The notes under the pieces: model-generated | Seen by the model: only the letters and a program-made list of their open reading frames with translations | Told to the model about the DNA's origin: nothing | Database searches by the model: none | Shown here: positions 1-64,000 of the stretch, piece by piece | Position numbering within the stretch: position 1 is the stretch's first letter | Layout: each line of letters opens with the position of its first letter | Translations under genes and position numbers: made by a program | Sequence record: OP978391.1 | Source: Escherichia phage HP3.2 | DNA length: 64,000 nucleotides | Reading direction: 5' to 3' (one strand)

Positions 1-186
1 TTCAACTTGGCGACCATCCATACGAAGCATTTCTTTAAAATGAACGATATAGTATAGTCCTTTTTTCTGAAGAATATGACAGGACTGATACAGAACTTTA
101 TCTTTATTATTAGCAATTCCCATACGAGTCAAAGTTTCTTTTACTTTCAGAAAATCTTCAGGTTTTTTAAGAGTAATTTCAATCAT
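1..186 (-). CDS. regA: Translational repressor RegA, N-terminal part (3' end cut by window edge)
   Basis: Minus-strand ATG at 186; translation MIEITLKKPEDFLKVKETLTRMGIANNKDKVLYQSCHILQKKGLYYIVHFKEMLRMDGRQVE matches T4 RegA as recalled; start sits 1 nt from the gene 62 stop. Confidence 0.85.
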   Translation of the reverse strand, partial: MIEITLKKPEDFLKVKETLTRMGIANNKDKVLYQSCHILQKKGLYYIVHFKEMLRMDGRQVE

Positions 187-187
187 T

Positions 188-751
188 TTACCATTCCAAT
201 GCTAGTTTTTTGAGTTGTTTCTGTTCTTTTACGTTCTTAGTCACTTCTTTCAAAAAATCATCCGTGACTAAACCTTTTAGTTCTTTTAATACTAAAGATA
301 GTTTTCCATTTTTAGTAAGAATTGATTTATAGTTAATTGCATCATTTGTATTAACTTGATACCGCTTAGCAAGTAACTTAATAATCAATACTTCGGTGGA
401 ATCTTCAACCAGTTTTGCCCATTTACCATATCTTTTACCCCGAGGAACAGCAGCCATCAGATAATTAAAATGAGCTTCATCACTTAATCCAGAACCGATT
501 AAATTCATAGCATATACAGCTGGCATGCACTCTGGAAATTGTGATAATGCATTCTCAACCATGTATTTTGAATAATCTTTTTGAGCAATAGAGCATTTAG
601 TTTTATTATTAATAGCTCCAATTATTTCAAAAAACTCATTTTCAGCTTTTTCTTTAAAAGAATCAGCAGCGGATTGGACAGCTGTCCAATCTTTTGAATA
701 CCAAGCAACTTGATGCTCGTTTAATTGAATATCATCTTCAAATAAGCTCAT
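188..751 (-). CDS. 62: Clamp loader small subunit gp62
   Basis: ORF 188..772; start taken at [22 protein letters not shown] (187 aa), matching T4 gp62 from memory and overlapping the gene 44 stop. Confidence 0.9.
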
Positions 752-752
752 A

Positions 753-1712
753 TCACTTCCACTGCATTTCACATGCTAACTGAATGAAAAGATAAGCTAA
801 ATGCAATTCAGTATTAGCTGCAATACCATGATACTGATTATTTTCGCCGACAATTTCGTACATACGAATAATACTCTGCGGAGTTACACGTGAATAGATT
901 TCTTCGGCAAGTTTACCTACGAACCACGAATAATCAGCTGCATATTTTGGTGCTAAAGCTCTGAGTTGTTTAACATCTTTATTTTTGAGAGACTCAAGAA
1001 CATCATCAATAGCACCACGATCGTTAGTAACCAGTGATAAAATACCAGCATCCAAAACACCTTTAGATGAATAACTATCGAGCTCGCCAATAGTTTTACG
1101 AAAATCAGGAAAATTCTTTTTAACCAAAGCTGCTACAACTTTCATATCAGCTATAGCAATTCCTTCATGCTTACAGATTTCAGTCAATCGACGAATCATC
1201 TGCTTCATCATTTCAATTTTATCTTCATCGGTCGGTTGACCGAACGTAATAACTCGGCAGCGTGACTGAAGTGGTTTAATAATACCATCAATATTGTTAG
1301 CAGTAATAATAATACTACAGTTTGAACTATAAGCTTCCATAAAGGAACGAAGATGTCGCTGAGACTCTGCTAATCCTGAGCGGTCAAATTCATCAATAAC
1401 GATTACTTTTTGACGACCATCAAATGAAGCGGCGCTGGCAAAATTAGTCAAAGGACCGCGAACGAAATCAATTTTACAATCTGATCCATTCACAAACATC
1501 ATATCAGCATTTACATCATGACACAATGCTTTTGCTACAGTTGTTTTACCTGTTCCTGGAGAAGGAGAATGAAGAATAATATGTGGAATCTTACCTTTAC
1601 TTGTAATAGATTTAAAGGTTTCTTTATCAAAGGCGGGAAGAATACATTCATCGATAGTAGATGGACGATATTTCTGTTCAAGAATGTGTTCTTTTTCATT
1701 TACGGTAATCAT
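753..1712 (-). CDS. 44: Clamp loader ATPase gp44
   Basis: ORF 753..1727; start taken at [11 protein letters not shown] (319 aa); Walker A GTGKTT; matches T4 gp44 from memory. Confidence 0.9.
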
Positions 1713-1744
1713 AATTTCCTCATTCAAGTTTTAGTGTAAATTAT

Positions 1745-1763
1745 AAAGGGCCGAAGCCCTTTA
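1745..1763 (-). terminator. GGGCTTCGGCCC stem-loop between genes 45 and 44
   Basis: Perfect 4-bp GC stem with UUCG loop on the minus strand directly after the gene 45 stop; same motif recurs at other gene junctions. Confidence 0.5.
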
Positions 1764-2450
1764 TTAAAAATCGTGGGTAGAATCAGCTTCAAGAGCTACC
1801 ACATAATTCGCGTGTTCACCTTCAAATTTAGCAGCACCTTGTTTACCTTTTGCCCAGAGCAGAAGTTTATAATTTCCTGGTTGCATTTTCATATTTGCCA
1901 TATTGATAATGAAATTAAATGTATTTTCACCATCATAATCACCAAGAGTCAAAGAATATTTAACACGGGTCAGAGCAGAATCTTCTACTTTATTAAAACC
2001 GTTAATTACGATTTTACCTTCTTTTACCGTGATAGCAATTGTATCAATTTGCAGACCACGAGATACACGCAACAGTTGTTGAAGGTCTTCAGCTTTAATT
2101 TCAGTAACAACAGATGCTACCGGAAATGGAATTGGTTTATTAGGAGCAACTACTGTACTCGGATCGGCTGCTGGCCAAAAAATTGTTGAACGAGCATCAG
2201 CAATTTTAATATTTCCATCTTCTGACTGGGAAATTTCTGCATCATCATTAACTAGCGACAGAATACCGAGAAAACCGTTCAAATCGTAAATTGCTACATC
2301 AAAATCAATAACGTCAGAAATATTTGCTTCCGCGTAAGTTGTACCATTAACTGCGCGAGTCATAATAAATTGACCGGATTTAAGCATAATGCCAGAGTTA
2401 ATAGTAGCGAAATTTTTCAAAATATTCAGTGTATCTTTAGACAGTTTCAT
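1764..2450 (-). CDS. 45: Sliding clamp gp45
   Basis: 228-aa ORF MKLSKDTLNILKNFATINSGIMLKSGQFIM...; matches T4 gp45 from memory. Confidence 0.92.
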   Translation of the reverse strand: MKLSKDTLNILKNFATINSGIMLKSGQFIMTRAVNGTTYAEANISDVIDFDVAIYDLNGFLGILSLVNDDAEISQSEDGNIKIADARSTIFWPAADPSTVVAPNKPIPFPVASVVTEIKAEDLQQLLRVSRGLQIDTIAITVKEGKIVINGFNKVEDSALTRVKYSLTLGDYDGENTFNFIINMANMKMQPGNYKLLLWAKGKQGAAKFEGEHANYVVALEADSTHDF

Positions 2451-2469
2451 GTAATTTCCTTCAATTCAA

Positions 2470-2505
2470 ATGAGATTTAATTTTATAACTAATTTAATAA
2501 AGCAA
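2470..2505 (-). promoter_or_regulatory. Candidate MotA-dependent middle promoter upstream of gene 45
   Basis: Minus strand reads TTGCTTTA (MotA-box-like) then about 10 nt then TATAAA/TAAAAT. Confidence 0.35.
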
Positions 2506-2895
2506 TTAACGATTAAAATCAGTTGCGATTGTTTCGGCAACAATTTGTGCAGCAACAATCAGACGTTCATCTGCATTACCACAATAATCATCTTCAAGGC
2601 GTTCACCACATGAAGTCATAATAAATTTAGCACCGGCGTTTAGGGATTCTGTAGTATGTTTGCGCATTAGTTCAATCCATTTATTACTTACTTCACGATC
2701 GATAGCTTCATAATACGCATGACGAGCAGGTGCAGATTTAATTTTGTTCTGAATAACTTCCATTGCGTTATCAGAAAGAGACAAAACCCATGCTCGACGA
2801 ATTTTATTTTGGTTTTGTGGATTTGATTCAGAACGCACGTGTTTTGGCTGAATATCTTTTACATCAACAGTATAATTCACAGTAATTTTAGTCAT
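2506..2895 (-). CDS. rpbA: RNA polymerase-binding protein RpbA
   Basis: 129-aa ORF in the T4 rpbA position between genes 45 and 45.2. Confidence 0.7.
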
Positions 2896-2904
2896 AATAC
2901 ACCT

Positions 2905-3093
2905 TTAGTCATAATAATCAGTAACAGTCCAAGCTTCATTTCTATTGGACATTATTTTTGTATATTCTGCTTTAAATGCATTCCTAAGCATAGATTCAGT
3001 AACTATATGCTCTTCATTAGAAAAATTATTTCTCAGAATATATCGTTTTATTTCAGGAAAAGTTAATAAATGCTGTCCAGTTGAATATTCCAT
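2905..3093 (-). CDS. Hypothetical protein, positional equivalent of T4 45.2
   Basis: 62-aa ORF between rpbA and gene 46. Confidence 0.5.
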   Translation of the reverse strand: MEYSTGQHLLTFPEIKRYILRNNFSNEEHIVTESMLRNAFKAEYTKIMSNRNEAWTVTDYYD

Positions 3094-3148
3094 GTTTTTC
3101 CTCCATAGAGATTATACTCTAATAAATTAAAGCATAATCTCTTATAAA

Positions 3149-4858
3149 TTAAACCATTACAGTAAATCGACCAACTTTCTTCATTTGAAGATGCTGACCA
3201 TATTCTTGCGGGTCATGGTCTTTATGCGAAATTATAAAAACATTAGTGTTTTTCATTGAATTTATAATATTAGCTACACCTTTAATACCTTCGGCATCAA
3301 ATGACCCATCAAACACTTCATCAAGAATTAATGTACTAATACTAACACCAGATACGATAGAAGCAATATCACGCCAAGTAAATAAAAGAGCAATATCAAT
3401 TCGTGCCTTTTCACCTTCACTAAATGAAGCATAACTAAAATCTTCACGACCACGGGATTTAATTGTCTCATTAAATTCTTCATCTAATGTAAACACATAA
3501 TCCGCTTCCATTATTTTAAGATAATGGTTAATCTGCTTATTAAATAATGGAATGTACTTTTTAATAATAGCACCTTTAATACCAGAATCTTTGAGCATAT
3601 CAGTCAAAATTCCTCGGTGGTATTTTTCCATTACTAAATTAGTTTTTGTCTTAACAATTTTATCAAGTTCTTCTTGAAGCAGTGCTATTTCATCAGCATG
3701 GTCAATAAACTCGGATGATGCTTTTTCTATAGCTGCTTTAACTTTTTTAGCTTTATCTACTGTCGTGATTAGAGATTGCTTTTTATTGCGAATATCATTT
3801 GCCAACGACTGCTGGGTTTTAATATTATCTCGGTATTCATCAACAAGAACTTTTAAATTATCACGGTGCGTTGAAAGCTGTTCAAACGAATGCGTACATT
3901 CAGAAACTTTATCTTTAATTTTAGAAACAACTTTATCACCGGAACTTAATTGTGACAAACAGGTTGGACATAATCCACCTTCGTGATACATATTAATGAC
4001 TTTATTATACGAGTCAATTTTTGATTTAATTAAAACTGCTTCTTGACCGATTTTATTAAATGCATCAGTCGGGTCTTCATCTAAAACAATATTAACTAAT
4101 CTTTCATTAGCTTCTTCTATTTCCGATTTTAGCGTTCTAGCTTCTTTTGCCAAATCATCATACATATTTTGTAGACGAGTAAGGTTGTCACCCGTTAATT
4201 TTTTCTGGCGTTCAACGTTATCATTATATATTTTAATTTGTTGGATAATACTATCTTTTTTAACATCAAGCACTTGGTTTTGTGAATTTAATTCACGTAT
4301 TAGTGCTTTATTAAGCTTATCCATTTCAGCTAATGTTCCTACCTCAAGCAGGTCTTCCACAAGCTTTCTTCGCGCAGGGGTCGACAAACCCATGAAAGGG
4401 GTATACCCTGCTGTACCAAGGACAACAATCTGCTTGAAACTGGCATATGACATTCCGATAAGCTGTTCAAATTCTGCTTGGAAATCTTTACTGCTGGCAG
4501 ATTCATTAAGACGTGTACCGTTAACGGTGATTTCGAAAACGTTTGGTTTTTGTCCTCTTTTGATATAGTACTTTTTCTCATCATATTCCATCCACAGTTC
4601 AACTAAAAGTTCTTTCTTATTTGTGCTGTTTATTAATTGACCTTTCTTAACATCACGAAATGGTTTACCGAAAAGTCCGAAAGTAATGGCTTCTAACATC
4701 GTAGATTTACCACCGCCATTTTTACCTGTGATTAAGGTCTTTTGGACTTTATCTAATTGGATATCGATAAAATTTTGCCCCTCGAATCCATCATCATCTT
4801 TAACGTCCATTTCGACTTCAAGCCTGAGTCCAGCATTGTTAAATTCATCTAAAGTCAT
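3149..4858 (-). CDS. 46: Recombination nuclease subunit gp46 (Rad50/SbcC-like ATPase)
   Basis: 569-aa ORF; Walker A GKNGGGKST, long coiled-coil middle, C-terminal LILDEVFDG signature; ATGA overlap with gene 47 stop; exact start uncertain. Confidence 0.85.
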   Translation of the reverse strand: MTLDEFNNAGLRLEVEMDVKDDDGFEGQNFIDIQLDKVQKTLITGKNGGGKSTMLEAITFGLFGKPFRDVKKGQLINSTNKKELLVELWMEYDEKKYYIKRGQKPNVFEITVNGTRLNESASSKDFQAEFEQLIGMSYASFKQIVVLGTAGYTPFMGLSTPARRKLVEDLLEVGTLAEMDKLNKALIRELNSQNQVLDVKKDSIIQQIKIYNDNVERQKKLTGDNLTRLQNMYDDLAKEARTLKSEIEEANERLVNIVLDEDPTDAFNKIGQEAVLIKSKIDSYNKVINMYHEGGLCPTCLSQLSSGDKVVSKIKDKVSECTHSFEQLSTHRDNLKVLVDEYRDNIKTQQSLANDIRNKKQSLITTVDKAKKVKAAIEKASSEFIDHADEIALLQEELDKIVKTKTNLVMEKYHRGILTDMLKDSGIKGAIIKKYIPLFNKQINHYLKIMEADYVFTLDEEFNETIKSRGREDFSYASFSEGEKARIDIALLFTWRDIASIVSGVSISTLILDEVFDGSFDAEGIKGVANIINSMKNTNVFIISHKDHDPQEYGQHLQMKKVGRFTVMV

Positions 4859-5874
4859 TGTGTTGCCTCTACATATAGCTGATTTGCATATTGAATAAGT
4901 GCTTCACGGTCAGAATCAGTGATGTCTGGAATTGCATTAATATACTCTTCCATTAATGTCTGAAGCGATTGGACTTCAACTTCTTCACTGTCATCTGACT
5001 CGACAGAGTTATCAATCTTTGACACAACTCGTAATGAATGCACAACTTTTTCTAGTTCAGATTCGAACTTCGTTAGATTTTTGTCTACTTCAGTTACTAT
5101 AACACGTACTGATAGATTTGTAAAATCTTTATAGTCAATTTTTCCTTTAAATGGATAATGAATTCTACGATGCCAGGTAGTATTGTTTGGAATAAATTCC
5201 ATTCGTTCTGTTTCTGTATCAAACATCCAGAACCCGCGAGGGTCATTCTCGTCACCTGCAGTTAGTGTCCATGGTGTCCCAATATATCTGACGTTAGCAG
5301 CCTCAGAGATAGTATGGAAGTGACCAGACCACACTTCTTTATAAGTCTTAAGGAAATCAGGTTCAAGACCATGAGATTTCATTCCTTTATAAAAATAAAA
5401 TCCATTCAGTTCCCAGTGACCAACACAAAAAGAAGCAGATGAAGTTTTGATGTGCTCAAGAATTTCACCAGTATTTTCTTCACACATCCAAGGAATTAAA
5501 TCAATTAAACATCCGTCAAAATCTACTGTAGTAGGCTTATCATATACTTTAACATTAGGATATTTAGCCAAAAGCTCAGTAGAGGCATTTGGATGCATTA
5601 CATTTTTGTAGTGGAGATCGTGATTTCCTACAATAGTATGTAATGTGATTCCAGCGTCATCAAGCATTTGAACTATTTCACGGGCAAACTCCATAGTTTT
5701 ATGCGTGATCGCTTTTCGTACATCAAAAATATCACCGTATTGAATCCATACAGTAATTCCATTTTTCTTAGAATATTCTATCGCTTGCTTAATTCCATCA
5801 ATTTGAATACCGCGAATCCATTCATCATCAGCTTTAACACCTAAATGCCAATCACCTAAATTTAAAATTTTCAT
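4855..5874 (-). CDS. 47: Recombination nuclease subunit gp47 (Mre11/SbcD-like)
   Basis: 339-aa ORF MKILNLGDWHLG...; phosphoesterase motifs GDxxD, GNHD. Confidence 0.9.
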   Translation of the reverse strand: MKILNLGDWHLGVKADDEWIRGIQIDGIKQAIEYSKKNGITVWIQYGDIFDVRKAITHKTMEFAREIVQMLDDAGITLHTIVGNHDLHYKNVMHPNASTELLAKYPNVKVYDKPTTVDFDGCLIDLIPWMCEENTGEILEHIKTSSASFCVGHWELNGFYFYKGMKSHGLEPDFLKTYKEVWSGHFHTISEAANVRYIGTPWTLTAGDENDPRGFWMFDTETERMEFIPNNTTWHRRIHYPFKGKIDYKDFTNLSVRVIVTEVDKNLTKFESELEKVVHSLRVVSKIDNSVESDDSEEVEVQSLQTLMEEYINAIPDITDSDREALIQYANQLYVEATQ

Positions 5875-6011
5875 ATATCAAGAACCGTCATTGAAATGCA
5901 AAATAAAATTATTGAAATAAATCCATCTGGAGTGCTAAAGAACCCAATCCAACATGCTCTAGTGAATAGATAAAACGCGAGAAAAAGTATCACATATCCA
6001 AGAAATATCAT
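5871..6011 (-). CDS. Small hydrophobic protein, positional equivalent of T4 47.1
   Basis: 46-codon ORF MIFLGYVILFLAFYLF... read by hand (below the ORF-track cutoff); ATGA overlap with the gene 47 start. Confidence 0.4.
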   Translation of the reverse strand: MIFLGYVILFLAFYLFTRACWIGFFSTPDGFISIILFCISMTVLDI

Positions 6012-6034
6012 TATATCAAACTCCGTATAAAGCT

Positions 6035-6050
6035 AAAGGGCCGAAGCCCT
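6035..6050 (-). terminator. GGGCTTCGGCCC stem-loop after a-gt
   Basis: Same hairpin motif as at 1745..1763, immediately 3' of the a-gt stop. Confidence 0.45.
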
Positions 6051-7253
6051 TTATTTTGTAATAATGTCAAACTGTTCTTTAAAGCAGAAGCTTGAATCTT
6101 GATGCTGATACAAAAATTCATATGCTTTTTCTCGCTCACGGTCATAAAGAGCTCGGTCAGATGACAGTTCTTTAATACGCTCGAATGTTGATTCCATGCC
6201 ATTTTCATCAAACCAAATGATACCGCTATCATGCGAGGTCAAAGGAGTATTATCAACACGGAATTTTAAATTTTCGCCAGTAGATTTCCAGAAAACAGGA
6301 ATTGTACCGCAAGCACCTAATTCAAGATGAGTATATTCTAGTGAGCGTTGTAAGTATTTCTGGTTAAGTTTACTCAACTGATATCCAAAGCCAGATTTAC
6401 TCATTCGTTCAAGCATTTCACTATTAATATAACAATCTAGGATTTGTGCCGGTTGATTCGGCGTGAGATTCATTTTATCGATCTCACGATTACCGTAATA
6501 TTCATACGGAATACCTTTTTCCTTAATTGCAATAAAAGCAGGGGAACGTTCAAGACCTTCCATTACAGTGGATTTACCAGCAGGTTTTAAGAATTTTTCG
6601 TGAAAATCAAACATCTGGTAAAAACCTTTCCATGTAGTCGTACGACCAATCCAACGATTGATATTCATGTTAATTTCAGAAACATCTTTCCAGTAGGTTG
6701 ATCGAACTTTCGCAATATCCATAGGAGGCTGAAAATTATATACTGTTGGTGCTTCTTCAATATCATCAAACAGAGAAACAGTTTCTGGATACCATTCTTT
6801 CATCAGAACTTTATTAAAATCGCCATTATCAGAATGACTAAAAATAACATCAGCTCGACGAACAGTTTCTTCTAATCCCAAATTTCGACGCAAAGAAAGA
6901 ACAGAATGATCATGCTGATAAACTACAACACGAATAGAAGGTTTAATATTATCTAAAAGTTTTTTATAGTTATTAATCGTGGCTTCTTGAACGGAAGTAG
7001 CAGGAACAGAATTAATAATTAGAATATCACAATCATTTACCAGCTTAAGTGCTTTATCGTATTCTTTAGCTAAAATAACTGGAATTGAAAATGATTTGTG
7101 GTCATGAGAACTTGTACGAGTAAATGATTTATCTTTAGCATAAACCAAAGTTACTTCATGACCATTCTTAATAAACCAATCACGTTGCTCGAGTGAGAAT
7201 TTTGTTACACCACAACCTTCAAGACCTCGAGCCATAAAAATACATACTTTCAT
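6051..7253 (-). CDS. a-gt: DNA alpha-glucosyltransferase
   Basis: 400-aa ORF MKVCIFMARGLEGCGVTKFSLEQRDWFIKNGHEV...; matches T4 alpha-gt in length and sequence from memory. Confidence 0.85.
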   Translation of the reverse strand: MKVCIFMARGLEGCGVTKFSLEQRDWFIKNGHEVTLVYAKDKSFTRTSSHDHKSFSIPVILAKEYDKALKLVNDCDILIINSVPATSVQEATINNYKKLLDNIKPSIRVVVYQHDHSVLSLRRNLGLEETVRRADVIFSHSDNGDFNKVLMKEWYPETVSLFDDIEEAPTVYNFQPPMDIAKVRSTYWKDVSEINMNINRWIGRTTTWKGFYQMFDFHEKFLKPAGKSTVMEGLERSPAFIAIKEKGIPYEYYGNREIDKMNLTPNQPAQILDCYINSEMLERMSKSGFGYQLSKLNQKYLQRSLEYTHLELGACGTIPVFWKSTGENLKFRVDNTPLTSHDSGIIWFDENGMESTFERIKELSSDRALYDREREKAYEFLYQHQDSSFCFKEQFDIITK

Positions 7254-7317
7254 TTAATATCCTCTTTGTTTTGGTTTATTTTACCAAAAATTTATAAAGC
7301 AATATAGGAGCCGAAGC

Positions 7318-7491
7318 TCCTATCCACATAATACGCCATACAAAGGCTCATTAGAGCTTCTAAATTTTCTGCGCCTATATGTTATAGTTCCTTCTGCTTT
7401 AGCTTTATCGTAAGACTCTTTAAAGCGTCTCATCATTTCTACTTTAGAGGAACGAATTTTATTATAATCTATTTCAGAAGTCTGGGTGTTC
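7318..7491 (-). CDS. Hypothetical small protein
   Basis: 57-codon ORF MNTQTSEIDYNKIRSSKVEMMRRFKESYDKAKAEG... read by hand upstream of a-gt. Confidence 0.3.
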
Positions 7492-7496
7492 ATCTT

Positions 7497-7703
7497 TCAT
7501 AACTGCCACCATTTTTTGACTTGATAAGAATCAACCCACACTTTCATATTAGGGTCTGCTCTTACAATAGGAGGATTAACTTCTTTAATTGAACTATCAT
7601 GGTATTCTTTTTCAGAAATTTTCACACAAAGATGACCATTCAAAGATTCAGTAAATCCTGCATTAATTTTAAGACGCTTGAATTTTACGTGTGTAAGCAT
7701 CAA
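7497..7703 (-). CDS. Hypothetical protein
   Basis: 68-aa ORF in the early-gene array. Confidence 0.35.
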   Translation of the reverse strand: MMLTHVKFKRLKINAGFTESLNGHLCVKISEKEYHDSSIKEVNPPIVRADPNMKVWVDSYQVKKWWQL

Positions 7704-7986
7704 TCATATCCTCAATCTGCGATCTAGTAGTCTTCCAAAGAATACTGATGAGTTCATCGTTATATGGCTGTTTTAGAATATCCCGACTTTTCTTGATAGC
7801 ATATTCGTATTGAGCAAAATTATTATTTTCAGCTGCGATCTGAGCGTGCTTATAAAGACGATTCAGTTCGCGTTTATTTTTAGACAATAACTTATTTGCT
7901 TTTCTTTCTGCTTCAAGACGGTTCTTTTCTTCAATAGAAGAAATAAGCTTTTTCACTTCATCATTAATTTCGGGTTTATCAGTCAT
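7669..7986 (-). CDS. Hypothetical protein
   Basis: 105-aa ORF, charged and coiled-coil-like. Confidence 0.45.
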   Translation of the reverse strand: MTDKPEINDEVKKLISSIEEKNRLEAERKANKLLSKNKRELNRLYKHAQIAAENNNFAQYEYAIKKSRDILKQPYNDELISILWKTTRSQIEDMIDAYTRKIQAS

Positions 7987-7987
7987 A

Positions 7988-8206
7988 TTATTTCTCTAAT
8001 ATAAAATAAAAATCATCATCTGTTAAATGATACCGATAGTTTAATTCTACACCATTAGATTTAAAAGCGGTATCATACGGATTTTCTGGATCAATATCAA
8101 TGTCAAGAGCTAAAACTTCCCTGAGATACATTTTAAGTAAATAGGGAATAGCTTCAACTTCAGGTATTTCTTCCAAGAATCCGGAGAGGTTAATCGTTAG
8201 CCTCAT
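7988..8206 (-). CDS. Hypothetical protein
   Basis: 72-aa ORF directly downstream of gene 55. Confidence 0.4.
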
Positions 8207-8747
8207 ATAAAAAATCCAAACTAGGAGAATCGTCTACAACACTTTTCTTTTCAGCCCCCGGTGTTCTATAGGTTGATTCTTCGTAATGCGTCATTTTATC
8301 GTAGATGTCTTGAATAAAAGTTTCATCTACTAACGCAACCATATCGTCGTCACGACTGTCATAGACATTGTGAACGAAGTAACTGTATTTCTTTGCAACT
8401 TCCTTACGTTCTTTTTTAATACGTTGGACGAATGCATTAAAACAAGCTTGAGTTATATATGCATGCGGGTTTTTATATTTCGTTTCATCAAAATTGTGAA
8501 GCCCCTTAATAGAAGCTTCTATACCATCTGCAATCATTTCTTGTTTCCAAGACTGGGTGTATCCTGAAAAGTTGAAACGTTTAGATAAGCCTTCTGCAAT
8601 AAGCATAATGGCTAATCCGATAGTATCATTCTGACGAACTACTTTATTTGGGTCTTTATTATTTGCTAATTCTGTTTTCCAATCAATAATAGCTTGTAAA
8701 AGCTCTTTATTGTTTACGTAATTATATTTAGGCTTAGTTTCTGACAT
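8190..8747 (-). CDS. 55: Late-transcription sigma factor gp55
   Basis: Start taken at [23 protein letters not shown] (185 aa); matches T4 gp55 from memory. Confidence 0.9.
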
Positions 8748-8825
8748 TTTCACCTCTTAGCTCAATTCATAGATCTATTATATCATAATATTTGAAGATC
8801 TATCTTAAAGCATAGAGGATATCAG

Positions 8826-9095
8826 TTATCTAAGTAAGCAGTATGCTTGGAATACTTTCTCCATCATCTTTTTAAATTCATGAATATCTATATAATGACT
8901 AGTTAGATCAGCATGATATAAAAAGTCTAAAAACTTTTCATGTGTACTAACATATTCACTTTCATTTAATTCAGAAACATGGCTTTCCCAATATCCAACA
9001 CCAGTCTTATTTGGGAAAAATGAAATTTTCATGTATTGGTCAACATAGAAAATGCCATAATTTTCAATAGTAATAGAAATATTAATAAATTTCAT
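8826..9095 (-). CDS. Hypothetical protein
   Basis: 89-aa ORF; ATGA overlap with the upstream neighbour. Confidence 0.45.
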   Translation of the reverse strand: MKFINISITIENYGIFYVDQYMKISFFPNKTGVGYWESHVSELNESEYVSTHEKFLDFLYHADLTSHYIDIHEFKKMMEKVFQAYCLLR

Positions 9096-9307
9096 ACATT
9101 CATCAACTTAGCCGCTTCAAGAGCTGCATCTAGTGAATCAAATTGGTCAACATATTCAATCAATTCGCCGTAATTGGCATATAACCACCATTGGCTAAAT
9201 TCATACTCAAGAATGAATCCATTTCCTTCAATTTGAGTTAAACCACTGCCGTTTGTATTTACTTCATACCCAGCAAGACGTAAATCGTTAATAAGAGCTT
9301 CATTCAT
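9092..9307 (-). CDS. Hypothetical protein
   Basis: 71-aa ORF. Confidence 0.45.
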   Translation of the reverse strand: MNEALINDLRLAGYEVNTNGSGLTQIEGNGFILEYEFSQWWLYANYGELIEYVDQFDSLDAALEAAKLMNV

Positions 9308-9309
9308 AA

Positions 9310-9636
9310 TTATGCCTTAGTAATTTTCAGGTCAGCAAATTTTTTCTTGCGTTGATTTTTCATGCGACGAATAGTTTTATCGGAAATTTCATGCTTTTGA
9401 TAAGCTTTAGATTCTACACCAAAAGCTTTAACATCAAATTCTGACAAGATATATTGAACCAACAATTCACGGACAGTATTGCGTCCAATCTTCTGATCAT
9501 TCTGTTTCATCGTCTGATGAAGCTCTTTTTCCCATTTATCCAAAATTTGAGGAGTTACAATATCGCCTTTTTCTAGCAAAGAAACTACTTTATCATATGC
9601 GTAAGAATTGATGGCGTTTTTAATTTGAATAGTCAT
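9310..9636 (-). CDS. Hypothetical protein
   Basis: 108-aa ORF. Confidence 0.45.
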   Translation of the reverse strand: MTIQIKNAINSYAYDKVVSLLEKGDIVTPQILDKWEKELHQTMKQNDQKIGRNTVRELLVQYILSEFDVKAFGVESKAYQKHEISDKTIRRMKNQRKKKFADLKITKA

Positions 9637-9670
9637 ACATTATCCTCAATTACGTTAAAATTTTATTATC

Positions 9671-9689
9671 CAAAAAAGGGCCGAAGCCC
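9671..9689 (-). terminator. Rho-independent terminator (GGGCTTCGGCCC plus U6)
   Basis: Minus strand reads GGGCTTCGGCCCTTTTTTGG immediately after the stop of ORF 9690..9890. Confidence 0.6.
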
Positions 9690-9890
9690 TTAGCTAAACT
9701 TTTTGGCACCCTTCCAGCCTTCGTACATCATTGCGACTGACAATGACAAAGCTCCTTCACATGCTGTGTACTTATTATTCCAGAACCAATTTAGAAAAAC
9801 TTCATCCTCAATACCATTGTGTTTCATGTTCTGGAAAAATTTGGCGCGTTCTTCAGCAATTCGCTGCGATAATTTAGATTCAGGATTCAT
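9690..9890 (-). CDS. Hypothetical protein
   Basis: 66-aa ORF followed by a terminator. Confidence 0.45.
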   Translation of the reverse strand: MNPESKLSQRIAEERAKFFQNMKHNGIEDEVFLNWFWNNKYTACEGALSLSVAMMYEGWKGAKKFS

Positions 9891-10106
9891 TTAAATTTCC
9901 CAATTGCCATTTTCATCAATAAATTTAATCCAGTCATTTACTGACCACTTAGTTGTATCGCCTTTTGGAGTAACATTTAAAGTATATAACCCCTGCTTAA
10001 AAAGCATTCGTTTGATATTCATATTTTCCTCAGCTATAACGATAACACTCGTTTGATTTACGTTTAGCAACTCGTTGAGAAGTATTATAATCAAAATCAT
10101 CGTCAA
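9891..10106 (-). CDS. Hypothetical protein
   Basis: 71-aa ORF. Confidence 0.4.
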   Translation of the reverse strand: MTMILIIILLNELLNVNQTSVIVIAEENMNIKRMLFKQGLYTLNVTPKGDTTKWSVNDWIKFIDENGNWEI

Positions 10107-10323
10107 TGTAAACTGATTTTTTCAACTTTCTTACTTCACCGCGTAATTGACGATTTAACTCATCTTTAACTTCTGAATCAATACCTTTCATTCTACGCCA
10201 TTTATCTGAGCGAAAAATGTTTTCAACCATATCTTTATGACTTACACCATCAGGAGCTTTACGCTTTCCGAAATAGTCATAATCACGAACTTTCAAGTCT
10301 TTACGACGATACGTTTTACCCAT
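10030..10323 (-). CDS. Hypothetical basic protein
   Basis: ORF 10030..10362; start taken at MGKTYRRKDLKV where it overlaps the upstream stop (TAATG-type). Confidence 0.4.
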   Translation of the reverse strand: MGKTYRRKDLKVRDYDYFGKRKAPDGVSHKDMVENIFRSDKWRRMKGIDSEVKDELNRQLRGEVRKLKKSVYIDDDFDYNTSQRVAKRKSNECYRYS

Positions 10324-10492
10324 GGAGTTTAATTTCCTTAGCAACTGAACTAAATGCAGCACGATCGCAAATCAAGCGTTTATTCCATTTAAGTAAAGTA
10401 TAGTGAACCTCAAAATCATCTACTGCTGTAACAATAACGATATGTCCATTAACACGATAATACTGATCTCTTTTAATCTCTTTATCAACCAT
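10316..10492 (-). CDS. Hypothetical small protein
   Basis: 58-codon ORF MVDKEIKRDQYYRVNGHIVIVTAVDDFEVHY... read by hand. Confidence 0.35.
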   Translation of the reverse strand: MVDKEIKRDQYYRVNGHIVIVTAVDDFEVHYTLLKWNKRLICDRAAFSSVAKEIKLHG

Positions 10493-10512
10493 ATCAATTC
10501 CTCAAAGGCAAT

Positions 10513-10552
10513 TCATATGTTAATAATACCACGGTTTGAACTTGTTGTAAAC
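10513..10552 (-). promoter_or_regulatory. T4-type early promoter
   Basis: Minus strand reads GTTTAC, about 18 nt, then GGTATTAT. Confidence 0.5.
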
Positions 10553-10650
10553 AACTTTGTGAAAAATATTTTAGGGAATGATAAGAAGGGAACGATAACT
10601 TAGAATGGTAATATACAGAATGTGAGAAAGAAAGGCCCAGAGGGCCCGTC

Positions 10651-10974
10651 TTAATCTTCTATGATATCTCTATCATATCCAAGTGAAATGAGAGTTTCTT
10701 TGAAGTGTTTAATGTTCTTTTGTCTAGAATCATTAATGAAAATGACTGGATAACGAATGTTAAGAGATGTGAATCCAGCACGTTTAGCAAGAGATACAAT
10801 CAGTGGACGATCATACTCAATCTTACCATTATTTGTAAGAACTTTATAGAAAGTAAAAGGAGCATTGAGCTCCTTTAGAAGTTTTGTAACTGATTGACAT
10901 CCAGGACAACGACCTACTTCTTCGGGGATGCCATAGATTTCAATCTTATTCTTTAAGTTCGAGTTTTGTTCCAC
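10651..10974 (-). CDS. nrdH: Glutaredoxin-like protein NrdH; probable GTG start
   Basis: CPGC redox motif in ...IEIYGIPEEVGRCPGCQSVTKLL...; no in-frame ATG clear of the upstream gene; a GTG with AAGGAA 9 nt upstream gives 107 aa. Confidence 0.55.
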   Translation of the reverse strand: MEQNSNLKNKIEIYGIPEEVGRCPGCQSVTKLLKELNAPFTFYKVLTNNGKIEYDRPLIVSLAKRAGFTSLNIRYPVIFINDSRQKNIKHFKETLISLGYDRDIIED

Positions 10975-11257
10975 GAGAAATAATTCCTTGATAAGCCCAG
11001 TATGGCGGGTTAACAGAATCCTCACCAGAGTTTTCTTCAGGAAAATAAACCTGGATAACAAATCCAGATGCATCAAAGGTAAAATAAACCGTAGGCAGTT
11101 CACCTAACAATTCGGCACGAGCATTAATTTCTTCGAGATCTCGTTCACGTCCAGCCCAAAAACTAGGATTTAGACTACATTCGTAAAAATAATAGTCATT
11201 ACCGAACATATCAAAACCCTTCCAACTCTCTACCACATACCGCTCAAAACTAATCAT
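10946..11257 (-). CDS. Hypothetical protein
   Basis: 103-aa ORF overlapping the nrdH start. Confidence 0.45.
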   Translation of the reverse strand: MISFERYVVESWKGFDMFGNDYYFYECSLNPSFWAGRERDLEEINARAELLGELPTVYFTFDASGFVIQVYFPEENSGEDSVNPPYWAYQGIISRGTKLELKE

Positions 11258-11259
11258 AA

Positions 11260-11475
11260 TTAAGCCTTTTTATCAAGAACAGAATTCAGCTTGTTAGTAA
11301 TTTTATCCAGACGCTCATTGAACTCGCTAGAAGATAAACTCTTTTCTGGAGAAATCAAACTAATCACGAAAAATATAGCAATAAAAGGAATAAGGAAAAT
11401 AGCTCCAACTGCCATAAACAGAAAGAACGTTACAGTTGTAAGAAAATCAGCTAAACCTTTACGAAATTTATACAT
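11260..11475 (-). CDS. Small membrane protein
   Basis: 71-aa ORF with hydrophobic core FFLFMAVGAIFLIPFIAIFFVISLI. Confidence 0.45.
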   Translation of the reverse strand: MYKFRKGLADFLTTVTFFLFMAVGAIFLIPFIAIFFVISLISPEKSLSSSEFNERLDKITNKLNSVLDKKA

Positions 11476-11590
11476 ATTTTACCCTTAATTGATTAACCAA
11501 GCATTGATAAGCACTAAACTATACTGCGAATAAAATTCTGGACCAAAATGAAAAATCATATCATTTATAGTATCCATAATGTAATTCAAT

Positions 11591-12061
11591 TTAATCATGT
11601 GTCCACACCCCATCGGTATTTGACCAAAGTCGCTGATTATCTGATCCTCGCCACAGCTTTTTGGTCGGAAGATTTTTCTCATACTTCCCATCAATAATAA
11701 CATCAACATATTTAAGCATTTCTAGTTGTTTAATATCTTCAAACTTATATCCTGTCCACAACCAAATGTCTTTCTCAGGAAATCTTGCTTTAACCCAAGA
11801 AACTAAATTTGAAATCTCTTCTCGGTTCTGTGGATAAAGTGGGTCACCACCGGTTAAGGTAAGGCCTTGGATATACGATTTGCTTAAATGGGACGCAAGT
11901 TCTTTAACGGTATTCATAGTGAATAACTGTCCGTTACGAGCATTCCAAGTACTACGATTATAACAACCTTCGCATTTATGCAAACATCCAGTGACGAAGA
12001 GAACGACCCTACATCCAGGGCCGTTAACGAAATCGCATGGATAAATTCTATCATAATTCAT
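11591..12061 (-). CDS. nrdG: Anaerobic ribonucleotide reductase activating protein NrdG
   Basis: Start at MNYDRIYPCDFVNGPGCRVVLFVTGCLHKCEGCYN (156 aa); radical-SAM cysteine cluster; matches T4 NrdG from memory. Confidence 0.9.
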   Translation of the reverse strand: MNYDRIYPCDFVNGPGCRVVLFVTGCLHKCEGCYNRSTWNARNGQLFTMNTVKELASHLSKSYIQGLTLTGGDPLYPQNREEISNLVSWVKARFPEKDIWLWTGYKFEDIKQLEMLKYVDVIIDGKYEKNLPTKKLWRGSDNQRLWSNTDGVWTHD

Positions 12062-12683
12062 CTTTATATTTCCAAGTATATCCCTTATGAATAGATTGAA
12101 TTCCTTTGCAACATTTATAAACAGCAGAATGAAAAAATCCTGCATTTCTTATTTCAGTTGCTCCAGTTAGTTCTATTGTATTTCCGTCTGGTGAATAGCC
12201 AATAACCGTTTTGGTGTTAAAGCGATTTCTAGAACTATTTTTGATATGCTCTTTATGACTAGTAGACAAAGTTCTTCCTGTTAGCCCATCAGATATCCTT
12301 TTTCCAAAATCATCAGGAAGAGTTACTTTAGACCTAGCTATGCTCATTAGCTTCTTAGTTTTATCGCTTCTTTTTGCGCCACGCTGATTTTCAAATTTCT
12401 TAGCTTTTGCATACGCGTATTGTGAAGAAGTAACTTTTCTATGCTTACTATTACTCATTATCCAATATGCATCATACATCTTTCCACCATATATTTTAGC
12501 CAATAAATGGTGAGCAGTATAGTGGGCCTTATAAGTTAAAAATACTAAGTTGTCTAAATCATCTGAACCACCCATACTTCTTGGAATTATATGATGAAGT
12601 TCATACCCGGCTTTAGTTTGACGGGGCTTAGATGGGTGTTCAGCAGAATTAACTAGATTTGAATAGATTCTGTCATAATTCAT
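12051..12683 (-). mobile_element. Free-standing HNH homing endonuclease gene inserted between nrdD and nrdG
   Basis: 210-aa ORF with HNH motif ELHHIIPRSMGGSDDLDNLVFLTYKAHYTAHH; its first 7 codons (MNYDRIY) duplicate the nrdG start; ATGA overlap with the nrdD stop; its stop lies inside nrdG codons 3-4. Confidence 0.8.
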
Positions 12684-14497
12684 TGGTGTTTAACCCTATG
12701 CATGATTTCTTTATTTTTACCGAGATTAAATCCGCGTTCGTTCGGGTTTCCCAAATAACCGCATGTTCTTCTTATTGTGTTCATCTTTTTAGGATCAGTT
12801 TCTCCACAAATAGAACAAACAAACCCGTTTTCAGTAGGAGTCATTTCATGGGTACTTCCACACGTAAAACATTTATCTACTGGCATATTAACACCAAAAT
12901 AATCTAAATGTTGTGCAGCATAATCCCATACAGCCTCAAGACCTTTTAAGTTATTTTTCATATCAGGAAGTTCAACATAAGAAATGTGACCACCTGTTGC
13001 AATGAAATGATACGGGGCTTCGCGAGAAATCTTTTCAAACGGAGTAATATTTTCTTCTACTGAAACATGGAAACTGTTAGTGTACCAGCCTTTATCAGTA
13101 ACATCCTTTACACTTCCATATTTTTCTGTATCAAGTTTACAGAAGCGATAGCAAAGGTTTTCAGCAGGAGTAGAATACAAGCTAAAAGCAAACCCAGTTC
13201 TTTCAGTCCACTGTTTAAGACGAGCATTCATTTTAGTTAAAATTTCCTGTCCAATATCACGACCGACAAGAATATTCAATTCGTGAATACCAATGTATCC
13301 TAAAGACACTGAACTTCTACCATTTTTAAATAACTCAATTATATCGTCATCAGGTTTAAGACGAACCCCGAATGCACCTTCTTGGTAAAGAATAGGAGCA
13401 ACAGTCGCTTTAACTCCTTTTAAGGAACTAATTCTACACATCAAAGCTTCAAAACATAAATCCATTCGCTCATTGAATAATTTAACAAATTTCTGTTCAT
13501 TGAACTGTGTTCCAATATAAGAATCCAACGCAATACGAGGAAGATTCAGTGTTACAACACCAAGATTATTACGTCCATCAAGAATTTCATTACCAGTCGA
13601 ATCTTTCCATACGCTCAAGAAACTACGGCAACCCATTGGAGAAACAGGAACAGATGAACCAGTGATAGCTTTATTGTTCTTAGCTGAAATAATATCAGGA
13701 TACATCCTTTTGCTTGCACACTCTAGAGCAAGCTGCTTAATATCATAGTTCGGATCGTCTTTATAAAGATTAACACCTTCTTCAACAAACATAACAAGCT
13801 TAGGGAAAATAGGAGTTATCCCATCACGACCAAGACCTTTAATACGATTTTTCAGAATTGCTTTCTGAATCATTCGTTCAGTCCAGTCAGTTCCCGTACC
13901 AAATGTAATTGTTACAAAAGGTGTTTGTCCGTTTGAACTAAAGAGAGTATTTACTTCATATTCATAAGCTTGGAATGCATCGTATACGTCTTTTTCTGTT
14001 TTAGATTGAGCATAATTCAACGCATCAGCGATTTGCCATTTTTCTGCATCCTCAATATGTTTTGCATATGTGCGTTTAACATAAGGAGAAAGTACTTTAT
14101 CTACATTCGCAAAAGTCGTTCCGCCATATTGATGGGAAGCAACCTGTGCAGTAATTTGTGCCATAATTGCAGTAGCAACACCGATTGATTTAGGAGTTTC
14201 AATCTGCGCATTACCAAGCTTAAATCCGTTCTCAAGCATTCCTTTTAAATCTACTAAACAACAATTAGTAAATGGAAGAGCAGGGGAATAATCAATATCA
14301 TGGAAATGAATAATTCCGCTTTCATGCGCTTTCATAATAAAAGACGGGACCATATTTTTGGCAATGTGTTTAGACACAATACCAGCCATAAGGTCCCGTT
14401 GAGTTGGAAAAACACGAGAATCTTTATTAGCATTCTCGTTCAAAAGGTCTTTATTAGTTTTATGAATCAATCCTTCAATTTCTTTTTCAATTGTCAT
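12680..14497 (-). CDS. nrdD: Anaerobic ribonucleoside-triphosphate reductase NrdD, uninterrupted
   Basis: Continuous 605-aa ORF MTIEKEIEGLIHKTNKDLL... with C-terminal glycyl-radical region and CxxC pairs. Confidence 0.9.
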   Translation of the reverse strand: MTIEKEIEGLIHKTNKDLLNENANKDSRVFPTQRDLMAGIVSKHIAKNMVPSFIMKAHESGIIHFHDIDYSPALPFTNCCLVDLKGMLENGFKLGNAQIETPKSIGVATAIMAQITAQVASHQYGGTTFANVDKVLSPYVKRTYAKHIEDAEKWQIADALNYAQSKTEKDVYDAFQAYEYEVNTLFSSNGQTPFVTITFGTGTDWTERMIQKAILKNRIKGLGRDGITPIFPKLVMFVEEGVNLYKDDPNYDIKQLALECASKRMYPDIISAKNNKAITGSSVPVSPMGCRSFLSVWKDSTGNEILDGRNNLGVVTLNLPRIALDSYIGTQFNEQKFVKLFNERMDLCFEALMCRISSLKGVKATVAPILYQEGAFGVRLKPDDDIIELFKNGRSSVSLGYIGIHELNILVGRDIGQEILTKMNARLKQWTERTGFAFSLYSTPAENLCYRFCKLDTEKYGSVKDVTDKGWYTNSFHVSVEENITPFEKISREAPYHFIATGGHISYVELPDMKNNLKGLEAVWDYAAQHLDYFGVNMPVDKCFTCGSTHEMTPTENGFVCSICGETDPKKMNTIRRTCGYLGNPNERGFNLGKNKEIMHRVKHQ

Positions 14498-14967
14498 TTT
14501 AAACTCTTTCTAAGCTGCTTCTTAAATGAAGCTATTAACTGTGTTTTAGTGTCAGATTCATTATATTCAAATCCTCTTTGAAGCATCTCAGCCATCATTT
14601 CCTCTTTTCCTAAACGAGAAAATTCCTTTGATTTATCTCCAATAAAGTTAGGGTGAATATTATTTTGGGTGTAATCGGATTTTAAATAAGTAAGTAAATT
14701 TTCTAACCATTCAAGATAATCAACACCTTGTCCCTTTAAGCCAGAACGATTAAATTTATGCTTCATTTGACCTTCTGCGGCATTGCAGAGATTACAAAGC
14801 AATCCACGTACCTTTCCTGCTTTTGGTCCATTTAATTCATGATCATGGTCAAGGTGATTAGCTTGAACATCAGGATTTAGTTCTCGTTGGCAAATTAAGC
14901 ATTTACCGTTTTGTGCATTATAAAATTTCTGTTTTTCTTCTTTGTATAATTTGCCAGTCAATAACAT
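14494..14967 (-). CDS. 49: Endonuclease VII (Holliday junction resolvase)
   Basis: 157-aa ORF MLLTGKLYKEEKQKFYNAQNGKCLICQRELNP...; matches T4 gp49 from memory. Confidence 0.9.
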   Translation of the reverse strand: MLLTGKLYKEEKQKFYNAQNGKCLICQRELNPDVQANHLDHDHELNGPKAGKVRGLLCNLCNAAEGQMKHKFNRSGLKGQGVDYLEWLENLLTYLKSDYTQNNIHPNFIGDKSKEFSRLGKEEMMAEMLQRGFEYNESDTKTQLIASFKKQLRKSLK

Positions 14968-15008
14968 AATAAACCCTTACCTTAAATAGATAAGGGTATT
15001 TATTATTT

Positions 15009-15494
15009 TCAAGTATTGTAAAACATTTGATTCAATCGCTTATATTGCCGAATCTTTTGGTCAGAAAAAGAAATTTGGGTTTCAAGCCATTCAATATATT
15101 CTGCCGCAGCTTGCATCAAATTTCCTTCATAGCCATCGTTATTTTCTTGTGCAGCTAATTTAGCTAATGCGTATGAAATACGTTCACCTTGAAAATCGGC
15201 TTTAGGCTTCTGAACAACTTGATTAGTTCGCTCTACAACTTCTTCAATTTCGCCATTTTCAATGGATTCAGTATTCCACAAGCACCAATACGTAATTGGC
15301 TTATCGTAGATGTTAATAATCTTTCCGTCGGAAAGTTCAATTTCAATAATTCCAGTATCAGGCTCTATATCATCTTCACATTCTTTTGCAAGTTCACGAA
15401 CTTTAAAGACAGTACCTGCACTAAGTTCCGGCCAGTAATTACACAGCCCTGTATCAGCACGATTAATTCTAAACCACTTATCTACTGTAATCAT
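15009..15494 (-). CDS. pin: Protease inhibitor Pin
   Basis: ORF 15009..15512; start taken at MITVDKWFRINRADTGL (161 aa), T4 pin position. Confidence 0.7.
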   Translation of the reverse strand: MITVDKWFRINRADTGLCNYWPELSAGTVFKVRELAKECEDDIEPDTGIIEIELSDGKIINIYDKPITYWCLWNTESIENGEIEEVVERTNQVVQKPKADFQGERISYALAKLAAQENNDGYEGNLMQAAAEYIEWLETQISFSDQKIRQYKRLNQMFYNT

Positions 15495-15616
15495 GTCCCA
15501 TCTCCATATCAATTAAGTCATTTATCGTTGGTTCATTATATATTGTTTCTTCATCAGTGTAAACCGGTTCTTCCGGCTCTGGCTCTACAGTTTCCCATCT
15601 AGCCGCCCACCAAGGT

Positions 15617-15787
15617 TTAACCCCGAAGCTTATTAAGTTCTTCATAATCAATCCAAGATTCTAGTCCTGATGGCAGGTCACATTCAATTTCCCAAAGAAG
15701 TTCTTCAATTTTCTGAAGACGATCTAGTTCTTCGGCTGGAATAGTAACCATTGACGGAGCTCGTGATACATTAATATCGTAAATCAT
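15617..15787 (-). CDS. Hypothetical small protein
   Basis: ORF 15617..15826; start placed at MIYDINV to clear the upstream gene. Confidence 0.35.
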   Translation of the reverse strand: MIYDINVSRAPSMVTIPAEELDRLQKIEELLWEIECDLPSGLESWIDYEELNKLRG

Positions 15788-15789
15788 AT

Positions 15790-16005
15790 TTACCCCAGTT
15801 TGACCATGCAATCGCCGTATTTCCACTTAGAAATAGACTTTTCGCCATTAGAATAATAAACTTCGAGTTTAGCACGATTATTTTTAATTTGAATAACCTT
15901 GGCTGTCATCAAAGTTCCATACCCATAATAAACTGCAACTTCATCACCTACATATACCGCGCTTCCGCGGTAATCATGAATATAGTCAGTTCCTTCGAGC
16001 ATCAT
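15790..16005 (-). CDS. Hypothetical protein
   Basis: 71-aa ORF with ATGA overlap to nrdC. Confidence 0.45.
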   Translation of the reverse strand: MMLEGTDYIHDYRGSAVYVGDEVAVYYGYGTLMTAKVIQIKNNRAKLEVYYSNGEKSISKWKYGDCMVKLG

Positions 16006-16265
16006 TTAAAATATTCTCGCAGTTGGTCAAATCCACCAATATGACTTCCATCAGGAGCAAATACCTGAGGCATTGTCAAGCCGATTTGAGTATCACGACC
16101 TAGTTTAGTCAGAAGCTCAGCGATTTTCTCATCATCAAAAACACCTTTTTCCGGCATAATGTTGATAAATTCAAACGGCTGTTTCTTCACAGTCAAAAGA
16201 CGTTTTGCATTATCGCAATACACGCATTTATGAATGTTGCTATCATAACCATATACTTTAAACAT
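16002..16265 (-). CDS. nrdC: Thioredoxin/glutaredoxin NrdC
   Basis: 87-aa ORF MFKVYGYDSNIHKCVYCDNAKRLL... with CVYC active site; matches T4 thioredoxin from memory. Confidence 0.9.
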   Translation of the reverse strand: MFKVYGYDSNIHKCVYCDNAKRLLTVKKQPFEFINIMPEKGVFDDEKIAELLTKLGRDTQIGLTMPQVFAPDGSHIGGFDQLREYFK

Positions 16266-16266
16266 A

Positions 16267-16509
16267 TTATTCCTTAATTCCTAGTACTTGTTTAAAAGTC
16301 TCGTCGTAATCAAGACTTTGGCCCGTTTGTTCTTTATGTTTGTATATAATATCACTTACTTCTGATAGCATATTTTTATATGAACGAGTTAAAGCAGATT
16401 TAAGCACGCTGTATCTATCAGGAAATTTACCGTGTTCATTATAATAAGCTATTGCTAATTCACGGACTGCCTTTTCAGCAGCCTCCATATATTCTTTACG
16501 CTTGGTCAT
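16267..16509 (-). CDS. Hypothetical protein
   Basis: 80-aa ORF. Confidence 0.45.
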
Positions 16510-16511
16510 TT

Positions 16512-16901
16512 TTAATCCAAAATATTATTAGGCATTGGTTGAACACTCACAAGTTCTTTAAAGAACTCAGTAGAGTCAGGCAATTTAACCATTTCCGGAG
16601 CATGCTTACTGAATTTATGTTTACATTGACGGCATTTATATTCAAGCTCTGGTTTACGCCAGTTAATCAACTGAACTTGTTCAGTACCGCATTCAGGGCA
16701 ATTAGGAACGTTTTTAGAAGCTCTTTCACGTCGTTCAACCATAGCCATAATAGCATCCCATGCTGGAGGTTTAAAATCTAAATCGTCGCAGCCGTGAATC
16801 TTTCCACGCATTTCCATATCATCTTCCTCACCAGCCATAATAATTTTAATTAAACTGGAATTACTTGAAGCTGCAATGTCTTCTAATAAACGCTTTTTCA
16901 T
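16512..16901 (-). CDS. Zinc-ribbon protein
   Basis: 129-aa ORF with CPECG...CRQC. Confidence 0.5.
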
Positions 16902-17827
16902 TTCAATACCTCAATAGCATTACGTAAACCATTTGCTTTTGCATTAAGAGCTTTTAACAATTTGGTGTGTTCTGCAATTTGGGCTTCAACTTCAATCAAA
17001 CGGGCATTGAGATATTCACGTTCTTCACTCAGATTATCAACCTTTTCTACTTTAGGCTCTTTTACAACTGTCTTATATGTATTAGGGTTCTTCAGTTTAA
17101 TTAGAATGCGTGAACTGTATAACATTGAACCATTATCTTCGGTTTCGTCATACATTTCCACTACGTCCATAATTTTTAACATCATGCGGAGTTTATAAGA
17201 CAACGAACGAATAGTTTTGTTGTGCTTATTAATTTCTTTAGCTGTCATGGTGCCAAGATTACGTGAGTAATAATAAGGAACCTGGATATTAATTAATACT
17301 GATGAACCACCTGGCTTGTGTGTTACTTCATCAGCAATAACCCAGTCCTTAACATGAACTGTATTTGTACGGTCATCGCCCGCGGTAAATAGTTTGCGAG
17401 CATGCTTAAAAAGCATATTCACTTGGTCATTGAATTGACAAGCAAATTTATCAGCAAATTTAGTTTCAGGAATGGTAGAAAACCAATCAGCCAAATGAGT
17501 CTTTTTAACATCATTAACAATAGTAAATTCAACCAAATCGGTTATAGATGTCTCAGATTTAATGAAGCTCGGCTTCATAAAGTTTTTAATGTTCTCATGA
17601 GCTACAGTAGAAGATAACATACGAGAACGTTTAAACCATTCAAGCAAATTGCCTAACGAATGAGAATAAGCGTTTTGAGTATCTTTACAGATATGATTTT
17701 CCTGACCAACATATTGAAGGAAATCACGAAGAATATTATTGATTACTGCTCTGTGCCCGATCTGATAATTACGGTGTTTAGTAATAAGACTGTCAAAATA
17801 ATCAATATAATGTTTACGAGTTTTCAT
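16898..17827 (-). CDS. Hypothetical protein with C-terminal coiled coil
   Basis: 309-aa ORF; last 45 aa heptad-rich ([44 protein letters not shown]). Confidence 0.55.
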   Translation of the reverse strand: MKTRKHYIDYFDSLITKHRNYQIGHRAVINNILRDFLQYVGQENHICKDTQNAYSHSLGNLLEWFKRSRMLSSTVAHENIKNFMKPSFIKSETSITDLVEFTIVNDVKKTHLADWFSTIPETKFADKFACQFNDQVNMLFKHARKLFTAGDDRTNTVHVKDWVIADEVTHKPGGSSVLINIQVPYYYSRNLGTMTAKEINKHNKTIRSLSYKLRMMLKIMDVVEMYDETEDNGSMLYSSRILIKLKNPNTYKTVVKEPKVEKVDNLSEEREYLNARLIEVEAQIAEHTKLLKALNAKANGLRNAIEVLK

Positions 17828-17879
17828 ATTCTTCTCACTTGGTTAATGGTTTATACTCCGAGCCATCCTTGGCTTTAAA

Positions 17880-18881
17880 TTACTTAATTAACTGTAAAGC
17901 TTGTTCAAGACGATCAAGACGATTAACGGATTCTTCCCAAATCTTTTTAGCCTGCTCATATTCTTTCTGCGCTTTATTAGAAATTTCTAGAACTTCTTTA
18001 TAAGCTTTTTCTAGTGCAATAACTTCTGGACGAATTTCTACTGGTTCAGGCGAATCGTCAAGACATTCCATTAGTTCCTCAAGGGTAGTTTCTTCTTTAG
18101 GAGTATTCACAATTTCATCACATTTTTGTTGGTAAATTTCTTTATCAGTCGGTGAGTACGCACACTTTACTTCACGGAGACTAACTACAATTTTATATCC
18201 TTCCCAACCGCATATATTCTTAAAAGGATAAGTATGAATATTTTCTACTGTTTCCATACAAAGTAATGCGGTCTCTAACTGACGAGTTATATCGCTAGCA
18301 ATTGAGAAAAATTTATTAATGTTCTTTTGATTAGCTTCTGGTGTAAAAAATTCATAATTCACAAAAATAGCTGCTTTATTTTTATCAAGCTCATATTCTT
18401 TTATGATAATCATATCAGAAGCCCAAGGATGGATTTGACGATAATCACCATAGCATAATTTAGAAGCTGATTTTAGAATTTGCTTCTTGAAAAGTCTAAA
18501 ATTACTAATCCAACGACGAGTAAAAATATTCTCAGGGTCTTCTTTATTATTAAGATGATAAGAATTAACATCACCGAACCAACTGTATCCTACTACATCT
18601 TTAGTTCGTTTAATTTCTTTCCCAAATTTACCAAGAATATCTTGATTAACTAAATATGAAAGAAGACGAGAACCTTTAAAAGTTTCCTTAATATCATCTT
18701 TATATTCGCGACTAGAAATTTTATGAACTTCATGAATAAATTTGCTTGAAGAAACAATACTTGCATCAATATTATTGAGCCATTGATTGATAATGGAAAT
18801 AACACTATTCTGACTAAACACAGGTTTAACTTTATCATCAATAACGCTATTGAATGATTTGATATATTCGTTACGAGTCAT
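17880..18881 (-). CDS. Hypothetical protein with C-terminal coiled coil
   Basis: ORF 17880..18932; start taken at MTRNEYIKS, preceded by GAGGAG and a TGTGGTATAAT promoter; shares motif RRWISNFRLFKKQILKSASKL with the next gene. Confidence 0.55.
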   Translation of the reverse strand: MTRNEYIKSFNSVIDDKVKPVFSQNSVISIINQWLNNIDASIVSSSKFIHEVHKISSREYKDDIKETFKGSRLLSYLVNQDILGKFGKEIKRTKDVVGYSWFGDVNSYHLNNKEDPENIFTRRWISNFRLFKKQILKSASKLCYGDYRQIHPWASDMIIIKEYELDKNKAAIFVNYEFFTPEANQKNINKFFSIASDITRQLETALLCMETVENIHTYPFKNICGWEGYKIVVSLREVKCAYSPTDKEIYQQKCDEIVNTPKEETTLEELMECLDDSPEPVEIRPEVIALEKAYKEVLEISNKAQKEYEQAKKIWEESVNRLDRLEQALQLIK

Positions 18882-18896
18882 ATTAATCTCCTCAGT

Positions 18897-18929
18897 AGAA
18901 AGTAAGAACATTATACCACATCCTTGTGG
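18897..18929 (-). promoter_or_regulatory. T4-type early promoter
   Basis: Minus strand reads GTTTAC, spacer, then TGTGGTATAAT. Confidence 0.5.
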
Positions 18930-18938
18930 CAAAGTAAA

Positions 18939-19961
18939 CTAGTTTAGTGCATTTAGTGCGTTGTTCAGTTTAGAACGTTGCTTCGTAAGATTTTTGACTT
19001 TTTCTTGAGCTTTTTCTAGCATCTTTTCAGCTTCTAACACTTCATTAGTTGCTTTAACGAGTTCATCATCTACTGCCTTGATAGACTTCTCAATCGCATC
19101 CGCGTGCCATTTTTCAACAGGTTTAAGACTCGGATTTTCAACAGGAAGAAAATTCACTTTATTGAATTTCCATGTATCTTTATTACCTGAACTATACATC
19201 CAAAATTTAGGATCGTTTGATGAGTAATTGGATAAATTTAAGATATCTTGCACTTCCTGCTTTTTCTCTTGCGGGACTTCGTCCTTTCTCAAAAAATCGT
19301 ATTTAAATGAAACGATCATATCAAGTTCATACGTTGTTGTATGTTCCCAATTTCGCTCAAAATGAGGTAAAATCTTAGACTGAACCGCGGCAACTACATC
19401 CATATACTTAAATGCTTCTGTCAACTGTGATTTAAGGCATTCACAAATTGAAAGAGAATTTTTTGTATTAGGTTTAAAGCTAATTCGTGCAGTTCTGTTA
19501 TTTTCTTTTAATGGTCTTACTTCCATCTGAAGAGTATAACCATCAAATTTCAGATTCTTTAAGTTAATATCAGAACCTTTTAATCGACTAGCAGTAGACA
19601 AAATTTGCTTTAATTGTTTACGGAATAGAGCAATAAATCTCCATTCAATACGATAATGATTTGGATTGAAAAATCCAGATGATAAATCGACCTTACTCTG
19701 ACCAACACCTTGAACAAATAGAGGATTTTTATAATCAATAGTTTTACAGAAATCGGTGAGCTGTTCACGAGCAGTCATTTGAGTAATATACCCAGCTTCA
19801 TTAAAATTACGCACCCATTCACTGCTGTTCAGATGTTTAAAGGCGTGAATGGAACAATTAACTTTACCAAGGTCTAAATTATTTTCGCACAAAAATGTCA
19901 TAGCATCACGAGTATAGCTGGCATTACGAACCATATCTTCAATTTGAGAACGAGTTTTCAT
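18939..19961 (-). CDS. Hypothetical protein with C-terminal coiled coil
   Basis: 340-aa ORF; motif RIEWRFIALFRKQLKQILSTASRL; C-terminal heptads. Confidence 0.55.
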   Translation of the reverse strand: MKTRSQIEDMVRNASYTRDAMTFLCENNLDLGKVNCSIHAFKHLNSSEWVRNFNEAGYITQMTAREQLTDFCKTIDYKNPLFVQGVGQSKVDLSSGFFNPNHYRIEWRFIALFRKQLKQILSTASRLKGSDINLKNLKFDGYTLQMEVRPLKENNRTARISFKPNTKNSLSICECLKSQLTEAFKYMDVVAAVQSKILPHFERNWEHTTTYELDMIVSFKYDFLRKDEVPQEKKQEVQDILNLSNYSSNDPKFWMYSSGNKDTWKFNKVNFLPVENPSLKPVEKWHADAIEKSIKAVDDELVKATNEVLEAEKMLEKAQEKVKNLTKQRSKLNNALNALN

Positions 19962-19969
19962 GGTGTTCC

Positions 19970-20878
19970 TTAAGATTTAAGTAAATCGATAATTTTAATT
20001 AACTTTTCACGCTCAGATTTAGCTTTACTACTCAGTCCAGATAGTCTGAAAATTTCATCATCATATTGTTGAATAGAAATATTCAGCTCTTCAATTTGCT
20101 TATTAAAATAATCAATTTGCTCAGAATGTTTTTCATTACTACGAACTGGTACAGGTTTTGTAGGCAATTTAGTTGAACTGGATTCATCCGGGCGATAAAT
20201 TAAAATACAACTTGAACCAATAGGGCATTTTGCACCAGATGAATATTCTAATGTTCCGGCTTCTTTTAAAACTTCAAAAGCTAAACAGAGATGATGCCCC
20301 ATATTAACATAATCTGTAGAGTGAGCTCTGATATAATAATCATCGCCACGAATACTAAATTTAAAGCATTTAAGGTCTTCTGTATTATTGGTCTTAAAAA
20401 TCATTTGTTTATCTAGACCTTTAGCTAATCGAGCGCCTAATGCTAATAATCGTCGTTGATTTTCCCACAAATCTGCGATCATTTGGTCAAATGATAATTT
20501 CGGCATTAATCGACCATAAAGGTCATATCCTTTATTATAATTGCGAAGGATTTCACTCGCATTAATACGAGACAACGCTCCAATTTTATTAAGGGCTTTC
20601 ATGATGCGATTAGATAAACCCATTCCAGACCCGTTTGTTCGTTGTAAATGTTTATCTAATCCAAACCCAATATCAACTTTAAATTTATCTAAAATTTCAG
20701 CATGAACATCTCTGTCAATAACATTCAAATCCAAAGTTGGGTTAAATCTATGAAAAAATTTATCTGGCTCTCCACGACGAAGTACAGTCCATTCATTCAA
20801 TTTTTTATTAACTAAAGATTTAATTACTGCATTGACATTATTAATTACTACTGACATATTTTCCTCACTCAATTTCAA
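19970..20878 (-). CDS. Hypothetical protein with C-terminal coiled coil
   Basis: 302-aa ORF; C-terminus EQIDYFNKQIEELNISIQQYDDEIFRL... Confidence 0.5.
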   Translation of the reverse strand: MKLSEENMSVVINNVNAVIKSLVNKKLNEWTVLRRGEPDKFFHRFNPTLDLNVIDRDVHAEILDKFKVDIGFGLDKHLQRTNGSGMGLSNRIMKALNKIGALSRINASEILRNYNKGYDLYGRLMPKLSFDQMIADLWENQRRLLALGARLAKGLDKQMIFKTNNTEDLKCFKFSIRGDDYYIRAHSTDYVNMGHHLCLAFEVLKEAGTLEYSSGAKCPIGSSCILIYRPDESSSTKLPTKPVPVRSNEKHSEQIDYFNKQIEELNISIQQYDDEIFRLSGLSSKAKSEREKLIKIIDLLKS

Positions 20879-21272
20879 TTTTACTAAATATACAGAATAA
20901 GATGGAACAGACTATATAAGCACCACACACAGATTGAACTAATACCATTCCAAAGAACCAAACAATATTATCAAACAATGTCTGTTTTACGTCGAAAGGA
21001 CGTAAACTTACAGTAATATTATCGCCTTTTTCTATTGATGAATACATCTCTGGTGAAATATATTCGCTAAATCTATAACCGTCTTTGAGTTCATATACAG
21101 CAATAAACGATAAACTAGACCCCTTTCCTTGAGTTCCTGTAAAGGTATTAACTACAGTAACATCATAATCTTTATAATGCATATAATCATTAATTGCGTA
21201 ATAACCATATGCAACTACTACACATAAACAACATATCAATAAATTCAATCTTTTAATTATCAACTGTTTCAT
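20865..21272 (-). CDS. Membrane protein
   Basis: 135-aa ORF with N- and C-terminal hydrophobic segments. Confidence 0.5.
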   Translation of the reverse strand: MKQLIIKRLNLLICCLCVVVAYGYYAINDYMHYKDYDVTVVNTFTGTQGKGSSLSFIAVYELKDGYRFSEYISPEMYSSIEKGDNITVSLRPFDVKQTLFDNIVWFFGMVLVQSVCGAYIVCSILFCIFSKIEIE

Positions 21273-21327
21273 AATAATCTCAATTAAAAGGGCTTAGAAC
21301 CATTATACCATCCTTGGTATAAAGCGG

Positions 21328-21855
21328 TTATGCGAGTACCGTCTTTAACCGTTCTTCAAACTTCCGAAGAGTATTTTGGCGTTCAGCTCTTTGCTTTTTG
21401 TAAGTTTCAATACGCTCTGAAATGAGAGTGTATCGTTCATTTACTGATTCTTTCATAAAATCAGGAATTTCACGAGAAGCTTTAATCTCATCAAATTTAT
21501 CAATAACAGCTTGCTCTTCAGCAATTAAGTTATCATACATCAAAATATCTTTCTTGATGAACTCAATATCTTCTTGAGTTACACGAGATAATTTAGATGC
21601 TTTATCCTTTTTGTACTGTTCGTTAGTATCACGAGACCAGTGTAATGTACGATTTTTATTCGTATTCTTGTAAATTTCTACAATACCAATCTCATCGATA
21701 ATAACGATCCAATTCCAACGAGATTTGTAAATTTGTCCTCCGTCAACCGTGATTTCACCTCCGATTGAGATGTCATTAAAGAACTTGCTTTGTGCTTCAG
21801 ATTTAAATTTACCATCGTTGTAATTTACCAGGTTGAAAATATCTTTAGCGTTCAT
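21328..21855 (-). CDS. Hypothetical protein
   Basis: 175-aa ORF, charged C-terminal half. Confidence 0.5.
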   Translation of the reverse strand: MNAKDIFNLVNYNDGKFKSEAQSKFFNDISIGGEITVDGGQIYKSRWNWIVIIDEIGIVEIYKNTNKNRTLHWSRDTNEQYKKDKASKLSRVTQEDIEFIKKDILMYDNLIAEEQAVIDKFDEIKASREIPDFMKESVNERYTLISERIETYKKQRAERQNTLRKFEERLKTVLA

Positions 21856-21871
21856 TTTGTGTTCCTCCGTA

Positions 21872-21912
21872 GTTGATAGTTGTATAGTACCACAGAGGAA
21901 CAGTCTTGTAAA
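21872..21912 (-). promoter_or_regulatory. T4-type early promoter (conserved cassette)
   Basis: Minus strand reads GTTTAC, 18 nt, then GGTACTATACAACTATCAAC; same core recurs at 23311, 26901 and 37562. Confidence 0.5.
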
Positions 21913-21915
21913 CCA

Positions 21916-22218
21916 CTAAAAGAAACTTCTTTCACAATTTTTTCCACTGAACCATGCGCTTACCGCTTTCTTAGTCTCAGGAGCAGTGTTATCCATAAAC
22001 CATTCAAAGGCAGCCTTTTTATGATTCTGGAGGGCTTCTCGGGCTTTAATCTGCTCACGGTCTATTAACACTAACATATGAGCCTTTCTTGTCACCAAGG
22101 GCTTCTTATGATTCTTGGAGTATTCCCAGTCATTTGTCCAACGCATTGTCGTTGCGAACTGATGAACCGCGTCTTTAATTTTAGTTTCGTAAATTTCACG
22201 AGCCTTTGAGTATAACAT
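21916..22218 (-). CDS. Hypothetical protein
   Basis: ORF 21916..22230; start taken at MLYSKAREIYE, preceded by GGAGGTAG. Confidence 0.45.
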   Translation of the reverse strand: MLYSKAREIYETKIKDAVHQFATTMRWTNDWEYSKNHKKPLVTRKAHMLVLIDREQIKAREALQNHKKAAFEWFMDNTAPETKKAVSAWFSGKNCERSFF

Positions 22219-22319
22219 CACTACCTCCATTTACCAGTTTAATTCTAATCATCTTTTTGATGGCAGTCCATATAATCTATTTCTGAACTGCCTTTTTGTC
22301 ATAGAAGGCCTCTTATGAA

Positions 22320-23288
22320 TTATTTCAGAAGAGTAACCTCAGCGATTTCTTCCCAACCGTTTTTGTCGGTCATAATAAAGTCAGCAAGATAAAGTGCAGT
22401 ACGCAGTGAAACATTGCGTAAACGATTAACATTGACTTTCATCCATGATAATGCTTTATAAGTTTCTTCATCAGAAAGACCGCGTTTTTGCATCATGTCA
22501 GTTGAAAGAATAACATCTTCAACCCTGACCATAATTTCTTCATTAGTGTGAACACCCAAATCTAAATAAACCGAGCGGGAAACTAATGCTTGTAAATGTG
22601 GAGCAAGTTTAGTACCACGGTCTAATTCGCGGTCAATGTCAACGTTTGTGATAAAAACAATCGTTCCTTTAAATTCAAACTCACGCTCAATGCCTTTTTC
22701 TTCTAAGTAAGAAGATGCAGTGCTCCAGCAGACTTTGCGGGTCTCTCCGGTGTCCAGAGCAGCTTTCAGAAGATTAAGAATGTCCATATCAGAGAAAACA
22801 TCCACATCATCAATCAAAAGTACAGAATTCTCTTCACGATTATTCCAAAGCTGCTCATAAAGACCAATACCAGAGATTTTACCATTAATGCTTTTATATT
22901 CAATGTATCCAATATCATTTGCTTTATTTAAAGCTTTATCTAAAGAATACGTTTTACCAATACCCGCCGCACCAGAGATAATTAATGAACGAATGTTTCC
23001 GTTAATAATACCATTCGTCATCATTCCCATAACATTAAATCTTTTATTAATGCGGGTTTTCATATCTTCATACGATTCTTTAACTTCTTCAACTTTTACA
23101 CCATCATATGAAATGTCTGATTTGTAAACCCAAACACCGCGACGCTTACCGTCAATTTCAACAAAAACTTTACCATCTCCTTGTGCATCTACCGGAGCAT
23201 TATCTGGGAACCATTCACCTAAGAGCTCAAAAGTTCCAGAGATTTCTTTACCGAAGTAGATACCCTTATTGATAGTTACAGTTTTCAT
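22320..23288 (-). CDS. P-loop ATPase (AAA-like)
   Basis: Walker A GAAGIGKT and Walker B VLLIDDVD; start taken at MKTVTINKGIYFG after GGAGA (the ORF-track N-terminal extension crosses a promoter). Confidence 0.6.
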   Translation of the reverse strand: MKTVTINKGIYFGKEISGTFELLGEWFPDNAPVDAQGDGKVFVEIDGKRRGVWVYKSDISYDGVKVEEVKESYEDMKTRINKRFNVMGMMTNGIINGNIRSLIISGAAGIGKTYSLDKALNKANDIGYIEYKSINGKISGIGLYEQLWNNREENSVLLIDDVDVFSDMDILNLLKAALDTGETRKVCWSTASSYLEEKGIEREFEFKGTIVFITNVDIDRELDRGTKLAPHLQALVSRSVYLDLGVHTNEEIMVRVEDVILSTDMMQKRGLSDEETYKALSWMKVNVNRLRNVSLRTALYLADFIMTDKNGWEEIAEVTLLK

Positions 23289-23310
23289 TTTATTCTCCAA
23301 ATCCGTATCA

Positions 23311-23352
23311 GTTGATAGTTGTATAGTACCATAAAGCTTTATGCTTGTAAAC
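23311..23352 (-). promoter_or_regulatory. T4-type early promoter (conserved cassette)
   Basis: Minus strand reads GTTTAC, 18 nt, then GGTACTATACAACTATCAAC. Confidence 0.5.
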
Positions 23353-23375
23353 AATTTTGTGAAAAATTTTTGAAA

Positions 23376-23401
23376 TAAAAAAAGGGAGCCCGAAGGCTCC
23401 C
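23376..23401 (-). terminator. Rho-independent terminator
   Basis: Minus strand reads GGGAGCCTTCGGGCTCCC followed by TTTTTTT, directly after the stop of the 337-aa gene. Confidence 0.65.
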
Positions 23402-23403
23402 TA

Positions 23404-24417
23404 TCATTTATAATAACTTCGGTGGTTTTCAAGATAAACCCTCTCAAGGAAGTCATCCCAAAAACCCATGTCTACTTTTTGCTGCATACCGTTCTTAGAA
23501 GCTTCAGTAGATGCTGCTTCTACTTGATCGACCACATCTTCCAAAAACTCTTGAACCGTTTTAAATGGATGTTTACCCAACTTCACGTCGAGAATAAATG
23601 GAGCATCTTGGAGTGGATAAACCAAGTCACCAGTTTTGTAAATTTCCAATAGTTGGAGTCCACCACGGCAAGCATGACTCATAGCTTTCCAGTCAATACC
23701 TTCATTGGCTTCGGCCTTACGAGCACGTTCACCGTATTCAGCATCTAATTTGTTCAGTGACTGCTTAAGCTCAATAAGAGAAAGCGTTGTCTGATATTTA
23801 CGACCCAACACTGTGTAGAACGTCTGTGGGCCTGTTTTCTCATGATTATGGAACACCCATTCACAGAATTCGTTTTCTGGAAGACGATGCTTAATATCTT
23901 CAACTTTAGTACGACGCTGCTTAATAGAACCATCTTCTTGGTAATCAACCCATTGCTCAGGGATTTGATTAACTACTTTCAATACATCACGTAATGCAGC
24001 CAAACGAGAACCCTTAACGCCGTATTTAGAAGCTTGCTTACGGACATATCCTAAATAGGATTTCATGTTAGTCGTATAAAAACGAGAACGGTTGTCTTGA
24101 ATAAACTTCCACACATCAGGCAAATCAGATTTAACCACTAGTTCAGGTGGAGTGTGAAGCATATCTAACGCTACAGTTTCACCATCTGCTGCTAATTTAA
24201 AGAAATATTTAAGACTGTATAGTTCATGGTCAATATCATCTTTAGTGTTTTTAGATGATGTGTTGTTAGTGTTTTTACTCATGTGCTCTTTAACATTTCC
24301 GATAAGAATATCACGAGCAGGAGGAACAAAGATTTCTTTAAAATCTACATCAGATTCTGGGGTAGAAGTTCCATAAAGATGACTACCAAAATAGCTTTTC
24401 ATTACTGTTTTCATCAT
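23404..24417 (-). CDS. Pol-beta-superfamily nucleotidyltransferase-like protein
   Basis: 337-aa ORF; N-terminal GSHLYGTSTPESDVDF fits the G[GS]-x(9-13)-Dh[DE]h nucleotidyltransferase signature. Confidence 0.55.
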   Translation of the reverse strand: MMKTVMKSYFGSHLYGTSTPESDVDFKEIFVPPARDILIGNVKEHMSKNTNNTSSKNTKDDIDHELYSLKYFFKLAADGETVALDMLHTPPELVVKSDLPDVWKFIQDNRSRFYTTNMKSYLGYVRKQASKYGVKGSRLAALRDVLKVVNQIPEQWVDYQEDGSIKQRRTKVEDIKHRLPENEFCEWVFHNHEKTGPQTFYTVLGRKYQTTLSLIELKQSLNKLDAEYGERARKAEANEGIDWKAMSHACRGGLQLLEIYKTGDLVYPLQDAPFILDVKLGKHPFKTVQEFLEDVVDQVEAASTEASKNGMQQKVDMGFWDDFLERVYLENHRSYYK

Positions 24418-24875
24418 TCAGCCTTATATTCAATAACAGGACATACTTTAGCTTTACGAGCTTTTAAAAATTCAACGATAATCGATTTCTTGGGTTGAAT
24501 AGGAGGTAAACCTTTATACGCCCTATCAATATTTTCTACGTGTAAAGCATAATCCTTTTTCCATTTATAATCTTTATATTTTTCACGCAGTTGTGCAGGA
24601 ATAACAAATGAACCGACAATAAGTAAAACAAGCAAAATGGCAAGTATAAATGCTGATGGAATAAGAGTCCATAAACTACCAAAAATAAGCCATTTCTGTA
24701 TGATTTCTGCGCAGATGATAGTTAGACCTACGAGTATAGTACATCCGAAAAAAGAAACGAAAAATGTAGGGATAACAATAGACCAAAAGTATGCGCACAG
24801 CGTCTTAGGTCGTTGCCATTCATCGTTAAACAATTTGAATAATTTATAGTGCCAAGAGTTTTCATTAATAATCAT
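24414..24875 (-). CDS. Membrane protein
   Basis: 153-aa ORF with two long hydrophobic segments. Confidence 0.5.
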   Translation of the reverse strand: MIINENSWHYKLFKLFNDEWQRPKTLCAYFWSIVIPTFFVSFFGCTILVGLTIICAEIIQKWLIFGSLWTLIPSAFILAILLVLLIVGSFVIPAQLREKYKDYKWKKDYALHVENIDRAYKGLPPIQPKKSIIVEFLKARKAKVCPVIEYKAE

Positions 24876-24877
24876 AA

Positions 24878-25399
24878 TTATCCTTTCATTGAAGGTGTAA
24901 CAGTTGTTAAATACTTAATCATAGCTTCAGCTTCTGATTTTGATAATGAAATTTCTTCATTGTTTTGACGAATAGAAATAAAATCCGGATGACGGTCACC
25001 ACCAGCTTTTAAAACACACATATAAGTATCAGTTTCATCTTCAATATCTGAAATGATTGAAGCAGTTCCACATGAATGTGGTTTTTGATAAATCAATACA
25101 GCTTTTCTTCCACCGTTTGACTGTTCATAAACTTTTAACACATCAAACAAATCGCTTCTTTTATCAATAGCTAAGATGTTGTTTTCATCTTCAATATTAA
25201 ATCCTTCGGATACTTCATAAAGTGTCACCCATAAATCACCAATATCAATAACAGCGTTCACTTTTCCATGACTTTCAAGAGCATTACAAATTTTCTTAAT
25301 TTCATCATAACTCATTTTAATAATATCATCTCCTTGAATAAGGAAGATGTCATTTTTAAATTCAACACGAATTAAACCACTTCCACTTGAAATAAACAT
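24878..25399 (-). CDS. Hypothetical protein (paralog of the next gene)
   Basis: 173-aa ORF; C-terminus KSEAEAMIKYLTTVTPSM resembles KDEAIALKTYLDSVIPTM of its neighbour. Confidence 0.5.
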   Translation of the reverse strand: MFISSGSGLIRVEFKNDIFLIQGDDIIKMSYDEIKKICNALESHGKVNAVIDIGDLWVTLYEVSEGFNIEDENNILAIDKRSDLFDVLKVYEQSNGGRKAVLIYQKPHSCGTASIISDIEDETDTYMCVLKAGGDRHPDFISIRQNNEEISLSKSEAEAMIKYLTTVTPSMKG

Positions 25400-25405
25400 A
25401 TTTCC

Positions 25406-25963
25406 TCACTTTGAAATCATAGTTGGAATGACAGAATCGAGATAAGTCTTTAGCGCAATAGCTTCGTCTTTGGTAAATGTGACAATATACGATCGAAAAT
25501 CATCAATTTGACGAATAGTTAAGACATCACCATCTTCATAGCATTTTGATACGTTTAAAACAGTTTCATCATTCTGATTGCAAGCGTTAGTAATAATAGC
25601 ATTGCAATTTTTGAGCCATTTTAAACTATGTTTTCTTTCATTAGAATAATAAAAATATTTAATCTTAGCTATAAAGCTATCCCAATGGATAACTGATAAA
25701 CACATTGACTCACTTTTAATATTAAATCCTGGGCATGAAGAATAAAAATGAATTTTGTGCTCATCATTGATGCTTACTATTTTATCAGTATAAGGATATT
25801 CAATTTGGGTTAAATGAATGATTTCACTAGGCGTAAAATATAGCATATCGTCTTCTTGTGTCAAACGATACATATTATTTACTTTTTCTATAGCTAATTC
25901 ACCAAAAAGCGGACTAACTTCTAATACTAATCGTTTCATATTGATTCTCTTCGACTCACCCAC
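25406..25963 (-). CDS. Hypothetical protein (paralog of the previous gene)
   Basis: 185-aa ORF; start may instead be MKRLVLEV at 25939. Confidence 0.5.
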   Translation of the reverse strand: MGESKRINMKRLVLEVSPLFGELAIEKVNNMYRLTQEDDMLYFTPSEIIHLTQIEYPYTDKIVSINDEHKIHFYSSCPGFNIKSESMCLSVIHWDSFIAKIKYFYYSNERKHSLKWLKNCNAIITNACNQNDETVLNVSKCYEDGDVLTIRQIDDFRSYIVTFTKDEAIALKTYLDSVIPTMISK

Positions 25964-26087
25964 AATTACATACTCCTTTGAATAATATCAATAATGTTGT
26001 TCACCAGATTATAAGTAAACATTGGATAATTATATTGAATCATCACATACACAACAAACAAAACTTTCATTCTCTTCTCCTTGGCAG

Positions 26088-26129
26088 TTGACAAGATTAC
26101 TATATCATAATCTTGTCAACTTGTAAACC
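26088..26129 (-). promoter_or_regulatory. Early promoter overlapped by a perfect 13-bp inverted repeat
   Basis: Minus strand reads GTTTAC, 18 nt, then TATAGT; spacer and -10 lie inside the palindrome GTTGACAAGATTA-N8-TAATCTTGTCAAC. Confidence 0.45.
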
Positions 26130-26130
26130 A

Positions 26131-26304
26131 TTAAATGACGTTTTCAATAAAATTCTGAAGCTTTGTGTGAGCATCAACCATGATTTTCATTTCTTCCTTT
26201 GCGAAAGCTGTACCTCTTTCCCGAGCAGAATACTCATAGTCAGAAACTGCATTAGCATATTCTTCAATTAGCTTCATTAAAAACATCTGCTTTTCAGTTT
26301 TCAT
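26131..26304 (-). CDS. Hypothetical small protein
   Basis: 57-codon ORF MKTEKQMFLMKLIEEYANAVSDYEYSARERG... read by hand. Confidence 0.35.
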   Translation of the reverse strand: MKTEKQMFLMKLIEEYANAVSDYEYSARERGTAFAKEEMKIMVDAHTKLQNFIENVI

Positions 26305-26488
26305 TATTCCACCTAATCATTTCAAGATATTGAACTAACTTAGCTTTGGATTTATCCAAATCCTTTTTAGCTGCTTCTATACCGTCGTATGAATATCCTT
26401 CACAATGCTCAACTGCTAATTGGTATGAATCTATTTCAATATCACGTGCTAATTTAATGATTTTTTCAAACTGTTCACGTGTTAGCAT
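26294..26488 (-). CDS. Hypothetical protein
   Basis: 64-aa ORF. Confidence 0.4.
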   Translation of the reverse strand: MLTREQFEKIIKLARDIEIDSYQLAVEHCEGYSYDGIEAAKKDLDKSKAKLVQYLEMIRWNNEN

Positions 26489-26490
26489 AA

Positions 26491-26694
26491 TTAAACTCTC
26501 GTATTATGATCGATAATTTCATCAAGAAACATATCTAACGCTTCTAAAGCATTATCAACTTTAGCTTCAAATTTTTCAATACCTTTATTTGCAATGCCTG
26601 CCGAAAACCAAGCAAAGTCACTAAGTTCCTCATCTGCTTTGCGAATTAAAGCTACCAATTCTTTAATTTTATCTGCTTGTTCAATTCTAGTCAT
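26491..26694 (-). CDS. Hypothetical protein
   Basis: ORF 26491..26730; start taken at MTRIEQADK where it overlaps the upstream stop (TAATG). Confidence 0.4.
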   Translation of the reverse strand: MTRIEQADKIKELVALIRKADEELSDFAWFSAGIANKGIEKFEAKVDNALEALDMFLDEIIDHNTRV

Positions 26695-26927
26695 TATTCC
26701 ACCACATATGAAAGAGAGAATATTGCACACGCCATATGAGTTGCAGCTTCATCACACATATCATAACGTTTCTTAAGAAGTTCTACAAGTTCTTCACTAG
26801 TAACTTCATCCATGTCGACGAAAAAATCACCATTAATGATGACGTAGATATTTCCTTCTTGATTAAGTGCTTCAATTTTCATGATGTTCTCCTCTTTATC
26901 CGATAGTTGTATAGTATCACAGCTCAA
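26694..26927 (-). CDS. Hypothetical acidic protein
   Basis: 77-aa ORF downstream of an early promoter. Confidence 0.45.
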
Positions 26928-26940
26928 ATGGAAAGTAAAC
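26901..26940 (-). promoter_or_regulatory. T4-type early promoter
   Basis: Minus strand reads GTTTAC, spacer, then GATACTATACAACTATC. Confidence 0.45.
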
Positions 26941-26949
26941 CGGTAAAAT

Positions 26950-26973
26950 GAAAAAAGTCTCCCGAAGGAGACT
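26950..26973 (-). terminator. Rho-independent terminator
   Basis: Minus strand reads AGTCTCCTTCGGGAGACT followed by TTTTT, after the stop of ORF 26978..27364. Confidence 0.6.
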
Positions 26974-26977
26974 AATG

Positions 26978-27364
26978 TTATTCGAGGGAAAGAAGATATT
27001 TACTCTGGTAAAACATCCCAGTAATATCATCTATCGTGCTTTGAATGGCTGGAGGCATTTCTTTATAAATGCTGTTAGATTGGTCTAGTATGCGATCAAT
27101 CATTTTAATTGTGTCGGTAGGAAGTTTACTGGCATCTGGAATAGAAGGCGTGTATTTTCTACCAGAATACCCCAAATATTGCTCACCAAATTTATCAATC
27201 AAATCTGGCAACTCAGAGAAAATAAAATCGTATGCTTTGTGTCTAGCATAACTTTTAGTTTCAAAATGCGCAGAATGAAAATAAGCTTGTGCAGCCATTA
27301 ATAAACCTAAGTATTCATCTGCCTTTGAAGGTTTTCCACTTTGTGAAAAGTCGCTGAATTTCAT
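26978..27364 (-). CDS. Hypothetical protein, positional equivalent of T4 rI.1
   Basis: 128-aa ORF directly downstream of rI with ATGA overlap. Confidence 0.5.
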
Positions 27365-27654
27365 TCAGTCTCCAATTTAATGTTCATAATTCTAGCGTAT
27401 GATTGTGCCATCTCCGCGCCTCGCTCTATACATTCAAAATCAGAAGAGCACGGGTCATTTTTATAGGTCGTTCTCATAAAACTATAGAATTGTTCAGACG
27501 ATTCTACGCTTTTATTTTCAAAAAGCATATAAACGTGCCTAATACCAGATTCCATAAATTTATCAAAATGAGGATCGACATTCGCTTCAATTGGTGGAGA
27601 TAAAGCAAACGCTAATCCTAGCATGGCAAATAGTGCCGTTGCTTTTAAGGCCAT
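27361..27654 (-). CDS. rI: Lysis-inhibition regulator RI
   Basis: 97-aa ORF MALKATALFAMLGLAFALSPPIEANVDPHFDKFMESG...; matches T4 RI from memory. Confidence 0.85.
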   Translation of the reverse strand: MALKATALFAMLGLAFALSPPIEANVDPHFDKFMESGIRHVYMLFENKSVESSEQFYSFMRTTYKNDPCSSDFECIERGAEMAQSYARIMNIKLETE

Positions 27655-27666
27655 AAAGGCCTCCTA

Positions 27667-27879
27667 TCATTTTTGTCCTGCATTTACTTTATGCCGATGC
27701 ACGGCCTTAACTTTATCAAGGTATTTTTCAAAATTTCGCAATCTAGTATAGTCTGCCGGAGATTGGTTGAGTGATACTTCTCGACGCAAAGCTGAAATGA
27801 TATTTCCAACTTCCCTACGAATTTCATCTAATTGAAGAACAGTAAGATTGCGAAGTTGCTTTTCAGTTAATTGTAGCAT
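27667..27879 (-). CDS. Hypothetical protein, positional equivalent of T4 rI.-1
   Basis: 70-aa ORF upstream of rI. Confidence 0.45.
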
Positions 27880-27921
27880 ATATACCCCTTTAGTTAGATA
27901 AACCTATTTATAACTTTTGCA

Positions 27922-28503
27922 CTAACCGAGCTTTTTAGTTAATTCATTCCAATGTTTTCTACACAAAGAAACATAAATTTCATCACCAATACAGATTTGA
28001 TTACCTTCTTTAACTGGTGTTCCATCTTCCATTAATCGAGCTGTCATAATAGCTTTTTTACCACAATGACAAACTGCCTTTAGTTCAATAAGTTTATCTG
28101 CAATCGCCAAAAGTTCTTTAGAACCTTCAAATAATTTTCCAGCGAAATCAGTCCTTAGCCCATAAGCCATAACAGGAACATTATATGTATCAACAATTCG
28201 ACTTAATTGATGCACCTGTTCAGTTTTTAAAAACTGAGCTTCATCTACAAATACACAATGAATATCTTTTTGTGCTTCAGCCCATTTATAGAACTCAAAA
28301 ATATCCATATCATCCGTAATAATATTCGCTTCCTGCTTAATTCCAATGCGAGAAACGACTTCACAGACAGAATCGCGAGTATCAATAGCAGGCTTAAGAA
28401 CTAATACACCCATTCCGCGTTCTTTATAATTATGTGCAGCAGTCAAAAGAGAAGCAGATTTTCCAGCATTCATTGCTGCGTAAGTAAAAATTAAACTCGC
28501 CAT
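27922..28503 (-). CDS. tk: Thymidine kinase
   Basis: 193-aa ORF with P-loop AAMNAGKS; matches T4 Tk from memory. Confidence 0.9.
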   Translation of the reverse strand: MASLIFTYAAMNAGKSASLLTAAHNYKERGMGVLVLKPAIDTRDSVCEVVSRIGIKQEANIITDDMDIFEFYKWAEAQKDIHCVFVDEAQFLKTEQVHQLSRIVDTYNVPVMAYGLRTDFAGKLFEGSKELLAIADKLIELKAVCHCGKKAIMTARLMEDGTPVKEGNQICIGDEIYVSLCRKHWNELTKKLG

Positions 28504-28512
28504 ATCACCTTC

Positions 28513-28698
28513 TTAAAGCATATTCACATAAGCTATTAATTCGTTTTCTTTCTTATCAAACCGATCAGCAAATTCTTCTTGCTGTTCGGGAGATAGCGGG
28601 CCGTATTCATCATAAAAGGTGTTTGCTTCTGTATGCTCATCTAGAAGTTCATGGATAAGCTCAAACAATTTATCTTTTTGTTCTTTACTCAGACTCAT
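28513..28698 (-). CDS. Hypothetical acidic protein
   Basis: 61-aa ORF. Confidence 0.4.
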   Translation of the reverse strand: MSLSKEQKDKLFELIHELLDEHTEANTFYDEYGPLSPEQQEEFADRFDKKENELIAYVNML

Positions 28699-28868
28699 AT
28701 ATTAATTTCCAGGAGTTTTAAAATAATTCGCTTTTGCTTAAATATTTCCATAGTTAAATGACCAGTATCTTTTTGACCGATTCCAATGGCAAAACCTTTA
28801 TTGACAGCGAGTTCAATTAAATTATCAAGCTCACGTAACACTTCATACTGTAACTCAAAACTATTCAT
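28696..28868 (-). CDS. Hypothetical small protein
   Basis: 57-codon ORF MNSFELQYEVLRELDNLIELAVNKG... read by hand; ATGA overlaps on both sides. Confidence 0.35.
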
Positions 28869-29077
28869 TTCGGTTTACCTTCTTTAACGAAATCTGGATA
28901 AGGATAAAATCCCGAATAAAATCCTTCACCTTTATGATTGATGCATCCTTTATTAGAACAATAGCACCAATAATCGAAATCACAAGCCATTTCATCGTTG
29001 CATAAAGCAAAAACAACTGGCCATTTACACTTTTCACAATGGGCATTTTTAAGAATACTAGTTTGGCTCATAACCAT
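28865..29077 (-). CDS. Cysteine-rich small protein (probable zinc binding)
   Basis: 70-aa ORF with CEKCKW...CNDEMACDFDYWCYCSNKGCINH. Confidence 0.45.
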   Translation of the reverse strand: MVMSQTSILKNAHCEKCKWPVVFALCNDEMACDFDYWCYCSNKGCINHKGEGFYSGFYPYPDFVKEGKPK

Positions 29078-29295
29078 GTAACCTTTAAGCAGTATTCTTC
29101 TACATGCTGTTTACGACCTTTCTTATCAATAAAGGTATATTCAACGAATGTTCCAATGTAGTCTTTATCTACATCATGCGGACTATTAATTGGACATTTA
29201 GTACGGCAAATGCGTTCCCATTGACGAATAATTACTGCCTTATTCTTTGGGTCATATGGATGTGGATAATGTATATTCATAATAACGGTTCCCAA
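29068..29295 (-). CDS. Hypothetical protein
   Basis: 75-aa ORF. Confidence 0.4.
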   Translation of the reverse strand: MGTVIMNIHYPHPYDPKNKAVIIRQWERICRTKCPINSPHDVDKDYIGTFVEYTFIDKKGRKQHVEEYCLKVTWL

Positions 29296-29744
29296 TCAAC
29301 AATCACAATTTCTAATTTAGAGGAATATGTATCTAAAATCCCCTCAATAATATCCCAGTTCCCTTTACCTATGCCTGCACCAATCCTAGGCATATAGATT
29401 GTAGGTTTAATCAGTTTATTTTCACCAAACTCATTTAATTCTAACATACAATTCATTAAAGCGGAATACTCAAAATTTGGCCCTGGTTGAAATTGAGTAT
29501 AAAGGTTGAAGCAATACGCTTTATGAGTCCTAAAGTATTTTTCATAGACTGAGTAAGAACCGAGTTTAGTTACATCACCCCATTCAGTCTGTAATTTATC
29601 AGCTTCCAAAATTTTAGGGAAAGCTTTGGTTAATTGACCCGCTACGCCTGAACCCATAGTATGAAAACAATTGCATCCATGCGCAATATTTTTACCTTCA
29701 GCGAAAAGGGCGACAATATCGCCCTTGATATATTTTACAATCAT
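29277..29744 (-). CDS. Macro-domain-like protein
   Basis: 155-aa ORF; KGDIVALFAEGKNIAHGCNCFHTMGSGVAGQL and PRIGAGIGKGNW resemble macro-domain phosphate-binding loops. Confidence 0.45.
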   Translation of the reverse strand: MIVKYIKGDIVALFAEGKNIAHGCNCFHTMGSGVAGQLTKAFPKILEADKLQTEWGDVTKLGSYSVYEKYFRTHKAYCFNLYTQFQPGPNFEYSALMNCMLELNEFGENKLIKPTIYMPRIGAGIGKGNWDIIEGILDTYSSKLEIVIVDWEPLL

Positions 29745-30082
29745 CTAGTACTCAATCCTCGATTATAAGAATCTACCAAACGGTCAACCATTGAATGACA
29801 AGCGGCTTTATCTTTCTCCTCCGCAACTGAACATTCTAAGGTATTCCACTTTTTAGCATATCGTTTTAATAATGTATCGTTTTTGTATCTGCTTGATTTA
29901 TCTCTTTCTCCGTCTTTATATGCATATATTAATTTCTGCGCAAATTCAGCTTGGCATGCTTTATTTTTCCCACAATAATCCGCGGCAGTACGGTTTACAT
30001 ACTCTCTAATTTCAGTATATGATGTATCTGCTAACGCAGAAAATGAAATTAATCCTATACATAAAACCAAAATTTTAGTCAT
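29741..30082 (-). CDS. vs: Secreted small protein, positional equivalent of T4 vs
   Basis: 113-aa ORF with signal peptide MTKILVLCIGLISFSALA; named by position between tk and regB. Confidence 0.5.
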   Translation of the reverse strand: MTKILVLCIGLISFSALADTSYTEIREYVNRTAADYCGKNKACQAEFAQKLIYAYKDGERDKSSRYKNDTLLKRYAKKWNTLECSVAEEKDKAACHSMVDRLVDSYNRGLSTR

Positions 30083-30620
30083 TTACTATTTCCAAAAGTT
30101 TATTATTTTTAAGGTAATTAGCCTTTTCTAGGACTTCAGAAGCATATTTAGAACCAGCTTTAACATTCCATCCCGAATTATAAGAGGATATTGCTTTTCT
30201 TATATCGCCCTTATGTATATTTAACCAATAAGAAAGTTCAATGTACGCCCAGGAAGCTGAATTGGACCGTTTATTCAACATTCTTTTTATTTCAGCATCG
30301 GTCATATTATAACCAAGTTCCTTGACTCTCGCTCGCATAGTAGGCAAATAATTTTGGAACATTCCATAGGCATGATGCTTTGGTTTAGATTTTAAATTAA
30401 CTCCGCCAGAGCTTTCTTGCCATAAAATAGCAGCCATTATATGACCTAATCCGCTCTTGTGGATATTTTTGTGTGTTTTATATTTTCCATCCTTAGAAAA
30501 TTGTTCCCCGAATTGATACGCGTAACGCATGTTATCGAGTTGGACATTACTGAAAGTATGCTCGGAGCTATGTGCCATCATTGAAATGGCCAATAGACCA
30601 GCGAGTAGTGCTTTTCTCAT
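30075..30620 (-). CDS. Secreted lytic-transglycosylase-like protein, positional equivalent of T4 vs.1
   Basis: 181-aa ORF with signal peptide and motif ILWQESSGG. Confidence 0.55.
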   Translation of the reverse strand: MRKALLAGLLAISMMAHSSEHTFSNVQLDNMRYAYQFGEQFSKDGKYKTHKNIHKSGLGHIMAAILWQESSGGVNLKSKPKHHAYGMFQNYLPTMRARVKELGYNMTDAEIKRMLNKRSNSASWAYIELSYWLNIHKGDIRKAISSYNSGWNVKAGSKYASEVLEKANYLKNNKLLEIVND

Positions 30621-30627
30621 GCTTACC

Positions 30628-31089
30628 TCATTGAGTTTTAATTACTGCTTTAGAAGCCTTTCCTGGTAAACGACGACTATTGATAATTGCCATCCTGCAT
30701 TGAAGCGACGGGTCTTTGAACTTCGCATTAGGTTTACAAACTGTAAATCCAAGCCAAAGATTTCCATCTGTGATTTCTAAACGTCCAGGACGGTATTCAA
30801 CCCCATCAATAAAATCCTCATCAATGTCAGGACGCGGAGGCATACTCAGGAATTCATTAACTTCTAAAACATGGTCTTTTATTTTGTGGAATAATTCAAA
30901 AACATATGTCTCATCAATCTCCCGTTGAATTGCACGATCAAGAAGATGCTGAGAATATTTTAGATGAAACGATGAGACCCCTGCTGCTTTTGATGCCTCA
31001 CGAATCTCATTGTTAATTTGACGAAACTCCGACTCAAAGTGACGACGAAGCTTATTTCGACGGATAAAAACTTCTGTGTTGATAGTCAT
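30628..31089 (-). CDS. regB: Endoribonuclease RegB
   Basis: 153-aa ORF MTINTEVFIRRNKLRRHFESEF... in the T4 regB position and size. Confidence 0.7.
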   Translation of the reverse strand: MTINTEVFIRRNKLRRHFESEFRQINNEIREASKAAGVSSFHLKYSQHLLDRAIQREIDETYVFELFHKIKDHVLEVNEFLSMPPRPDIDEDFIDGVEYRPGRLEITDGNLWLGFTVCKPNAKFKDPSLQCRMAIINSRRLPGKASKAVIKTQ

Positions 31090-31109
31090 GTTATTCTCCT
31101 CTTAACTGA

Positions 31110-31146
31110 TAGAAAAATTATACCACAGTCAAGAGGAAAAGTAAAC
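31110..31146 (-). promoter_or_regulatory. T4-type early promoter upstream of regB
   Basis: Minus strand reads GTTTAC, spacer, then GTGGTATAAT. Confidence 0.5.
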
Positions 31147-31148
31147 AG

Positions 31149-31469
31149 TTATTCTTTAAATCTAATCAATTTATTCATAGACTTTGAAACTTCGGCACGA
31201 ACCTCATGTAGATTTTTGAGCTGTTCAAGACGCTGCGTATAGTAAGCAATTTCATCTTCTTCGAGACAGTCCTGTGAATCTTCTTTAAGATACCGTGCAT
31301 AGTCCTGGAAAGCGTTACGGACTACTTCCTGGAAGTCATCAAGACTTTGAATTTTCTTAGGAGCAGCAGACACACGACGAGGGGCAGTATAATACTCATA
31401 ACCAAACCCTGCGCTTAATTGAGCCATTAGTATTTTTCCTCTGGTTGGAACACAGCACGACAAGCCCAC
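31149..31469 (-). CDS. Hypothetical protein, positional equivalent of T4 vs.3
   Basis: 106-aa ORF. Confidence 0.45.
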
Positions 31470-31729
31470 ATACTGGCTTCTTTGAGTTTCGTTTTAGCAA
31501 TAGCTAACTGATCGAGGCTTTCAGCATAATTCTTCGCGAGTTCAAAGTCTTCGCAATTATCTAGTGCTTCCCAGAATTCATCATATAAAGCATCAAAGAT
31601 AAGTCCTAAACGAACTTCAGCGTCTTTAATAGCATTTACTTTACCGATTTTTTCGTCGGTATGTGGCTTATAACCTTTAATATCTTCAATCATATTTGAC
31701 TTCCTCACCAGTACATAAATCGTATTCAA
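31427..31729 (-). CDS. Hypothetical protein, positional equivalent of T4 vs.4 (Acb2 candidate)
   Basis: 100-aa ORF; assignment by gene order only, sequence not verified. Confidence 0.4.
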
Positions 31730-31907
31730 CTAAACGAATAGGTTCATGAATGCCATATCCCTGAACAGAAATTTCTGTCGTAGGATAAATTCCACTAATA
31801 TCACCCATATTCCACGCTTCATTAAATTGCTGTTCGCCTGAATTACTAAACCATTCTGCGAAAGCATTTAACACATCTTTAGAACCTTCAATAATTATCT
31901 TTGCCAT
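31686..31907 (-). CDS. Hypothetical protein
   Basis: 73-aa ORF. Confidence 0.4.
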   Translation of the reverse strand: MAKIIIEGSKDVLNAFAEWFSNSGEQQFNEAWNMGDISGIYPTTEISVQGYGIHEPIRLVEYDLCTGEEVKYD

Positions 31908-32269
31908 TACAAGCTCTCAGTAAAGGTACGAGCGATAACGTCGCGCTGCTGTTCCGGAGTCAGAGAGTTAAAGCGAACTGCATAACCGGATACACGGATG
32001 GTCAGCTGCGGATATTTTTCCGGATGCTTAACTGCATCTTCCAGAGTTTCACGACGCAGAACGTTAACGTTCAGGTGTTGACCACCTTCAATTTTAACTG
32101 TAGGCTGTGGCTCAATTTCAATTTCACGGGCATGCAAACCGTAGAAAATTTCTGGGTCTACAAAAGAGTCCTCTTTAAAGGTTTTAGAAACAATAATTCG
32201 TGCTTGAATACCATCTTCAAAATAAATAGTACCTTTATGCGTGCCTTCAAGAATTTGATATGCTTTCAT
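31907..32269 (-). CDS. Glycyl-radical spare-part protein (GrcA/YfiD-like)
   Basis: 120-aa ORF ending ...[29 protein letters not shown], the glycyl-radical RVSGY motif. Confidence 0.7.
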
Positions 32270-32275
32270 ATAACC

Positions 32276-32656
32276 TCAATTAGAAAATAAATTTATCCAA
32301 GACTGTTCTTTAATTAAAAATGGCTCAGAATCATATGCCATTAAACTTTGGGTGATTAGTCCTTTAAAAGGTCCATCAATAAATTCCATGGTAAAATATG
32401 GAATTTTATTCATTAATCTTGCATTAGGAGCAGTACACAAAACTCTGCATCCTTTGAATACACCTTTTTGTAATTTGTATTGCTTAGGATAAAATTCGCT
32501 CAAGACGTTGTTATTTGCCAAAATTTCAAAATGATTCACCAATTTATTTTTAATAGTTTTTGGCGAAAAATAAAGATATTCGAAAAGCTGAGTGTCTGTC
32601 ATCATTGCATTCCGATTACGAAAAACTGTGGACGAGTAATACCACCAATGCAACAT
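32276..32656 (-). CDS. Hypothetical protein
   Basis: 126-aa ORF. Confidence 0.45.
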   Translation of the reverse strand: MLHWWYYSSTVFRNRNAMMTDTQLFEYLYFSPKTIKNKLVNHFEILANNNVLSEFYPKQYKLQKGVFKGCRVLCTAPNARLMNKIPYFTMEFIDGPFKGLITQSLMAYDSEPFLIKEQSWINLFSN

Positions 32657-33189
32657 TTAATATTACAGCAGCAGTGTACAGTGTCAATATGGACACTATA
32701 AATCTTATCCATATCAGGAGATTTGACAGGCTCATCAATTATATACAAAATTCGCGAAAGCGATAAACCTCTGAACTTGCTTCCTTTATTACCAATAAAA
32801 CTGCGCACAGAATCAGTAAATAAACGAAAACGTATATCATCATTAGAATAACGCGAAAATTCCTTTTTAATATTATCTGCGGAAATTTTAGCGTAAGCTG
32901 AAGTATTAGAAAGAACAATAACTGTTCCACCGTCATACAACCAATTAGCGGCAAAATTAGTTACTGCAGTTGATTTACCAGATTGACGCCCACCATCTAG
33001 TCGAAGTGTACAATACTGTTTAAGTAAGTCTTCAAATGGCGGGATATATTCGTTTTTACAAATTTCTTCTACTCTAGCATCAGAATGGTGTGTAAAAGCA
33101 TTCATCAGGGATAGATAAGGACCAGTTAAAAATGTTCTCATTTTGTTCTCTCTAGGTTTGGGCCATTCCATGGCGCATGAATTGTCCAT
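32602..33189 (-). CDS. Small P-loop NTPase-like protein
   Basis: Walker A GGRQSGKST and Walker B-like ILYIIDEP; start uncertain (M1 at 33189 or MRTF at 33141). Confidence 0.45.
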   Translation of the reverse strand: MDNSCAMEWPKPRENKMRTFLTGPYLSLMNAFTHHSDARVEEICKNEYIPPFEDLLKQYCTLRLDGGRQSGKSTAVTNFAANWLYDGGTVIVLSNTSAYAKISADNIKKEFSRYSNDDIRFRLFTDSVRSFIGNKGSKFRGLSLSRILYIIDEPVKSPDMDKIYSVHIDTVHCCCNIKCCIGGITRPQFFVIGMQ

Positions 33190-33286
33190 TTCTGTATTTA
33201 CCCATTACCGCACTTGGGCTCGACCTTATTACAGGTTGGCGGGAATCCCTCACAGAATCATGAGGTCCAGGTTATTCCCATGTTAT

Positions 33287-33703
33287 TTAAATGTAAATAT
33301 TTTTGCCGTAATACTTATACCAGTGTGGCTTCATTAAAATTTTTTCATCGAGTCGTTGTTGACTCAACTTAATAGCTGATTTGCATGGATTATAATCATT
33401 TTTCCATTCTACTGGAATATCGCTGATGTCAGGAACTTCAGTATCTTTTATACTGAACCCGCGTTTTAAGCATTCCGTTATAATGTCCGATTGACGCTTT
33501 CGCAAAAATTCTAACTTATCGTAAAAGAAAGTAACATGACCAGAACCTAAAATAAATTTAGAAGATATTTTAAAATCTTTAACGCGCTTACCGTTTGCCA
33601 CATGCTTACGAACTATACCAAAAACACGCGGCAATTCACGGTATTCTGCGATTAAATGTTGATCAGCAAGTTCAGATACTAAAGTCAAATTAATACGAGT
33701 CAT
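33287..33703 (-). CDS. denV: Endonuclease V (pyrimidine-dimer DNA glycosylase)
   Basis: 138-aa [32 protein letters not shown]...; matches T4 DenV from memory. Confidence 0.9.
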
Positions 33704-33721
33704 TTTATCCCTCCAAGTAAC

Positions 33722-33758
33722 TGTGAATATACTATCACAATTCTAGGAGAAAGTAAAC
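33722..33758 (-). promoter_or_regulatory. T4-type early promoter upstream of denV
   Basis: Minus strand reads GTTTAC, spacer, then TGATAGTAT. Confidence 0.4.
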
Positions 33759-33762
33759 AACT

Positions 33763-34293
<531 letters not shown>

Positions 34294-34734
34294 TTAAAAG
34301 AGGCTGTTCATTATTCGGTAAAGTGAAGGACCCATCACATATTGCCACTGAGTACGAGGAATAAGAGCAAAAGCATCCATCTCTGGAATCATAACGCCAT
34401 CTTTATTTTCAAAATAAGACTCGCAATGGCAATTTCTAAACATCTCATGCTCTACTGGAATCGTATAATAAAATAACTGTAAGTCTTTATTACTAGAATA
34501 TTTAAATACACCTAGGTCTTCTAGAAGGTCTGGATTATAATTGCTAAAACCGGTCTCTTCTAAGCATTCTCTTTTTGCAGCTTCCAGTGCATTCAAATCA
34601 GAACTTTCTACACGTCCCTTTGGAATATCCCAGCGATGTGCCATCATTCCAGGCTTACGAGAACCAGTAACCCGACCCATAAATAAATCTTTATCTTCTG
34701 TCATGAAGATAATACCAGCTGATAATGTTTTCAT
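34294..34734 (-). CDS. nudE: Nudix hydrolase NudE
   Basis: Nudix box GRVESSDLNALEAAKRECLEETGF; start placed at MKTLSAGIIF to give an ATGA overlap (ORF track extends to 34749). Confidence 0.75.
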   Translation of the reverse strand: MKTLSAGIIFMTEDKDLFMGRVTGSRKPGMMAHRWDIPKGRVESSDLNALEAAKRECLEETGFSNYNPDLLEDLGVFKYSSNKDLQLFYYTIPVEHEMFRNCHCESYFENKDGVMIPEMDAFALIPRTQWQYVMGPSLYRIMNSLF

Positions 34735-35219
34735 TTTAATTTCCTGCATTCAGTGATAAAGTTATTTAAATTTTGAGCATATTTCTTTTCATCAAAAATC
34801 TTTTGTTGTCTGCGTAAACGCCATGGCATTTCAATGAACATACGCCATATTCCTGATAATACTGCTGCTGTAAAAATATTAACAAGTATAGTTAAAAGAA
34901 CCCAATCTCCTATTCTGTCCATTGGATTTTTTATAAAAAAGTAAAATACGAACGATGATATAGGAAGACTAATGATATACCACAGAAGAACCTTCTTATC
35001 TGTGAACCAATCAGCATTCGTTAACTTAGCGCGACCGTTTTGAATACATACGAACTTATCATCTGTTACAGTAAATGGCTTAGCTGCTTGATATCCCATT
35101 CTAAACTCCCTAATCAACAAATTTTTCATATCTTCGGAACAACCATTCCAGTCAACTCTATCAACTGAAATGCCATCATCCCCATCATCTAAATCATACC
35201 AGCGAGTTTTTAAAATCAT
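34731..35219 (-). CDS. Membrane protein in tandem array
   Basis: 162-aa ORF with C-terminal hydrophobic segments; ends NFITECRKLK. Confidence 0.5.
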   Translation of the reverse strand: MILKTRWYDLDDGDDGISVDRVDWNGCSEDMKNLLIREFRMGYQAAKPFTVTDDKFVCIQNGRAKLTNADWFTDKKVLLWYIISLPISSFVFYFFIKNPMDRIGDWVLLTILVNIFTAAVLSGIWRMFIEMPWRLRRQQKIFDEKKYAQNLNNFITECRKLK

Positions 35220-35578
35220 TTAATTTTCCTACAATCACTCACAAACTCTTTCATTGACTCATTTTCAATATAAGACATGTAGCTATTATATTCTTTTAAT
35301 TGTATTTTGTAATCTTTTTTTCTTTGCCAATTTATTTTAAAATTATCATAATGAAAATATAAAATGATACCAAAGAATGAAAACAATGAAATAATTTTAG
35401 TATAACAAAGCTCACTCCAAACTTCTGTTATATTTACTGTGCCGTCGATGTTTAAAATAAGACAGTCAATTAACAATCCAAAAAGACTACCTGCAAGAGC
35501 TGCAGCCAACGCCACAGCAAAAATTAAAAATGACTCAGAAAACGAATATTTGACTTTATTTAGTTTTGGCTTTTGCAT
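35216..35578 (-). CDS. Membrane protein in tandem array
   Basis: 120-aa ORF with two hydrophobic segments; ends KEFVSDCRKIK. Confidence 0.5.
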   Translation of the reverse strand: MQKPKLNKVKYSFSESFLIFAVALAAALAGSLFGLLIDCLILNIDGTVNITEVWSELCYTKIISLFSFFGIILYFHYDNFKINWQRKKDYKIQLKEYNSYMSYIENESMKEFVSDCRKIK

Positions 35579-35973
35579 CGTGATTCCTTAACAAATTTCA
35601 TAATTTCATCAAATTCATACGCAGCAAGTTTAAGCTGATGTTCCTTTTTAATCTTTTTACACTGTGCTTTCCAATCACGTACGCGTTTACGATAATGCCT
35701 TCCTTGATACCAGTATCCTACCCAATTTACGGGTACTAATAAAAGTGGAACTATTAATGGAAGAATTAGCATTAACACAAGTATTTCGCCAGAATCAATA
35801 TCAGTCATAACATCTAAAACACCTCCAATAATCAATAGAATTACAAATGATATGAGTATAACAGGACCTATTAACACATCAGTAGAAATTATCTGACGCT
35901 TTAATTCATACTTCAACGGTTTACTTGGAAGGTATAGTGATGGCTTTGACATATTCTCTACATTCCTTAACAA
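35560..35973 (-). CDS. Membrane protein in tandem array
   Basis: 137-aa ORF with two hydrophobic segments; ends MKFVKESRCKSQN. Confidence 0.5.
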   Translation of the reverse strand: MLRNVENMSKPSLYLPSKPLKYELKRQIISTDVLIGPVILISFVILLIIGGVLDVMTDIDSGEILVLMLILPLIVPLLLVPVNWVGYWYQGRHYRKRVRDWKAQCKKIKKEHQLKLAAYEFDEIMKFVKESRCKSQN

Positions 35974-36529
35974 ATTTTTCTAGTAATAAATCACTTTCAA
36001 AATTGGGATTTTCTACAAATTTATCAAAAAGATCATCAACAATAGTTAAGATATTCTTTTTACTAAGAATACGTTTATTTTCATGCTTCGTTTCAGAATC
36101 AACTATAAGAGTAAAGAAATATTTCTTGCCCTGAAATTTTACAGTAGTATCAATATAAAATAAATTTGACTTTTGTAAATTACGTTTAAACCATGCGTCA
36201 CTTAAACTATAAACACCGAGATAATCAAAATCGTCGTTTAAATAACAAACCGTCCATTCAGGAGAAATGAAATCAGTAAATTCAACATCAAAATCACACG
36301 TCAATGAATGAATTGATTCAATACTGTTAATGAGTATTCCAGGACGTATTAAAGACTTTTTACCTCTAGAAAATCTTCCGGAAAGGCTTTCATCAGTTTC
36401 ATATGAAGACCCCCAATAGTAATTACGTCCTTCTGCCATGCGTTTAAGAGCATTTAGTAATTGGTCTGGAACATCAACCTGTCTTTGAAACTCTTCAAAC
36501 ATTGAATTGAAATCACTTTGCATTTTCAT
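35921..36529 (-). CDS. Hypothetical protein in tandem array
   Basis: 202-aa ORF; ends EKFVKECREYVKAITIPSK. Confidence 0.5.
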   Translation of the reverse strand: MKMQSDFNSMFEEFQRQVDVPDQLLNALKRMAEGRNYYWGSSYETDESLSGRFSRGKKSLIRPGILINSIESIHSLTCDFDVEFTDFISPEWTVCYLNDDFDYLGVYSLSDAWFKRNLQKSNLFYIDTTVKFQGKKYFFTLIVDSETKHENKRILSKKNILTIVDDLFDKFVENPNFESDLLLEKFVKECREYVKAITIPSK

Positions 36530-36548
36530 TCCTATTTACTCCAAGTAA

Positions 36549-36568
36549 TAGGGGCCCGAAGCCCCTTA
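36549..36568 (-). terminator. GC-rich stem-loop (GGGGCTTCGGGCCCC)
   Basis: Hairpin directly after the stop of ORF 36572..37165. Confidence 0.45.
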
Positions 36569-36571
36569 TCA

Positions 36572-37165
36572 TTATTTCAGAGAATTAATATATTCCTGAA
36601 CATCGGCAGAGGTAGTTTCAACCCCAGAAATATTACCATTAAAGGTTTCAACTCGAGCAAGAGTATCTTCAATATCAACCTTAGTCAGTGCTGCAATTTC
36701 AACTACATCATCAGCAGTACTAATTCCAAGGGCATTCGCTGCACGAGTTTCACGGATATATTCCAATTTAACCGCAAGTTCTTGACGAGCATCATCTAAC
36801 TCAACTACTTTCTTGGCGATTTCAATTCGCATTTCAGCATAACCGTCAGCCTTAGTAGTCAACTGCTCAGCTGTTCGACGATATAGTAAACCGAGTTTAG
36901 CATGCATTGTTACATCTTGGCCTTCGGAAAGAAGTTTACGAATTTCACGCTCTTTTGATTCGGCCTGTCGATTCTTTTCGATAACAAGTTCACGAATACG
37001 TTTTTCTTCGTTAATAGATTTAACAGAAGCAGTTTTTAGATCTTTAATTTTATCAAGTAGTTTTGCTGCTGCAGCAGTATACTGTTCTTCGACAGATAGA
37101 TTTTTAGCCATAGCAGAACCAAGTTTAGTGCGAATAAACTCAACAATTTTCTTCAGTGTGTTCAT
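36572..37165 (-). CDS. PspA/IM30-like coiled-coil protein
   Basis: 197-aa heptad-rich ORF; segment [11 protein letters not shown] resembles PspA VDDTLARMK. Confidence 0.45.
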
Positions 37166-37266
37166 AGTATTTCCTTAGGTTAATTGAGATTTAAAATCCG
37201 TAGGAGTATAATACTCTATCGTCAAATTATAGGCTCATAATATCTCAATCATGAGCCTGCGTAAAC

Positions 37267-37530
37267 TTATTTCATATTATTGAAATATTCTTCTGCGATT
37301 TCGTCGTTATCATGGTAAACTTTAGAAGACAGTTTAACATAACCTTCTGCTGTGAACATATTAATCACAACTTTTACAGTATACCACTGACCGTCTTCAT
37401 TACCCATTACTGCGTAAGTTTCAAACATCGGATGATCAGGACCGATAACTTTAATATCATTCACTGTACGACCGAAATCTTCTGAAACGCATTTCATAAA
37501 GAAGTTGAACAGTTCGCCGTAATTATCCAT
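37267..37530 (-). CDS. Hypothetical protein
   Basis: Start taken at MDNYGELFNFF after GGAGAATGAA (the ORF-track N-terminal extension crosses a promoter). Confidence 0.45.
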   Translation of the reverse strand: MDNYGELFNFFMKCVSEDFGRTVNDIKVIGPDHPMFETYAVMGNEDGQWYTVKVVINMFTAEGYVKLSSKVYHDNDEIAEEYFNNMK

Positions 37531-37561
37531 TTCATTCTCCAAGTTGTTTTCTGTATCAGTA

Positions 37562-37603
37562 GTTGATAGTTGTATAGTACCATGGAAGAACAGAGATGTA
37601 AAC
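37562..37603 (-). promoter_or_regulatory. T4-type early promoter (conserved cassette)
   Basis: Minus strand reads GTTTAC, 18 nt, then GGTACTATACAACTATCAAC. Confidence 0.5.
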
Positions 37604-37725
37604 AGTTTTGTGAAAAAATTTTTAGGGAATTCTAGGGCAGGGATGGGCAATTAAAGGATAGGATAATATATTATAAAGGGTATAAACTAAATGATGCCTA
37701 GAGAGGTCCAGAAAGGCCTAGATAC

Positions 37726-37751
37726 CAAAAAGCCCTATCATTTAGATAGGG
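37726..37751 (-). terminator. Rho-independent terminator
   Basis: Minus strand reads CCCTATCTAAATGATAGGG followed by CTTTTT, after the stop of ORF 37760..38323. Confidence 0.55.
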
Positions 37752-37759
37752 ATTTAAAA

Positions 37760-38323
37760 TTATTTACCTAGTTTACTTATTATAGCTTCTGCAGCAGCTT
37801 TTAGCTTAGATGCAGTGTTAATACGATTTTTAATTTCAGTATACGCATCGCCAAGAACATCAAGGCTATCAGAATAAACACTTACACTATTGCGTTCGCT
37901 ATTTGAAATAGAACCTTTAGTTTTGCGGTCAAAATCGGTGTACACGTCTTGAAGATCGCGGGCTGCCTTCTTTGCATCATCCAATGCATCAAGAGCTTTA
38001 TTCAAAGCATTAACGTATTTTTTAGTGTCGAACATATTCTTAGAAATTTTAACAGGTGCGCGTTCAGGAGTAGCTAACACAGATTTAGGAACCTGAGCGC
38101 CAGATGCCAATTTCTTAGAAATTTTGAAAAATGCTTTATTGAATTTATTTTCTTGACTCATTGTAAAAGAACTATTATCGATGTTGTACATTTCAATAGC
38201 TTTAGCTTTCCACTTAAGAAAATCGCCGCGGTCTTTTGGGTCCAATTGGAAGAATACTTTAGTAAGATCTGCTTCAGATGGTAATTTTGCTGCTTCGGTT
38301 AAAAATTCGGCATAGGTTTTCAT
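37760..38323 (-). CDS. Internal-protein-like protein with capsid-targeting N-terminus
   Basis: 187-aa ORF starting MKTYAEFLTE, which resembles the T4 internal-protein capsid-targeting sequence MKTYQEFIAE with an LxE cleavage site. Confidence 0.6.
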   Translation of the reverse strand: MKTYAEFLTEAAKLPSEADLTKVFFQLDPKDRGDFLKWKAKAIEMYNIDNSSFTMSQENKFNKAFFKISKKLASGAQVPKSVLATPERAPVKISKNMFDTKKYVNALNKALDALDDAKKAARDLQDVYTDFDRKTKGSISNSERNSVSVYSDSLDVLGDAYTEIKNRINTASKLKAAAEAIISKLGK

Positions 38324-38413
38324 TTAAAATCCTTGAAATAATTTATCGGTTGGTTATTAATTATTTATTACTTTGTTACTATCCGTAACAGCGTTATCCG
38401 AGTGATTCAAACT

Positions 38414-38444
38414 AAAAAGCCCCAACCTTTCGGTCGGGGCTAAG
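38414..38444 (-). terminator. Rho-independent terminator (repeat copy 1)
   Basis: Minus strand reads GCCCCGACCGAAAGGTTGGGGC followed by TTTTT; 31-nt sequence identical to 38971..39001. Confidence 0.6.
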
Positions 38445-38448
38445 AATG

Positions 38449-38922
38449 TCATTTGATTTGTTTAGCAGACCAAATGCGGTCTTTAATAATTTTTTGGATG
38501 TCTTCAACATACTCAAGAGAGTGAACATGTGGATTATCTTTGAAACTATAAGCACGGGCTAACTTTTGGCCTTCGGTTTTGATTACTAAAAGCTCTTTAA
38601 GGATAGCTTCATATTTAGCGATAATTCCTTTAACGATATTTTTTTCTTGTGCCGCTTTAGGATCTGCTTTAGGAGCAGGTTTACCCGAAGCCTTTGCAAA
38701 AGCAGCGCCAGTAGCAACTAAACTTTTCCAGGCCATACTAACTGCATTTCCCGTAAATCCTTCCGCTTTCATGTCGCGTGCAAACTGGAATCGCGATTCA
38801 TCAGAAGCATCTTTATAGGAATATTTACCCGCGGCAATGGCAGCTTTTGCAACAGCTTGAATTTCGGTGCTAGATGCTTCATTTAACACCGCTTCATTTA
38901 AAAATTGAGTATATGATTTCAT
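38449..38922 (-). CDS. Internal-protein-like protein with capsid-targeting N-terminus
   Basis: Start taken at MKSYTQFLNE (157 aa) after AGGAAA; Ala/Lys-rich body; the longer track ORF crosses the promoter and terminator. Confidence 0.55.
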   Translation of the reverse strand: MKSYTQFLNEAVLNEASSTEIQAVAKAAIAAGKYSYKDASDESRFQFARDMKAEGFTGNAVSMAWKSLVATGAAFAKASGKPAPKADPKAAQEKNIVKGIIAKYEAILKELLVIKTEGQKLARAYSFKDNPHVHSLEYVEDIQKIIKDRIWSAKQIK

Positions 38923-38950
38923 CTTATTTCCTATTTTAATTTGTAGATTT

Positions 38951-38970
38951 AATATACTAATATTTATACC
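38951..38970 (-). promoter_or_regulatory. T4 late promoter (TATAAATA) for the 38449..38922 gene
   Basis: Minus strand reads GGTATAAATATTAG, with TATAAATA about 40 nt upstream of the ATG. Confidence 0.55.
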
Positions 38971-39001
38971 AAAAAGCCCCAACCTTTCGGTCGGGGCTAA
39001 G
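38971..39001 (-). terminator. Rho-independent terminator (repeat copy 2)
   Basis: Identical 31-nt hairpin plus U-tract as at 38414..38444. Confidence 0.6.
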
Positions 39002-39039
39002 CCTTGCGGCAACCTTGTCGGGGTTCCACCTGCTAAGGC

Positions 39040-39300
39040 AAGTGTTTGTACGAAACGCCGGGATTCGAACCCGGTTATTAAGTAGTTGACGCTACTCAAT
39101 ATTTTTAAAAGGCCATATCTCGACCATATCCGAACGTTCCGTCAAAAACGCTACTCGGCTTACGGCAAAGATATTTCCTCGAATCGATAATTCGGTGCGC
39201 CGTTTCTGCTGTGATAGTAAAGAGCCAGAACACAGTAAAACTGTGGGAGGAAACTATACTCCAGGGAACATCAGTCCGACGACTTACCGGTAGCGACCCG
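39040..39300 (-). ncRNA. Candidate structured non-coding RNA
   Basis: About 260 nt with no ORF on either strand, locally GC-richer, several stem-loops including a tRNA T-arm-like hairpin CCGGGTTCGAATCCCGG; bounded 3' by the 38971..39001 terminator. Confidence 0.35.
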
Positions 39301-39305
39301 GTTTC

Positions 39306-39656
39306 TTAATATTCTTTTAAAGAATCAATATATTCACGGCGTTTACGCCACAAATCAATTGCTTCATACGCGGATTCAGCATTTCGAATTAGCCGGCATT
39401 TATGTAAAGACTTATGATTTTGATATTGTGTAGATAACGGAATTGTATCTAAAAGGTCTTTACGATCAAAATATTTGTAACCATCTAAACCAAATGAACG
39501 ATTTTTGAGAAATTGCCAATGACCATATTCGTTTTCGACATAAACATAATCTGCATGCTGATAAAGCAAATTAATTACACGTTCAGAAATAACAGTATCA
39601 TTATGATTAAAATAGAATGTTAAATCATGAACTACTAAATAAACATTACCTTTCAT
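39306..39656 (-). CDS. Hypothetical protein
   Basis: 116-aa ORF immediately 3' of the tRNA array. Confidence 0.5.
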   Translation of the reverse strand: MKGNVYLVVHDLTFYFNHNDTVISERVINLLYQHADYVYVENEYGHWQFLKNRSFGLDGYKYFDRKDLLDTIPLSTQYQNHKSLHKCRLIRNAESAYEAIDLWRKRREYIDSLKEY

Positions 39657-39664
39657 ATTTTCCT

Positions 39665-39740
39665 CACTTATAATTGGTCGAGGCAGTAGGGATCGAACCT
39701 ACGACCTAGGACTTAGAAGGTCCTTGCTCTTCCTTCTGAG
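39665..39740 (-). tRNA. tRNA-Arg (anticodon UCU)
   Basis: 76-nt cloverleaf folded by hand: acceptor CGGGGCA/TGCCTCG, anticodon loop CUUCUAA, T-loop GGTTCGATCC, encoded CCA. Confidence 0.8.
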
Positions 39741-39744
39741 CTAT

Positions 39745-39820
39745 GCCCCGTAATTGGGGTGACCGATGGGAGTCGAACCCATGACTACGAGAATCACAAT
39801 CTCGAGTTCTACCAACTGAA
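39745..39820 (-). tRNA. tRNA-His (anticodon GUG)
   Basis: 76 nt: acceptor GTGGCCG/CGGTCAC, discriminator C, anticodon loop UUGUGAU, T-loop GGTTCGACTCC, encoded CCA. Confidence 0.7.
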
Positions 39821-39944
39821 CTACGGCCACATTAATACCTACTCCAACAATCAAGATGTCTTCACACGAAATTAAGAGAAGAGTGATCAGTTCAACCCCT
39901 ATAATCGCGTCAAGTAGATATTAATGTGACAGTTGTCACAAATT

Positions 39945-40019
39945 TGGCGGACGTGATAGGATTCGAACCTATAACCAATCGCTTAACAGGCGATCGCTCT
40001 GCCATTGAGCTACACATCC
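39945..40019 (-). tRNA. tRNA-Asn (anticodon GUU)
   Basis: 75 nt: acceptor GGATGTG/CACGTCC, anticodon stem ATCGC/GCGAT, loop CUGUUAA, T-loop GGTTCGAATCC, encoded CCA. Confidence 0.7.
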
Positions 40020-40023
40020 AAAT

Positions 40024-40110
40024 TGGTGGGGAGTGGTGGAGTCGAACCACCCGAGTCGCAATGACAATGAATTTACAGTCCACACCGCTACCTCTACGGG
40101 ATAACTCCCC
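40024..40110 (-). tRNA. tRNA-Tyr (anticodon GUA), long variable arm
   Basis: 87 nt: acceptor GGGGAGT/ACTCCCC, anticodon loop CUGUAAA, variable arm resembling E. coli tRNA-Tyr, T-arm GGTGGTTCGACTCCACC, encoded CCA. Confidence 0.65.
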
Positions 40111-40119
40111 AAATTAATT

Positions 40120-40194
40120 TGGTGGCCCTGGGTGGAATTGAACCACCATCTGGCGATTATGAGTCGCTTGCTTGAACCTTCCAGCTACAGGGCC
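40120..40194 (-). tRNA. tRNA with CAU anticodon (Ile2-lysidine type or Met)
   Basis: 75 nt: acceptor GGCCCTG/CAGGGCC, anticodon loop CUCAUAA, T-loop GGTTCAATTCC; sits where T4 has tRNA-Ile. Confidence 0.7.
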
Positions 40195-40195
40195 T

Positions 40196-40271
40196 TGGTG
40201 CTGATTGACGGAATCGAACCGCCGACCTTCTCATTACAAGTGAGTTGCTCTACCTACTGAGCTAAATCAGC
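40196..40271 (-). tRNA. tRNA-Thr (anticodon UGU)
   Basis: 76 nt: acceptor GCTGATT/AATCAGC, anticodon loop CUUGUAA, encoded CCA. Confidence 0.8.
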
Positions 40272-40276
40272 AAAAC

Positions 40277-40366
40277 TGGCGGAGGCGATAGGATTTGAAC
40301 CTATGAGTCGCCGGAGCGACTGCCGGTTTTCAAGACCGGTGCATTAAACCACTCTGCCACGCCTCC
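40277..40366 (-). tRNA. tRNA-Ser (anticodon UGA), long variable arm
   Basis: 90 nt; sequence GGAGGCGTGGCAGAGTGGTTTAATGCACCGGTCTTGAAAACCGG... matches T4 tRNA-Ser from memory. Confidence 0.85.
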
Positions 40367-40368
40367 AG

Positions 40369-40442
40369 TCTCCGTGGCAGGATTTGAACCTACGACATTC
40401 TGCTCCCAAAGCAGACGCTCTACCAAACTGAGCTACACGGAG
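40369..40442 (-). tRNA. tRNA-Pro (anticodon UGG), CCA not encoded
   Basis: 74 nt: acceptor CTCCGTG/CACGGAG, anticodon loop UUUGGGA; ends 2 nt before tRNA-Ser with no CCA (Pro-Ser dimeric precursor layout). Confidence 0.8.
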
Positions 40443-40452
40443 TAAATTAAAT

Positions 40453-40526
<74 letters not shown>

Positions 40527-40531
40527 AAATT

Positions 40532-40618
40532 TGGTGCGAGAAGTGGGACTCGAACCCACAAGGAAATCATTCCGCAGCATTTTAAGTGCTGTGCCTTTAC
40601 CAATTTGGCCATTCTCGC
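40532..40618 (-). tRNA. tRNA-Leu (anticodon UAA), long variable arm
   Basis: 87 nt GCGAGAATGGCCAAATTGGTAAAGGCACAGCACTTAAAATGCTGCGG...; matches T4 tRNA-Leu from memory. Confidence 0.85.
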
Positions 40619-40619
40619 G

Positions 40620-40692
40620 CTGGGAATAAAGGACTCGAACCTTTGCATCCTGGAATCAAAATCCAGTGCCTTACCAACTTGGCTAATTCCCA
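40620..40692 (-). tRNA. tRNA-Gln (anticodon UUG), CCA not encoded
   Basis: 73 nt: acceptor TGGGAAT/ATTCCCA, anticodon loop UUUUGAU; abuts tRNA-Leu with a 1-nt spacer (Gln-Leu dimer layout). Confidence 0.8.
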
Positions 40693-40789
40693 ATTATTAA
40701 CAAAGGCTCTTAAGCAAGAACCCTTGATGATAGAGGGTATTAATCAGTGCGATATGAGTTAATAATAACAAATAATTCTTAAAGCATAT

Positions 40790-41077
40790 TTACCATTTAT
40801 AATAATACATATTTACGATGCATTCAAGACCCAAAGGATTCTTGAAAATATCATATTCAAGAGGACCTTTTTCTGTTTCAATAAAGAAATCAAAATTTAC
40901 TGTATTAAATTTACGTTCTTCCTTCACTAATTTAACTTGAGAAGATGAACGGTCAATGTAAACCTTTTCAACTTCAAAACATGTTAAAATGCCATAATCA
41001 TCAATCAAAGCTTTAGCCGCGTCTTGATCATATTTATATCCATTTTCAATGGATGATACTTTCGCATAAAGAATCAT
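40790..41077 (-). CDS. Hypothetical protein
   Basis: 95-aa ORF 5' of the tRNA array. Confidence 0.45.
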   Translation of the reverse strand: MILYAKVSSIENGYKYDQDAAKALIDDYGILTCFEVEKVYIDRSSSQVKLVKEERKFNTVNFDFFIETEKGPLEYDIFKNPLGLECIVNMYYYKW

Positions 41078-41079
41078 TA

Positions 41080-41478
41080 TCAGCCTTCATCAACAATAGT
41101 GTGAGTATTAGCATTTACGATTTGCCACCAATCAAAGCGATTAGAATCCATCGGTTTGTTTTCATTTTCTTTGATAATGTCACGGAGTTCATCTTCAGAG
41201 AATGCTTTAGCAATTAAATCGGTATACCCACCACGGGGATAATAATTATCACCTGCAAACAAAAGGAAATTTACCTTCCCGGAAGCAACATATGCTTCCT
41301 TAGGATACTTGTTTCCTGCGTGGTCAACCACTTCAATATAACGGTAAGGAATATCGGTTCTTTCAACCCATTGCCATGCCGCCGCAGGGGAATCGAAAGC
41401 ATCTACACCTAAACGATTATCTTCATCTTTAGACGGATTATTTTCGTAATCCGCATATACATAATATTCAACGTTCAT
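41080..41478 (-). CDS. Hypothetical protein
   Basis: 132-aa ORF. Confidence 0.5.
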   Translation of the reverse strand: MNVEYYVYADYENNPSKDEDNRLGVDAFDSPAAAWQWVERTDIPYRYIEVVDHAGNKYPKEAYVASGKVNFLLFAGDNYYPRGGYTDLIAKAFSEDELRDIIKENENKPMDSNRFDWWQIVNANTHTIVDEG

Positions 41479-41663
41479 TATTCACCTTTAGAAATTTTAT
41501 CCATAACAATAGCAATTAAACCAATTAAAAATGCTACTACAAGTGAAAACACATTTTCTGCTGTAGTCAATAATCCACATATAAATCCAACAAACATTGA
41601 AAAACTAAAAGCGGAAGCAGAAATTGCAATAGCAACATTTCGAATTAATTCACAACGTTTCAT
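41478..41663 (-). CDS. Small membrane protein
   Basis: 61-aa ORF with two hydrophobic segments. Confidence 0.45.
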   Translation of the reverse strand: MKRCELIRNVAIAISASAFSFSMFVGFICGLLTTAENVFSLVVAFLIGLIAIVMDKISKGE

Positions 41664-41680
41664 TTTATTCTCCTCAGTAG

Positions 41681-41721
41681 TAGATAGGGTAATAGTATCA
41701 CTACCCTATCTAAAAGTAAAC
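41681..41721 (-). promoter_or_regulatory. Early promoter overlapped by a stem-loop
   Basis: Minus strand reads GTTTAC, spacer, then TACTAT, lying within inverted repeat AGATAGGGTA...TACCCTATCT. Confidence 0.45.
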
Positions 41722-41955
41722 TTATTTTTTACGAAAAATTGATTTATTTTCTGCTGCCCATTTTTCAATAACTGCAGCAGGACCAGTAACAACAATTTTA
41801 TCACCGTAATCTTCTGCGGCGAGTTGACCGAAATTATCTAATGCATCACGAAGAACTCCATGAGGCATTTCACCCATTTTATCTTTCTTGCCAATGTAAA
41901 TAAACTCAACTTTTACATCAGCAGTTTCAGCAATAAATTCTTGGTAAGTTTTCAT
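41722..41955 (-). CDS. Internal-protein-like protein with capsid-targeting N-terminus (ipI-locus type)
   Basis: Start at MKTYQEFIAE, identical to the T4 internal-protein capsid-targeting sequence as recalled; 77 aa. Confidence 0.65.
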   Translation of the reverse strand: MKTYQEFIAETADVKVEFIYIGKKDKMGEMPHGVLRDALDNFGQLAAEDYGDKIVVTGPAAVIEKWAAENKSIFRKK

Positions 41956-41980
41956 TTTGATTTCCATTTGGTTTTGTTTT

Positions 41981-42019
41981 GATAAGGTAATAGTATCACA
42001 ACTAAAACCCTATGTAAAC
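41981..42019 (-). promoter_or_regulatory. Early promoter overlapped by a stem-loop
   Basis: Minus strand reads GTTTAC, 18 nt, then TACTAT, with a flanking inverted repeat. Confidence 0.45.
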
Positions 42020-42031
42020 AACTTTGTGAAA

Positions 42032-42289
42032 TTATTTTAAATCTTCTAATCGTTTCTTCATCTTAGAACCATTTTTAGCAATTTCTCCTGCATCGGAGCA
42101 TAATGCTAAAAGTGCTTTAACTTTAGTTTGGTCTCCTTTAAAAGATGAAGGATCGACCGCAGCAGCAAGTTCTTTAATACGAGAGAAAAGACGCTCAGCT
42201 TCAGCTAAAGCCATTCCAAGCTTTACTTCCATACCGTGGGAAGATTCAGTGATAGTAGTTTTTGTAGCAAACTCTTTGAAAGTTTTCAT
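42032..42289 (-). CDS. Internal-protein-like protein with capsid-targeting N-terminus
   Basis: 85-aa ORF starting MKTFKEFATKTTITE. Confidence 0.55.
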   Translation of the reverse strand: MKTFKEFATKTTITESSHGMEVKLGMALAEAERLFSRIKELAAAVDPSSFKGDQTKVKALLALCSDAGEIAKNGSKMKKRLEDLK

Positions 42290-42310
42290 TTTTATTTTCC
42301 TAATTAATTT

Positions 42311-42350
42311 TGATGAGGTAATAGTATCACTACCTCATCAGTATGTAAAC
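42311..42350 (-). promoter_or_regulatory. Early promoter overlapped by a stem-loop
   Basis: Minus strand reads GTTTAC, 18 nt, then TACTAT; inverted repeat TGATGAGGTA...TACCTCATCA spans spacer and -10. Confidence 0.5.
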
Positions 42351-42362
42351 AACTTTGTGAAA

Positions 42363-43047
<685 letters not shown>

Positions 43048-43048
<1 letters not shown>

Positions 43049-43773
43049 TATAGTACCTTTAGTGTATTTTTAATTTTAGAAAAAAGTTCTTCAAGAGAAC
43101 CATCGTTTGTAATTACTAAATCGCCATCACGAATTGGCAATCCAGCTTCTGTAATATGTGTATCATTGGATTTTTGGCCAGGACGAACTACATGAATTAC
43201 TGTAGCACCCATCGCCCTAGCCGCATCCATTTCATGATCTTGACGGGTATCAGGAACGATATAATAATCATAACCTGAGTTAAATTTATCAAGATAATCT
43301 AAAGAAAATAATTTTACCCAGTACATGCGGTCGAAGTTATTAACAATCAAATCCGTACCTAGGGCTTGCATCAGACGACGGACTGACCATTGATCTTCAA
43401 TATTATTTATAACGTCAGTAATTTTGTTAAATGCTACGAAATTAACTGATTCTTTTCCTTCGTCATCAAAAACAAACACACCTTTAATTGGGCTTTTACC
43501 ATTAAGATAGCAAAATGCTTGTTCCATAATCATAATTACTTCTAATTTAGTCAAATTCAAATTAGTCTCACGATCATAGTCAATTCCTTCAAACTCTCTA
43601 CGAGTTAAGCAAGGATAGTCAGTGTTTGCTGCAAATACACCCCATGCATAAGCCAATGCATCTTTAATAGGACCAGCAAGTTGATATTTAACTGCAGAAT
43701 AATTATTCATGATAAAATCTGCAGTAGTATCTTTTCCACTACGCTTTACACCACTTAAAAAGATTAGTTTCAT
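43048..43773 (-). CDS. 1: dNMP kinase gp1
   Basis: 241-aa ORF MKLIFLSGVKRSGKDTTADFIMNNYS... with P-loop; matches T4 gp1 from memory. Confidence 0.9.
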
Positions 43774-43794
43774 GTGTTTCTCCTCAAATTTAGT

Positions 43795-43828
43795 TAAGAT
43801 TATAACACATGAAACTGAAGCATTAAAC
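43795..43828 (-). promoter_or_regulatory. Candidate MotA-dependent middle promoter for gene 1
   Basis: Minus strand reads TAATGCTTCA (MotA box), 11 nt, then TGTTATAAT. Confidence 0.5.
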
Positions 43829-44353
43829 TTCTGCTATAATTTTGCCATCTTTTTCTACTTGAAAATACGTATAAGGAATCGTTGCTGTGCATACTAAAGC
43901 TGGGTCTGAATCTTCCGTGTAGCTAAATTCTACTTCAGACAGGTCAGAAACCCAAGGCTTATAAAAATTTATTGACATCACGATTTCAGTTTTACTATTA
44001 TCTAAAATGTAAAGCGTAATGTATTCAGGACCTGTTTTTTGGGCAGTATTTTCGCCTGTAAGATAGTTACTAGTTCCTAGCATCCATTCATACATTCCTA
44101 TCCACGACTTAAGCTCTTCGTCAACTATAAATCTCACGATGAGTGGATCGTATTCAAATGTAACTCCTGGACGTTGTGCTCTGCCTAGTCCAAACGGCCC
44201 AGTCACGGTATCAGTAACAGGTATCCTAATTCCTGGAATAGGAACTGACTGAGCATTTAAAGTAAAAGCAGATGTAGTATTACTATGTGGTATTGATACT
44301 ACAAAGTTAGTTGTATTTGCTTGGTTAAAAATTTGTTGCAGTGCTTGCGACAT
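43823..44353 (-). CDS. 3: Tail-tube terminator/sheath stabiliser gp3
   Basis: ORF 43823..44434; start taken at MSQALQQIFNQ (176 aa). Confidence 0.75.
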   Translation of the reverse strand: MSQALQQIFNQANTTNFVVSIPHSNTTSAFTLNAQSVPIPGIRIPVTDTVTGPFGLGRAQRPGVTFEYDPLIVRFIVDEELKSWIGMYEWMLGTSNYLTGENTAQKTGPEYITLYILDNSKTEIVMSINFYKPWVSDLSEVEFSYTEDSDPALVCTATIPYTYFQVEKDGKIIAEV

Positions 44354-44459
44354 ATATTCCTCATAATGCTTTATAAATGTTGGTGGTATAATGGGTCTAA
44401 GTCCCTTCCATTCAATTCCAATTAGAACAAACAATAGAAAAGAATGGAAGATAATAGAA

Positions 44460-45284
44460 TTAGATATTTGACCAGACTTTGTTTGCAGAGAAACGTTTTC
44501 CTTTTGAAACGAACTGCTGAAGTGGCATTAACACAACGTTCGCCCAGTCTTTCGGGGCGATTTCAACAAGGCTACCCATAATATTACCAGGTATATATGC
44601 CTTAATCATTTGGTCTGCACCCCTAAATCCTTTCACTTGACTCCAATCAATTTTTAATTTCGTTTTATTAGTAATAGTAGGTGTATTTGCATATTGCTTT
44701 AAAAGCTCTTCTAGAAATTGCTGACGAGCTTTAGGTGGAATATAGTGCAAGTTTAATCCGTACATTAAATTATGTTTACCTAAACCAAGGTAAATTATTA
44801 AAGGAAATTTATCCCAGTAAGGAAGAGTTTCCTTGTGTTTAGCATCATAAGCAAAAGCATATATTCGTCCCGGCTGCGGGCGAACAACTTTATGTCCTTT
44901 TACTTGCTTAATAGTTTCAGCAAACCACTTTCTGGTTTTATTATTAATTGCTGCACCTTCATTACGAATTTTATCACGCAATGTTTGTCTGAATGAATTT
45001 ATCATAAGCAGTTGTCTTTCTTGCTTATTGAGTTTATTCATTGGTTTTGATTCAAGCTTTTGAATCTTTTCAGCCGTTTTAATTCCTGAAGCATATTTTG
45101 ACATTGCTGAAGTAAACGTAGAGTATTTGATTCCTCTTTCTTCAGCAAATTGCTTTCCTGTCATTCCTTTTGCTTTGGCCTTTTTATATTCAAGACCTAT
45201 CTGAATCCATTTCTTTTCGTTTAATGATTGCTTAACCTTTGGAACTTGGGGAGTGCTTTCATTAATTATTTGAAAAATAGCCAT
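44460..45284 (-). CDS. 2: DNA end-protector protein gp2
   Basis: 274-aa ORF in the T4 gene 2 position. Confidence 0.8.
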
Positions 45285-45736
45285 TATGCCCCCTTAAAGC
45301 CAAGAGCTCGTAATCCATCTTCTGTCAGAATTCTAAATTTTATTCCACGCTTTTCAGCTAAAGATTGCGCTGCTTTCCATTTGTCAGTATTAACGGAATA
45401 TGTATAAATTTCATTCATAAATCTTTTCTTCGCTGCAGTTGTTAGATGTGCCGGTTTAACTGGTGGTTGTGTTTCTTTTTTAGGTTTTATTTCAATAAAA
45501 AATTCTTGTCCAGAAGAATCTTTCATCCAAATATCCATGAAGTATCTACGTTTTTTCCCTTCTGCATTACAAAAATAAGGAATTACTGCTGTTTCACTAC
45601 CCCATGCAATAATTTCTGGATTTTTATCTAACCATTCAAAAAAGAATTTTTCCCAATTTGATCTATACGTAATTTTTTTAGGGTCACCTCTATACTTTGA
45701 TATATTTTTAGGAACCCATTTTCCAGAATATGCCAT
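45284..45736 (-). CDS. 4: Head completion protein gp4
   Basis: 150-aa ORF; shares 1 nt with the gene 2 start. Confidence 0.8.
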
Positions 45737-45745
45737 TGGATTCTC

Positions 45746-45772
45746 CTTATAAATAGATAATATATTTATAAA
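45746..45772. promoter_or_regulatory. Divergent late promoters between genes 4 and 53
   Basis: TATAAATA on the plus strand at 45748..45755 (gene 53) and on the minus strand at 45763..45770 (gene 4). Confidence 0.65.
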
Positions 45773-45783
45773 CAGGAGGGCCC

Positions 45784-46374
45784 ATGCTCTTTACATTTTT
45801 TGATCCGATTGAATATGCGGCCAAAACGGTGAATAAAAACGCGCCGACTATTCCTATGACAGATATTTTTAGAAACTATAAAGACTATTTTAAACGCGCT
45901 CTTGCGGGATACCGCTTACGTACTTATTATATCAAAGGTTCACCACGCCCGGAAGAATTAGCAAATACTATATATGGAAATCCACAGTTGTATTGGGTTT
46001 TATTGATGTGTAATGATAATTATGACCCGTATTATGGATGGATTACTTCACAAGAAGCAGCTTATCAAGCATCTATACAAAAATACAAAAATGTAGGTGG
46101 AGACCAAATAGTATATCATGTGAATGAGAACGGTGAAAAATTTTATAATTTAATATCATACGATGATAATCCATATGTTTGGTATGATAAAGGTGATAAA
46201 GCTAGAAAATATCCTCAATATGAAGGAGCACTTGCTGCTGTTAATACGTATGAAGATGCTGTTCTTGAAAATGAAAAACTTCGTCAAATAAAAATAATAG
46301 CAAAATCAGACATTAATTCATTTATGAACGACCTTATACGTATAATGGAGAAATCTTATGGAAATGATAAGTAA
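45784..46374 (+). CDS. 53: Baseplate wedge protein gp53
   Basis: 196-aa ORF at the start of the plus-strand late block. Confidence 0.8.
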   Translation: MLFTFFDPIEYAAKTVNKNAPTIPMTDIFRNYKDYFKRALAGYRLRTYYIKGSPRPEELANTIYGNPQLYWVLLMCNDNYDPYYGWITSQEAAYQASIQKYKNVGGDQIVYHVNENGEKFYNLISYDDNPYVWYDKGDKARKYPQYEGALAAVNTYEDAVLENEKLRQIKIIAKSDINSFMNDLIRIMEKSYGNDK

Positions 46375-48085
46375 TAACCTTAATTGGTTTGTTGGTGTTG
46401 TTGAAGATAGAATGGACCCATTAAAATTAGGTCGTGTTCGTGTTCGTGTGGTTGGTCTGCATCCACCTCAAAGAGCACAAGGCGATGTAATGGGTATTCC
46501 AACTGAAAAATTACCATGGATGTCAGTTATTCAACCTATAACTTCTGCAGCAATGTCTGGAATTGGAGGTTCTGTTACTGGACCGGTAGAAGGAACTAGA
46601 GTTTATGGTCATTTTTTAGACAAATGGAAAACTAACGGAATTGTCCTTGGCACGTATGGTGGAATAGTTCGCGAAAAACCGAATAGACTTGAAGGATTTT
46701 CTGACCCAACTGGGCAATATCCTAGACGTTTAGGAAATGATACTAATGTATTAAACCAAGGCGGAGAAGTAGGATATGATTCGTCTTCTAACATTATCCA
46801 AGATAGTAACTTAGACACTGCAATAAATCCCGATGATAGACCACTATCAGAGATTCCAACCGATGATAATCCAAATATGTCAATGGCTGAAATGCTTCGC
46901 CGTGATGAAGGATTAAGATTAAAAGTTTATTGGGATACCGAAGGATATCCGACAATTGGTATTGGTCATCTTATCATGAAGCAGCCAGTTCGTGATATGG
47001 CTCAAATTAATAAAGTTTTATCAAAACAAGTTGGTCGTGAAATTACTGGAAACCCAGGTTCTATTACGATGGAAGAGGCGACGACTTTATTTGAACGTGA
47101 TTTGGCTGATATGCAACGGGACATTAAATCACATTCTAAAGTAGGACCAGTCTGGCAAGCTGTCAACCGTTCTCGTCAAATGGCGTTAGAAAATATGGCA
47201 TTTCAGATGGGTGTTGGTGGTGTAGCTAAATTTAACACAATGTTAACTGCTATGTTAGCAGGAGATTGGGAAAAAGCGTATAAAGCCGGTCGTGATTCAT
47301 TATGGTATCAACAAACAAAAGGCCGTGCATCCCGTGTTACCATGATTATTCTTACGGGAAATTTAGAATCATATGGCGTTGAAGTGAAAACCCCAGCTAG
47401 GTCTCTATCAGCAATGGCTGCTACTGTAGCTAAATCTTCTGACCCTGCTGACCCTCCTATTCCAAATGACTCGAGAATTTTATTCAAAGAACCAGTTTCT
47501 TCATATAAAGGTGAATATCCTTATGTGCATACAATGGAAACTGAAAGTGGACATATTCAGGAATTTGATGATACCCCTGGGCAAGAACGATACAGATTAG
47601 TTCATCCAACTGGAACTTATGAAGAAGTATCACCGTCAGGAAGAAGAACAAGAAAAACTGTTGATAATTTGTATGATATAACCAACGCTGATGGTAATTT
47701 TTTGGTAGCCGGTGATAAAAAGACTAACGTCGGTGGATCAGAAATTTATTACAACATGGATAATCGTCTTCACCAGATAGATGGAAGCAATACAATATTT
47801 GTACGTGGCGACGAAACGAAAACTGTTGAAGGCAATGGAACTATCCTAGTTAAAGGTAATGTTACTATTGTAGTTGAAGGTAATGCTGACATTACAGTTA
47901 AAGGAGATGCTACCACTTTAGTTGAAGGAAATCAAACTAACACAGTAAATGGAAATCTTTCTTGGAAAGTTGCTGGGACAGTTGATTGGGACGTTGGTGG
48001 TGATTGGACAGAAAAAATGGCATCTATGAGTTCTATTTCATCTGGTCAATACACAATTGATGGATCGAGGATTGACATTGGCTAA
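46358..48085 (+). CDS. 5: Baseplate hub and tail lysozyme gp5
   Basis: 575-aa ORF MEMISNNLNWFVGVVEDRMDP...; internal lysozyme domain paralogous to gene e; C-terminal VxGxxxxx beta-helix repeats. Confidence 0.92.
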   Translation: MEMISNNLNWFVGVVEDRMDPLKLGRVRVRVVGLHPPQRAQGDVMGIPTEKLPWMSVIQPITSAAMSGIGGSVTGPVEGTRVYGHFLDKWKTNGIVLGTYGGIVREKPNRLEGFSDPTGQYPRRLGNDTNVLNQGGEVGYDSSSNIIQDSNLDTAINPDDRPLSEIPTDDNPNMSMAEMLRRDEGLRLKVYWDTEGYPTIGIGHLIMKQPVRDMAQINKVLSKQVGREITGNPGSITMEEATTLFERDLADMQRDIKSHSKVGPVWQAVNRSRQMALENMAFQMGVGGVAKFNTMLTAMLAGDWEKAYKAGRDSLWYQQTKGRASRVTMIILTGNLESYGVEVKTPARSLSAMAATVAKSSDPADPPIPNDSRILFKEPVSSYKGEYPYVHTMETESGHIQEFDDTPGQERYRLVHPTGTYEEVSPSGRRTRKTVDNLYDITNADGNFLVAGDKKTNVGGSEIYYNMDNRLHQIDGSNTIFVRGDETKTVEGNGTILVKGNVTIVVEGNADITVKGDATTLVEGNQTNTVNGNLSWKVAGTVDWDVGGDWTEKMASMSSISSGQYTIDGSRIDIG

Positions 48086-48095
48086 TATACTTCCA

Positions 48096-48614
48096 ATGAG
48101 CGCTGATTTAGGAGAATCCATGGAAGGTTCTTCTATCGACGTCACCTTTACCGCTCAATTAGAAACAGGTGAAACGTTAGTATCTATAAATATAACTAGT
48201 TACGAAGAAACTCCTGGGGTTTTAGTAGAAGAAAATCGCTTATACGGAACATATGAATCTGTGTTTGGATTTGGAAATGACGCGTTGAAATATCGTTTAG
48301 GCGATGAATTTAAAACTGCTGCTTCATGGGAAGAACTTCCTACTGATTCTGATACTCAGTTGTATTTATGGAAAGCTCCTCAAAACCTCCAGAAGACATT
48401 CACTTACGAAGTAACATTAATATATGACTACCAAGAACAAAGTGAATCTGGAGGTTCTGGCAGTAATTCTAGGTCATCTTCTGATACTACTGAACCGACA
48501 GATCCTCCTGCTCCAGTAAGAAAAACTCTCGTTAAAAATTATACTAAAACTATAGTTGGAAATTGGAGTCGTTGGGCTAATAAATTAAGAAGCTATGTGT
48601 ATGAGAGGTCATAG
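48096..48614 (+). CDS. Hypothetical protein, positional equivalent of T4 5.1
   Basis: ORF 48057..48614; start moved to the first ATG after the gene 5 stop. Confidence 0.5.
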
Positions 48615-48908
48615 ATGTCAGGATTAAGTTATGATAAGTGTGTTACTGCCGGCCATGAAGCATGGCCTCCAACAGTTGTGAATGCTACACAAAGTAAAGT
48701 ATTCACTGGAGGAATTGCTGTTCTCGTAGCAGGTGATCCAATTACAGAACATACAGAAATTAAAAAGCCATATGAAACACATGGCGGAGTGACACAACCT
48801 AGAACTTCTAAGGTATATGTCACTGGAAAGAAAGCGGTTCAAATGGCTGATCCAATATCATGCGGTGATACTGTGGCTCAGGCATCATCTAAAGTATTCA
48901 TTAAATAG
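48615..48908 (+). CDS. 5.4: PAAR-repeat spike-tip protein gp5.4
   Basis: 97-aa ORF in the T4 gp5.4 position and size. Confidence 0.7.
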
Positions 48909-48916
48909 GATTTAAA

Positions 48917-50899
48917 ATGGCAAATACCCCTGTAAATTATCAATTAACAAGAACAGCAAATGCTATTCCCGAGATATTCGTCGGGGGTACGTTTGCTGAA
49001 ATAAAACAAAACCTCATTGAATGGCTTAATGGCCAAAATGAATTTTTGGATTATGATTTTGAAGGCTCAAGATTAAACGTTCTGTGTGACCTTTTGGCTT
49101 ATAATACATTGTACATTCAGCAGTTTGGTAATGCTGCTGTGTATGAAAGCTTTATGCGTACTGCTAACTTACGAAGTTCAGTTGTTCAAGCTGCACAAGA
49201 TAACGGATATTTACCTACTTCAAAATCCGCTGCGCAGACCGAAATTATGTTAACATGCACCGACGCATTGAATAGGAATTACATTACTATTCCTCGCGGA
49301 ACTCGCTTTTTAGCATATGCAAAAGATACTTCTGTTAATCCATATAACTTCGTTTCTACCGAAGACGTTATTGCTATTCGTGATAAAAATAACCAATATT
49401 TTCCGCGTTTAAAATTGGCCCAGGGACGTATAGTAAGAACTGAAATCATTTATGATAAATTAACACCTATTATCATTTATGATAAAAATATTGATAGAAA
49501 CCAGGTTAAATTATATGTTGATGGAGCGGAATGGATTAACTGGACGAGAAAGTCAATGGTTCATGCTGGTTCAACATCAACGATTTACTATATGCGTGAA
49601 ACTATTGATGGAAACACTGAATTCTATTTTGGTGAAGGTGAAATTTCTGTTAATGCTTCTGAAGGAGCTTTAACTGCCAATTATATCGGAGGTCTTAAAC
49701 CTACTCAGAACTCTACGATTGTTATTGAGTACATCAGTACTAATGGTGCTGACGCGAACGGAGCAGTCGGATTTTCATACGCAGATACATTAACAAATAT
49801 AACTGTCATCAATATTAATGAAAATCCAAACGATGACCCAGATTTTGTTGGGGCAGATGGCGGCGGTGATCCAGAAGATATTGAGCGTATCCGCGAATTG
49901 GGTACTATTAAACGCGAAACCCAGCAACGCTGCGTAACTGCGACTGACTATGATACATTCGTTTCAGAGAGATTTGGTTCTATTATTCAAGCAGTTCAGA
50001 CTTTCACTGATTCTACTAAACCTGGTTATGCATTTATTGCTGCTAAACCTAAATCAGGTCTGTATTTAACTACTGTACAGCGCGAAGATATTAAAAATTA
50101 TCTCAAAGACTATAATTTAGCTCCTATTACGCCATCAATTATTTCTCCTAATTATCTTTTTATTAAGACTAATTTAAAAGTCACATATGCTTTAAATAAG
50201 CTGCAAGAATCCGAACAGTGGCTCGAAGGTCAAATAATTGATAAAATTGATCGTTATTATACCGAAGATGTAGAAATTTTTAACTCGTCTTTCGCTAAAT
50301 CTAAGATGTTAACTTATGTAGATGATGCAGATCATTCTGTCATTGGTTCATCAGCGACTATTCAAATGGTTCGTGAAGTACAAAACTTCTATAAAACACC
50401 TGAAGCAGGTATTAAATACAATAATCAAATAAAAGATCGTTCTATGGAATCTAATACGTTTTCATTTAATTCTGGACGAAAGGTTGTAAATCCTGATACT
50501 GGTTTAGAAGAAGATGTATTATATGATGTTCGTATAGTATCAACAGACCGAGATTCTAAAGGAATTGGTAAAGTTATTATTGGTCCATTTGCTTCTGGCG
50601 ATGTTACAGAAAATGAAAACATTCAGCCATATACAGGCAATGATTTTAATAAATTAGCAAATTCTGATGGACGCGACAAATACTATGTTATCGGTGAAAT
50701 AAATTATCCGGCTGACATGATTTATTGGAATATCGCTAAAATTAATTTAACATCTGAAAAATTTGAGGTTCAGACTATTGAATTATATTCTGACCCAACC
50801 GATGATGTTATCTTTACCCGTGATGGTTCACTGATTGTATTTGAAAATGATTTACGTCCGCAATACTTAACTATCGATTTGGAGCCTATATCACAATGA
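48917..50899 (+). CDS. 6: Baseplate wedge protein gp6
   Basis: 660-aa ORF, T4 gene 6 size and order. Confidence 0.85.
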   Translation: MANTPVNYQLTRTANAIPEIFVGGTFAEIKQNLIEWLNGQNEFLDYDFEGSRLNVLCDLLAYNTLYIQQFGNAAVYESFMRTANLRSSVVQAAQDNGYLPTSKSAAQTEIMLTCTDALNRNYITIPRGTRFLAYAKDTSVNPYNFVSTEDVIAIRDKNNQYFPRLKLAQGRIVRTEIIYDKLTPIIIYDKNIDRNQVKLYVDGAEWINWTRKSMVHAGSTSTIYYMRETIDGNTEFYFGEGEISVNASEGALTANYIGGLKPTQNSTIVIEYISTNGADANGAVGFSYADTLTNITVININENPNDDPDFVGADGGGDPEDIERIRELGTIKRETQQRCVTATDYDTFVSERFGSIIQAVQTFTDSTKPGYAFIAAKPKSGLYLTTVQREDIKNYLKDYNLAPITPSIISPNYLFIKTNLKVTYALNKLQESEQWLEGQIIDKIDRYYTEDVEIFNSSFAKSKMLTYVDDADHSVIGSSATIQMVREVQNFYKTPEAGIKYNNQIKDRSMESNTFSFNSGRKVVNPDTGLEEDVLYDVRIVSTDRDSKGIGKVIIGPFASGDVTENENIQPYTGNDFNKLANSDGRDKYYVIGEINYPADMIYWNIAKINLTSEKFEVQTIELYSDPTDDVIFTRDGSLIVFENDLRPQYLTIDLEPISQ

Positions 50900-53800
50900 C
50901 AGTAAAAGCACCTTCAGTCACTAGTCTCAGAATTTCCAAGTTATCCGCAAATCAGATGCAAGTACGCTGGGATGACGTTGGTGCTAATTTCTACTATTTT
51001 GTAGAAATCGCTGAGACAAAAACAGACTCGGGGGAAAATCTCCCGAGTGATCAATATCGTTGGATTAATTTAGGATATACAGCAAACAATAGTTTCTTTT
51101 TTGATGATGCTGATCCACTAACATCATACATCATTAGAGTAGCTACAGCTGCACAAGATTTTGAGCAATCTGATTGGGTTTATACGGAAGAGTTTGAAAC
51201 TTTTGCTACGAATGCTTACACATTTCAAAACATGATTGAAATGCAATTAGCCAATAAATTCATTCAGGAAAAGTTTACTCTTAACAATTCTAATTATGTC
51301 AATTTTAATAATGACACTATAATGGCTGCATTGATGAATGAATCATTTCAATTCAGCCCATCGTATGTTGATGTTTCATCAATAAGTAATTTTATTATTG
51401 GTGAAAATGAGTATCATGAAATACAAGGTTCTATTCAGCAAGTATGTAAGGATATTAACCGAGTTTATTTGATGGAATCAGAAGGAATTCTATATCTTTT
51501 TGAGCGCTATCAACCTGTAGTTAAAGTATCCAATGATAAAGGACAAACCTGGAAAGCCGTAAAGCTCTTCAATGACCGTGTAGGATATCCTTTATCTAAG
51601 ACAGTATATTACCAATCTGCGAACACAACATACGTTCTAGGATACGACAAGATTTTCTATGGCCGTAAATCGACTGACGTTAGATGGTCAGCAGATGATG
51701 TCAGATTCAGTTCGCAGGATATAACATTTGCTAAACTTGGCGACCAGTTACATTTAGGATTTGATGTAGAAATCTTTGGTACTTATGCGACTTTACCAGC
51801 GAATGTATATCGTATAGCTGAAGCCATTACTTGTACGGATGATTATATCTATGTTGTTGCCAGAGATAAAGTTAGATATATAAAAACGAGCAATGCACCT
51901 ATAGATTCTGATCCATTATCTCCAACATATTCAGAAAGGCTATTTGAACCTGATACAATGACTATAACTGGAAATCCTAAAGCAGTATGCTATAAAATGG
52001 ATTCTATTGGTGATAAAGTTTTTGCTCTTATTATCGGTGAAGTTGAAACATTAAATGCTAATCCTAGAACGTCAAAAATAATTGATTCTGCTGATAAAGG
52101 AATATATGTTTTAAATCATGACACAAAAACGTGGAAAAGAGTTTTTGGCAACACTGAAGAAGAAAGAAGACGTATTCAACCTGGGTATGCGAATATGTCA
52201 ACTGATGGTAAATTAGTTTCTCTATCTTCGAGTAATTTTAAATTTTTAAATGATAACGTTGTTAATGACCCTGAAACTGTAGCAAAATATCAGTTAATCG
52301 GTGCCGTTAAATATGAATTTCCTCGTGAATGGTTAGCTGATAAGCATTATCATATGATGGCATTTATAGCAGATGAAAAGTCTGATTGGGAAACTTTTAC
52401 GCCTCAGCCAATGAAATACTATGCAGAACCATTCTTTAACTGGTCTAAAAAGTCTAATACACGGTGCTGGATAAACAACTCTAATAGAGCTGTAGTAGTT
52501 TATGCTGATTTAAAATACACTAAAGTTATAGAAAATATTCCGGAAACATCACCAGATAGATTAGTTCATGAATACTGGGATGATGGTGATTGTACGATAG
52601 TAATGCCAAATGTTAAATTCACGGGATTTAAAAAATATGCGTCTGGGATGCTTTTTTATAAATCTTCTGGTGAAATAATTTCTTATTATGATTTTAACTA
52701 TCGTGTGAGAGATACAGTAGAAATTATTTGGAAGCCGACTGGAGTATTTTTAAAAGCATTTTTACAAAACCAAGAGCATGAGACTCCTTGGTCGCCAGAA
52801 GAAGAGCATGGATTAGCTGACCCTGATTTAAGACCATTAATTGGCACAATGATGCCTGATTCTTATTTGTTGCAGGATTCGAATTTTGAGGCATTTTGTG
52901 AAGCATATATTCAATATCTTTCTGACGGATACGGAACTCAGTATAATAATTTACGAAATTTAATTCGTAATCAGTATCCACGAGAAGAGCATGCGTGGGA
53001 ATATTTGTGGTCAGAGATATATAAAAGAAACATTTATTTAAATGCTGACAAACGTGATGCTGTTGCAAGATTTTTTGAATCACGTAGTTATGATTTTTAT
53101 TCTACTAAAGGAATTGAAGCATCATACAAATTTCTTTTTAAAGTTCTTTATAATGAAGAAGTTGAAATTGAAATTGAATCTGGGGCTGGTACTGAATATG
53201 ACATAATCGTTCAATCTGATTCTTTGACTGAAGATTTAGTAGGACAAACGATTTATACAGCCACAGGAAGATGTAATGTTACTTATATAGAAAGAAGTTA
53301 TTCTAATGGTAAATTGCAATGGACCGTAACTATTCATAATCTTTTGGGAAGATTAATTGCTGGTCAAGAAGTTAAAGCAGAAAGACTCCCTAGTTTTGAA
53401 GGCGAAATTATTCGTGGAGTTAAAGGAAAGGATTTGCTTCAAAACAATATAGACTATATTAATAGAAGTAGATCATACTATGTAATGAAAATTAAATCCA
53501 ATTTACCTTCTTCCCGCTGGAAATCTGACGTTATTCGTTTTGTTCATCCAGTAGGATTTGGATTTATAGCAATTACCCTTTTAACGATGTTTATTAATGT
53601 TGGTTTAACTCTTAAACATACAGAGACTATAATTAATAAATACAAAAACTATAAATGGGATTCTGGATTGCCTACTGAATATGCTGATAGAGTAGCTAAA
53701 TTAACTCCAACCGGTGAAATTGAGTATGATTCAGTAACAGGCGAAGCAATTTATGAGCCTGGCCCAATGGCTGGTGTAGAATATCCTCTTCCTGATGACT

Positions 53801-53994
53801 ATAATGCTGAAAATAATAATTCAATATTTCAAGGTCAATTGCCGTCTGAACGACGTAAATTAATGAGTCCCCTATTTGATGCTTCTGGAACAACATTTGC
53901 GCAATTTAGGGATTTAGTTAATAAACGTCTAAAAGATAATATAGGAAATCCAAGAGACCCTGAAAATCCAACACAGGTTAAAATAGATGAATGA
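50896..53994 (+). CDS. 7: Baseplate wedge protein gp7
   Basis: 1032-aa ORF, T4 gene 7 size and order; ATGA overlap with gene 6. Confidence 0.85.
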   Translation: MTVKAPSVTSLRISKLSANQMQVRWDDVGANFYYFVEIAETKTDSGENLPSDQYRWINLGYTANNSFFFDDADPLTSYIIRVATAAQDFEQSDWVYTEEFETFATNAYTFQNMIEMQLANKFIQEKFTLNNSNYVNFNNDTIMAALMNESFQFSPSYVDVSSISNFIIGENEYHEIQGSIQQVCKDINRVYLMESEGILYLFERYQPVVKVSNDKGQTWKAVKLFNDRVGYPLSKTVYYQSANTTYVLGYDKIFYGRKSTDVRWSADDVRFSSQDITFAKLGDQLHLGFDVEIFGTYATLPANVYRIAEAITCTDDYIYVVARDKVRYIKTSNAPIDSDPLSPTYSERLFEPDTMTITGNPKAVCYKMDSIGDKVFALIIGEVETLNANPRTSKIIDSADKGIYVLNHDTKTWKRVFGNTEEERRRIQPGYANMSTDGKLVSLSSSNFKFLNDNVVNDPETVAKYQLIGAVKYEFPREWLADKHYHMMAFIADEKSDWETFTPQPMKYYAEPFFNWSKKSNTRCWINNSNRAVVVYADLKYTKVIENIPETSPDRLVHEYWDDGDCTIVMPNVKFTGFKKYASGMLFYKSSGEIISYYDFNYRVRDTVEIIWKPTGVFLKAFLQNQEHETPWSPEEEHGLADPDLRPLIGTMMPDSYLLQDSNFEAFCEAYIQYLSDGYGTQYNNLRNLIRNQYPREEHAWEYLWSEIYKRNIYLNADKRDAVARFFESRSYDFYSTKGIEASYKFLFKVLYNEEVEIEIESGAGTEYDIIVQSDSLTEDLVGQTIYTATGRCNVTYIERSYSNGKLQWTVTIHNLLGRLIAGQEVKAERLPSFEGEIIRGVKGKDLLQNNIDYINRSRSYYVMKIKSNLPSSRWKSDVIRFVHPVGFGFIAITLLTMFINVGLTLKHTETIINKYKNYKWDSGLPTEYADRVAKLTPTGEIEYDSVTGEAIYEPGPMAGVEYPLPDDYNAENNNSIFQGQLPSERRKLMSPLFDASGTTFAQFRDLVNKRLKDNIGNPRDPENPTQVKIDE

Positions 53995-54991
53995 TTCAAG
54001 TGTTATCTATCGTGCGATAGTTACTTCAAAATTTAGAACAGAAAAAATGCTGAATTTTTATAATTCAATTGGAAGTGGTCCGGATAAAAACACTATCTTT
54101 ATCACATTTGGAAGATCAGAACCGTGGTCATCAAATGAAAATGAGGTGGGCTTTGCCCCACCTTATCCAACCGATTCTGTATTAGGCGTAACTGACATGT
54201 GGACGCATATGATGGGAACAGTAAAAGTTCTTCCATCAATGCTTGATGCTGTTATTCCTCGCAGAGATTGGGGAGATACTAGATATCCGGATCCATACAC
54301 ATTTAGAATTAACGATATTGTAGTGTGTAACTCAGCTCCTTACAACGCTACTGAATCAGGCGCAGGCTGGTTAGTATATCGTTGTTTAGATGTTCCTGAT
54401 ACCGGAATGTGTTCAATAGCATCTTTAACTAATAAGGATGAATGCCTCAAATTAGGCGGAAAATGGACTCCTTCTGTTAGGTCAATGACTCCTCCTGAAG
54501 GTCGAGGAGATGCGGAAGGAACAATCGAACCTGGAGACGGATATGTTTGGGAATATCTTTTTGAGATTCCGCCCGATGTATCTATAAATAGATGCACAAA
54601 TGAATATATCGTAGTTCCTTGGCCTGAGGAATTAAAAGAAGACCCAACTAGATGGGGGTATGAAGATAATCTCACTTGGCAACAAGATGATTTTGGATTA
54701 ATTTACCGGGTTAAGGCAAATACTATCCGTTTTAAAGCATATTTAGATTCAGTTTACTTTCCTGATGCTGCATTGCCAGGAAATAAAGGATTTAGACAAA
54801 TATCAATAATCACAAATCCTCTTGAAGCTAAAGCTCATCCAAATGACCCAAATGTTAAAGCTGAAAAGGATTATTATGATCCAGAAGATTTAATGAGGCA
54901 TTCGGGCGAAATGATTTATATGGAAAATAGGCCACCTATTATCATGGCAATGGATCAGACAGAAGAAATCAATATTCTGTTTACATTTTAA
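53987..54991 (+). CDS. 8: Baseplate wedge protein gp8
   Basis: 334-aa ORF. Confidence 0.85.
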   Translation: MNDSSVIYRAIVTSKFRTEKMLNFYNSIGSGPDKNTIFITFGRSEPWSSNENEVGFAPPYPTDSVLGVTDMWTHMMGTVKVLPSMLDAVIPRRDWGDTRYPDPYTFRINDIVVCNSAPYNATESGAGWLVYRCLDVPDTGMCSIASLTNKDECLKLGGKWTPSVRSMTPPEGRGDAEGTIEPGDGYVWEYLFEIPPDVSINRCTNEYIVVPWPEELKEDPTRWGYEDNLTWQQDDFGLIYRVKANTIRFKAYLDSVYFPDAALPGNKGFRQISIITNPLEAKAHPNDPNVKAEKDYYDPEDLMRHSGEMIYMENRPPIIMAMDQTEEINILFTF

Positions 54992-54996
54992 ATTAA

Positions 54997-55019
54997 GGGA
55001 GCCCATGGGCTCCCTTTTT
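54997..55019 (+). terminator. Rho-independent terminator after gene 8
   Basis: GGGAGCCCATGGGCTCCC followed by TTTTT. Confidence 0.65.
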
Positions 55020-55022
55020 CTT

Positions 55023-55030
55023 TATAAATA
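55023..55030 (+). promoter_or_regulatory. T4 late promoter (TATAAATA) for gene 9
   Basis: Exact TATAAATA about 25 nt upstream of the gene 9 ATG. Confidence 0.65.
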
Positions 55031-55054
55031 CTATAAACTCATAAGGAAACCGCT

Positions 55055-55921
55055 ATGTTCATTCAAGAACCAAAGAAATTGATTGATACCGGCGAAATTG
55101 GTAACGCTTCTACTGGTGATATCTTATTCGACGGTGGTAATAAAATTAATAGTGATTTTAACGCAATTTATAATGCGTTTGGCGATCAGCGTAAAATGGC
55201 AGTAGCAAATGGCACTGGAGCAGATGGTCAAATTATCCATGCTACTGGATATTATCAAAAGCACTCTATCGCGGAGTACGCAACTCCAGTGAAAGTTGGC
55301 ACTAGACATGATATTGATACCTCTACTGTAGGTGTTAAAGTTATTATTGAAAGAGGAGAACTTGGCGATTGTGTTGAATTCATTAACTCTAATGGATCAA
55401 TATCAGTTACTAATCCTTTAACGATTCAGGCTATTGATTCAATTAAAGGCGTTTCAGGTAATTTAGTAGTAACTAGTCCATATAGTAAAGTTACTTTACG
55501 TTGTATTTCATCTGATAATTCTACGTCGGTTTGGAATTATTCTATTGAAAGTATGTTTGGTCAAAAGGAATCACCGGCCGAAGGTACATGGAATATTTCT
55601 ACATCTGGGTCAGTTGACATTCCATTGTTTCATCGTACTGAATATAACATGGCTAAATTGTTAGTTACATGCCAATCAGTAGATGGAAGAAAAATTAAAA
55701 CGGCAGAAATAAATATTCTTGTAGATACTGTTAATTCAGCGGTCATTTCTTCTGAATATGCTGTCATGCGGGTTGGAAATGAAACAGAAGAAGACGAAAT
55801 CGCTAATATTGCATTTAGTATTAAAGAAAATTATGTAACGGCAACTATAAGTTCTTCAACTGTCGGTATGAGAGCAGCAGTTAAAGTTATCGCTACGCAG
55901 AAAATCGGGGTGGCTCAATAA
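55055..55921 (+). CDS. 9: Baseplate protein gp9 (long-tail-fibre socket)
   Basis: 288-aa ORF. Confidence 0.85.
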   Translation: MFIQEPKKLIDTGEIGNASTGDILFDGGNKINSDFNAIYNAFGDQRKMAVANGTGADGQIIHATGYYQKHSIAEYATPVKVGTRHDIDTSTVGVKVIIERGELGDCVEFINSNGSISVTNPLTIQAIDSIKGVSGNLVVTSPYSKVTLRCISSDNSTSVWNYSIESMFGQKESPAEGTWNISTSGSVDIPLFHRTEYNMAKLLVTCQSVDGRKIKTAEINILVDTVNSAVISSEYAVMRVGNETEEDEIANIAFSIKENYVTATISSSTVGMRAAVKVIATQKIGVAQ

Positions 55922-57726
55922 TGAAACAAAATATTAATATCGGTAATGTTGTTGATGATGGTACCGGTGACTACCTGCGTAAAGGTGGTATAAAAATAAA
56001 TGAAAACTTTGATGAACTTTATTATGAACTTGGCGATGGAGATGTTCCATATTCAGCCGGTGCCTGGAAAACTTATAATGCTTCATCCGGTCAAACATTA
56101 AAAGCTAAGTGGGGAAAATCATACGCTATTAATACCTCTTCTGGAAGAGTAACTTTACAACTTCCTAAAGGAACTGTTAATGATTATAATAAAGTAATTA
56201 GAGCTAGGGATGTATTTGCAACATGGAACATTAATCCAGTTACTTTAGTAGCTGCTTCTGGGGATACAATTAAAGGGTCGTCATCGTCAGTTGAAATTAA
56301 TATTCAATTTAGTGATTTAGAGCTCGTTTATTGTGCTCCAGGACGTTGGGAATATGTCAAAAACAAACAAATTGACAAAATTATTAGTTCAGATATTAGT
56401 AATGTAGCACGTAAAGAATTTTTAGTCGAAGTTCAAGGACAAACAGACTTTTTAGATGTTTTCCGCGGAACTAGCTATAATGTTAATAACATCCGAGTAA
56501 AACACCGTGGTAATGAATTATATTACGGCGATGTATTTAGTGAAAACAGTGACTTTGGCTCTCCTGGGGAAAATGAAGGAGAATTGATTCCTCTTGATGG
56601 ATTTAATATTAGGTTAAGACAGCCTTGTAATATTGGTGACACTGTTCAAATTGAAACATTTATGGATGGTATATCACAATGGAGAAGTTCATATACAAGA
56701 CGCCAAATAAAAGTATTAGATTCAAAATTAACGTCAAAAACTTCTTTAGAAGGAAGTATTTACGTTACTGATTTATCAACAATGAAATCAATTCCATTCT
56801 CTGCATTTGGATTAATTCCTGGAGAACCTATTAATCCTAATTCTCTTGAAGTTCGTTTTAATGGAATTTTACAACAACAAGCTGGAACAGCAGGATATCC
56901 TCTGTTTTTGTGTGAAGGTGCTAACTCAGATACGCAAGCAGGATGTATATCTCTTGGTGGTGAATGGAAAGAATCTAACACAGATTATTCTATAGAATAT
57001 GAAGATGGAAAACCTGTTAGTCTTTTATTTGATAGAAAATTTGAATCAGGTGATATAATCGTTATAACGTGGTTCAATAATGATTTAGGAACTCTTTTAG
57101 AAAAAGATGACATCATTGAATTAACGGATGACCGTTATGTTAGTAAAGGATCATCTACCGAAGTTACTGGTGATGTAGCCTTAACAGATTTTGATAAAAT
57201 CGGTTGGCCAAATGTTGAAAAAGTTGATTCTTATACTAGAACGTATAATTCAATATCATCTATTTTCGATAGCATTTATCCTGTAGGTTCAATTTATGAA
57301 AATGCTATAAATCCAAATAATCCGGTGACTTATATGGGATTTGGTTCATGGAAATTATTTGGTAAAGGACAAGTTTTAGTAGGATGGAATGATGATGTTA
57401 CGGATCCAAACTTTGCTTTAAACAATAATGATTTAGATTCTAGCGGAAATCCTTCACATACTGCCGGTGGAACAGTTGGAACAACATCGGTGACACTTGA
57501 GAACGCAAATCTTCCTGCGACTAAAACTGATGAAAAAGTTTTAATTGAAGATGAAAACGGATCAGTTATTATTGGAGGTTGTCAATATGACCCAGACGAA
57601 ACTGGTCCTATATATACAAAATATCGTGAAGACTACGCAACAACAAACTCTTCACATACTCCTCCTACTAATATTAGTAATATTCAACCGTCTATTACTG
57701 TATACCGTTGGATAAGGATTGCATAA
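55921..57726 (+). CDS. 10: Baseplate wedge protein gp10
   Basis: 601-aa ORF. Confidence 0.85.
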
Positions 57727-58385
57727 TGAGTTTACTTAATAATAAAGCGGGAGTTATTTCCCGCTTAGCAGATTTTCTTGGTTTTAGAACTAAGAAAAAT
57801 GATATTTCGGTTATGAATAATCAGCCAGTAGGCGCTGTAACAATTTCACAAATAGCAAAAGGTTTTTATGACCCGAATGTAGAATCTGCTATCAATGATG
57901 TTAGAAATATGGCAGAGCAACCGGTTGGAGCTGTATTAGTTAATATAAGCGGCGTATCTCCTACTGGCGTGCAACAAACCGACTATTGGTCATTTGAAGG
58001 AACTGTTACTGATACTTCAGTCAAATCAGGTGACCCAGTTATTGTTAACATGTTTGGTATTCCAGTTAAAGCTACTAATGGAATGACTTCAATTGAATTT
58101 ACTAGTGCCGTTAGAATAGCTCTACAGGAAATGGTTGTAAAATTTATTGCAATTGATTCATTTGAAGACCATCCTACCATAGGAAATAAAATACAAGTTA
58201 AGTATTTAGATAACCAAGAACATATCTTAGAACAATACTCTGATAAAGGAATTACTTTCAAACAGGAAATAATTTCTCCTTCTAAACCTGGGTATGGAAC
58301 TTGGCAATTATTAGGTGCGCAAACTGTTACGCTAGATAGTCACACACAACCTACAGTATTTTATTATTTTGAGAGAGTAGCATGA
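57726..58385 (+). CDS. 11: Baseplate protein gp11 (short-tail-fibre attachment)
   Basis: ORF 57708..58385; start taken at [17 protein letters not shown] (219 aa), TAATG overlap with gene 10. Confidence 0.8.
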
Positions 58386-59932
58386 GTAACAATACATATC
58401 AGCACGTATCAAATGAATCAAAATATGTTAAATTCGATCCTACTGGATCGAATTTTCCTGGCACTGTTACGACAGTACAGTCTGCATTATCAAAAATAAG
58501 TAATATCGGCGTAAATGGTATTCCTGATGCAACTATGGAAGTTAAAGGAATAGCAATGATTGCGTCAGAGCAAGAGGTTTTAGATGGAACTAATAATTCT
58601 AAAATCGTTACACCAGCTACATTAGCAACAAGATTATTGTATCCAAATGCTACTGAAACTAAATATGGTTTAACGCGTTATTCAACAAATGAAGAAACAT
58701 TAAAAGGCTCAGATAATAATTCATCAATAACACCACAAAAACTGAAATACCACACTGACGATGTGTTCAAAAATAGATATTCGTCTGAGTCATCAAACGG
58801 GGTTATTAAAATATCATCTACACCTGCAGCTTTGGCTGGAGTTGATGATACTACTGCGATGACTCCGCTAAAAACCCAAAAACTTGCAATAAAATTAATT
58901 TCGCAAATAGCTCCTTCAGAAGACACTGCAACAGAATCGGTGAGAGGAGTAGTTCAATTATCTACTGTTGCACAAATTCGTCAAGGAACTCTCCGCGAAG
59001 GATATGCAATTTCCCCGTATACCTTTATGAATTCTGTTGCAACACATGAATATAAGGGTGTTATACGCCTAGGAACGCAGACTGAAATTAATAATAATTT
59101 GGGTGGTGTTGCAGTAACAGGTGAAACACTAAATGGTCGAGGAGCTACCGGTTCTATGCGTGGAGTAGTTAAATTAACGACGCAAGCCGGTATTGCCCCT
59201 GAAGGTGATAGCTCTGGAGCATTAGCATGGAACGCAGATGTAATTAATACTCGTGGTGGACAAACTATTAATGGTTCTTTAAATTTAGACCATCTTACAG
59301 CAAATGGAATTTGGTCACGCGGTGGAATGTGGAAAAATGGCGATCAACCTGTTGCCACTGAAAGATATGCGTCCGAACGAGTTCCGGTTGGAACTATTAT
59401 GATGTTTGCGGGTGATTCAGCACCTCCAGGTTGGATTATGTGTCATGGTGGAACCGTGTCAGGTGACCAATTTCCTGATTATAGAAACGTAGTTGGAACA
59501 AGATTTGGTGGCGATTGGAATAATCCTGGCGTTCCTGATATGCGGGGTCTTTTCGTCAGAGGAGCCGGCACAGGCGGTCATATTTTAAATCAACGTGGAC
59601 AAGATGGCTATGGAAAGGATAGACTGGGCGTAGGATGTGACGGAATGCATGTTGGTGGTGTTCAGGCACAACAAATGTCATACCATAAACATGCTGGTGG
59701 TTGGGGTGAATATAACAGAAGTGAAGGCCCATTTGGCGCGTCAGTTTATCAAGGATATCTTGGAACTAGAAAATATTCCGACTGGGATAATGCTTCATAC
59801 TTCACTAATGATGGATTTGAATTAGGTGGACCGAGAGATGCTCATGGTACACTTAATCGTGAAGGATTAATTGGTTATGAAACTAGACCATGGAATATAT
59901 CATTAAACTATATTATTAAAGTTCATTACTAA
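58382..59932 (+). CDS. 12: Short tail fibre gp12
   Basis: 516-aa ORF; conserved N-terminus [13 protein letters not shown]... and C-terminal ...[15 protein letters not shown]; central and distal regions differ from T4 as recalled. Confidence 0.85.
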
Positions 59933-59941
59933 GGATTACAA

Positions 59942-61399
59942 ATGATTGAATTAAAAGAGTTACCTTTTGTTGATAGCGTTCCTGACGAAGGTCAGGAACG
60001 TATTTCATGGATTAAAAATGGTGAAGAAATATTAGGAGCTAGTACTAAGTATGGAAATGATGGATCAATGAATAGACCAATTGTTTCCGTGTTTAAAAAC
60101 GTCGAAGTTCTTGATGAAAATGTGGGAATTCTTAAAACTGCCATTGAAACATCACAGAAAGATATTAAAACAATTCAAGGAGTTTTAGATGTATCAGGAG
60201 ATATAGAAGCACTATCGCAGATCAGTGTTAATAAAAATGACATATCGAATTTAAAGACACTTACCAGTGAACACACTGATATATTAACTGGAACTAATAA
60301 TACAGTTGACAAAATTATTGCTGATATAGGTCCATTTAATGATGAAGAAAACTCTGTTTATAGAACAATTAGAAATGATTTATTGTGGATTAAACAGGAA
60401 TTAGGACAATATTCTGGCCAAGACATTAACGGTCTTCCTGTTGTTGGTAATGCTAGCACAGGAATGAAACACAGAATAATAACAAATAGTACATTATTAT
60501 CTTCACAAGGCATTCGTTTAAGTGAATTAGAAAATAAATTTACTGAATCTGACGTAGGATCATTAACTGTTGAAGTTGGTAAATTACGTGATGAACTTGG
60601 TAATAAACCAGTAGATTTTGGGCCAAATATTTATAATAGATTAAACACCATAGATGATAAACAAACTTTAATAATTTCTGATATAGCAGAAATTAAATCT
60701 TCTATTGGATACCCAGAAAATGTTTCTATAATAACAGAAATTAATAATAACAAAAGTAGCATTGAAGCTATTAATAATGAATTAAATCAGAGTGAAGGTG
60801 TTAAACAGCGCTTAACGGCTATTGAAACTTCTATAGGTTCAGATGATATTCCTTCTAGTATTAAAGGAAAAATTAAAAATCACACAACTTCTATTGAGTC
60901 TTTAAACGGAATTGTTGGTGAAAACACTTCGTCTGGTTTAAGAGCGAATGTTTCGTGGTTAAATCAAATTGTTGGAACTGACTCCAGCGGAGGACAACCG
61001 TCTCCTTCTGGATCTCTATTAAATAAAGTTTCAGTGCTTGAAGGAGAAGTTTCAGTTTTAAACAATAATGTTCAAAATATACAAGTTGAAATAGGAAATA
61101 ATAGAACAGGAATTAAAGGTCAAGTTATTGAACTTACTTCACTTATAAATGGAAATAATCCTGACGGATCAACTGTTGAAGAACGAGGATTAACTAATTC
61201 TATAAAAACGAATGAAACTAACATTGCGGTAGTCACGCATGAAGTAAATACAGCTAAAGACAATATATCCTCTTTACAGAGCAGCGTTCAAGCTCTACAA
61301 GAAGCAGGTTATATTCCTGAAGCTCCAAAAGATGGCCAAGCTTACGTTCGTAAAGACGGCGAATGGGTACTACTTTCTACCTTTTTATCACCAGCATAA
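59942..61399 (+). CDS. wac: Fibritin (whisker) Wac
   Basis: 485-aa ORF with segmented coiled coil and C-terminal foldon-like [27 protein letters not shown]. Confidence 0.9.
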
Positions 61400-61402
61400 C
61401 AT

Positions 61403-61418
61403 GGGGCCGCAGGGCCCC
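61403..61418 (+). terminator. GC-rich stem-loop after wac
   Basis: GGGGCC-GCAG-GGCCCC hairpin; no clear U-tract. Confidence 0.35.
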
Positions 61419-61430
61419 AAAGGATTTTAA

Positions 61431-63132
<1,702 letters not shown>

Positions 63133-63173
63133 TAAATATTATAAACTAATTAAAGCCCAGATTAGGAGAAATC

Positions 63174-63992
63174 ATGTTTGGTTATTTTTATAATTCGTCT
63201 TTTAGACGATATGCTACCTTGATGGGCGATTTGTTTTCAAATATCCAAATCAAACGTCAGTTAGAATCTGGTGATAAGTTTATACGTGTTCCTATTACGT
63301 ATGCATCAAAGGAACACTTTATGATGAAATTGAATAAATGGACATCGATAAATTCACAAGAAGATGTGGCCAAGGTTGAAACTATTCTACCTCGTATAAA
63401 TTTGCATTTAGTTGATTTTAGCTATAATGCTCCATTTAAAACAAACATTTTAAATCAGAATTTACTGCAAAAAGGCGCAACTTCTGTAGTATCACAGTAT
63501 AATCCATCTCCTATTAAAATGATTTATGAATTGAGTATCTTTACTCGTTACGAAGACGATATGTTTCAAATAGTTGAACAGATTCTTCCATATTTTCAAC
63601 CTCATTTTAATACAACTATGTACGAACAGTTTGGAAATGATATTCCATTTAAAAGGGATATTAAAATTGTACTGATGTCTGCTGCTATAGATGAAGCTAT
63701 AGATGGAGATAATTTATCTCGTCGTAGAATCGAATGGTCACTAACATTTGAAGTAAACGGATGGATGTATCCTCCAGTAGATGATGCAGAAGGATTAATT
63801 CGTACTACTTATACAGATTTTCACGCCAATACAAGAGATTTGCCTGATGGCGAAGGTGTTTTTGAATCTGTTGATAGCGAAGTTGTTCCTCGAGATATTA
63901 ACCCAGAGGACTGGGATGGAACAGTAAAACAAACTTTCACTAGCAATGTAAATAGACCAACACCGCCAGAACCTCCTGGCCCAAGAACATAG
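63174..63992 (+). CDS. 15: Tail sheath stabiliser/tail terminator gp15
   Basis: 272-aa ORF. Confidence 0.85.
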   Translation: MFGYFYNSSFRRYATLMGDLFSNIQIKRQLESGDKFIRVPITYASKEHFMMKLNKWTSINSQEDVAKVETILPRINLHLVDFSYNAPFKTNILNQNLLQKGATSVVSQYNPSPIKMIYELSIFTRYEDDMFQIVEQILPYFQPHFNTTMYEQFGNDIPFKRDIKIVLMSAAIDEAIDGDNLSRRRIEWSLTFEVNGWMYPPVDDAEGLIRTTYTDFHANTRDLPDGEGVFESVDSEVVPRDINPEDWDGTVKQTFTSNVNRPTPPEPPGPRT

Positions 63993-64000
63993 AGGTTATT

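Follow-up and report, generated by a model that had tools for sequence, protein, structure and literature searches.

The anaerobic ribonucleotide reductase genes nrdD and nrdG of Escherichia phage HP3.2 (OP978391.1) are separated by an ORF of 210 aa for an HNH endonuclease, whose first seven codons spell MNYDRIY, as do those of nrdG. What is this gene, and how did it come to share a start with the gene behind it? A sequence-only reading had proposed that a free-standing homing endonuclease gene inserted at the junction and copied the initiation region of the downstream gene. We compared the window, meaning the whole 64,000-nt stretch analyzed, with related phage genomes. The ORF is an HP3-borne copy of T4 mobC, a free-standing gene for an HNH homing endonuclease that is set into the very 5' end of nrdG, and it probably moves by the homing mechanism proposed below.

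A known gene at the nrdD/nrdG junction

All genes concerned (nrdD, mobC, nrdG and gene 49) lie on the minus strand, with the following layout:

14494-14967, minus strand: gene 49, endonuclease VII (ORF map)
12680-14497, minus strand: nrdD, anaerobic ribonucleotide reductase large subunit, 605 aa, uninterrupted, without the I-TevII intron (Pfam NRDD, 1.3e-171)
12680-12683, minus strand: ATGA, the nrdD stop codon overlapping the mobC start codon, suggestive of translational coupling
12663-12683, minus strand: upstream repeat copy ATGAATTATGACAGAATCTAT, codons 1-7 of mobC (MNYDRIY), at the native nrdG start position
12051-12683, minus strand: mobC, free-standing HNH homing endonuclease gene, 210 aa, T4 mobC orthologue (ORF map, T4 alignment, Pfam HNH, phrog_655 at 3.9e-43)
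12510-12602, minus strand: HNH catalytic motif, residues 28-58 (ELHHIIPRSMGGSDDLDNLVFLTYKAHYTAH; Pfam HNH at residues 28-50, invariant residues, structure alignments)
12063-12221, minus strand: putative C-terminal DNA-binding module, residues ~155-207, I-HmuI NUMOD-like, ending GYTWKY (weak matches)
12051-12053, minus strand: mobC stop TGA, within nrdG codons 3-4 (TAT GAT)
12041-12061, minus strand: downstream repeat copy ATGAATTATGATAGAATTTAT, the true nrdG start, codons 1-7, cassette-borne
11591-12061, minus strand: nrdG, anaerobic ribonucleotide reductase activase, 156 aa (Pfam Fer4_12 at 2e-50 and Radical_SAM; annotated nrdG in T4, RB51 and HP3)
11762-12061, minus strand: mobC-linked nrdG 5' allele, nrdG nt 1-300, read as an old co-conversion tract (30-nt identity profiles, allele distribution)

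The ORF map and Pfam confirmed the 210-aa HNH ORF at the junction (it contains ELHHIIPRSMGGSDDLDNLVFLTYKAHYTAHH), the overlap of its ATG with the nrdD stop and the position of its own stop, all as first read. The stop lies 8 nt past the nrdG ATG, and mobC and nrdG overlap by 11 nt. The repeat of 21 nt at the two starts was also present and encodes MNYDRIY in both copies, with an identity of 19/21 and not the 18/21 originally counted; the 2 mismatches are synonymous third bases. When up to 3 mismatches are allowed, the window has 2 matches where shuffled sequence would give 0.01, and the repeat is beyond chance there. The TATGA at this point ends any ORF that enters nrdG in the frame of mobC, and the same stop place is used by a second HNH gene in Ozark and Mexia, described below, and by nrdD of RB69-like phages. 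Scans of 11400-13200 gave 6 promoter-like sites against 7.7 expected, nothing above chance, and 1 terminator-like site against 0.9 expected, no usable signal; the promoter scan of this interval did not confirm the mobC-embedded promoters mentioned in a 2010 review.

Escherichia phage HP3 matches the window at 100% identity, and phage T4 matches the region at 97.5%. Aligned with T4 MobC (NP_049689.1), the ORF is identical at 209/210 aa and 632/633 nt, the single substitution being S142 in HP3 for N142 in T4. It is annotated as mobC or as a homing endonuclease in both T4 and HP3 (the T4 label is "homing endonuclease, H-N-H family"). By these alignments the ORF is T4 mobC (formerly ORF 55.10), a known gene in its known place between nrdD and nrdG. 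The 4-nt overlap with the nrdD stop as ATGA, the 11-nt overlap with nrdG and the 21-nt repeat all recur unchanged in reference T4. Because T4 carries identical junctions and repeat, mobC is not a new or recent insertion in HP3, as had been supposed. T4 and HP3 differ just upstream, where T4 nrdD is in 2 pieces around the I-TevII intron and HP3 nrdD is a single ORF without it. From the T4 and HP3 annotation and the ORF map, mobC lies outside any intron or intein, and nrdD and nrdG are uninterrupted in the window. The assignment to a free-standing HNH homing endonuclease gene is supported by the T4 annotation, the HNH motif and the polymorphism of the site described below. MobC activity is listed as "ND" and its target as "unknown" in the 2010 review (PMC2988022). 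Since mobC has been annotated in T4 for decades, the element as such changes no picture.

The HNH call and its catalytic residues were borne out. Pfam HNH PF01844 scored 26.9 bits against a cut-off of 21.4, and E28, H30, H31, P34, N45, H54 and H58 do not vary among the 13-14 family members aligned. A PDB sequence search aligned the motif with the HNH domains of solved structures, generic HNH domains only. The AlphaFold model has a mean pLDDT of 73.9, rising to 77-94 over the N-terminal 100 residues; as candidate elements of a beta-beta-alpha metal finger it places strands at 27-31 and 46-50 followed by a helix at 51-65 (pLDDT 87-94), and residues 3-12 form a confidently predicted helix of the HNH nuclease domain (pLDDT ~92). 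Foldseek matches to the model were HNH proteins, all at E >1e-3, the best being I-HmuI (1u3e) at E 3e-3. Matches to the putative C-terminal module were weak (I-HmuI residues 118-171 at E 0.34 by PDB sequence; PF22083 at E 0.043, below cut-off), in a region modeled at a pLDDT of only 53-73. A word-indexed protein search returned 12 distant homologues, T4 MobC not among them; the comparison with T4 MobC was drawn from GenBank phage records.

A contested site and a cassette that moves

The site is polymorphic. Among 837 matching phage records, 31, T4 included, carry mobC, and in RB51 and most of the records nrdD abuts nrdG through an ATGA overlap. The nrdG ATG of RB51, where the site is empty, occupies exactly the overlap with the nrdD stop that the mobC ATG holds in HP3. 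In a spread sample of the 837 records we saw four states: the empty 868-nt span (the great majority), the 622-nt mobC insert, a second HNH gene (an 829-nt insert in KK4, and the same insert in Ozark) and a GIY-YIG gene (an 823-nt insert in RB3, ECO4, EC121 and KIT06). The junction compared across T-even genomes gave RB51-type phages that lack the insert, with nrdD abutting nrdG, and the several endonuclease genes found there among the sampled phages mark the junction as a hotspot. According to Sandegren et al. 2005, as cited in PMC2988022, SegH takes the place of mobC in some phages related to T4, and the RB3-type GIY-YIG gene, annotated segD in its record, is probably SegH. This SegH-type gene occupies the same junction as mobC, but it is a GIY-YIG gene (phrog_314) rather than an HNH gene, has no fusion to nrdG codons, is accompanied by a recoded nrdD 3' end, and overlaps the nrdG ATG with its stop as ATGA. 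When IMG/VR viral contigs were searched with an NrdG alignment, 30 loci came back, 0 of them with an endonuclease gene at the nrdG start, and these loci served to compare nrdG 5' alleles. In Slopekvirus-like contigs, where nrdD and nrdG lie farther apart, the space is taken up by unrelated small genes that do not encode endonucleases. The nrdG starts beside these endonuclease genes are recurrently mis-annotated in the records.

The second HNH gene (Ozark YP_010072644, KK4, Mexia, SmallBear_ER8 and KP01) resembles mobC in belonging to phrog_655, in its site, in its in-frame fusion to nrdG, in the replacement nrdG start that follows and in stopping at the same TATGA; its C-terminal GYNWKYINEL resembles GYTWKYKDEL of MobC. 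It differs in its ~24% aa identity to MobC, its length of 279 aa, its 13 nrdG codons against 7, and its linkage to the PCC variant of the nrdG start. The fusion follows 13 codons of the resident nrdG type in each genus (PCDFVN or PSDFVN; MNYDRFYPCDFVN in Ozark, MNFDRIYPSDFVN in Mexia), and behind the gene lies a replacement nrdG start that comes with it, MNYDRIYPCCFVNGPG. From these alignments the nrdG origin of its N-terminus is unambiguous, which supports the same reading for the shorter fusion of MobC. The Tequatrovirus and Jiaodavirus copies of this gene are 84.5% identical, indicating an older split.

The nrdG gene beside mobC is a mosaic. In 30-nt profiles, nrdG nt ~121-300 of HP3 and T4 are ~90% Jiaodavirus-like and only ~55% identical to the RB51-type Tequatrovirus allele, and from nt 301 the gene is 100% RB51-like. 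A search with nrdG nt 100-300 matched 188 records; among the matches listed, those at 98% identity or above were mobC carriers, and Klebsiella Jiaodavirus phages matched at 90-96%. Apart from two truncated T4 variants, no mobC-free Tequatrovirus with the T4-type nrdG 5' allele was seen among the matches listed. We interpret this linkage of allele and gene as the pattern expected from co-conversion during homing, and the foreign 5' allele linked to mobC points to a donor whose nrdG was Jiaodavirus-like as the source of mobC in the Tequatrovirus pool. On the nrdD side the comparison was uninformative for a co-conversion tract, all Tequatrovirus nrdD genes being 90-100% identical. Synonymous differences are clustered in the imported nrdG start, at nt 24, 33, 36, 39, 51 and 63.

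Three of the 31 carriers are Klebsiella Jiaodavirus phages (Boboto, Wolf_ER13 and Shark_ER15), and mobC is at least 99.1% identical across all 31. Gene 49 and nrdD of these three are only ~73% identical to those of HP3, and directly upstream of their mobC lies a 74-aa ORF, not nrdD. At that position the empty-site Jiaodavirus relative LilPanda has an nrdG starting ATGAATTTCGACAGAATCTAC (MNFDRIYPSDF), and the upstream repeat copy of Boboto, Wolf_ER13 and Shark_ER15 reads ATGAATTTC..., the resident Jiaodavirus nrdG start. Their mobC begins ATGAATTTCGACAGAATCTAT, or MNFDRIY, with its first nine nucleotides those of the resident nrdG start. In Wolf_ER13, nt 8-9 of mobC are the only resident-type differences in the start, giving MNF; from mobC nt 10 to nrdG nt 113 (726 nt) the sequence is 100% identical to T4, after which it is of Jiaodavirus type again. 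The downstream repeat copy of Wolf_ER13 and Boboto is 100% T4-type, the rest of the genome being Jiaodavirus-type. By this comparison the upstream copy in the Jiaodavirus carriers is resident and the downstream copy imported. The ends of the Wolf_ER13 tract therefore put the left crossover inside the 21-nt repeat, between nt 9 and nt 21, and the right one ~110 nt into nrdG. These alignments show that the cassette moved recently between phage genera. Among themselves the three carriers share 98-99% identity, and the transfer could be a single rare recombination event. A 2012 paper stated that convincing evidence for cross-genus transfer of free-standing endonuclease genes was lacking (PMC3468402); contrary to that statement, mobC is such a case.

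Movement of the cassette could also be had from an inactive or domesticated mobC, a passenger spread by general recombination or mobilized in trans by SegH, by the second HNH enzyme or by I-TevII in nrdD. The "ND" entry for MobC activity in the 2010 review (PMC2988022) agrees with this, trans homing has a precedent in the mobilization of the defunct I-TevIII by T4 MobE (PMC2790892), two further endonuclease genes compete for this site, and in Shark_ER15 mobC is accompanied by a patch of the nrdG allele that goes with the second HNH gene. We nevertheless consider it unlikely that mobC is such a passenger, given its intact catalytic residues, a full-length ORF that hardly varies among the 31 carriers, and an imported tract in Wolf_ER13 that is short and centered tightly on mobC. 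I-TevII, moreover, is not required for the maintenance of mobC, because HP3 keeps mobC without the I-TevII-bearing nrdD intron.

Origin of the shared start codons

Mob genes at other loci indicate how much of the mobC start needs a source in nrdG. At T4 loci other than nrdG, MobB starts MNYLNIY, MobD MNYTKVY and MobE MNYQKIY. Across unrelated loci, the Mob-family genes (T4 mobB, mobD and mobE and metagenomic homologues) start ATGAATTAT nnn AAn AT(C/A)TAT, that is MNYxxIY. The metagenomic homologues of MobC start MNYxKIY; two of their loci, neither at nrdG, lie one between lysozyme and gp15-like genes and one among small ORFs. The T4 mobE start (ATGAATTATCAAAAAATCTAT) is identical to the nrdG start at 17/21 positions. 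NrdG in many T4-like genera independently starts M-N-(Y/F)-D-R-(I/F)-Y, and codons 1-7 of MobC fit both the nrdG start and the Mob consensus. Mob proteins and NrdG, which are unrelated, happen to share a start, and the confident N-terminal helix of the model plausibly explains why the family conserves these residues.

Asp-Arg at positions 4-5 is a different matter. Among the aligned members it occurs only in the two nrdG-site endonucleases, and nrdG of other T4-like lineages has GACAGAATCTAT unchanged at its 5' end. Only codons 4-5 of mobC (GACAGA) need an nrdG origin, which these comparisons make probable, and we infer that a Mob-type gene recombined with nrdG through the chance similarity of their starts. 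The proposal that the downstream initiation region had been copied thus holds for codons 4-5, which are nrdG-like, and fails for most of the start, which is native to Mob genes and which mobE already matches at 17/21. The direction of copying that it implied is reversed, since in the Jiaodavirus carriers the upstream copy is resident (first 9 nt, MNF) and the downstream copy was imported with the cassette.

Pure coincidence would require that the MobC start is wholly family-native and that a clean insertion between nrdD and nrdG left the ORF with no nrdG-derived sequence. For Mob genes away from nrdG, MNYxxIY and ATGAATTAT...ATCTAT are indeed the native start, the modeled fold includes the N-terminal helix with confidence, and an insertion exactly at the nrdG ATG would yield an identical sequence, because both genes start ATGAATTAT. 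We hold this to be very improbable all the same: it does not account for Asp-Arg being confined, among aligned members, to the two nrdG-site enzymes, for the identity of GACAGAATCTAT with nrdG 5' sequence of other T4-like lineages, for the switch of the start to the resident MNF in the Jiaodavirus carriers, or for the unambiguous fusion of the second HNH gene to 13 codons of nrdG.

There is equally little to be said for a recent insertion in the HP3 genome that duplicated the downstream initiation region like a target-site duplication, which would fit the significant 19/21 direct repeat flanking a 622-nt insert relative to empty-site phages and the match of GACAGA to nrdG alleles of other T4-like phages and not to the Mob consensus, but which is largely refuted by the identity of gene, junctions and repeat in reference T4 and 30 other records, by the 17/21 positions already common to mobE at another locus, and by the upstream, not downstream, copy following the resident sequence in the Jiaodavirus phages. 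Homing by double-strand-break repair, besides, is not known to generate target-site duplications. We also rejected a target-site duplication of the transposon kind, as the sole gene in the insert is the HNH endonuclease and the repeat is imperfect; the positions shared with the paralogue mobE and the different origins of the two copies in the Jiaodavirus carriers further rule it out.

A proposed route of homing and its parallels

We propose that MobC makes a cut or nick near the 5' end of nrdG alleles that lack an endonuclease gene, and that repair from a co-infecting genome with mobC copies the cassette. The right-hand crossover would fall inside nrdG, producing co-conversion tracts of ~110 to 300 nt. 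The left-hand crossover could fall inside the 21-nt nrdG-like start, and this start would therefore give the cassette a portable left homology arm in genomes with a different upstream gene. First arrival at nrdG would probably have come by recombination through the chance 17/21 similarity of the 5' ends of a Mob gene and nrdG. Downstream of mobC lies a slightly diverged second copy of the nrdG start, and because it follows the endonuclease gene, nrdG stays intact. The clustered synonymous differences in the imported nrdG start might protect against self-cleavage, and recombination between the two repeat copies would precisely restore the empty site. Translational coupling probably links expression along the series nrdD, mobC, nrdG, as the ATGA and the 11-nt overlap suggest.

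A bolder version goes further, and we offer it tentatively, as a reading that these genome comparisons leave somewhat short of probable. It holds that the nrdG fragment of 7 codons in MobC and 13 in the second HNH gene has a function within the mobile element, as its portable left homology arm; that MobC is active today and crossed very recently from Tequatrovirus to Klebsiella Jiaodavirus; and that the chance match of the Mob and nrdG N-termini allowed the first ectopic invasion. If true, the element would lie wholly within nrdG-homologous DNA, like an intron or intein without splicing, and could home into any phage with a conserved nrdG, whatever the upstream gene. Apart from this bolder version, the comparisons illustrate a route for intron-free invasion of a coding sequence, which is to share the first codons of the host gene and carry a spare copy of them. 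They also provide natural-history evidence for mobC mobility and narrow its likely target to the first ~110 nt of nrdG. In the part of the literature that we checked, the shared start codons, the crossover within the repeat, the mosaic nrdG and the cross-genus transfer appear modestly new.

Among characterized enzymes, T4 MobE is a free-standing HNH endonuclease of the same Mob family, encoded between nrdA and nrdB, with the MNYQKIY start and an HHIIPR...N...H motif; its start codon overlaps the stop of the upstream nrd gene, as that of mobC does. MobE differs from MobC in its locus and target (nrdB) and in its length of 141 aa without the C-terminal module. No duplicated downstream start was seen at mobE, whose start matches nrdB.1 at 14/30 and nrdB at 9/30. 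The activity of MobE has been demonstrated (PMC2790892), whereas that of MobC is predicted. I-HmuI (PDB 1U3E), an intron-encoded HNH homing endonuclease, is the best structural match, a weak one with 28% identity over 82 columns. The two enzymes would share a plan of an HNH nuclease and a C-terminal NUMOD-like DNA-binding module, which is putative in MobC, where the model has low confidence; I-HmuI, unlike MobC, is intron-encoded, and it acts as a nicking enzyme. In Aeromonas phage Aeh1, according to the account of Friedrich et al. 2007 cited in PMC3045599, insertion of mobE splits nrdA into two genes. There too, by that account, a Mob-type gene invaded the coding region of a ribonucleotide reductase gene with no intron or intein involved. 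The outcomes differ: the Aeh1 host gene stays split and its fragments assemble as proteins, whereas at the mobC locus the host gene is kept whole through its duplicated first 7 codons.

Allele structure of nrdG

The nrdG of HP3 and T4 (window 11591-12061) is a recombinant. Nucleotides ~121-300 are ~90% like the nrdG of Klebsiella Jiaodavirus phages and only ~55% like the allele of RB51-type Tequatroviruses (comparison loci L002 and L013), whereas from nt 301 onward the gene matches the RB51 type at 100%. In the examined Tequatrovirus records, this foreign segment was accompanied by mobC, the HNH homing endonuclease gene between nrdD and nrdG, in every case seen. In the mobC carrier Shark_ER15 (L012 3094-3160), a short patch of nrdG (nt ~18-36) has been converted to PCC, the allele elsewhere linked to a second HNH gene and a SegH-type gene. 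This patch hints at rival endonucleases that may act on nrdG codons ~6-12.

Other endonuclease genes at the junction

Two further endonuclease genes were found between nrdD and nrdG, the HNH gene at the same site as mobC:

Ozark (L003) 1052-1891, second HNH endonuclease gene, 279 aa
Mexia (L014) 1074-1910, second HNH endonuclease gene, 279 aa
RB3 (L045) 594-1424, GIY-YIG endonuclease gene, annotated 'segD'

The second HNH gene is fused in frame downstream of 13 resident nrdG codons, and the nrdG start borne on its cassette codes for PCC, not PCD or PSD. The Ozark and Mexia copies, from two genera, are 84.5% identical. The RB3 gene is probably SegH rather than the 'segD' of its annotation. Its annotated start appears to lie too far downstream, since the GIY-YIG motif (YYIIYKITN...YIG) is found upstream of it; the true start is likely an ATG overlapping the recoded 3' end of nrdD.

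Annotation of nrdG and of the HP3 record

The annotation of all three phages begins nrdG at an internal codon (LHKCEG...), giving a shortened protein of 130 aa. It leaves out the true start, MNYDRIY, over which the endonuclease gene extends:

Ozark (L003) 592-984, truncated nrdG
RB3 (L045) 1499-1891, truncated nrdG
Mexia (L014) 1978-2370, truncated nrdG

The HP3 RefSeq record (NC_041919, L004) is filed under 'Rosemountvirus', yet is a T4-like Tequatrovirus by sequence. Around nrdG, its product names look one gene out of place: glutaredoxin stands at the 55.8 homologue, hypothetical at the nrdH homologue and head completion protein at a 37-aa ORF.

Upstream side of mobC

Jiaodavirus phages have a conserved 74-78-aa ORF between nrdD and nrdG (L010 2283-2507; L013 869-1102), which Tequatroviruses lack; in the mobC-carrying Jiaodavirus phages, the 3' end of this ORF and the start of mobC overlap. 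For T4, a 2010 review (PMC2988022) has mobC overlapping the ORF upstream of it by 24 bp, whereas in the current RefSeq annotation and the sequence the overlap is 4 nt, ATGA (L001 1680-1683). The nrdD gene is uninterrupted in HP3 (window 12680-14497), whereas in T4 it is interrupted by a group I intron encoding I-TevII. HP3 carries mobC without the nrdD intron that T4 has; inheritance of mobC and of the intron is therefore independent.

What the first reader, a model, noticed from the sequence alone, without database searches (positions are those of the whole stretch)
29277..29744. Macro-domain-like protein in the tk-vs interval
The 155-aa protein has motifs typical of macro domains (KGDIV...NIAHGCNCFHTMGSGVAGQL and PRIGAGIGKGNW), which bind or hydrolyse ADP-ribose derivatives. 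In a phage this could reverse host ADP-ribosylation-based defence or process NAD-derived signals. T4 itself ADP-ribosylates host proteins through Alt/ModA/ModB, so an ADP-ribose processing enzyme fits.
Basis: inference. Interest (0 to 1): 0.45.

Follow-up and report, generated by a model that had tools for sequence, protein, structure and literature searches.

The report
T4 tk.4 (adfM) macrodomain gene
This is the known phage T4 gene tk.4, recently renamed adfM: a small ADP-ribose-removing (macrodomain) enzyme that a 2025 preprint showed protects T4 from the bacterial DarTG2 defence, so the finding is correct but not new.

Summary
The ORF is real: window 29277-29744, minus strand, 155 aa, between vs and tk.3 of a Tequatrovirus whose DNA is 100% identical to phage HP3 here. 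The protein is 155/155 identical to T4 Tk.4 (NP_049723), annotated as an "A1pp phosphatase motif" protein in the T4 record and by 2006 in the literature.

The macrodomain call holds. Pfam Macro scores above its gathering cut-off. The AlphaFold model has pLDDT 95.3. The best structural matches are TARG1, Poa1p, BT1257 and the DarG macrodomains.

The function is already published. A November 2025 preprint (HIDEN-SEQ) found tk.4 to be the only T4 gene needed on a DarTG2 host. A clean knock-out sensitised T4, and the gene was renamed adfM.

One point I did not find stated in the papers read. The catalytic lysine of DarG (K80) and TARG1 (K84) is an invariant glutamine (Q84) in the Tk.4 family. The same is true of Streptomyces SCO6735, a stand-alone macrodomain shown to remove DarT's ADP-ribose from thymidine, where Q85 is essential. 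PhiKZ "AdfM" is instead a lysine-type, DarG-like protein, so the two AdfMs are different lineages.

Most likely mechanism: lysine-independent hydrolysis of ADP-ribosyl-thymidine on phage ssDNA. The biochemistry for T4 is untested.

Verdict: already known; low interest.

The parts
29277..29744 (-). tk.4 / adfM coding sequence, 155 aa stand-alone macrodomain
   Evidence: ORF. 100% identical to T4 Tk.4 NP_049723. Pfam Macro above gathering cut-off. AF2 pLDDT 95.3. Foldseek top hits are TARG1, Poa1p, BT1257 and DarG.
29667..29681 (-). Codons H22-G23-C24-N25-C26, the active-site loop. They correspond to SCO6735 H24-V25-C26-N27, to DarG N22 and to PhiKZ AdfM N23.
   Evidence: Profile-guided and MAFFT alignments. 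G23, N25 and C26 are 67/67 conserved and H22 is 63/67.
29637..29654 (-). Codons G31-S-G-V-A-G36, the first glycine-rich ADP-ribose/phosphate-binding loop
   Evidence: G33 and A35 invariant. Aligns with the MG(A/K)G(I/V)A loop of TARG1 and DarG.
29493..29495 (-). Codon Q84: glutamine at the position of the catalytic lysine of TARG1 (K84) and DarG (K80), equivalent to SCO6735 Q85
   Evidence: Alignments. Q84 is 67/67 invariant. SCO6735 Q85A/E is inactive and DarG K80A is inactive.
29355..29390 (-). Codons P119-RIGAGIGKGN-W130, the second glycine-rich diphosphate-binding loop
   Evidence: P119, I121, G122 and G124 invariant; W130 66/67. Aligns with TARG1 PRIGCGLDRLQW, but has G126 where TARG1 has the catalytic D125.
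29751..29760 (-). Purine-rich Shine-Dalgarno-like stretch GAGGATTGAG upstream of the ATG, inside the end of vs
   Evidence: Sequence. A ribosome_binding_site is annotated at this place in the original T4 record X04567.1 (H16).
29741..30082 (-). vs (valyl-tRNA synthetase modifier), upstream neighbour. Its TGA overlaps the tk.4 ATG (ATGA), suggesting co-transcription and coupled translation.
29068..29280 (-). tk.3, downstream neighbour (70 aa, 100% identical to T4 Tk.3). Its ATG overlaps the tk.4 TGA.
31117..31145 (-). Nearest strong sigma-70-like promoter match on the coding strand (TTTACT-17-TATAAT with TG), upstream of regB. It is a candidate early promoter for the regB-vs.1-vs-tk.4 run. Context only, not shown to be used.
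   Evidence: Consensus scan, where the total number of promoter-like matches was no more than in shuffled sequence. No MotA-box-like match lies between 26551 and 39543.

Best explanation
The ORF is the T4 gene tk.4, now called adfM (anti-DarT factor, macrodomain). It encodes a 155-aa protein that is a single macrodomain of the ALC1/TARG1/DarG class.

Proposed working, step by step:
1. The gene is transcribed with its neighbours (regB, vs.1, vs, tk.3) on the minus strand and translated by coupling to vs. This is inferred from the ATGA overlaps.
2. In hosts carrying the DarTG2 toxin-antitoxin defence, infection frees the DarT2 toxin. DarT2 ADP-ribosylates thymidine in TNTC motifs of single-stranded DNA and blocks phage replication. 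This is established for DarT2.
3. Tk.4 binds the ADP-ribose through its two glycine-rich loops and cleaves the ribose-thymine bond, restoring replicable DNA. This step is inferred for T4. It has been shown in vitro for SCO6735, DarG, TARG1 and PhiKZ AdfM.
4. Tk.4 has an invariant glutamine (Q84) where DarG and TARG1 have the catalytic lysine, and glycine where TARG1 has D125. The chemistry is therefore most likely the lysine-independent, water-mediated mechanism proposed for SCO6735, where the equivalent Q85 is essential. It is unlikely to be the lysine mechanism of DarG/TARG1 (nucleophilic attack proposed, lysyl-ADP-ribose/Schiff-base intermediate).

The genetic requirement for tk.4 on a DarTG2 host is shown, in a preprint. 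The enzymology of Tk.4 itself is not.
For: Identity:
- 155/155 identical to T4 Tk.4, with the same neighbours as in T4 and HP3.

Fold:
- Pfam Macro above cut-off.
- AF2 pLDDT 95.3, pTM 0.91.
- Foldseek hits TARG1, Poa1p, BT1257 and DarG at 1e-10 to 1e-7.
- Profile against PDB: BT1257 4.8e-18, TARG1 7.7e-15, SCO6735 8e-14, Mtb DarG 1.6e-13.

Function:
- In the HIDEN-SEQ preprint, tk.4 is the only significant hit on DarTG2, and a clean knock-out sensitises T4.
- An independent paper had shown that T4 lacking adfA and adfN stays fully resistant to DarTG2, and predicted a further factor.

Mechanism:
- Q84 aligns with SCO6735 Q85, TARG1 K84 and DarG K80. H22 and N25 align with SCO6735 H24 and N27.
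- Q84 and N25 are invariant in 67 family members down to 34% identity.
- SCO6735, a stand-alone Gln-type macrodomain, removes DarT-made thymidine-ADPr in vitro and in cells, and Q85A/E is dead.
Against: - No biochemical assay of T4 Tk.4 was found in the searchable library. The preprint itself says only that enzymatic removal 'seems likely'.
- The functional evidence is one non-peer-reviewed preprint.
- The residue equivalences rest on sequence and profile alignments. I could not superpose coordinates.
- MAFFT alone misplaced BT1257 around the Gln. The profile alignments corrected this.
- Tk.4 has a loop after Q84 that is 5-6 residues shorter than in SCO6735/BT1257, so the SCO6735 mechanism may not transfer in detail.
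- SCO6735 also inhibits DarT by binding, so hydrolysis need not be the only route.
Confidence: 0.75

Rival explanations
1. Tk.4 is a metabolic ADP-ribose-1''-phosphate phosphatase (Poa1p-like) or O-acetyl-ADP-ribose deacetylase acting on small molecules. This is the historical annotation ('phosphatase', 'A1pp motif', 'Poa1p-like').
For: - T4 and HP3 records call it a phosphatase with an A1pp motif, and CDD A1pp matches were reported in 2006.
- Poa1p is among the best sequence and structure matches (2.8e-6; 8.6e-10).
- The loop H22-G-C-N25-C resembles Poa1p H23-S-C-N26-C (alignment), and Poa1p H23A and S30A mutants were deposited.
- JGI names homologues 'O-acetyl-ADP-ribose deacetylase'.
Against: - These names are domain-transfer annotations, not assays.
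- The only phenotype on record is DarTG2-specific.
- The same H/N loop and the Gln are shared with SCO6735, which is a DNA-ADPr hydrolase.
- No source of Appr-1''-p is known in T4 infection (my own knowledge).
Confidence: 0.08
2. Tk.4 protects mainly by binding rather than by hydrolysis. It would sequester DarT2 (interaction-inhibition) or ADP-ribosylated DNA.
For: - Catalytically dead SCO6735 Q85A inhibits DarT in vitro, more strongly than the DarG and TARG1 mutants.
- Full-length DarG K80A also inhibits DarT.
- Tk.4 lacks the catalytic lysine.
Against: - The isolated DarG macrodomain K80A does not inhibit DarT.
- Tk.4 has no extra domain: it is 155 aa, and the NCBIfam DarG model matches only positions 2-146 of 338.
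- Invariance of Q84, N25 and H22 across distant phages with different hosts fits a conserved active site better than a toxin-specific interface.
Confidence: 0.08
3. The main or an additional role is reversal of ADP-ribosylation on proteins or RNA. Sources could be T4's own Alt/ModA/ModB or other host ADP-ribosyltransferase defences.
For: - SCO6735 and TARG1 also act on Glu/Asp-linked protein ADP-ribose.
- The family is in 2750 phage records across many genera and hosts, wider than one would expect for a single defence system.
- The AdfN paper notes an RNA ADP-ribosylating defence system and speculates about further phage erasers.
Against: - tk.4 was dispensable on plain E. coli K-12 and scored only with DarTG2 among the systems screened.
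- Alt/ModA/ModB make arginine-linked ADP-ribose, which the ALC1-like class is not known to cleave (general knowledge; MavL is a noted arginine-specific exception, title).
- No direct data.
Confidence: 0.07
4. Tk.4 degrades NAD-derived immune signals (for example Thoeris gcADPR or His-ADPR).
For: Macrodomains bind such signals in Thoeris II ThsA.
Against: - No evidence of any kind for this family.
- The closest characterised relatives are glycohydrolases of macromolecular ADP-ribose.
- tk.4 is not reported among the anti-defence hits listed for other systems in the screen.
Confidence: 0.02

Closest known systems
T4 Tk.4 = AdfM (NP_049723; ORF 60.5 of X04567; bioRxiv 10.1101/2025.11.20.689424)
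   Same: Identical protein (155/155). Same position between vs and tk.3. 462/468 identical DNA.
   Different: Nothing in the protein. The surrounding tk-tk.3 interval is mosaic relative to T4.
Streptomyces coelicolor SCO6735 (PDB 5E3B) and Bacteroides BT1257 (2FG1/2AFC): stand-alone Gln-type ALC1-like macrodomains
   Same: - Stand-alone single macrodomain.
- Gln at the catalytic-lysine position (Q84 vs Q85).
- H-x-C-N loop (H22/N25 vs H24/N27).
- BT1257 is the best sequence and profile match in PDB (1.3e-9; 4.8e-18).
- SCO6735 reverses DarT thymidine ADP-ribosylation.
   Different: - Only about 21-27% identity.
- Tk.4 lacks 5-6 residues in the loop after the Gln and lacks K34 and K89 equivalents (S32; no aligned Lys).
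- Cellular versus phage origin.
- Tk.4 activity is untested.
DarG antitoxin macrodomain (T. aquaticus 5M31/5M3E, M. tuberculosis 5M3I)
   Same: Same fold and class (Foldseek 6.6e-8 to 3e-7, TM about 0.77). Conserved Asn (N25 vs N22). Same biological opponent, DarT2.
   Different: - Catalytic K80 is replaced by Q84.
- No C-terminal DarT-binding domain.
- NCBIfam DarG equivalog score is 30.3 against a cut-off of 250.
- Not encoded next to a darT gene.
PhiKZ gp104 'AdfM' (Cell Rep 2026, PMC13309987)
   Same: Phage-encoded stand-alone macrodomain given the same name, and shown to remove DarT2 ADP-ribose from DNA.
   Different: A different lineage. PhiKZ gp104 is DarG-like (E=9.4e-25 to Mtb DarG) with the FPTK lysine. 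It matches Tk.4 only at E=0.005 over 23 residues.
Human TARG1/OARD1 (4J5R etc.)
   Same: Best Foldseek hit (3.6e-10). Same KGD...H and PRIGxG motifs. TARG1 also removes thymidine-linked ADP-ribose (title and abstract).
   Different: The K84/D125 dyad is absent in Tk.4, which has Q84 and G126.
Yeast Poa1p (6LFQ-6LFU), ADP-ribose-1''-phosphate phosphatase
   Same: Similar HxCNC loop and overall fold. Source of the 'phosphatase' annotation.
   Different: Poa1p has no Gln at the Q84 position in the pairwise alignment (Ser/Ser). It has a long insertion (180-residue chain). It acts on a small-molecule substrate.

Membership tests
Macro domain (Pfam PF01661) | Profile HMM score at or above the curated gathering cut-off | tested here: met
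   27.7 bits against a cut-off of 22, E=2.9e-6, covering profile positions 2-113 of 118.
Macro domain (Pfam PF01661) | Three-layer alpha/beta/alpha macrodomain fold | tested here: met
   AF2 pLDDT 95.3. All 50 Foldseek matches listed are macrodomains or designs built on them; 151 matches reach E<=1e-3.
Macro domain (Pfam PF01661) | Conserved glycine-rich ADP-ribose/diphosphate-binding loops | tested here: met
   G31-x-G33-x-A35 and P119-x-I-G-x-G124 are invariant or nearly so in 67 homologues and align with the TARG1 and DarG loops.
ALC1-like (TARG1/DarG/SCO6735) macrodomain class | Closest structural and profile relatives belong to this class rather than to MacroD, PARG or macroH2A types | tested here: met
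   The top 20 Foldseek hits are TARG1, Poa1p, BT1257 and DarG; MacroD-type viral domains are 3-4 orders of magnitude weaker. The profile search gives the same order.
Gln-type stand-alone DNA-ADPr hydrolases (SCO6735-like) | Glutamine at the position of the TARG1 K84 / DarG K80 catalytic lysine | tested here: met
   Q84 aligns with SCO6735 Q85 and the BT1257 Gln. It is 67/67 invariant.
Gln-type stand-alone DNA-ADPr hydrolases (SCO6735-like) | His and Asn of the H-V-C-N loop (SCO6735 H24, N27) | tested here: met
   H22 (63/67) and N25 (67/67) align with H24 and N27.
Gln-type stand-alone DNA-ADPr hydrolases (SCO6735-like) | Additional structural element (mobile loop) and the basic residues K34 and K89 said to give high activity on DNA | tested here: inconclusive
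   Tk.4 has S32 at the K34 position and a loop after Q84 that is 5-6 residues shorter. Whether this is the paper's 'mobile loop' could not be checked without coordinates.
Gln-type stand-alone DNA-ADPr hydrolases (SCO6735-like) | Hydrolysis of thymidine-linked ADP-ribose on ssDNA | not testable with these tools
   Only genetics for T4. Biochemistry exists for SCO6735 and PhiKZ AdfM.
DarG antitoxin (NCBIfam NF048014 equivalog) | Whole-protein score at or above the curated cut-off, with macro plus C-terminal DarT-binding domain architecture | tested here: not met
   30.3 bits against a cut-off of 250. Only model positions 2-146 of 338 are matched, and the protein is 155 aa.
DarG antitoxin (NCBIfam NF048014 equivalog) | Catalytic lysine (K80 in TaqDarG) | tested here: not met
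   Replaced by Q84. K80A abolishes DarG activity.
DarG antitoxin (NCBIfam NF048014 equivalog) | Encoded in an operon with a darT toxin gene | tested here: not met
   The neighbours are vs and tk.3. Homologues labelled as bacterial MAG proteins sit on T4-like phage contigs with no darT-like Pfam family among the neighbouring genes.
T4 AdfM (tk.4) orthologue | Sequence identity and conserved position | tested here: met
   155/155 identical, same flanking genes.
T4 AdfM (tk.4) orthologue | Required for growth on a DarTG2 host | not testable with these tools
   Reported for T4 itself in a preprint. Not tested for this phage (HP3-like), but the protein is identical.
Poa1p-like ADP-ribose-1''-phosphate phosphatase | Residues mutated in the deposited Poa1p structures (H23, S30) and phosphatase activity | tested here: inconclusive
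   H22 aligns with H23. T29 (44/67 Thr) aligns with S30. The activity is not testable here, and the Poa1p structure paper was not found in the library.

The most novel reading that the evidence does not exclude
T4-type AdfM is a separate, lysine-independent (Gln-type, SCO6735/BT1257-like) lineage of DNA ADP-ribosyl-thymidine hydrolase. Phages would have recruited it independently of the DarG-like, lysine-type AdfM of PhiKZ. Because Gln-type relatives such as SCO6735 also cleave protein-linked ADP-ribose, it may be a broad-spectrum eraser that counters more ADP-ribosyltransferase defences than DarTG2. That would explain its presence in about 5% of all phage records across many host genera.
Probability: 0.3. 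Interest if true: 0.4.

Novelty: already known. Interest (0 to 1): 0.15.

Why it matters
For the scan, this is a correct call on a gene that is already characterised. The macro/A1pp domain of T4 tk.4 has been annotated for about two decades, and its role against DarTG2 was reported in 2025. Its value is as a positive control: the first-stage reader recognised a macrodomain from raw sequence and guessed the right kind of biology.

One point may be worth passing on to specialists. Two proteins both called 'AdfM' (T4 Tk.4 and PhiKZ gp104) have different active sites: Gln-type like SCO6735, and Lys-type like DarG. Mutational and inhibitor work on one should therefore not be transferred to the other. 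For T4, the catalytic-dead control to try is Q84A (or N25A), not a lysine mutant.

Tried and rejected
1. I looked for a T4 middle (MotA-box) promoter near the gene. The pattern is enriched in the window (20 matches against 4.65 expected), but there is none between 26551 and 39543. The sigma-70 scan found no more matches than in shuffled sequence. Expression timing therefore remains an inference.

2. A terminator-like palindrome lies inside the 5' end of the gene (29706-29726). Folded as mRNA, the region is not unusual (z=-1.34). It was dropped as a feature.

3. I looked for bacterial homologues in toxin-antitoxin context, to see whether the family derives from a DarG-like operon. The two proteins checked from bacterial MAG assemblies (P0072, P0118; both named as MAG proteins) are on T4-like phage contigs carrying Rnl1, PNKP and dCMP deaminase. 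No cellular context was obtained.

4. MAFFT alone misaligned BT1257 around the catalytic position. hmmalign misaligned PhiKZ gp104 and ALC1. I relied on the concordant profile alignment for BT1257 and SCO6735, and on MAFFT for PhiKZ.

5. I searched for a Poa1p mechanism paper to weigh the phosphatase rival. Nothing useful is in the library.

6. I checked the Thoeris/macrodomain preprint for a signal-degrading phage macrodomain. It concerns host ThsA only.

Full report
**Observation**

It runs from 29277 to 29744 on the minus strand, starts with ATG, is 155 aa long and has the quoted sequence and motifs.
- Its ATG overlaps the TGA of the upstream gene vs (ATGA).
- Its TGA overlaps the ATG of the downstream gene tk.3.
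- A purine-rich GAGGATTGAG precedes the start.

The 2.8 kb around it is 100% identical to Escherichia phage HP3 and very close to hundreds of Tequatrovirus genomes. The flanking genes are tk (27922-28503) and vs (29741-30082), so 'tk-vs interval' is right.

**Identity**

The protein is 155/155 identical to T4 Tk.4, NP_049723. The T4 record describes it as 'phosphatase; contains A1pp phosphatase motif'. The gene differs from T4's at 6 of 468 nucleotides, all synonymous. It was first deposited as ORF 60.5 in X04567. A 2006 comparative paper already noted A1pp (macro) domain matches for tk.4 orthologues. Other phage records call it 'macro domain protein', 'Poa1p-like family protein' or 'phosphatase'.

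**Is it a macrodomain?**

Yes, by every test available.
- Pfam Macro scores 27.7 bits against a gathering cut-off of 22.
- PHROG 335 matches at 1.3e-65.
- A sequence search of PDB finds BT1257 (1.3e-9), Poa1p (2.8e-6), SCO6735, the DarG macrodomains and TARG1.
- With a 67-sequence alignment (A1), AlphaFold gives pLDDT 95.3 and pTM 0.91.
- Foldseek against PDB returns TARG1 (3.6e-10), Poa1p (8.6e-10), BT1257 (2.3e-9), Taq DarG (6.6e-8) and Mtb DarG (3e-7). MacroD-type viral macrodomains are much weaker.
- The family profile gives the same set: BT1257 4.8e-18, TARG1 7.7e-15, Poa1p 3e-14, SCO6735 8e-14, Mtb DarG 1.6e-13.

So it belongs to the ALC1-like (TARG1/DarG/SCO6735) class.

**What it does: published evidence**

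A bioRxiv preprint of November 2025 (10.1101/2025.11.20.689424) screened a T4 transposon library on defence-carrying hosts.
- tk.4 was the single significant hit on a DarTG2 host.
- A clean deletion sensitised T4 to DarTG2.
- The authors renamed the gene adfM (anti-DarT factor, macrodomain).
- They propose, without biochemistry, that it removes ADP-ribose from DNA.

This fits an earlier peer-reviewed observation. T4 lacking both adfA and adfN (gene 30.3, a NADAR enzyme that reverses DarT1's guanosine modification) is still fully resistant to DarTG2, so a further factor was predicted. Only eight papers in the library contain 'tk.4' at all, and none reports an assay of the protein.

**Active site**

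Alignments were made with MAFFT and by fitting sequences to the family profile.
- The catalytic lysine of TARG1 (K84, 'ITKK'), of DarG (K80, 'FPTKK') and of PhiKZ gp104 ('FPTKD') corresponds to Q84 of Tk.4 ('LYTQF'). Q84 is invariant in all 67 family members, down to 34% identity.
- TARG1's second catalytic residue, D125, corresponds to G126.
- The same glutamine is found in Streptomyces SCO6735 (Q85) and Bacteroides BT1257.
- The Tk.4 loop H22-G-C-N25 matches SCO6735 H24-V25-C-N27.

This matters for three reasons.
- DarG K80A is inactive.
- SCO6735 is a stand-alone macrodomain without the lysine. It removes DarT-made thymidine ADP-ribose in vitro and in cells more efficiently than DarG or TARG1.
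- SCO6735 loses all activity in Q85A/E. A water-mediated mechanism, in which the Gln positions the substrate, has been proposed for it.

Tk.4 therefore looks like a Gln-type enzyme, not a DarG-type one. Consistent with that, the NCBIfam DarG equivalog model scores only 30.3 bits against a cut-off of 250 and covers only its macro part.

**Two different 'AdfM' proteins**

A 2026 Cell Reports paper independently named PhiKZ gp104 'AdfM'. It showed that the protein removes DarT2 modifications from DNA and that an N23A mutant is impaired.
- That protein is a close DarG relative (E=9.4e-25 to Mtb DarG) and carries the lysine.
- It matches Tk.4 only at E=0.005 over 23 residues.
- Tk.4 matches SCO6735 at 1e-9.

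The shared name therefore covers two lineages with different catalytic residues. The Asn (Tk.4 N25, PhiKZ N23, DarG N22) is common to both.

**Distribution and origin**

tblastn finds a homologue in 2750 of 50,697 phage records. These are mostly T4-like phages of many hosts, but also include Felixounavirus-like, rV5-like, Pseudomonas, Ackermannviridae-like and Bacillus phages. Two homologues from bacterial MAG assemblies (P0072, P0118) turn out to lie on T4-like phage contigs. The family retrieved here is thus essentially phage-borne, and I obtained no cellular toxin-antitoxin context.

**Mechanism, with status of each step**

1. Co-transcription with regB, vs.1, vs and tk.3, and translational coupling. 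Inferred from the overlapping stop and start codons. The promoter scan is not informative.
2. DarT2 ADP-ribosylates thymidine in ssDNA. Established for DarT2.
3. Tk.4 is needed to resist DarTG2. Shown genetically, in a preprint.
4. Tk.4 hydrolyses the ADP-ribosyl-thymidine bond. Inferred from homology and from SCO6735 and PhiKZ biochemistry.
5. The chemistry is lysine-independent and depends on Q84. Inferred from alignment and from SCO6735 mutants.

Overall confidence in this chain is about 0.75. Confidence in the macrodomain identity is effectively 1.

**Rivals**

- The historical 'Appr-1''-p phosphatase' reading rests on domain naming only.
- Protection by binding DarT2 is possible, because dead SCO6735 inhibits DarT. 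It is less likely for a bare 155-aa macrodomain whose active-site residues are invariant across hosts.
- A role in reversing protein or RNA ADP-ribosylation is open as an additional function.
- Degradation of NAD-derived signals has no support.

**Verdict**

The feature is already known: it is T4 tk.4 / adfM. The only added value is the Gln-type active-site assignment and the distinction from PhiKZ AdfM. These are modest and need an enzyme assay.

Noticed in passing
window 28513-29077 (minus strand): The interval between tk and tk.3 is mosaic relative to T4. T4 tk.1 has no counterpart. The tk.2 homologue (28513-28698) is only 54% identical. Two ORFs have no T4 counterpart in the tk-vs interval compared (T4 tk to vs): 28695-28868 (57 aa, PHROG 3452) and 28865-29077 (70 aa, Cys-rich and zinc-finger-like, PHROG 2306). 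The flanking tk, tk.3 and tk.4 are 99-100% identical to T4.
   Followed up: partly
window 39675-40692 (minus strand): There is a cluster of 11 tRNA genes: Arg, His, Asn, Tyr, Met, Thr, Ser, Pro, Gly, Leu, Gln. From memory, T4 has 8 tRNAs, so this phage appears to carry extra ones (His, Asn, Tyr, Met). Not compared further.
   Followed up: no
locus L002 (NC_041919.1, phage HP3): The RefSeq taxonomy line for HP3 reads 'Caudoviricetes; Rosemountvirus'. Its sequence here is 100% identical to the window and has T4 gene order and 99-100% T4 protein identity. This looks like a mis-assigned taxonomy in the record.
   Followed up: no
window 29741-30082 (vs): Vs is 113 aa here against 115 aa in T4. Two residues are deleted in the N-terminal signal-like segment (T4 'SASASADT', window 'SALADT'). 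The HIDEN-SEQ preprint reports vs as the most depleted T4 gene in minimal medium.
   Followed up: no
window, whole; e.g. 2480-2504, 3109-3134, 7278-7301, 40762-40786, 43797-43822 (minus strand): MotA-box-like middle-promoter patterns (TGCTTNA, 11-13 nt, TANNNT) are about 4-fold enriched: 20 matches against 4.65 expected, with 0 of 100 shuffles reaching 20. Most are on the minus strand. None lies between 26551 and 39543, the block that contains tk.4.
   Followed up: partly
window 29706-29726: An 8-bp GC-rich palindrome (AAGGGCGA...TCGCCCTT) lies 18-38 nt into the tk.4 coding sequence and was flagged as terminator-like on the antisense strand. As mRNA it forms a hairpin, but the region's folding energy is not unusual (z=-1.34). 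A 2026 preprint reports that the host sRNA ArcZ contacts the tk.4 transcript of T2 without changing protein level.
   Followed up: partly
loci L003 and L004 (GCA_051648945.1, GCA_051660865.1): Contigs binned into bacterial MAGs (Bacilli and Culicoidibacterales in the protein names) that carry Tk.4 homologues also encode T4-type Rnl1, PNKP, dCMP deaminase, spanin and a Dda-like helicase. They are T4-like phage contigs mis-binned as bacterial.
   Followed up: partly
literature: The name AdfM has been given independently to two non-orthologous phage macrodomains: T4 Tk.4 (Gln-type) and PhiKZ gp104 (DarG-like, Lys-type). This is a nomenclature collision that could mislead annotation transfer.
   Followed up: yes

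Follow-up and report, generated by a model that had tools for sequence, protein, structure and literature searches.

A C-terminal peptide motif of the e.2–e.5 gene products coincides with the initiation region of the next gene in a T4-like phage

When several consecutive genes end in a related peptide, and the start of each following gene is written in the same bases, is it the peptide or the initiation region that is conserved? This question is raised by a minus-strand array of the T4-like phage HP3 that corresponds to T4 e.5, e.4, e.3 and e.2, followed by nudE. We analyzed it within a window of 64 kb (the whole stretch of DNA studied, to which all positions refer). Some 640 public genomes contain the locus. 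The gene order e.6-e.5-e.4-e.3-e.2-nudE-e is identical in HP3 and T4, the DNA of e.2–e.5 is 92–100% identical to about 500 Tequatrovirus records, and e.2, e.3, e.4 and e.5 all gave full-length PHROG matches (E 5e-110 to 1e-58). The genes and the tails of their translated ORFs, each tail running to the stop codon, are as follows; the Pfam assignments (PF26873 for e.4 and PF26896 for e.2) were precomputed on homologues.

35921..36529, minus strand: e.5 homologue, 202 aa, soluble (ORF list; PHROG 2607, E 5e-110; T4 annotation e.5); tail EKFVKECREYVKAITIPSK, also given as LLLEKFVKECREYVKAITIPSK
35560..35952, minus strand: e.4 homologue, 130 aa, two transmembrane helices (PHROG 2604; PF26873; hydropathy); tail MKFVKESRCKSQN, also given as EIMKFVKESRCKSQN
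35216..35578, minus strand: e.3 homologue, 120 aa, two transmembrane helices (PHROG 2330; hydropathy); tail KEFVSDCRKIK, also given as ESMKEFVSDCRKIK
34731..35219, minus strand: e.2 homologue, 162 aa, an N-terminal soluble part and then two transmembrane helices (PHROG 2203; PF26896; hydropathy); tail NNFITECRKLK, also given as NLNNFITECRKLK
34294..34734, minus strand: nudE (Nudix hydrolase), last gene of the overlapping run

In T4, e.2 is truncated through an A6-to-A5 frameshift. Databases hold e.2, e.3, e.4 and e.5 as four separate families without assigned function; sequence searches of Pfam, NCBIfam, PADLOC and the PDB yielded no functional lead, and a literature search on the gene names and tail peptides found no database record or publication describing the shared tail. 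A preliminary description of this DNA had counted three small two-helix membrane proteins among the products, and hydropathy agrees for e.2, e.3 and e.4, as does an AlphaFold2 model for e.4 (helices 24-48, 54-106 and 111-127; pLDDT 65, useful for helix boundaries only). Hydropathy found no hydrophobic segment in e.5, its single-sequence AlphaFold2 model was unusable (pLDDT 38), and an exhaustive HMMER search with e.5 returned six matches, none of them a distant homologue: each was a close relative, a fragment or a spurious repeat protein.

The same description had noted that the four consecutive ORFs end in a related motif, and the minus-strand tails are as it stated. The core codons of the motif lie at the following positions:

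35957..35974, minus strand: FVKECR of e.5 (TTT GTT AAG GAA TGT AGA)
35578..35595, minus strand: FVKESR of e.4 (TTT GTT AAG GAA TCA CGA), the final A of which doubles as the A of the e.3 start codon
35228..35245, minus strand: FVSDCR of e.3 (TTT GTG AGT GAT TGT AGG)
34743..34760, minus strand: FITECR of e.2 (TTT ATC ACT GAA TGC AGG)

The pattern F[IV].[ED][CS]R has five matches in six-frame translation, in the window and in the whole 168-kb HP3 genome alike, and four of the five are the e.2–e.5 tails, at most 11 residues from the C-termini. A residue-shuffled proteome of the window gave an expectation of 0.05 matches on average. When F[IV]..CR was sought in ORFs of at least 50 aa at all loci examined, 15 of the 16 matches lay within 11 aa of the stop codon. 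The tail of e.2–e.5 is a genuine C-terminal motif at the protein level, Φ-x-x-F-[I/V]-x-[E/D]-[C/S]-R.

About 20 genes bear the motif, at one locus bounded by e.6/tRNA and nudE/e, in six genera of the Tevenvirinae: Tequatrovirus, Mosigvirus, Dhakavirus, Karamvirus (CC31 p136-p139 and p141), Jiaodavirus (KP179) and Kanagawavirus (PEi20). The cross-genus form is Φ-x-x-F-[I/V]-x-x-C-R; the acidic position is conserved in Tequatrovirus, Mosigvirus and Dhakavirus and not beyond, and e.4 has Ser or Ile at the Cys position. Could chance or composition, through AT-rich coding ends in a Shine-Dalgarno (SD) context, have produced such a pattern? The genome is AT-rich, and unrelated pairs of SD-containing initiation regions also reach local matches of 16 nt, but four matches were observed in adjacent genes, all C-terminal, where 0.05 were expected, and recurrence in five further genera refutes an explanation that we regard as virtually impossible. 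The motif is nonetheless confined: an IMG/VR scan with the codons of NFIxECRK gave only internal or noncoding chance matches beyond T4-like phages, so it is not a widespread C-terminal tag. We also considered prohead-protease processing or capsid targeting, because F-I-x-E is reminiscent of MKTYxEF[IL]xE at the N-terminus of internal proteins; this reading was judged unlikely and rejected, since Karamvirus, Jiaodavirus and Kanagawavirus do not conserve the Glu and the carriers are mostly membrane proteins.

At each of the four junctions, the final codons of one gene contain the SD site and start of the next, and the SD site stands 5–10 nt before the AUG:

35963..35969, minus strand: SD-like UAAGGAA within the e.5 codons for V-K-E, 10 nt from the e.4 AUG at 35952 (anti-SD duplex -6.1 kcal/mol)
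35584..35590, minus strand: SD-like UAAGGAA within the e.4 codons for V-K-E, 5 nt from the e.3 AUG at 35578
35226..35230, minus strand: SD-like AGGAA within the e.3 codons for R-K, 6 nt from the e.2 AUG at 35219
34741..34745, minus strand: SD-like AGGAA within the e.2 codons for R-K, 6 nt from the nudE AUG at 34734

We prefer the nudE start at 34734 to the one annotated at 34749; the AGGAA stands 6 nt 5' of the former, and no SD-like run was seen before the latter. The overlaps are 32 nt at the e.5/e.4 junction, 19 nt at e.4/e.3 and 4 nt at both e.3/e.2 and e.2/nudE. The claim that the next gene's SD site and start lie in the tail is therefore borne out, whereas an ATGA-type overlap is found at two of the four junctions only. 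Nor does a fifth junction, upstream of 36529, belong to the series: the 42-nt spacer found there contains a GC-rich UUCG hairpin and lacks the motif.

Overlapping starts are a generic feature and not particular to the e.5–nudE array: 45 of the 105 same-strand neighbor pairs in the window overlap (43%), 20 of them in the ATGA manner, and the SD strengths of the array are ordinary. Compared with shuffled sequences, junction RNA folding gave z = 0.8, 1.1 and -0.85 at three junctions and z = -2.1 at e.3/e.2 (one of four tests); we found no RNA structure sequestering the start sites at the four junctions. Because the tail codons also contain the SD site and AUG of the next gene, translational coupling at the overlaps is plausible on sequence grounds, and the array genes may be translated from one message.

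The preliminary description had gone further and taken a repeated initiation cassette of about 25 nt, carrying the SD site and start with an ATGA overlap, as the conserved unit that imposes the peptide in the upstream frame. Such a cassette would account for the presence of the SD site and AUG in the tail codons, for the residue at position x (K, E or M where an SD site is present, S or T where it is not) and for the endings CRK(I/L)K and CRK before the stop codon, which follow the SD register. It also predicts similarity among the junctions, and we compared them against all pairs among the 110 annotated initiation regions of the window. The two junctions that flank e.4 (e.5/e.4 and e.4/e.3) have an exact common 16-mer, AAATTTGTTAAGGAAT, which places them in the top 0.07% of pairs, although unrelated pairs reach 16 too. 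The copies of the 16-mer are:

35962..35977, minus strand: copy at the e.5 end
35583..35598, minus strand: copy at the e.4 end

The two junctions that flank e.2 (e.3/e.2 and e.2/nudE) match at 20 of 30 start-anchored positions, in the top 0.08% of pairs. The four cross pairs, by contrast, are at background level, the fraction of background pairs equally or more similar being 0.12–0.92. Against this background of initiation regions, two junction pairs stood out and the cross pairs did not; similarity at the DNA level is only pairwise, no single repeat recurs at all junctions, and the proposed 25-nt consensus proved to be two different junction pairs joined end to end. An IMG/VR scan with the junction TTYRTNRAGGARTGYMGNAAATGA returned T4-like matches together with about 20 related contigs of about 50 kb in which the pattern precedes a ParA-like gene. 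We rejected the latter as initiation-region look-alikes, in which the stop-to-stop frame spans only about 23–60 codons; their presence in unrelated contigs indicates that the SD part of the pattern is generic.

Neither the register nor the codons of the motif behave as an imposed cassette would require. The SD site falls in the K-E codons (AAGGAA), in the R-K codons (AGGAAA) or past the motif, so that its start ranges from motif codon 2 to codon 10, and 17–40 nt separate the Phe codon from the downstream AUG. The motif Arg is encoded by five codons (AGA, AGG, CGA, CGT and CGC), and other positions also vary silently, with TGT/TGC for Cys, TTT/TTC for Phe and GTT/GTG/ATT/ATC at the Val/Ile position. 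In e.3, TTT GTG AGT GAT TGT AGG AAA of HP3 stands against TTT ATT AAG GAA TGT AGA AAA of Mosigvirus (37% identity). Between the e.2 genes of HP3 and IME08 (identity ~30% by BLASTP and 32% by tblastn), ATC is replaced by ATT and AGG by CGT, and among e.4 orthologs TTT is replaced by TTC and CGA by AGA. The motif also exists without an overlapping initiation region: IME08 orf125 keeps it, with CGC and TAC codons, and the next SD site there begins 27 nt past the Phe codon; in KP179, an ORF located between nudE and e ends in FIAKCRAK and has no overlapping gene downstream. Against these observations stands a 25-nt stretch at the e.5/e.4 junction, GGAATGTAGAGAATATGTCAAAGCC of e.5, which is identical in HP3 and Mosigvirus; double coding and the initiation region alone could account for part of this conservation. 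The peptide nevertheless recurs in six genera with silent codon variation, which speaks for selection at the protein level and against the gene junctions as the conserved units, and we consider it very improbable that a junction repeat imposes the peptide.

A related proposal is that the junctions are operators of a translational repressor, RegA or another RNA-binding factor, and are conserved for that reason. RegA sites are A+U-rich and unstructured, include the AUG and have a 5' A-tract, with the SELEX consensus aaAAUUGUUAUGUAA (PMC3014915). The e.3/e.2 (GGAAAAUUAAAUGA) and e.2/nudE (GGAAAUUAAAAUGA) junctions loosely match this description, a feature that is not specific, the 16-mer AAAUUUGUUAAGGAAU is similar to the 5' half of the consensus, and the junction regions are mostly unstructured. 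The resemblance is loose, however, and many T4 initiation regions are similar; e.2–e.5 and nudE are not listed among RegA targets in the literature found, and an operator would leave the silent codon variation with a kept peptide and the variable register unexplained. We assign this proposal as small a chance as that of the imposed cassette.

If the motif belongs to the proteins, it might be what remains of a common ancestor. Profile comparisons detected no homology among e.2, e.3, e.4 and e.5 without their tails, and in those of e.2, e.3 and e.4 the tails alone align. Tail-less comparisons between groups gave E 0.013–0.72 with hhalign (probability at most 3%) and E of at least 0.02 with phmmer on a 16-sequence set; the alignments are shallow (Neff about 1.7), which makes this test low in power. 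A tandem-paralog account would derive e.2, e.3, e.4 and their CC31 and KP179 relatives from one duplicated two-helix membrane gene, with the tail as its slowest-evolving part and the soluble members arising by in-frame fusion with a paralog remnant. It draws on the adjacency, size and two-helix topology common to e.2, e.3 and e.4, each of which has two hydrophobic helices, a basic stretch and the tail, an architecture from which e.5 differs. It also draws on a nearly full-length match of PHROG 2604 (e.4) to e.3 (E 1e-3), on an e.3–e.4 alignment over a 34-column tail (E 1.5e-4, probability 52%) and on the weak likeness, with tails removed, of CC31p136 to e.4 and CC31p137 to e.2 (E 0.004–0.03). 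A natural e.4::e.2 fusion joins both TM1 helices and shows a route for tail transfer. The carriers nevertheless include soluble proteins (e.5, IME08 orf125 and CC31p141) as well as two-helix membrane proteins (e.2, e.3, e.4 and relatives), and the soluble bodies are mutually dissimilar. The possibility raised in the preliminary description, that the bodies would prove homologous and the array a simple paralog family, faces nonsignificant tail-less comparisons on one side and the e.3 match to PHROG 2604 on the other. The two-helix bodies may have a common ancestry and have diverged past detection, and we hold the paralog account as a whole to be possible without favoring it.

The reading that we consider likely is that a protein-level tail hosts the initiation region of the next gene, with pairwise DNA repeats at the junctions and an e.2 indel that arose through a direct repeat. 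Because these genomes are compact, the last codons of each gene, or the bases just past them, accommodate the SD site and AUG of the next gene. Any codon pair able to encode the SD site would serve, namely x-E (RAGGAA) or R-K (AGGAAA), as would codons beyond the motif. The influence of the SD site is confined to the free position x and to residues that follow the Arg, which indicates that the peptide hosts the initiation region and is not created by it. In the e.4 AlphaFold2 model the motif lies in the predicted terminal helix, and an alignment of 18 e.4 sequences has its invariant positions concentrated in an N-terminal stretch and the cytoplasmic tail, the transmembrane core being variable. 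The tail would form an amphipathic helix with a hydrophobic face at -3, 0, +1 and +4, and its probable role is to contact a common partner or to link the array products to one another.

An 18-bp imperfect direct repeat, TGYAGGAAA(A)TTAAA(A)TGA, flanks e.2, and its copies agree at 16 of 18 positions in T4-type sequences:

35216..35233, minus strand: left copy, TGTAGGAAAATTAAATGA (TGC in T4)
34731..34748, minus strand: right copy, TGCAGGAAATTAAAATGA

Where e.2 is present, it is flanked by TGYAGGAAAATTAAATGA and TGCAGGAAATTAAAATGA; T2-type phages carry one hybrid copy, GATTGCAGGAAATTAAAATGAAAACA. In T2, IME340, SYGD1, Ec3-ASingh and one IMG/VR locus (L006), e.2 is absent and exactly one hybrid repeat is present, and the gap in T2-like phages falls exactly between the two copies. 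The repeat core comprises 9 identical nt, and any crossover within it gives the same product. Recombination or replication slippage between the copies would have removed, or added, the 489-bp e.2 cassette. Module shuffling through junction repeats, which the preliminary description had proposed, is supported in part by this indel, the single clean one documented. Two other natural deletions retain a tail and junction, the UFV11 e.4::e.2 fusion and an e.3 remnant in LF82-2. Deletions may survive only where the downstream initiation region is retained, which would preserve the tail and allow it to be grafted onto new bodies.

A bolder extension, which we put forward tentatively and think less probable than not, is that the Φ-x-x-F-[I/V]-x-x-C-R helix works as a portable address tag at the C-terminus, bringing otherwise unrelated early proteins, two-helix membrane proteins and a soluble one, to one common partner or membrane complex, and that it spreads and persists because in-frame deletions and fusions must keep the initiation region inside the tag. 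If so, one coding junction would combine the roles of interaction motif and recombination joint. The motif, carried on dissimilar bodies by about 20 fast-evolving genes, provides a first common handle on the T4 e.2–e.8 block, to which no function has been assigned since T4 was sequenced. The tail is a short peptide open to mutation, to use as bait or to co-folding in a search for the partner, and as it lies in the same bases as the ribosome binding site, cross-genus codon comparison can reveal which of the two is selected.

The arrangement resembles several known systems. As in translationally coupled overlapping genes of compact phage operons, with ATGA or longer overlaps, the SD site lies inside the upstream ORF, and there is no difference in kind. 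The clamp-binding tails of T4 gp43, gp55 and gp33 are C-terminal partner-binding peptides on unrelated proteins. They may offer a parallel, as here too a short conserved C-terminal peptide is found on otherwise unrelated proteins of one phage; their sequence is unlike the e.2–e.5 tail, and the likeness is one of analogy only. Deletion between short direct repeats in T4 is known from the classical rII deletion studies, and e.2 follows the same pattern, with two copies in the long form, one hybrid in the short form and the crossover in the 9-nt core. Unlike those repeats, the e.2 repeat doubles as a functional gene junction, so that the deletion product is a perfectly joined e.3–nudE pair. PeSLs, finally, are intergenic repeats of T4-type genomes that combine a σ70-type promoter with a terminator hairpin (PMC2839356; PMC4122927). 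Like them, the repeats studied here are short, stand at gene boundaries of a variable T4-type region and in two copies bound an indel between close relatives, a clean indel being documented here for e.2 alone. They differ in being coding (last codons, SD site and ATGA), in their length of 18 bp and in having neither promoter nor hairpin: no σ70-like promoter was conspicuous at the junctions, with 21 sites found across the region where 16 were expected, and no stem-loop or terminator of the PeSL kind was found in the junction repeats. The clean deletion of e.2 indicates that coding junction repeats, beyond the intergenic PeSLs, can be gene-loss joints in T-even phages.

The genes e.5, e.4, e.3, and e.2, named from the T4 annotation and from HP3's own annotation, run into nudE on the minus strand and are already known T4 ORFs without assigned function. 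The surrounding 2.5 kb matches Escherichia phage HP3 at 100% identity and about 500 Tequatrovirus records at 92–99%. Searches of Pfam, NCBIfam, PADLOC, and PDB sequences gave no functional lead for any of the four; precomputed families on homologues are PF26873 for e.4 and PF26896 for e.2.

Genes of the array and its neighbors (window coordinates)
36572–37165, minus strand: e.6
35921–36529, minus strand: e.5, 202 aa, PHROG 2607
35560–35952, minus strand: e.4, 130 aa, PHROG 2604
35216–35578, minus strand: e.3, 120 aa, PHROG 2330
34731–35219, minus strand: e.2, 162 aa, PHROG 2203
34294–34734, minus strand: nudE
33763–34257, minus strand: e (lysozyme)

The annotated nudE start is the ATG at 34749 (MQEIKMK..), ahead of which no Shine-Dalgarno (SD)-like run was seen; AGGAA precedes the ATG at 34734 by 6 nt, and the annotations of T2 and IME340 begin nudE at that codon. 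T4 e.2 (locus L001, 3653–3961) is shortened to 102 aa by the loss of one base from an A-run (A6 in HP3, A5 in T4); its out-of-frame 3' part survives, with both the tail and the junction to nudE. In HP3, denV adjoins e (33287–34257); T4 has ipII and ipIII between them. The taxonomy line of the HP3 RefSeq record (NC_041919.1) reads Rosemountvirus, yet the sequence is that of a typical Tequatrovirus.

The four proteins end, as the preliminary description reported, in related tails: EKFVKECREYVKAITIPSK, MKFVKESRCKSQN, KEFVSDCRKIK, and NNFITECRKLK. The pattern F[IV].[ED][CS]R has five matches in a six-frame translation of the window and also five in the complete 168-kb HP3 genome. Four of the five are the tails of e.2–e.5, none of them more than 11 residues from the stop; the remaining match, FINDSR, is internal. 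Residue shuffling in the 110 annotated window proteins gave a mean expectation of 0.05 matches, against which four tails are far above chance; the peptide observation is therefore real and statistically strong. We found no earlier mention of a common tail in the literature (searched by gene names and tail peptides), and we regard it as a new trait, of modest interest, in a gene block already known rather than as a novel type of system.

The same C-terminal motif occurs on genes of this locus in six genera, in the general form Φ(-3)-x-x-F-[I/V]-x-x-C-R.

Genes carrying the motif, by genus
Tequatrovirus: e.5, e.4, e.3, e.2
Mosigvirus: e.5, e.4, e.3
Dhakavirus: orf125, an e.3-like gene ending FIKECKS, e.2
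Karamvirus CC31: p141 (FIRMCRK + 11 residues), p139 (FINDCRKARK), p138 (FITECRGKNEIQS), p137 (FISRCRIKR), p136 (FIQGIRGTR)
Jiaodavirus KP179: genes ending FIKYCRERVQK, FVKEVRRK, WIRSCRK, FIAKCRAK
Kanagawavirus PEi20: genes ending FIQMCRRNQNVSS, FIKGCRNGRN

Across the HP3 genome and these loci, F[IV]..CR occurs 16 times in ORFs of 50 aa or more, and in 15 cases it is no more than 11 residues from a stop codon. With Phe as position 0, positions -3, 0, +1, and +4 fall on one helix face, and a model of e.4 places the motif in a predicted terminal helix (residues 111–127, pLDDT 65). In Slopekvirus phiEap-3, the region adjoining nudE showed no such motif.

Several neighboring features deserve mention. 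Two KP179 motif ORFs (locus L092, ~4150–4445 and ~5450–5760) are unannotated; the first encodes a two-helix protein with the ending WIRSCRK, the second a protein of ~100 aa with the ending FIAKCRAK. The e.6 C-terminus (window 36572–36600) reads VQEYINSLK, with small variants, in the four genera examined (Tequatrovirus, Mosigvirus, Dhakavirus, and Jiaodavirus), and has the motif-like hydrophobic spacing (-3, 0, +1, +4, then a basic residue) without Cys-Arg. A second tandem family, of small proteins ending G-W-V-S-S-S-x-x-C, adjoins the array in Mosigvirus, Dhakavirus, and Kanagawavirus (comparison loci L007, 3234–4028; L055, 2348–3139; L093, 1707–1907), and most of its genes are followed directly by TAAGGAA..ATG. 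Two internal-protein-like genes carry capsid-targeting sequences whose core, F-[IL]-x-E, resembles part of the tail motif: MKTYAEFLTE is N-terminal in the gene at 37760–38323, and MKSYTQFLNE lies at an internal Met, probably the true start, of the ORF at 38449–39099.

The preliminary description proposed that a repeated initiation region of roughly 25 nt imposes the tail. Measured against every pairing of the window's 110 annotated initiation regions, the junctions repeat at DNA level only in pairs. Junctions e5/e4 and e4/e3 have an exact 16-mer, AAATTTGTTAAGGAAT, in common, and, when anchored at the start codon, e3/e2 and e2/nudE are identical at 20 of 30 positions; the four cross pairs do not rise above background, and unrelated SD-containing pairs in the window also reach 16-nt matches. 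The proposed ATGA overlap is found in two junctions, and the other two overlap by 32 nt and 19 nt. Overlapping genes are common in this genome: 45 of 105 same-strand neighbor pairs in the window overlap (20 of them by ATGA), and the SD sites of the array are of ordinary strength. The e.6/e.5 junction, listed as the fifth to align, is instead a 42-nt spacer. It contains a GC-rich hairpin (36548–36569; GGGGC-UUCG-GCCCC) with no clear coding-strand T-run, which may be an RNA-stability or processing element. In the folded RNA at e3/e2 (35177–35262), the E-F codons of e.3 pair with codons 4–6 of e.2 in a hairpin of -14.2 kcal/mol (z = -2.1); the other three junctions gave no RNA structure signal. 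The A-rich e3/e2 and e2/nudE sites may be under RegA-type control, but the resemblance is unspecific. We rejected as an unrelated look-alike the TTTATGGAGGAATGTCGAAAATGA found just upstream of a ParA-like gene in about 20 related ~50-kb IMG/VR contigs (L024–L029, L033–L038, L041, L042, L045–L047, L049, and L050).

The decisive comparisons are with orthologs from other genera. Mosigvirus e.3 (37% identity) ends ENFIKECRK, encoded by TTT ATT AAG GAA TGT AGA AAA versus TTT GTG AGT GAT TGT AGG AAA in HP3. Dhakavirus e.2, about 30% identical to HP3 by BLASTP and 32% by tblastn, ends NSFIEECRK and uses ATT and CGT where HP3 has ATC and AGG; Mosigvirus e.4 has TTC and AGA for TTT and CGA. Across all collected tails, Arg is AGA, AGG, CGA, CGT, or CGC, Cys is TGT or TGC, Phe is TTT or TTC, and Val/Ile is GTT, GTG, ATT, or ATC. 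At F, I/V, E/D, C, and R, then, the changes fall mainly at silent or conservative sites, and the free position x tracks the SD site, being K, E, or M if the SD lies there and S or T if not. The register also varies. In HP3, junctions e5/e4 and e4/e3 have their SD-like site in the V-K-E codons (UAAGGAA), and junctions e3/e2 and e2/nudE have it in the R-K codons (AGGAA); the Phe codon is 22, 17, 26, and 26 nt, respectively, from the downstream AUG. Over 18 junctions this distance is 17–40 nt, and the SD starts at motif codon 2 at the earliest and codon 10 at the latest. Moreover, Dhakavirus IME08 orf125 (180 aa), the gene after e.6, ends KLNRFIAECREYAKEVQNGTA with motif codons (TTT ATT GCT GAA TGT CGC) in which no SD-like run occurs; the SD of the following gene (AAAGAGG) begins 27 nt past the Phe codon. 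The KP179 ORF between nudE and e, ending LELFIAKCRAK, has no overlapping downstream gene, the next start lying ~45 nt on with its own AGGAGG. The variable register and the motif without an overlapping initiation region thus argue that the peptide is not imposed by the initiation region. The proposed cause is reversed: the motif is a protein-level one with initiation regions embedded at variable registers, and these comparative data indicate that the initiation region is fitted into, or beside, a conserved peptide-coding segment.

Tail-less protein bodies, which the preliminary description set apart from the junctions as not conserved, showed significant similarity only within orthologous groups; between groups, hhalign probability was ≤3% and phmmer E was ≥0.02 (16-sequence set), with shallow alignments (Neff ~1.7). 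With tails kept, e.3 and e.4 align over 34 columns (E 1.5e-4, probability 52%, alignments again shallow at Neff ~1.7), and e.3 matches the e.4 PHROG (E 1e-3). In e.2, e.3, and e.4, and likewise in the relatives from CC31 and KP179, a pair of hydrophobic helices precedes a basic stretch. These membrane members are possibly very old paralogs, although the comparisons do not show it. The outcome that the preliminary description named as refuting its reading, protein bodies proving homologous, was thus not observed. Proteins e.5, orf125, and CC31 p141 are soluble, with exactly 11 residues after the Arg in each, and the orf125 body is unlike e.5, only 15–17 tail residues aligning (BLASTP, hhalign). 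Within e.4 (residues 91–103; window 35650–35690), an internal VRDWKAQCKKIK resembles the CRKIK/CRKLK endings of e.3/e.2, with a pairwise E of only 0.12–0.16.

Recombination between junction repeats, also proposed, has one clean case, a precise e.2 indel between the repeats of the e3/e2 and e2/nudE pair. The e.2 flanks, TG(T/C)AGGAAAATTAAATGA and TGCAGGAAATTAAAATGA, are identical at 16 of 18 positions in T4-type sequences. In T2, IME340, SYGD1, Ec3-ASingh, and an IMG/VR locus (L006), e.2 is absent and one hybrid copy, GATTGCAGGAAATTAAAATGAAAACA, joins the e.3 tail to nudE; this joint is found on both Ser and Ile alleles of e.3, and roughly 56 of ~503 Tequatrovirus records lack e.2 (tblastn counts, a rough estimate). 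The pattern reads as the signature of deletion, or its reverse, between short direct repeats. UFV11 (L012, 1504–1824) carries a 106-aa in-frame fusion of e.4 residues 1–31 to the C-terminal half of e.2, with e.3 removed and the joint at a TCCT microhomology inside the first transmembrane helices of e.4 and e.2. In Mosigvirus LF82-2 (L056, ~1970–2090), the e.3 body is deleted (MQKP, then stop), but its last 30 codons and the next-gene junction persist; initiation at an internal ATG could yield a peptide of 25 aa, MISYNELLAKRENETIENFIKECRK. Deletions here thus keep tail and junction, and the genes that follow such tails differ between genera (e.2, nudE, a GWVSSSxxC-family gene, and an orf112-like gene).

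We propose that the run from e.5 to nudE, which has no intergenic space, is probably translated with coupling, and that the array products are probably linked by the tail helix or meet a shared partner through it. A deletion sparing the downstream initiation region would spare the tail too, which can in this way be grafted onto new bodies. The closest described system is the PeSL cassettes of T4-type phages, which are intergenic promoter and terminator units (PMC2839356); the array junctions differ clearly from these in having neither promoter nor hairpin.

Follow-up and report, generated by a model that had tools for sequence, protein, structure and literature searches.

Genes A and B of an HP3-type phage: a probable T-even internal head protein family at a third locus, between rnaC and e.8

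Two adjacent genes on the minus strand of the window (the whole 64-kb stretch of DNA that was analysed), referred to here as A and B, are probably two diverged members of one T-even internal head protein family, PHROG 2280, each carried in its own cassette at the rnaC/e.8 site. This site is a third internal-protein locus, previously undescribed and empty in T4. The class of T-even internal proteins (IPs) is already known; what is new is the unannotated family at the third locus. For gene A, there is also an unexpected essentiality signal in transposon data.

In T-even phages, the IPs are at present the best place to look for injected anti-restriction factors: the targets of Ip2 and Ip3 were assigned in 2025, and the inhibition of McrBC by Bas37_0260 comes from a 2025 preprint. 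The unlabelled A/B family contributes two further candidates in phages of therapy type (e.g., HP3), and IP cassettes are evidently not limited to the two textbook loci.

Leaders and family relationship of genes A and B

Gene A (37760..38323, minus strand) encodes an internal-protein-like precursor of 187 aa (MKTYAEFLTEAAK...), and gene B (38449..38922, minus strand) encodes an internal-protein-like precursor of 157 aa (MKSYTQFLNEAVLNE...). Both ORFs of the earlier note do exist. The mature parts, 177 and 147 aa, respectively, are basic (pI 9.5 in each case) and in this respect comparable to Ip2, Ip3, Ip4, and Ip7.

Codons 1–10 of each gene specify a leader of the capsid-targeting type with an L-x-E cleavage motif, MKTYAEFLTE in A (38294..38323, minus strand) and MKSYTQFLNE in B (38893..38922, minus strand). 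The first 10 residues of T4 IPIII are enough to package foreign proteins; residues 4 and 7 (Y4 and F7) of this leader govern targeting, residues 8 and 10 (L/I8 and E10) govern cleavage, and the gp21 protease cuts after L/I-x-E (PMC9026906). The leader of A bears Y4, F7, and L8-T-E10 followed by Ala, and that of B bears Y4, F7, and L8-N-E10, also followed by Ala, with Glu and not Asp at position 10 in both. Gene B has an extra motif of the same kind, L13-N-E15 followed by Ala, which ends at residue 15. The resemblance of both N-termini to the T4 capsid-targeting sequence MKTYQEFIAE, pointed out in the earlier note, is borne out by an alignment in which they match 13 annotated IP leaders from T4 (ipI-III), RB14 (Ip4, Ip5), RB32 (Ip7, Ip9), and RB69, with all four residues critical in IPIII being kept. 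When a regular expression for the leader pattern was run over six frames of the whole 64 kb, it gave three matches, namely gene A, gene B, and 41722..41955, each of them the start of an IP-type gene. Moreover, the leader (Y/F4, F7, L8, and E10) is kept across genera in relatives with identity as low as 25–31% (P0026, P0020, P0021, and the L015 variant).

Among the known proteins closest to A and B, T4 IPIII and IPII share with them a 10-residue leader of the MKTYxEF[IL]xE type followed by Ala. IPIII, present at about 370 copies per head, is also close to A in the size of its mature form (183 versus 177 aa) and in its pI (9.7 versus 9.5). The similarity ends at the leader, however, and the IPIII and IPII genes belong to the denV/e locus, whereas A and B belong to rnaC/e.8.

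When A and B are compared directly by BLASTP or hhalign, the leader alone aligns. The link between them is provided by a 205-aa variant from the same locus (L015:3260-3877), which aligns over its whole length with both A and B (hhalign 97% each), and P0026 likewise aligns over its whole length with both. After removal of the leaders, the 205-aa variant still gives 95% to A (134 columns) and 90% to B (96 columns), whereas control comparisons of A-family profiles (A3, A4) with IPIII and of a B-family profile (A2) with Ip4 gave alignment of the leader only. Finally, all three proteins match PHROG 2280 over their full length, with E-values of 2e-53 for A (residues 1–181), 2.3e-60 for B (residues 1–157), and 5.8e-60 for the 205-aa variant. 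From these profile comparisons we conclude that A and B are distant paralogues, with the proviso that the scores may be inflated by low-complexity or coiled-coil segments.

The structures predicted by AF2 point to a common layout for A and B, in which the leader is followed by a small helical domain, a linker, and a long helical hairpin. The model of gene B is all-helical with a pLDDT of 75; that of gene A, with a low pLDDT of 60, shows an N-terminal helical domain, a disordered linker, and the long helical hairpin. The linker is rich in Pro, Lys, and Ala in B and in the 205-aa variant. A Foldseek search of both models against the PDB and BFVD returned self matches alone. Sequence searches were similarly unproductive outside the family: Pfam and NCBIfam gave sub-threshold matches at best for A and none for B, PDB sequence profiles gave no match for either, and BLASTP of the mature domains of A and B against the characterised IP inhibitors gave no match. 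Beyond the leader, neither protein resembles IPI*, Ip2, Ip3, or Ip4 in sequence or fold. An exhaustive HMMER search with A among 1.84 billion representatives recovered one real distant relative, P0026. Thus, the mature parts, described at first as unrelated to any recognised protein, are indeed without relatives outside the family but are linked to each other through the 205-aa variant and PHROG 2280. The equation of B with Ip4, both being 157 aa long, was rejected, as there is no similarity between them.

The label of PHROG 2280 is “unknown function”, and each of the named IPs that were scanned (Ip1-5, Ip7, Ip9, and the 77-aa protein of the window) falls into its own PHROG labelled “internal protein”. 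In GenBank, A and B are hypothetical proteins among the matches listed, none of which is labelled an internal protein. A full-text literature search by leader peptides and RB-phage ORF names found A and B unmentioned; Repoila 1994 and Comeau 2007 may hold an earlier mention.

The rnaC/e.8 site and its cassettes

The cassettes lie downstream of a tRNA cluster (39675-40692, in minus-strand order), a 116-aa ORF (39306..39656, minus strand), and homologues of rnaD and rnaC (about 39003-39306, minus strand; 91% to T4). The tRNA-rnaD-rnaC unit ends with an intrinsic terminator (38971..38998, minus strand) of the form GCCCCGACC-GAAA-GGTTGGGGC-TTTTT, in which a 10-bp stem and a GAAA loop are followed by a T-tract; its energy is −18.3 kcal/mol in the D5505 annotation. 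This rnaC terminator, present in one copy in T4, delimits cassette B on the upstream side. An exact second copy (38414..38441, minus strand) closes cassette B and opens cassette A, so that the window has an exact 27-nt repeat, GCCCCGACCGAAAGGTTGGGGCTTTTT, at 38971-38997 and 38414-38440 on the minus strand, where zero would be expected by chance. A third terminator, different and weaker, lies at 37723..37751 on the minus strand (stem 37733-37751; CCCTATC-TAAAT-GATAGGG, then CTTTTT; −10.4 kcal/mol in the D5505 annotation). It is followed by GGTATCTAGGCC, which is the sequence after the rnaC terminator in T4, and marks where the insertion stops downstream. Beyond GGTATCTAGGCC... (past 37723 on the minus strand) comes the e.8 early promoter, and e.8 itself occupies 37267..37530 (minus strand). 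Consequently, the proposal that identical terminators bracket the pair is correct for gene B, which is bracketed by the two exact copies, while the terminator after gene A differs in sequence. An Rfam scan of 36500-41000 detected tRNAs only.

Directly after the T-tract of the rnaC terminator there is, as previously described for gene B, a consensus T4 late promoter, TATAAATA (38961-38968, minus strand); it lies 38 nt before the ATG of this gene. Gene A is preceded at the identical spacing of 38 nt by a late-promoter-like octamer with a 7/8 match, AATAAATA (38362-38369, minus strand), one base off the consensus, which is a putative promoter; its counterpart is GATAAATA in RB14 and AATAAATA in RB69 and L013. 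The occurrence of TATAAATA was rejected as statistical evidence, since its count in the window equals chance (12 versus 11.3 expected, no enrichment). The support for its role as a late promoter comes instead from its position and conservation: TATAAATA is conserved in place in four diverged B-type cassettes (phiD1, RB32, L010, and L015), in which the flanking bases vary. Each cassette would thus have the order terminator, late promoter, gene, terminator. The canonical IP genes are organized differently: they are preceded by an AT-rich hairpin and a promoter of the early type, and there is no TATAAATA within 90 nt. In the A/B cassettes, by contrast, a late promoter is paired with a terminator that is strong and GC-rich.

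The region 37000-39600, used as a 2.6-kb query, is 100% identical to Escherichia phage HP3 (Tequatrovirus) and is matched by 771 phage records, with B being present in 511 and A in 164 of the 771. T4 has neither cassette; there, GGTATCTAAGCC... and e.8 come immediately after the rnaC terminator. It follows from this uninterrupted T4 joint that the 1.2 kb at 37752-38965 is a two-cassette insertion; the cassette boundaries were set by comparison with T4, RB14, RB32, phiD1, and RB69. Cassette A alone is found in RB14 and RB69, cassette B alone, between two copies of the terminator, in RB32, RB51, and phiD1, and B together with A in HP3, D5505, and Bas37. The A protein shares 98% identity with RB14ncORF136c and 100% with bas37_0243; for B, the identity is 96% to RB32ORF133c, 98% to phiD1 g140, and 100% to bas37_0244, and diverged B alleles show 70–82%. 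At least one family member occupies the rnaC/e.8 site in all 10 of the 10 IMG/VR loci recovered via e.8, the members including B alleles of 153–157 aa and one 205-aa variant, and a distant homologue of B occupies the same position in Klebsiella Jiaodavirus. Since the site is occupied in most of the relatives examined, T4 should be regarded as the exception.

The location of A and B was rightly recognised as non-T4, because T4 has just the rnaC terminator there. According to Arbiol et al. 2010 (PMC2839356), IP genes occupy two loci and are absent elsewhere. Genes A and B are outside both of the described loci (57B/trna.4 and denV/e), being placed between the rnaC terminator and e.8, and the two-locus rule is a feature of the literature description and not of the IP mechanism.

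Recombination between the repeated terminator and the GGTAT joints could result in the gain or loss of whole cassettes, which would explain the arrangements observed (none, A, B, and B+A). A similar organization is known for the polymorphic IP genes Ip4-Ip13 (Repoila et al. 1994, as cited in PMC12373910, PMC3012670, and PMC2839356), which, like A and B, have a conserved leader, unrelated mature domains, variable presence between close relatives, and a cassette-like structure with repeated promoter/terminator flanks. The polymorphic IPs were described at two loci, and those of them that were scanned (Ip4, Ip5, Ip7, and Ip9) belong to their own PHROGs, while A and B fall into a common PHROG 2280 at the third locus. 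The locus may also be compared with the PeSL cassettes of RB49/phi1 (PMC2839356), where a stem-loop and promoter module is repeated on either side of accessory genes; PeSLs provide transcriptional insulation and a homologous-recombination substrate for whole-gene gain and loss (PMC2839356). However, the PeSL promoters are sigma-70-like early promoters, whereas the A/B module joins the strong terminator of rnaC to a promoter of the T4 late type (TTTTTGGTATAAATA). The A/B cassettes therefore resemble PeSLs functionally but are not members of this group. The annotators of RB32 recorded a “34 bp imperfect direct repeat” flanking cassette B.

Packaging and possible roles of the two proteins

By analogy with T4 IPIII, the precursors of A and B would be made late in infection, and their leaders, through residues Y4 and F7, would dock them into the scaffolding core that gp22 forms in the prohead. 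Cleavage past L8-x-E10 by the prohead protease gp21 would follow, and the mature basic helical proteins would stay with the packaged DNA and be ejected with it into the next host; all three steps, from processing to ejection, are what the example of IPIII and IPII leads one to expect. The B orthologue of Yersinia phage phiD1, g140 (98% identity), has been found particle-associated by LC-MS/MS, and its neighbour e.8 has not (PMC8309999 Table S3). The particle-associated list for phiD1 is broad, comprising 113–137 of 277 phage proteins (about 40–49%) and including a dNMP kinase (PMC8309999), which makes the listing of g140 weak evidence for packaging. On the whole, there is a good likelihood that both A and B are packaged, gp21-processed internal proteins, the virion data concerning the B orthologue only.

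Information on the requirement for the two genes comes from Bas37 (MZ501089), which has the same locus as the window with A and B proteins 100% identical and for which Tn-seq data have been reported (bioRxiv 10.1101/2025.11.20.689424, Extended Data Table 7). In gene A (bas37_0243), 1 of 48 TA sites was hit, with a mean of 0.2 reads, and the gene was scored Essential. Gene B (bas37_0244, 29 of 34 sites hit), e.8 (bas37_0242, 23 of 23), and bas37_0245 (33 of 38) were all scored Non-essential, the neighbours of bas37_0243 having means of about 400–600 reads (bioRxiv 10.1101/2025.11.20.689424). The main text of the preprint does not mention bas37_0243. The library had been selected on K-12 without McrA, McrBC, and Mrr, and the loss of A insertions on such a host excludes a K-12 type IV target for A. 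Insertions in A were already missing from the library and so do not appear in the clinical-strain screens; insertions in B showed no host-specific effect in the three clinical strains, with log2FC versus K-12 of −0.11 for CFT073, −0.30 for CFE299, and −0.14 for CFE303 (bioRxiv 10.1101/2025.11.20.689424).

An essential IP would be unprecedented because every T4 internal protein is individually dispensable. IPIII itself is dispensable in T4, whereas A was scored essential in the Bas37 Tn-seq; IPIII nevertheless has a morphogenetic side, as its loss leads to more polyheads (PMC9026906). We infer that phages of the HP3/Bas37 type need A in order to propagate on E. coli K-12. Most likely, it would be a major basic protein of the core or associated with the DNA, in the role played elsewhere by IPIII, IPII, or Ip4; less likely, it would neutralise some function of K-12 that is distinct from McrA, McrBC, and Mrr. 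A head-assembly role for A is at least as likely as an anti-defence one. A is not universally required, being naturally absent from RB32, RB51, phiD1, and T4, and it more likely became important in genomes that have no ipII, ipIII, or Ip4, such as the window and D5505. In the window, the denV/e site is empty, as had been pointed out, with denV (33293-33703) and e (33766-34257) adjacent and neither ipII nor ipIII nor Ip4 present. Except for RB69, each of the genomes examined has one or more of the large basic IPs (IPIII, Ip4, and A), but the sample is too small to prove redundancy. The RB69 exception has a copy of A, whose interpretation as a pseudogene was rejected in favour of a probable one-base sequencing error.

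The furthest-reaching interpretation, which we put forward tentatively and with less than even confidence, is that A is the first capsid-targeted IP indispensable to a T-even phage. It would be either a head-core/DNA-organising factor or a counter to some function resident in K-12 and, in the large lineage of HP3, Bas37, and RB14, would have replaced IPII, IPIII, or Ip4, with the PHROG 2280 site between rnaC and e.8 being a third locus that was overlooked because T4 itself is empty there. If the essentiality of A is real, it would mean that head assembly or infection can come to depend on such injected passengers, and this bears on the engineering of T4-like phages and on leader-based cargo packaging.

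There is also a substantial possibility, though again at less than even odds, that the Essential call for A is a technical or dominant-negative artefact and that A is a dispensable accessory IP like B and T4 Ip1-3. The same Tn-seq method scored T4 hoc, inh, segE, uvsW, segC, and wac as essential, contrary to classical genetics, and the authors invoke locus-dependent effects to explain such calls; besides, many relatives are viable without A, and truncated leader-bearing fragments could conceivably poison the prohead core. However, the mis-called genes hoc, inh, segE, and uvsW lie side by side in Bas37 as a single block (bas37_0015-0018), whereas A is a single gene between fully tolerant ones, depleted as deeply as structural genes. 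Poisoning by truncated products is also difficult to reconcile with the fact that truncations of B and of T4 ipI, ipII, and ipIII are tolerated despite the same kind of leader.

Rather unlikely, in our estimation, is the idea, put forward in the earlier note, that A and B are both injected anti-defence effectors, e.g., type IV inhibitors of the GmrSD/McrBC type, without any structural role. It draws on the precedent that all T-even IPs of known function are type IV restriction inhibitors: Ip1, Ip2, and Ip3 inhibit GmrSD enzymes, a different one in each case (PMC12373910), and Bas37_0260, 99% identical to the product of 41722..41955 in the window, blocks McrBC (bioRxiv 10.1101/2025.11.20.689424). 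The variable presence of the cassettes and the 70–82% identity among B alleles also fit an arms race. Bas37_0260 and IPI*, the McrBC and GmrSD inhibitors, are leader-bearing like A and B and come from the same type of phage, but they differ in having mature parts of about 67–76 aa, unrelated sequences, a demonstrated target, and dispensability on permissive hosts. The data to date do not favour this idea: the loss of A insertions on K-12 lacking McrA, McrBC, and Mrr is unlike the known IP anti-restriction factors, B insertions had no fitness change on the three clinical strains compared with K-12, and the likeness of both proteins to IPI*, Ip2, Ip3, and Ip4 stops at the leader.

It is highly improbable that the leaders, just 10 residues long, are recombination relics and that A and B act unpackaged in the cell late in infection, for although the virion data are for the B orthologue and not for A, that orthologue was detected in virion preparations, the leader is retained down to 25–31% identity across genera, and 10 such residues of T4 IPIII can by themselves package foreign proteins (PMC9026906).

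In the preferred reading of A and B as members of one packaged IP family, B is probably a dispensable accessory protein, a host-range or counter-defence factor whose target, if any, would be missing from the strains tested. As for the other leader-bearing genes of the window, the identification of the 77-aa gene (41722..41955) with T4 ipI was rejected, since the gene has a different mature part and corresponds to Bas37_0260. The fourth gene with a leader is Ip5 (42032..42289, MKTFKEFATK...), which adjoins 57B.

Internal-protein genes and regulatory modules of the canonical ipI locus

At the canonical ipI locus, the minus strand encodes a leader-bearing protein of 77 aa (41722-41955), in which MKTYQEFIAE is followed by TADVK.... 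This protein is 99% identical to Bas37_0260 of phage Bas37 (MZ501089), which, as a 2025 preprint shows, inhibits type IV restriction by McrBC (bioRxiv 10.1101/2025.11.20.689424). Its identification as a T4 IPI homologue was considered and rejected, the mature parts of the two being different. Ip5 (42032-42289, minus strand) shows 100% identity to both RB14 Ip5 and bas37_0261. Transposon sequencing (Tn-seq) of Bas37 in the same preprint has revealed that disruption of bas37_0261 reduces fitness on uropathogenic CFT073 (log2FC -2.09, adjusted p ~0); this drop hints at a host-specific role of Ip5, which is absent from the preprint's discussion.

The ipI locus (41683-42378) is organized as repeated modules of ~70 nt each, present on both sides of every IP gene and comprising an AT-rich hairpin, GATAGGGTAATAGTATCACTACCCTATC, and an early-type promoter, GTTTACA...TACTAT. 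The third locus, i.e., the junction of the rnaC terminator and e.8 that carries genes A and B, relies on a different regulatory solution. The sequence duplicated around its cassettes is the terminator of the rnaC/rnaD homologues.

Genes flanking the third locus

The homologues of rnaC and rnaD, small stable RNAs of T4, lie on the minus strand at ~39003-39306 with 91% identity to T4, and an Rfam scan of 36500-41000 gave zero family matches for them. Between rnaD and tRNA-Arg, where T4 has no gene, there is an ORF of 116 aa (39306-39656, minus strand; PHROG 3355, RB69ORF150c-like), whose Bas37 counterpart is non-essential according to Tn-seq, with 33 of its 38 sites hit (bioRxiv 10.1101/2025.11.20.689424). 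The adjacent tRNA cluster (39675-40692, minus strand) comprises 11 genes versus 8 in T4, the additional ones being His, Asn, and Tyr; it lacks an internal segB, a homing endonuclease.

On the other side, the minus strand bears the orthologues of T4 e.5 (bas37_0239; 35921-36529) and e.6 (bas37_0240; 36572-37165), both showing a strong conditional requirement on CFT073 in the same Tn-seq data (log2FC -3.62 and -6.49, respectively). The e.6 orthologue of Yersinia phage phiD1 is listed as particle-associated in a virion list covering 113-137 of 277 phage proteins (PMC8309999).

Genes A and B in other sequences

In RB69 (NC_004928, 13429-13991), a single-base deletion has led to annotation of the gene A orthologue as a pair of overlapping ORFs, 148c and 149c. 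Since the downstream frame is otherwise intact, this deletion probably reflects an error in sequencing, and a pseudogene is less likely. A protein from a Logan contig, P0024, is a 94-aa chimera in which the trna.3 N-terminus (41080-41478 in the window) is fused to the C-terminal 30 residues encoded by gene B (38449-38922), which implies a natural deletion that took out most of gene B together with the entire tRNA cluster.
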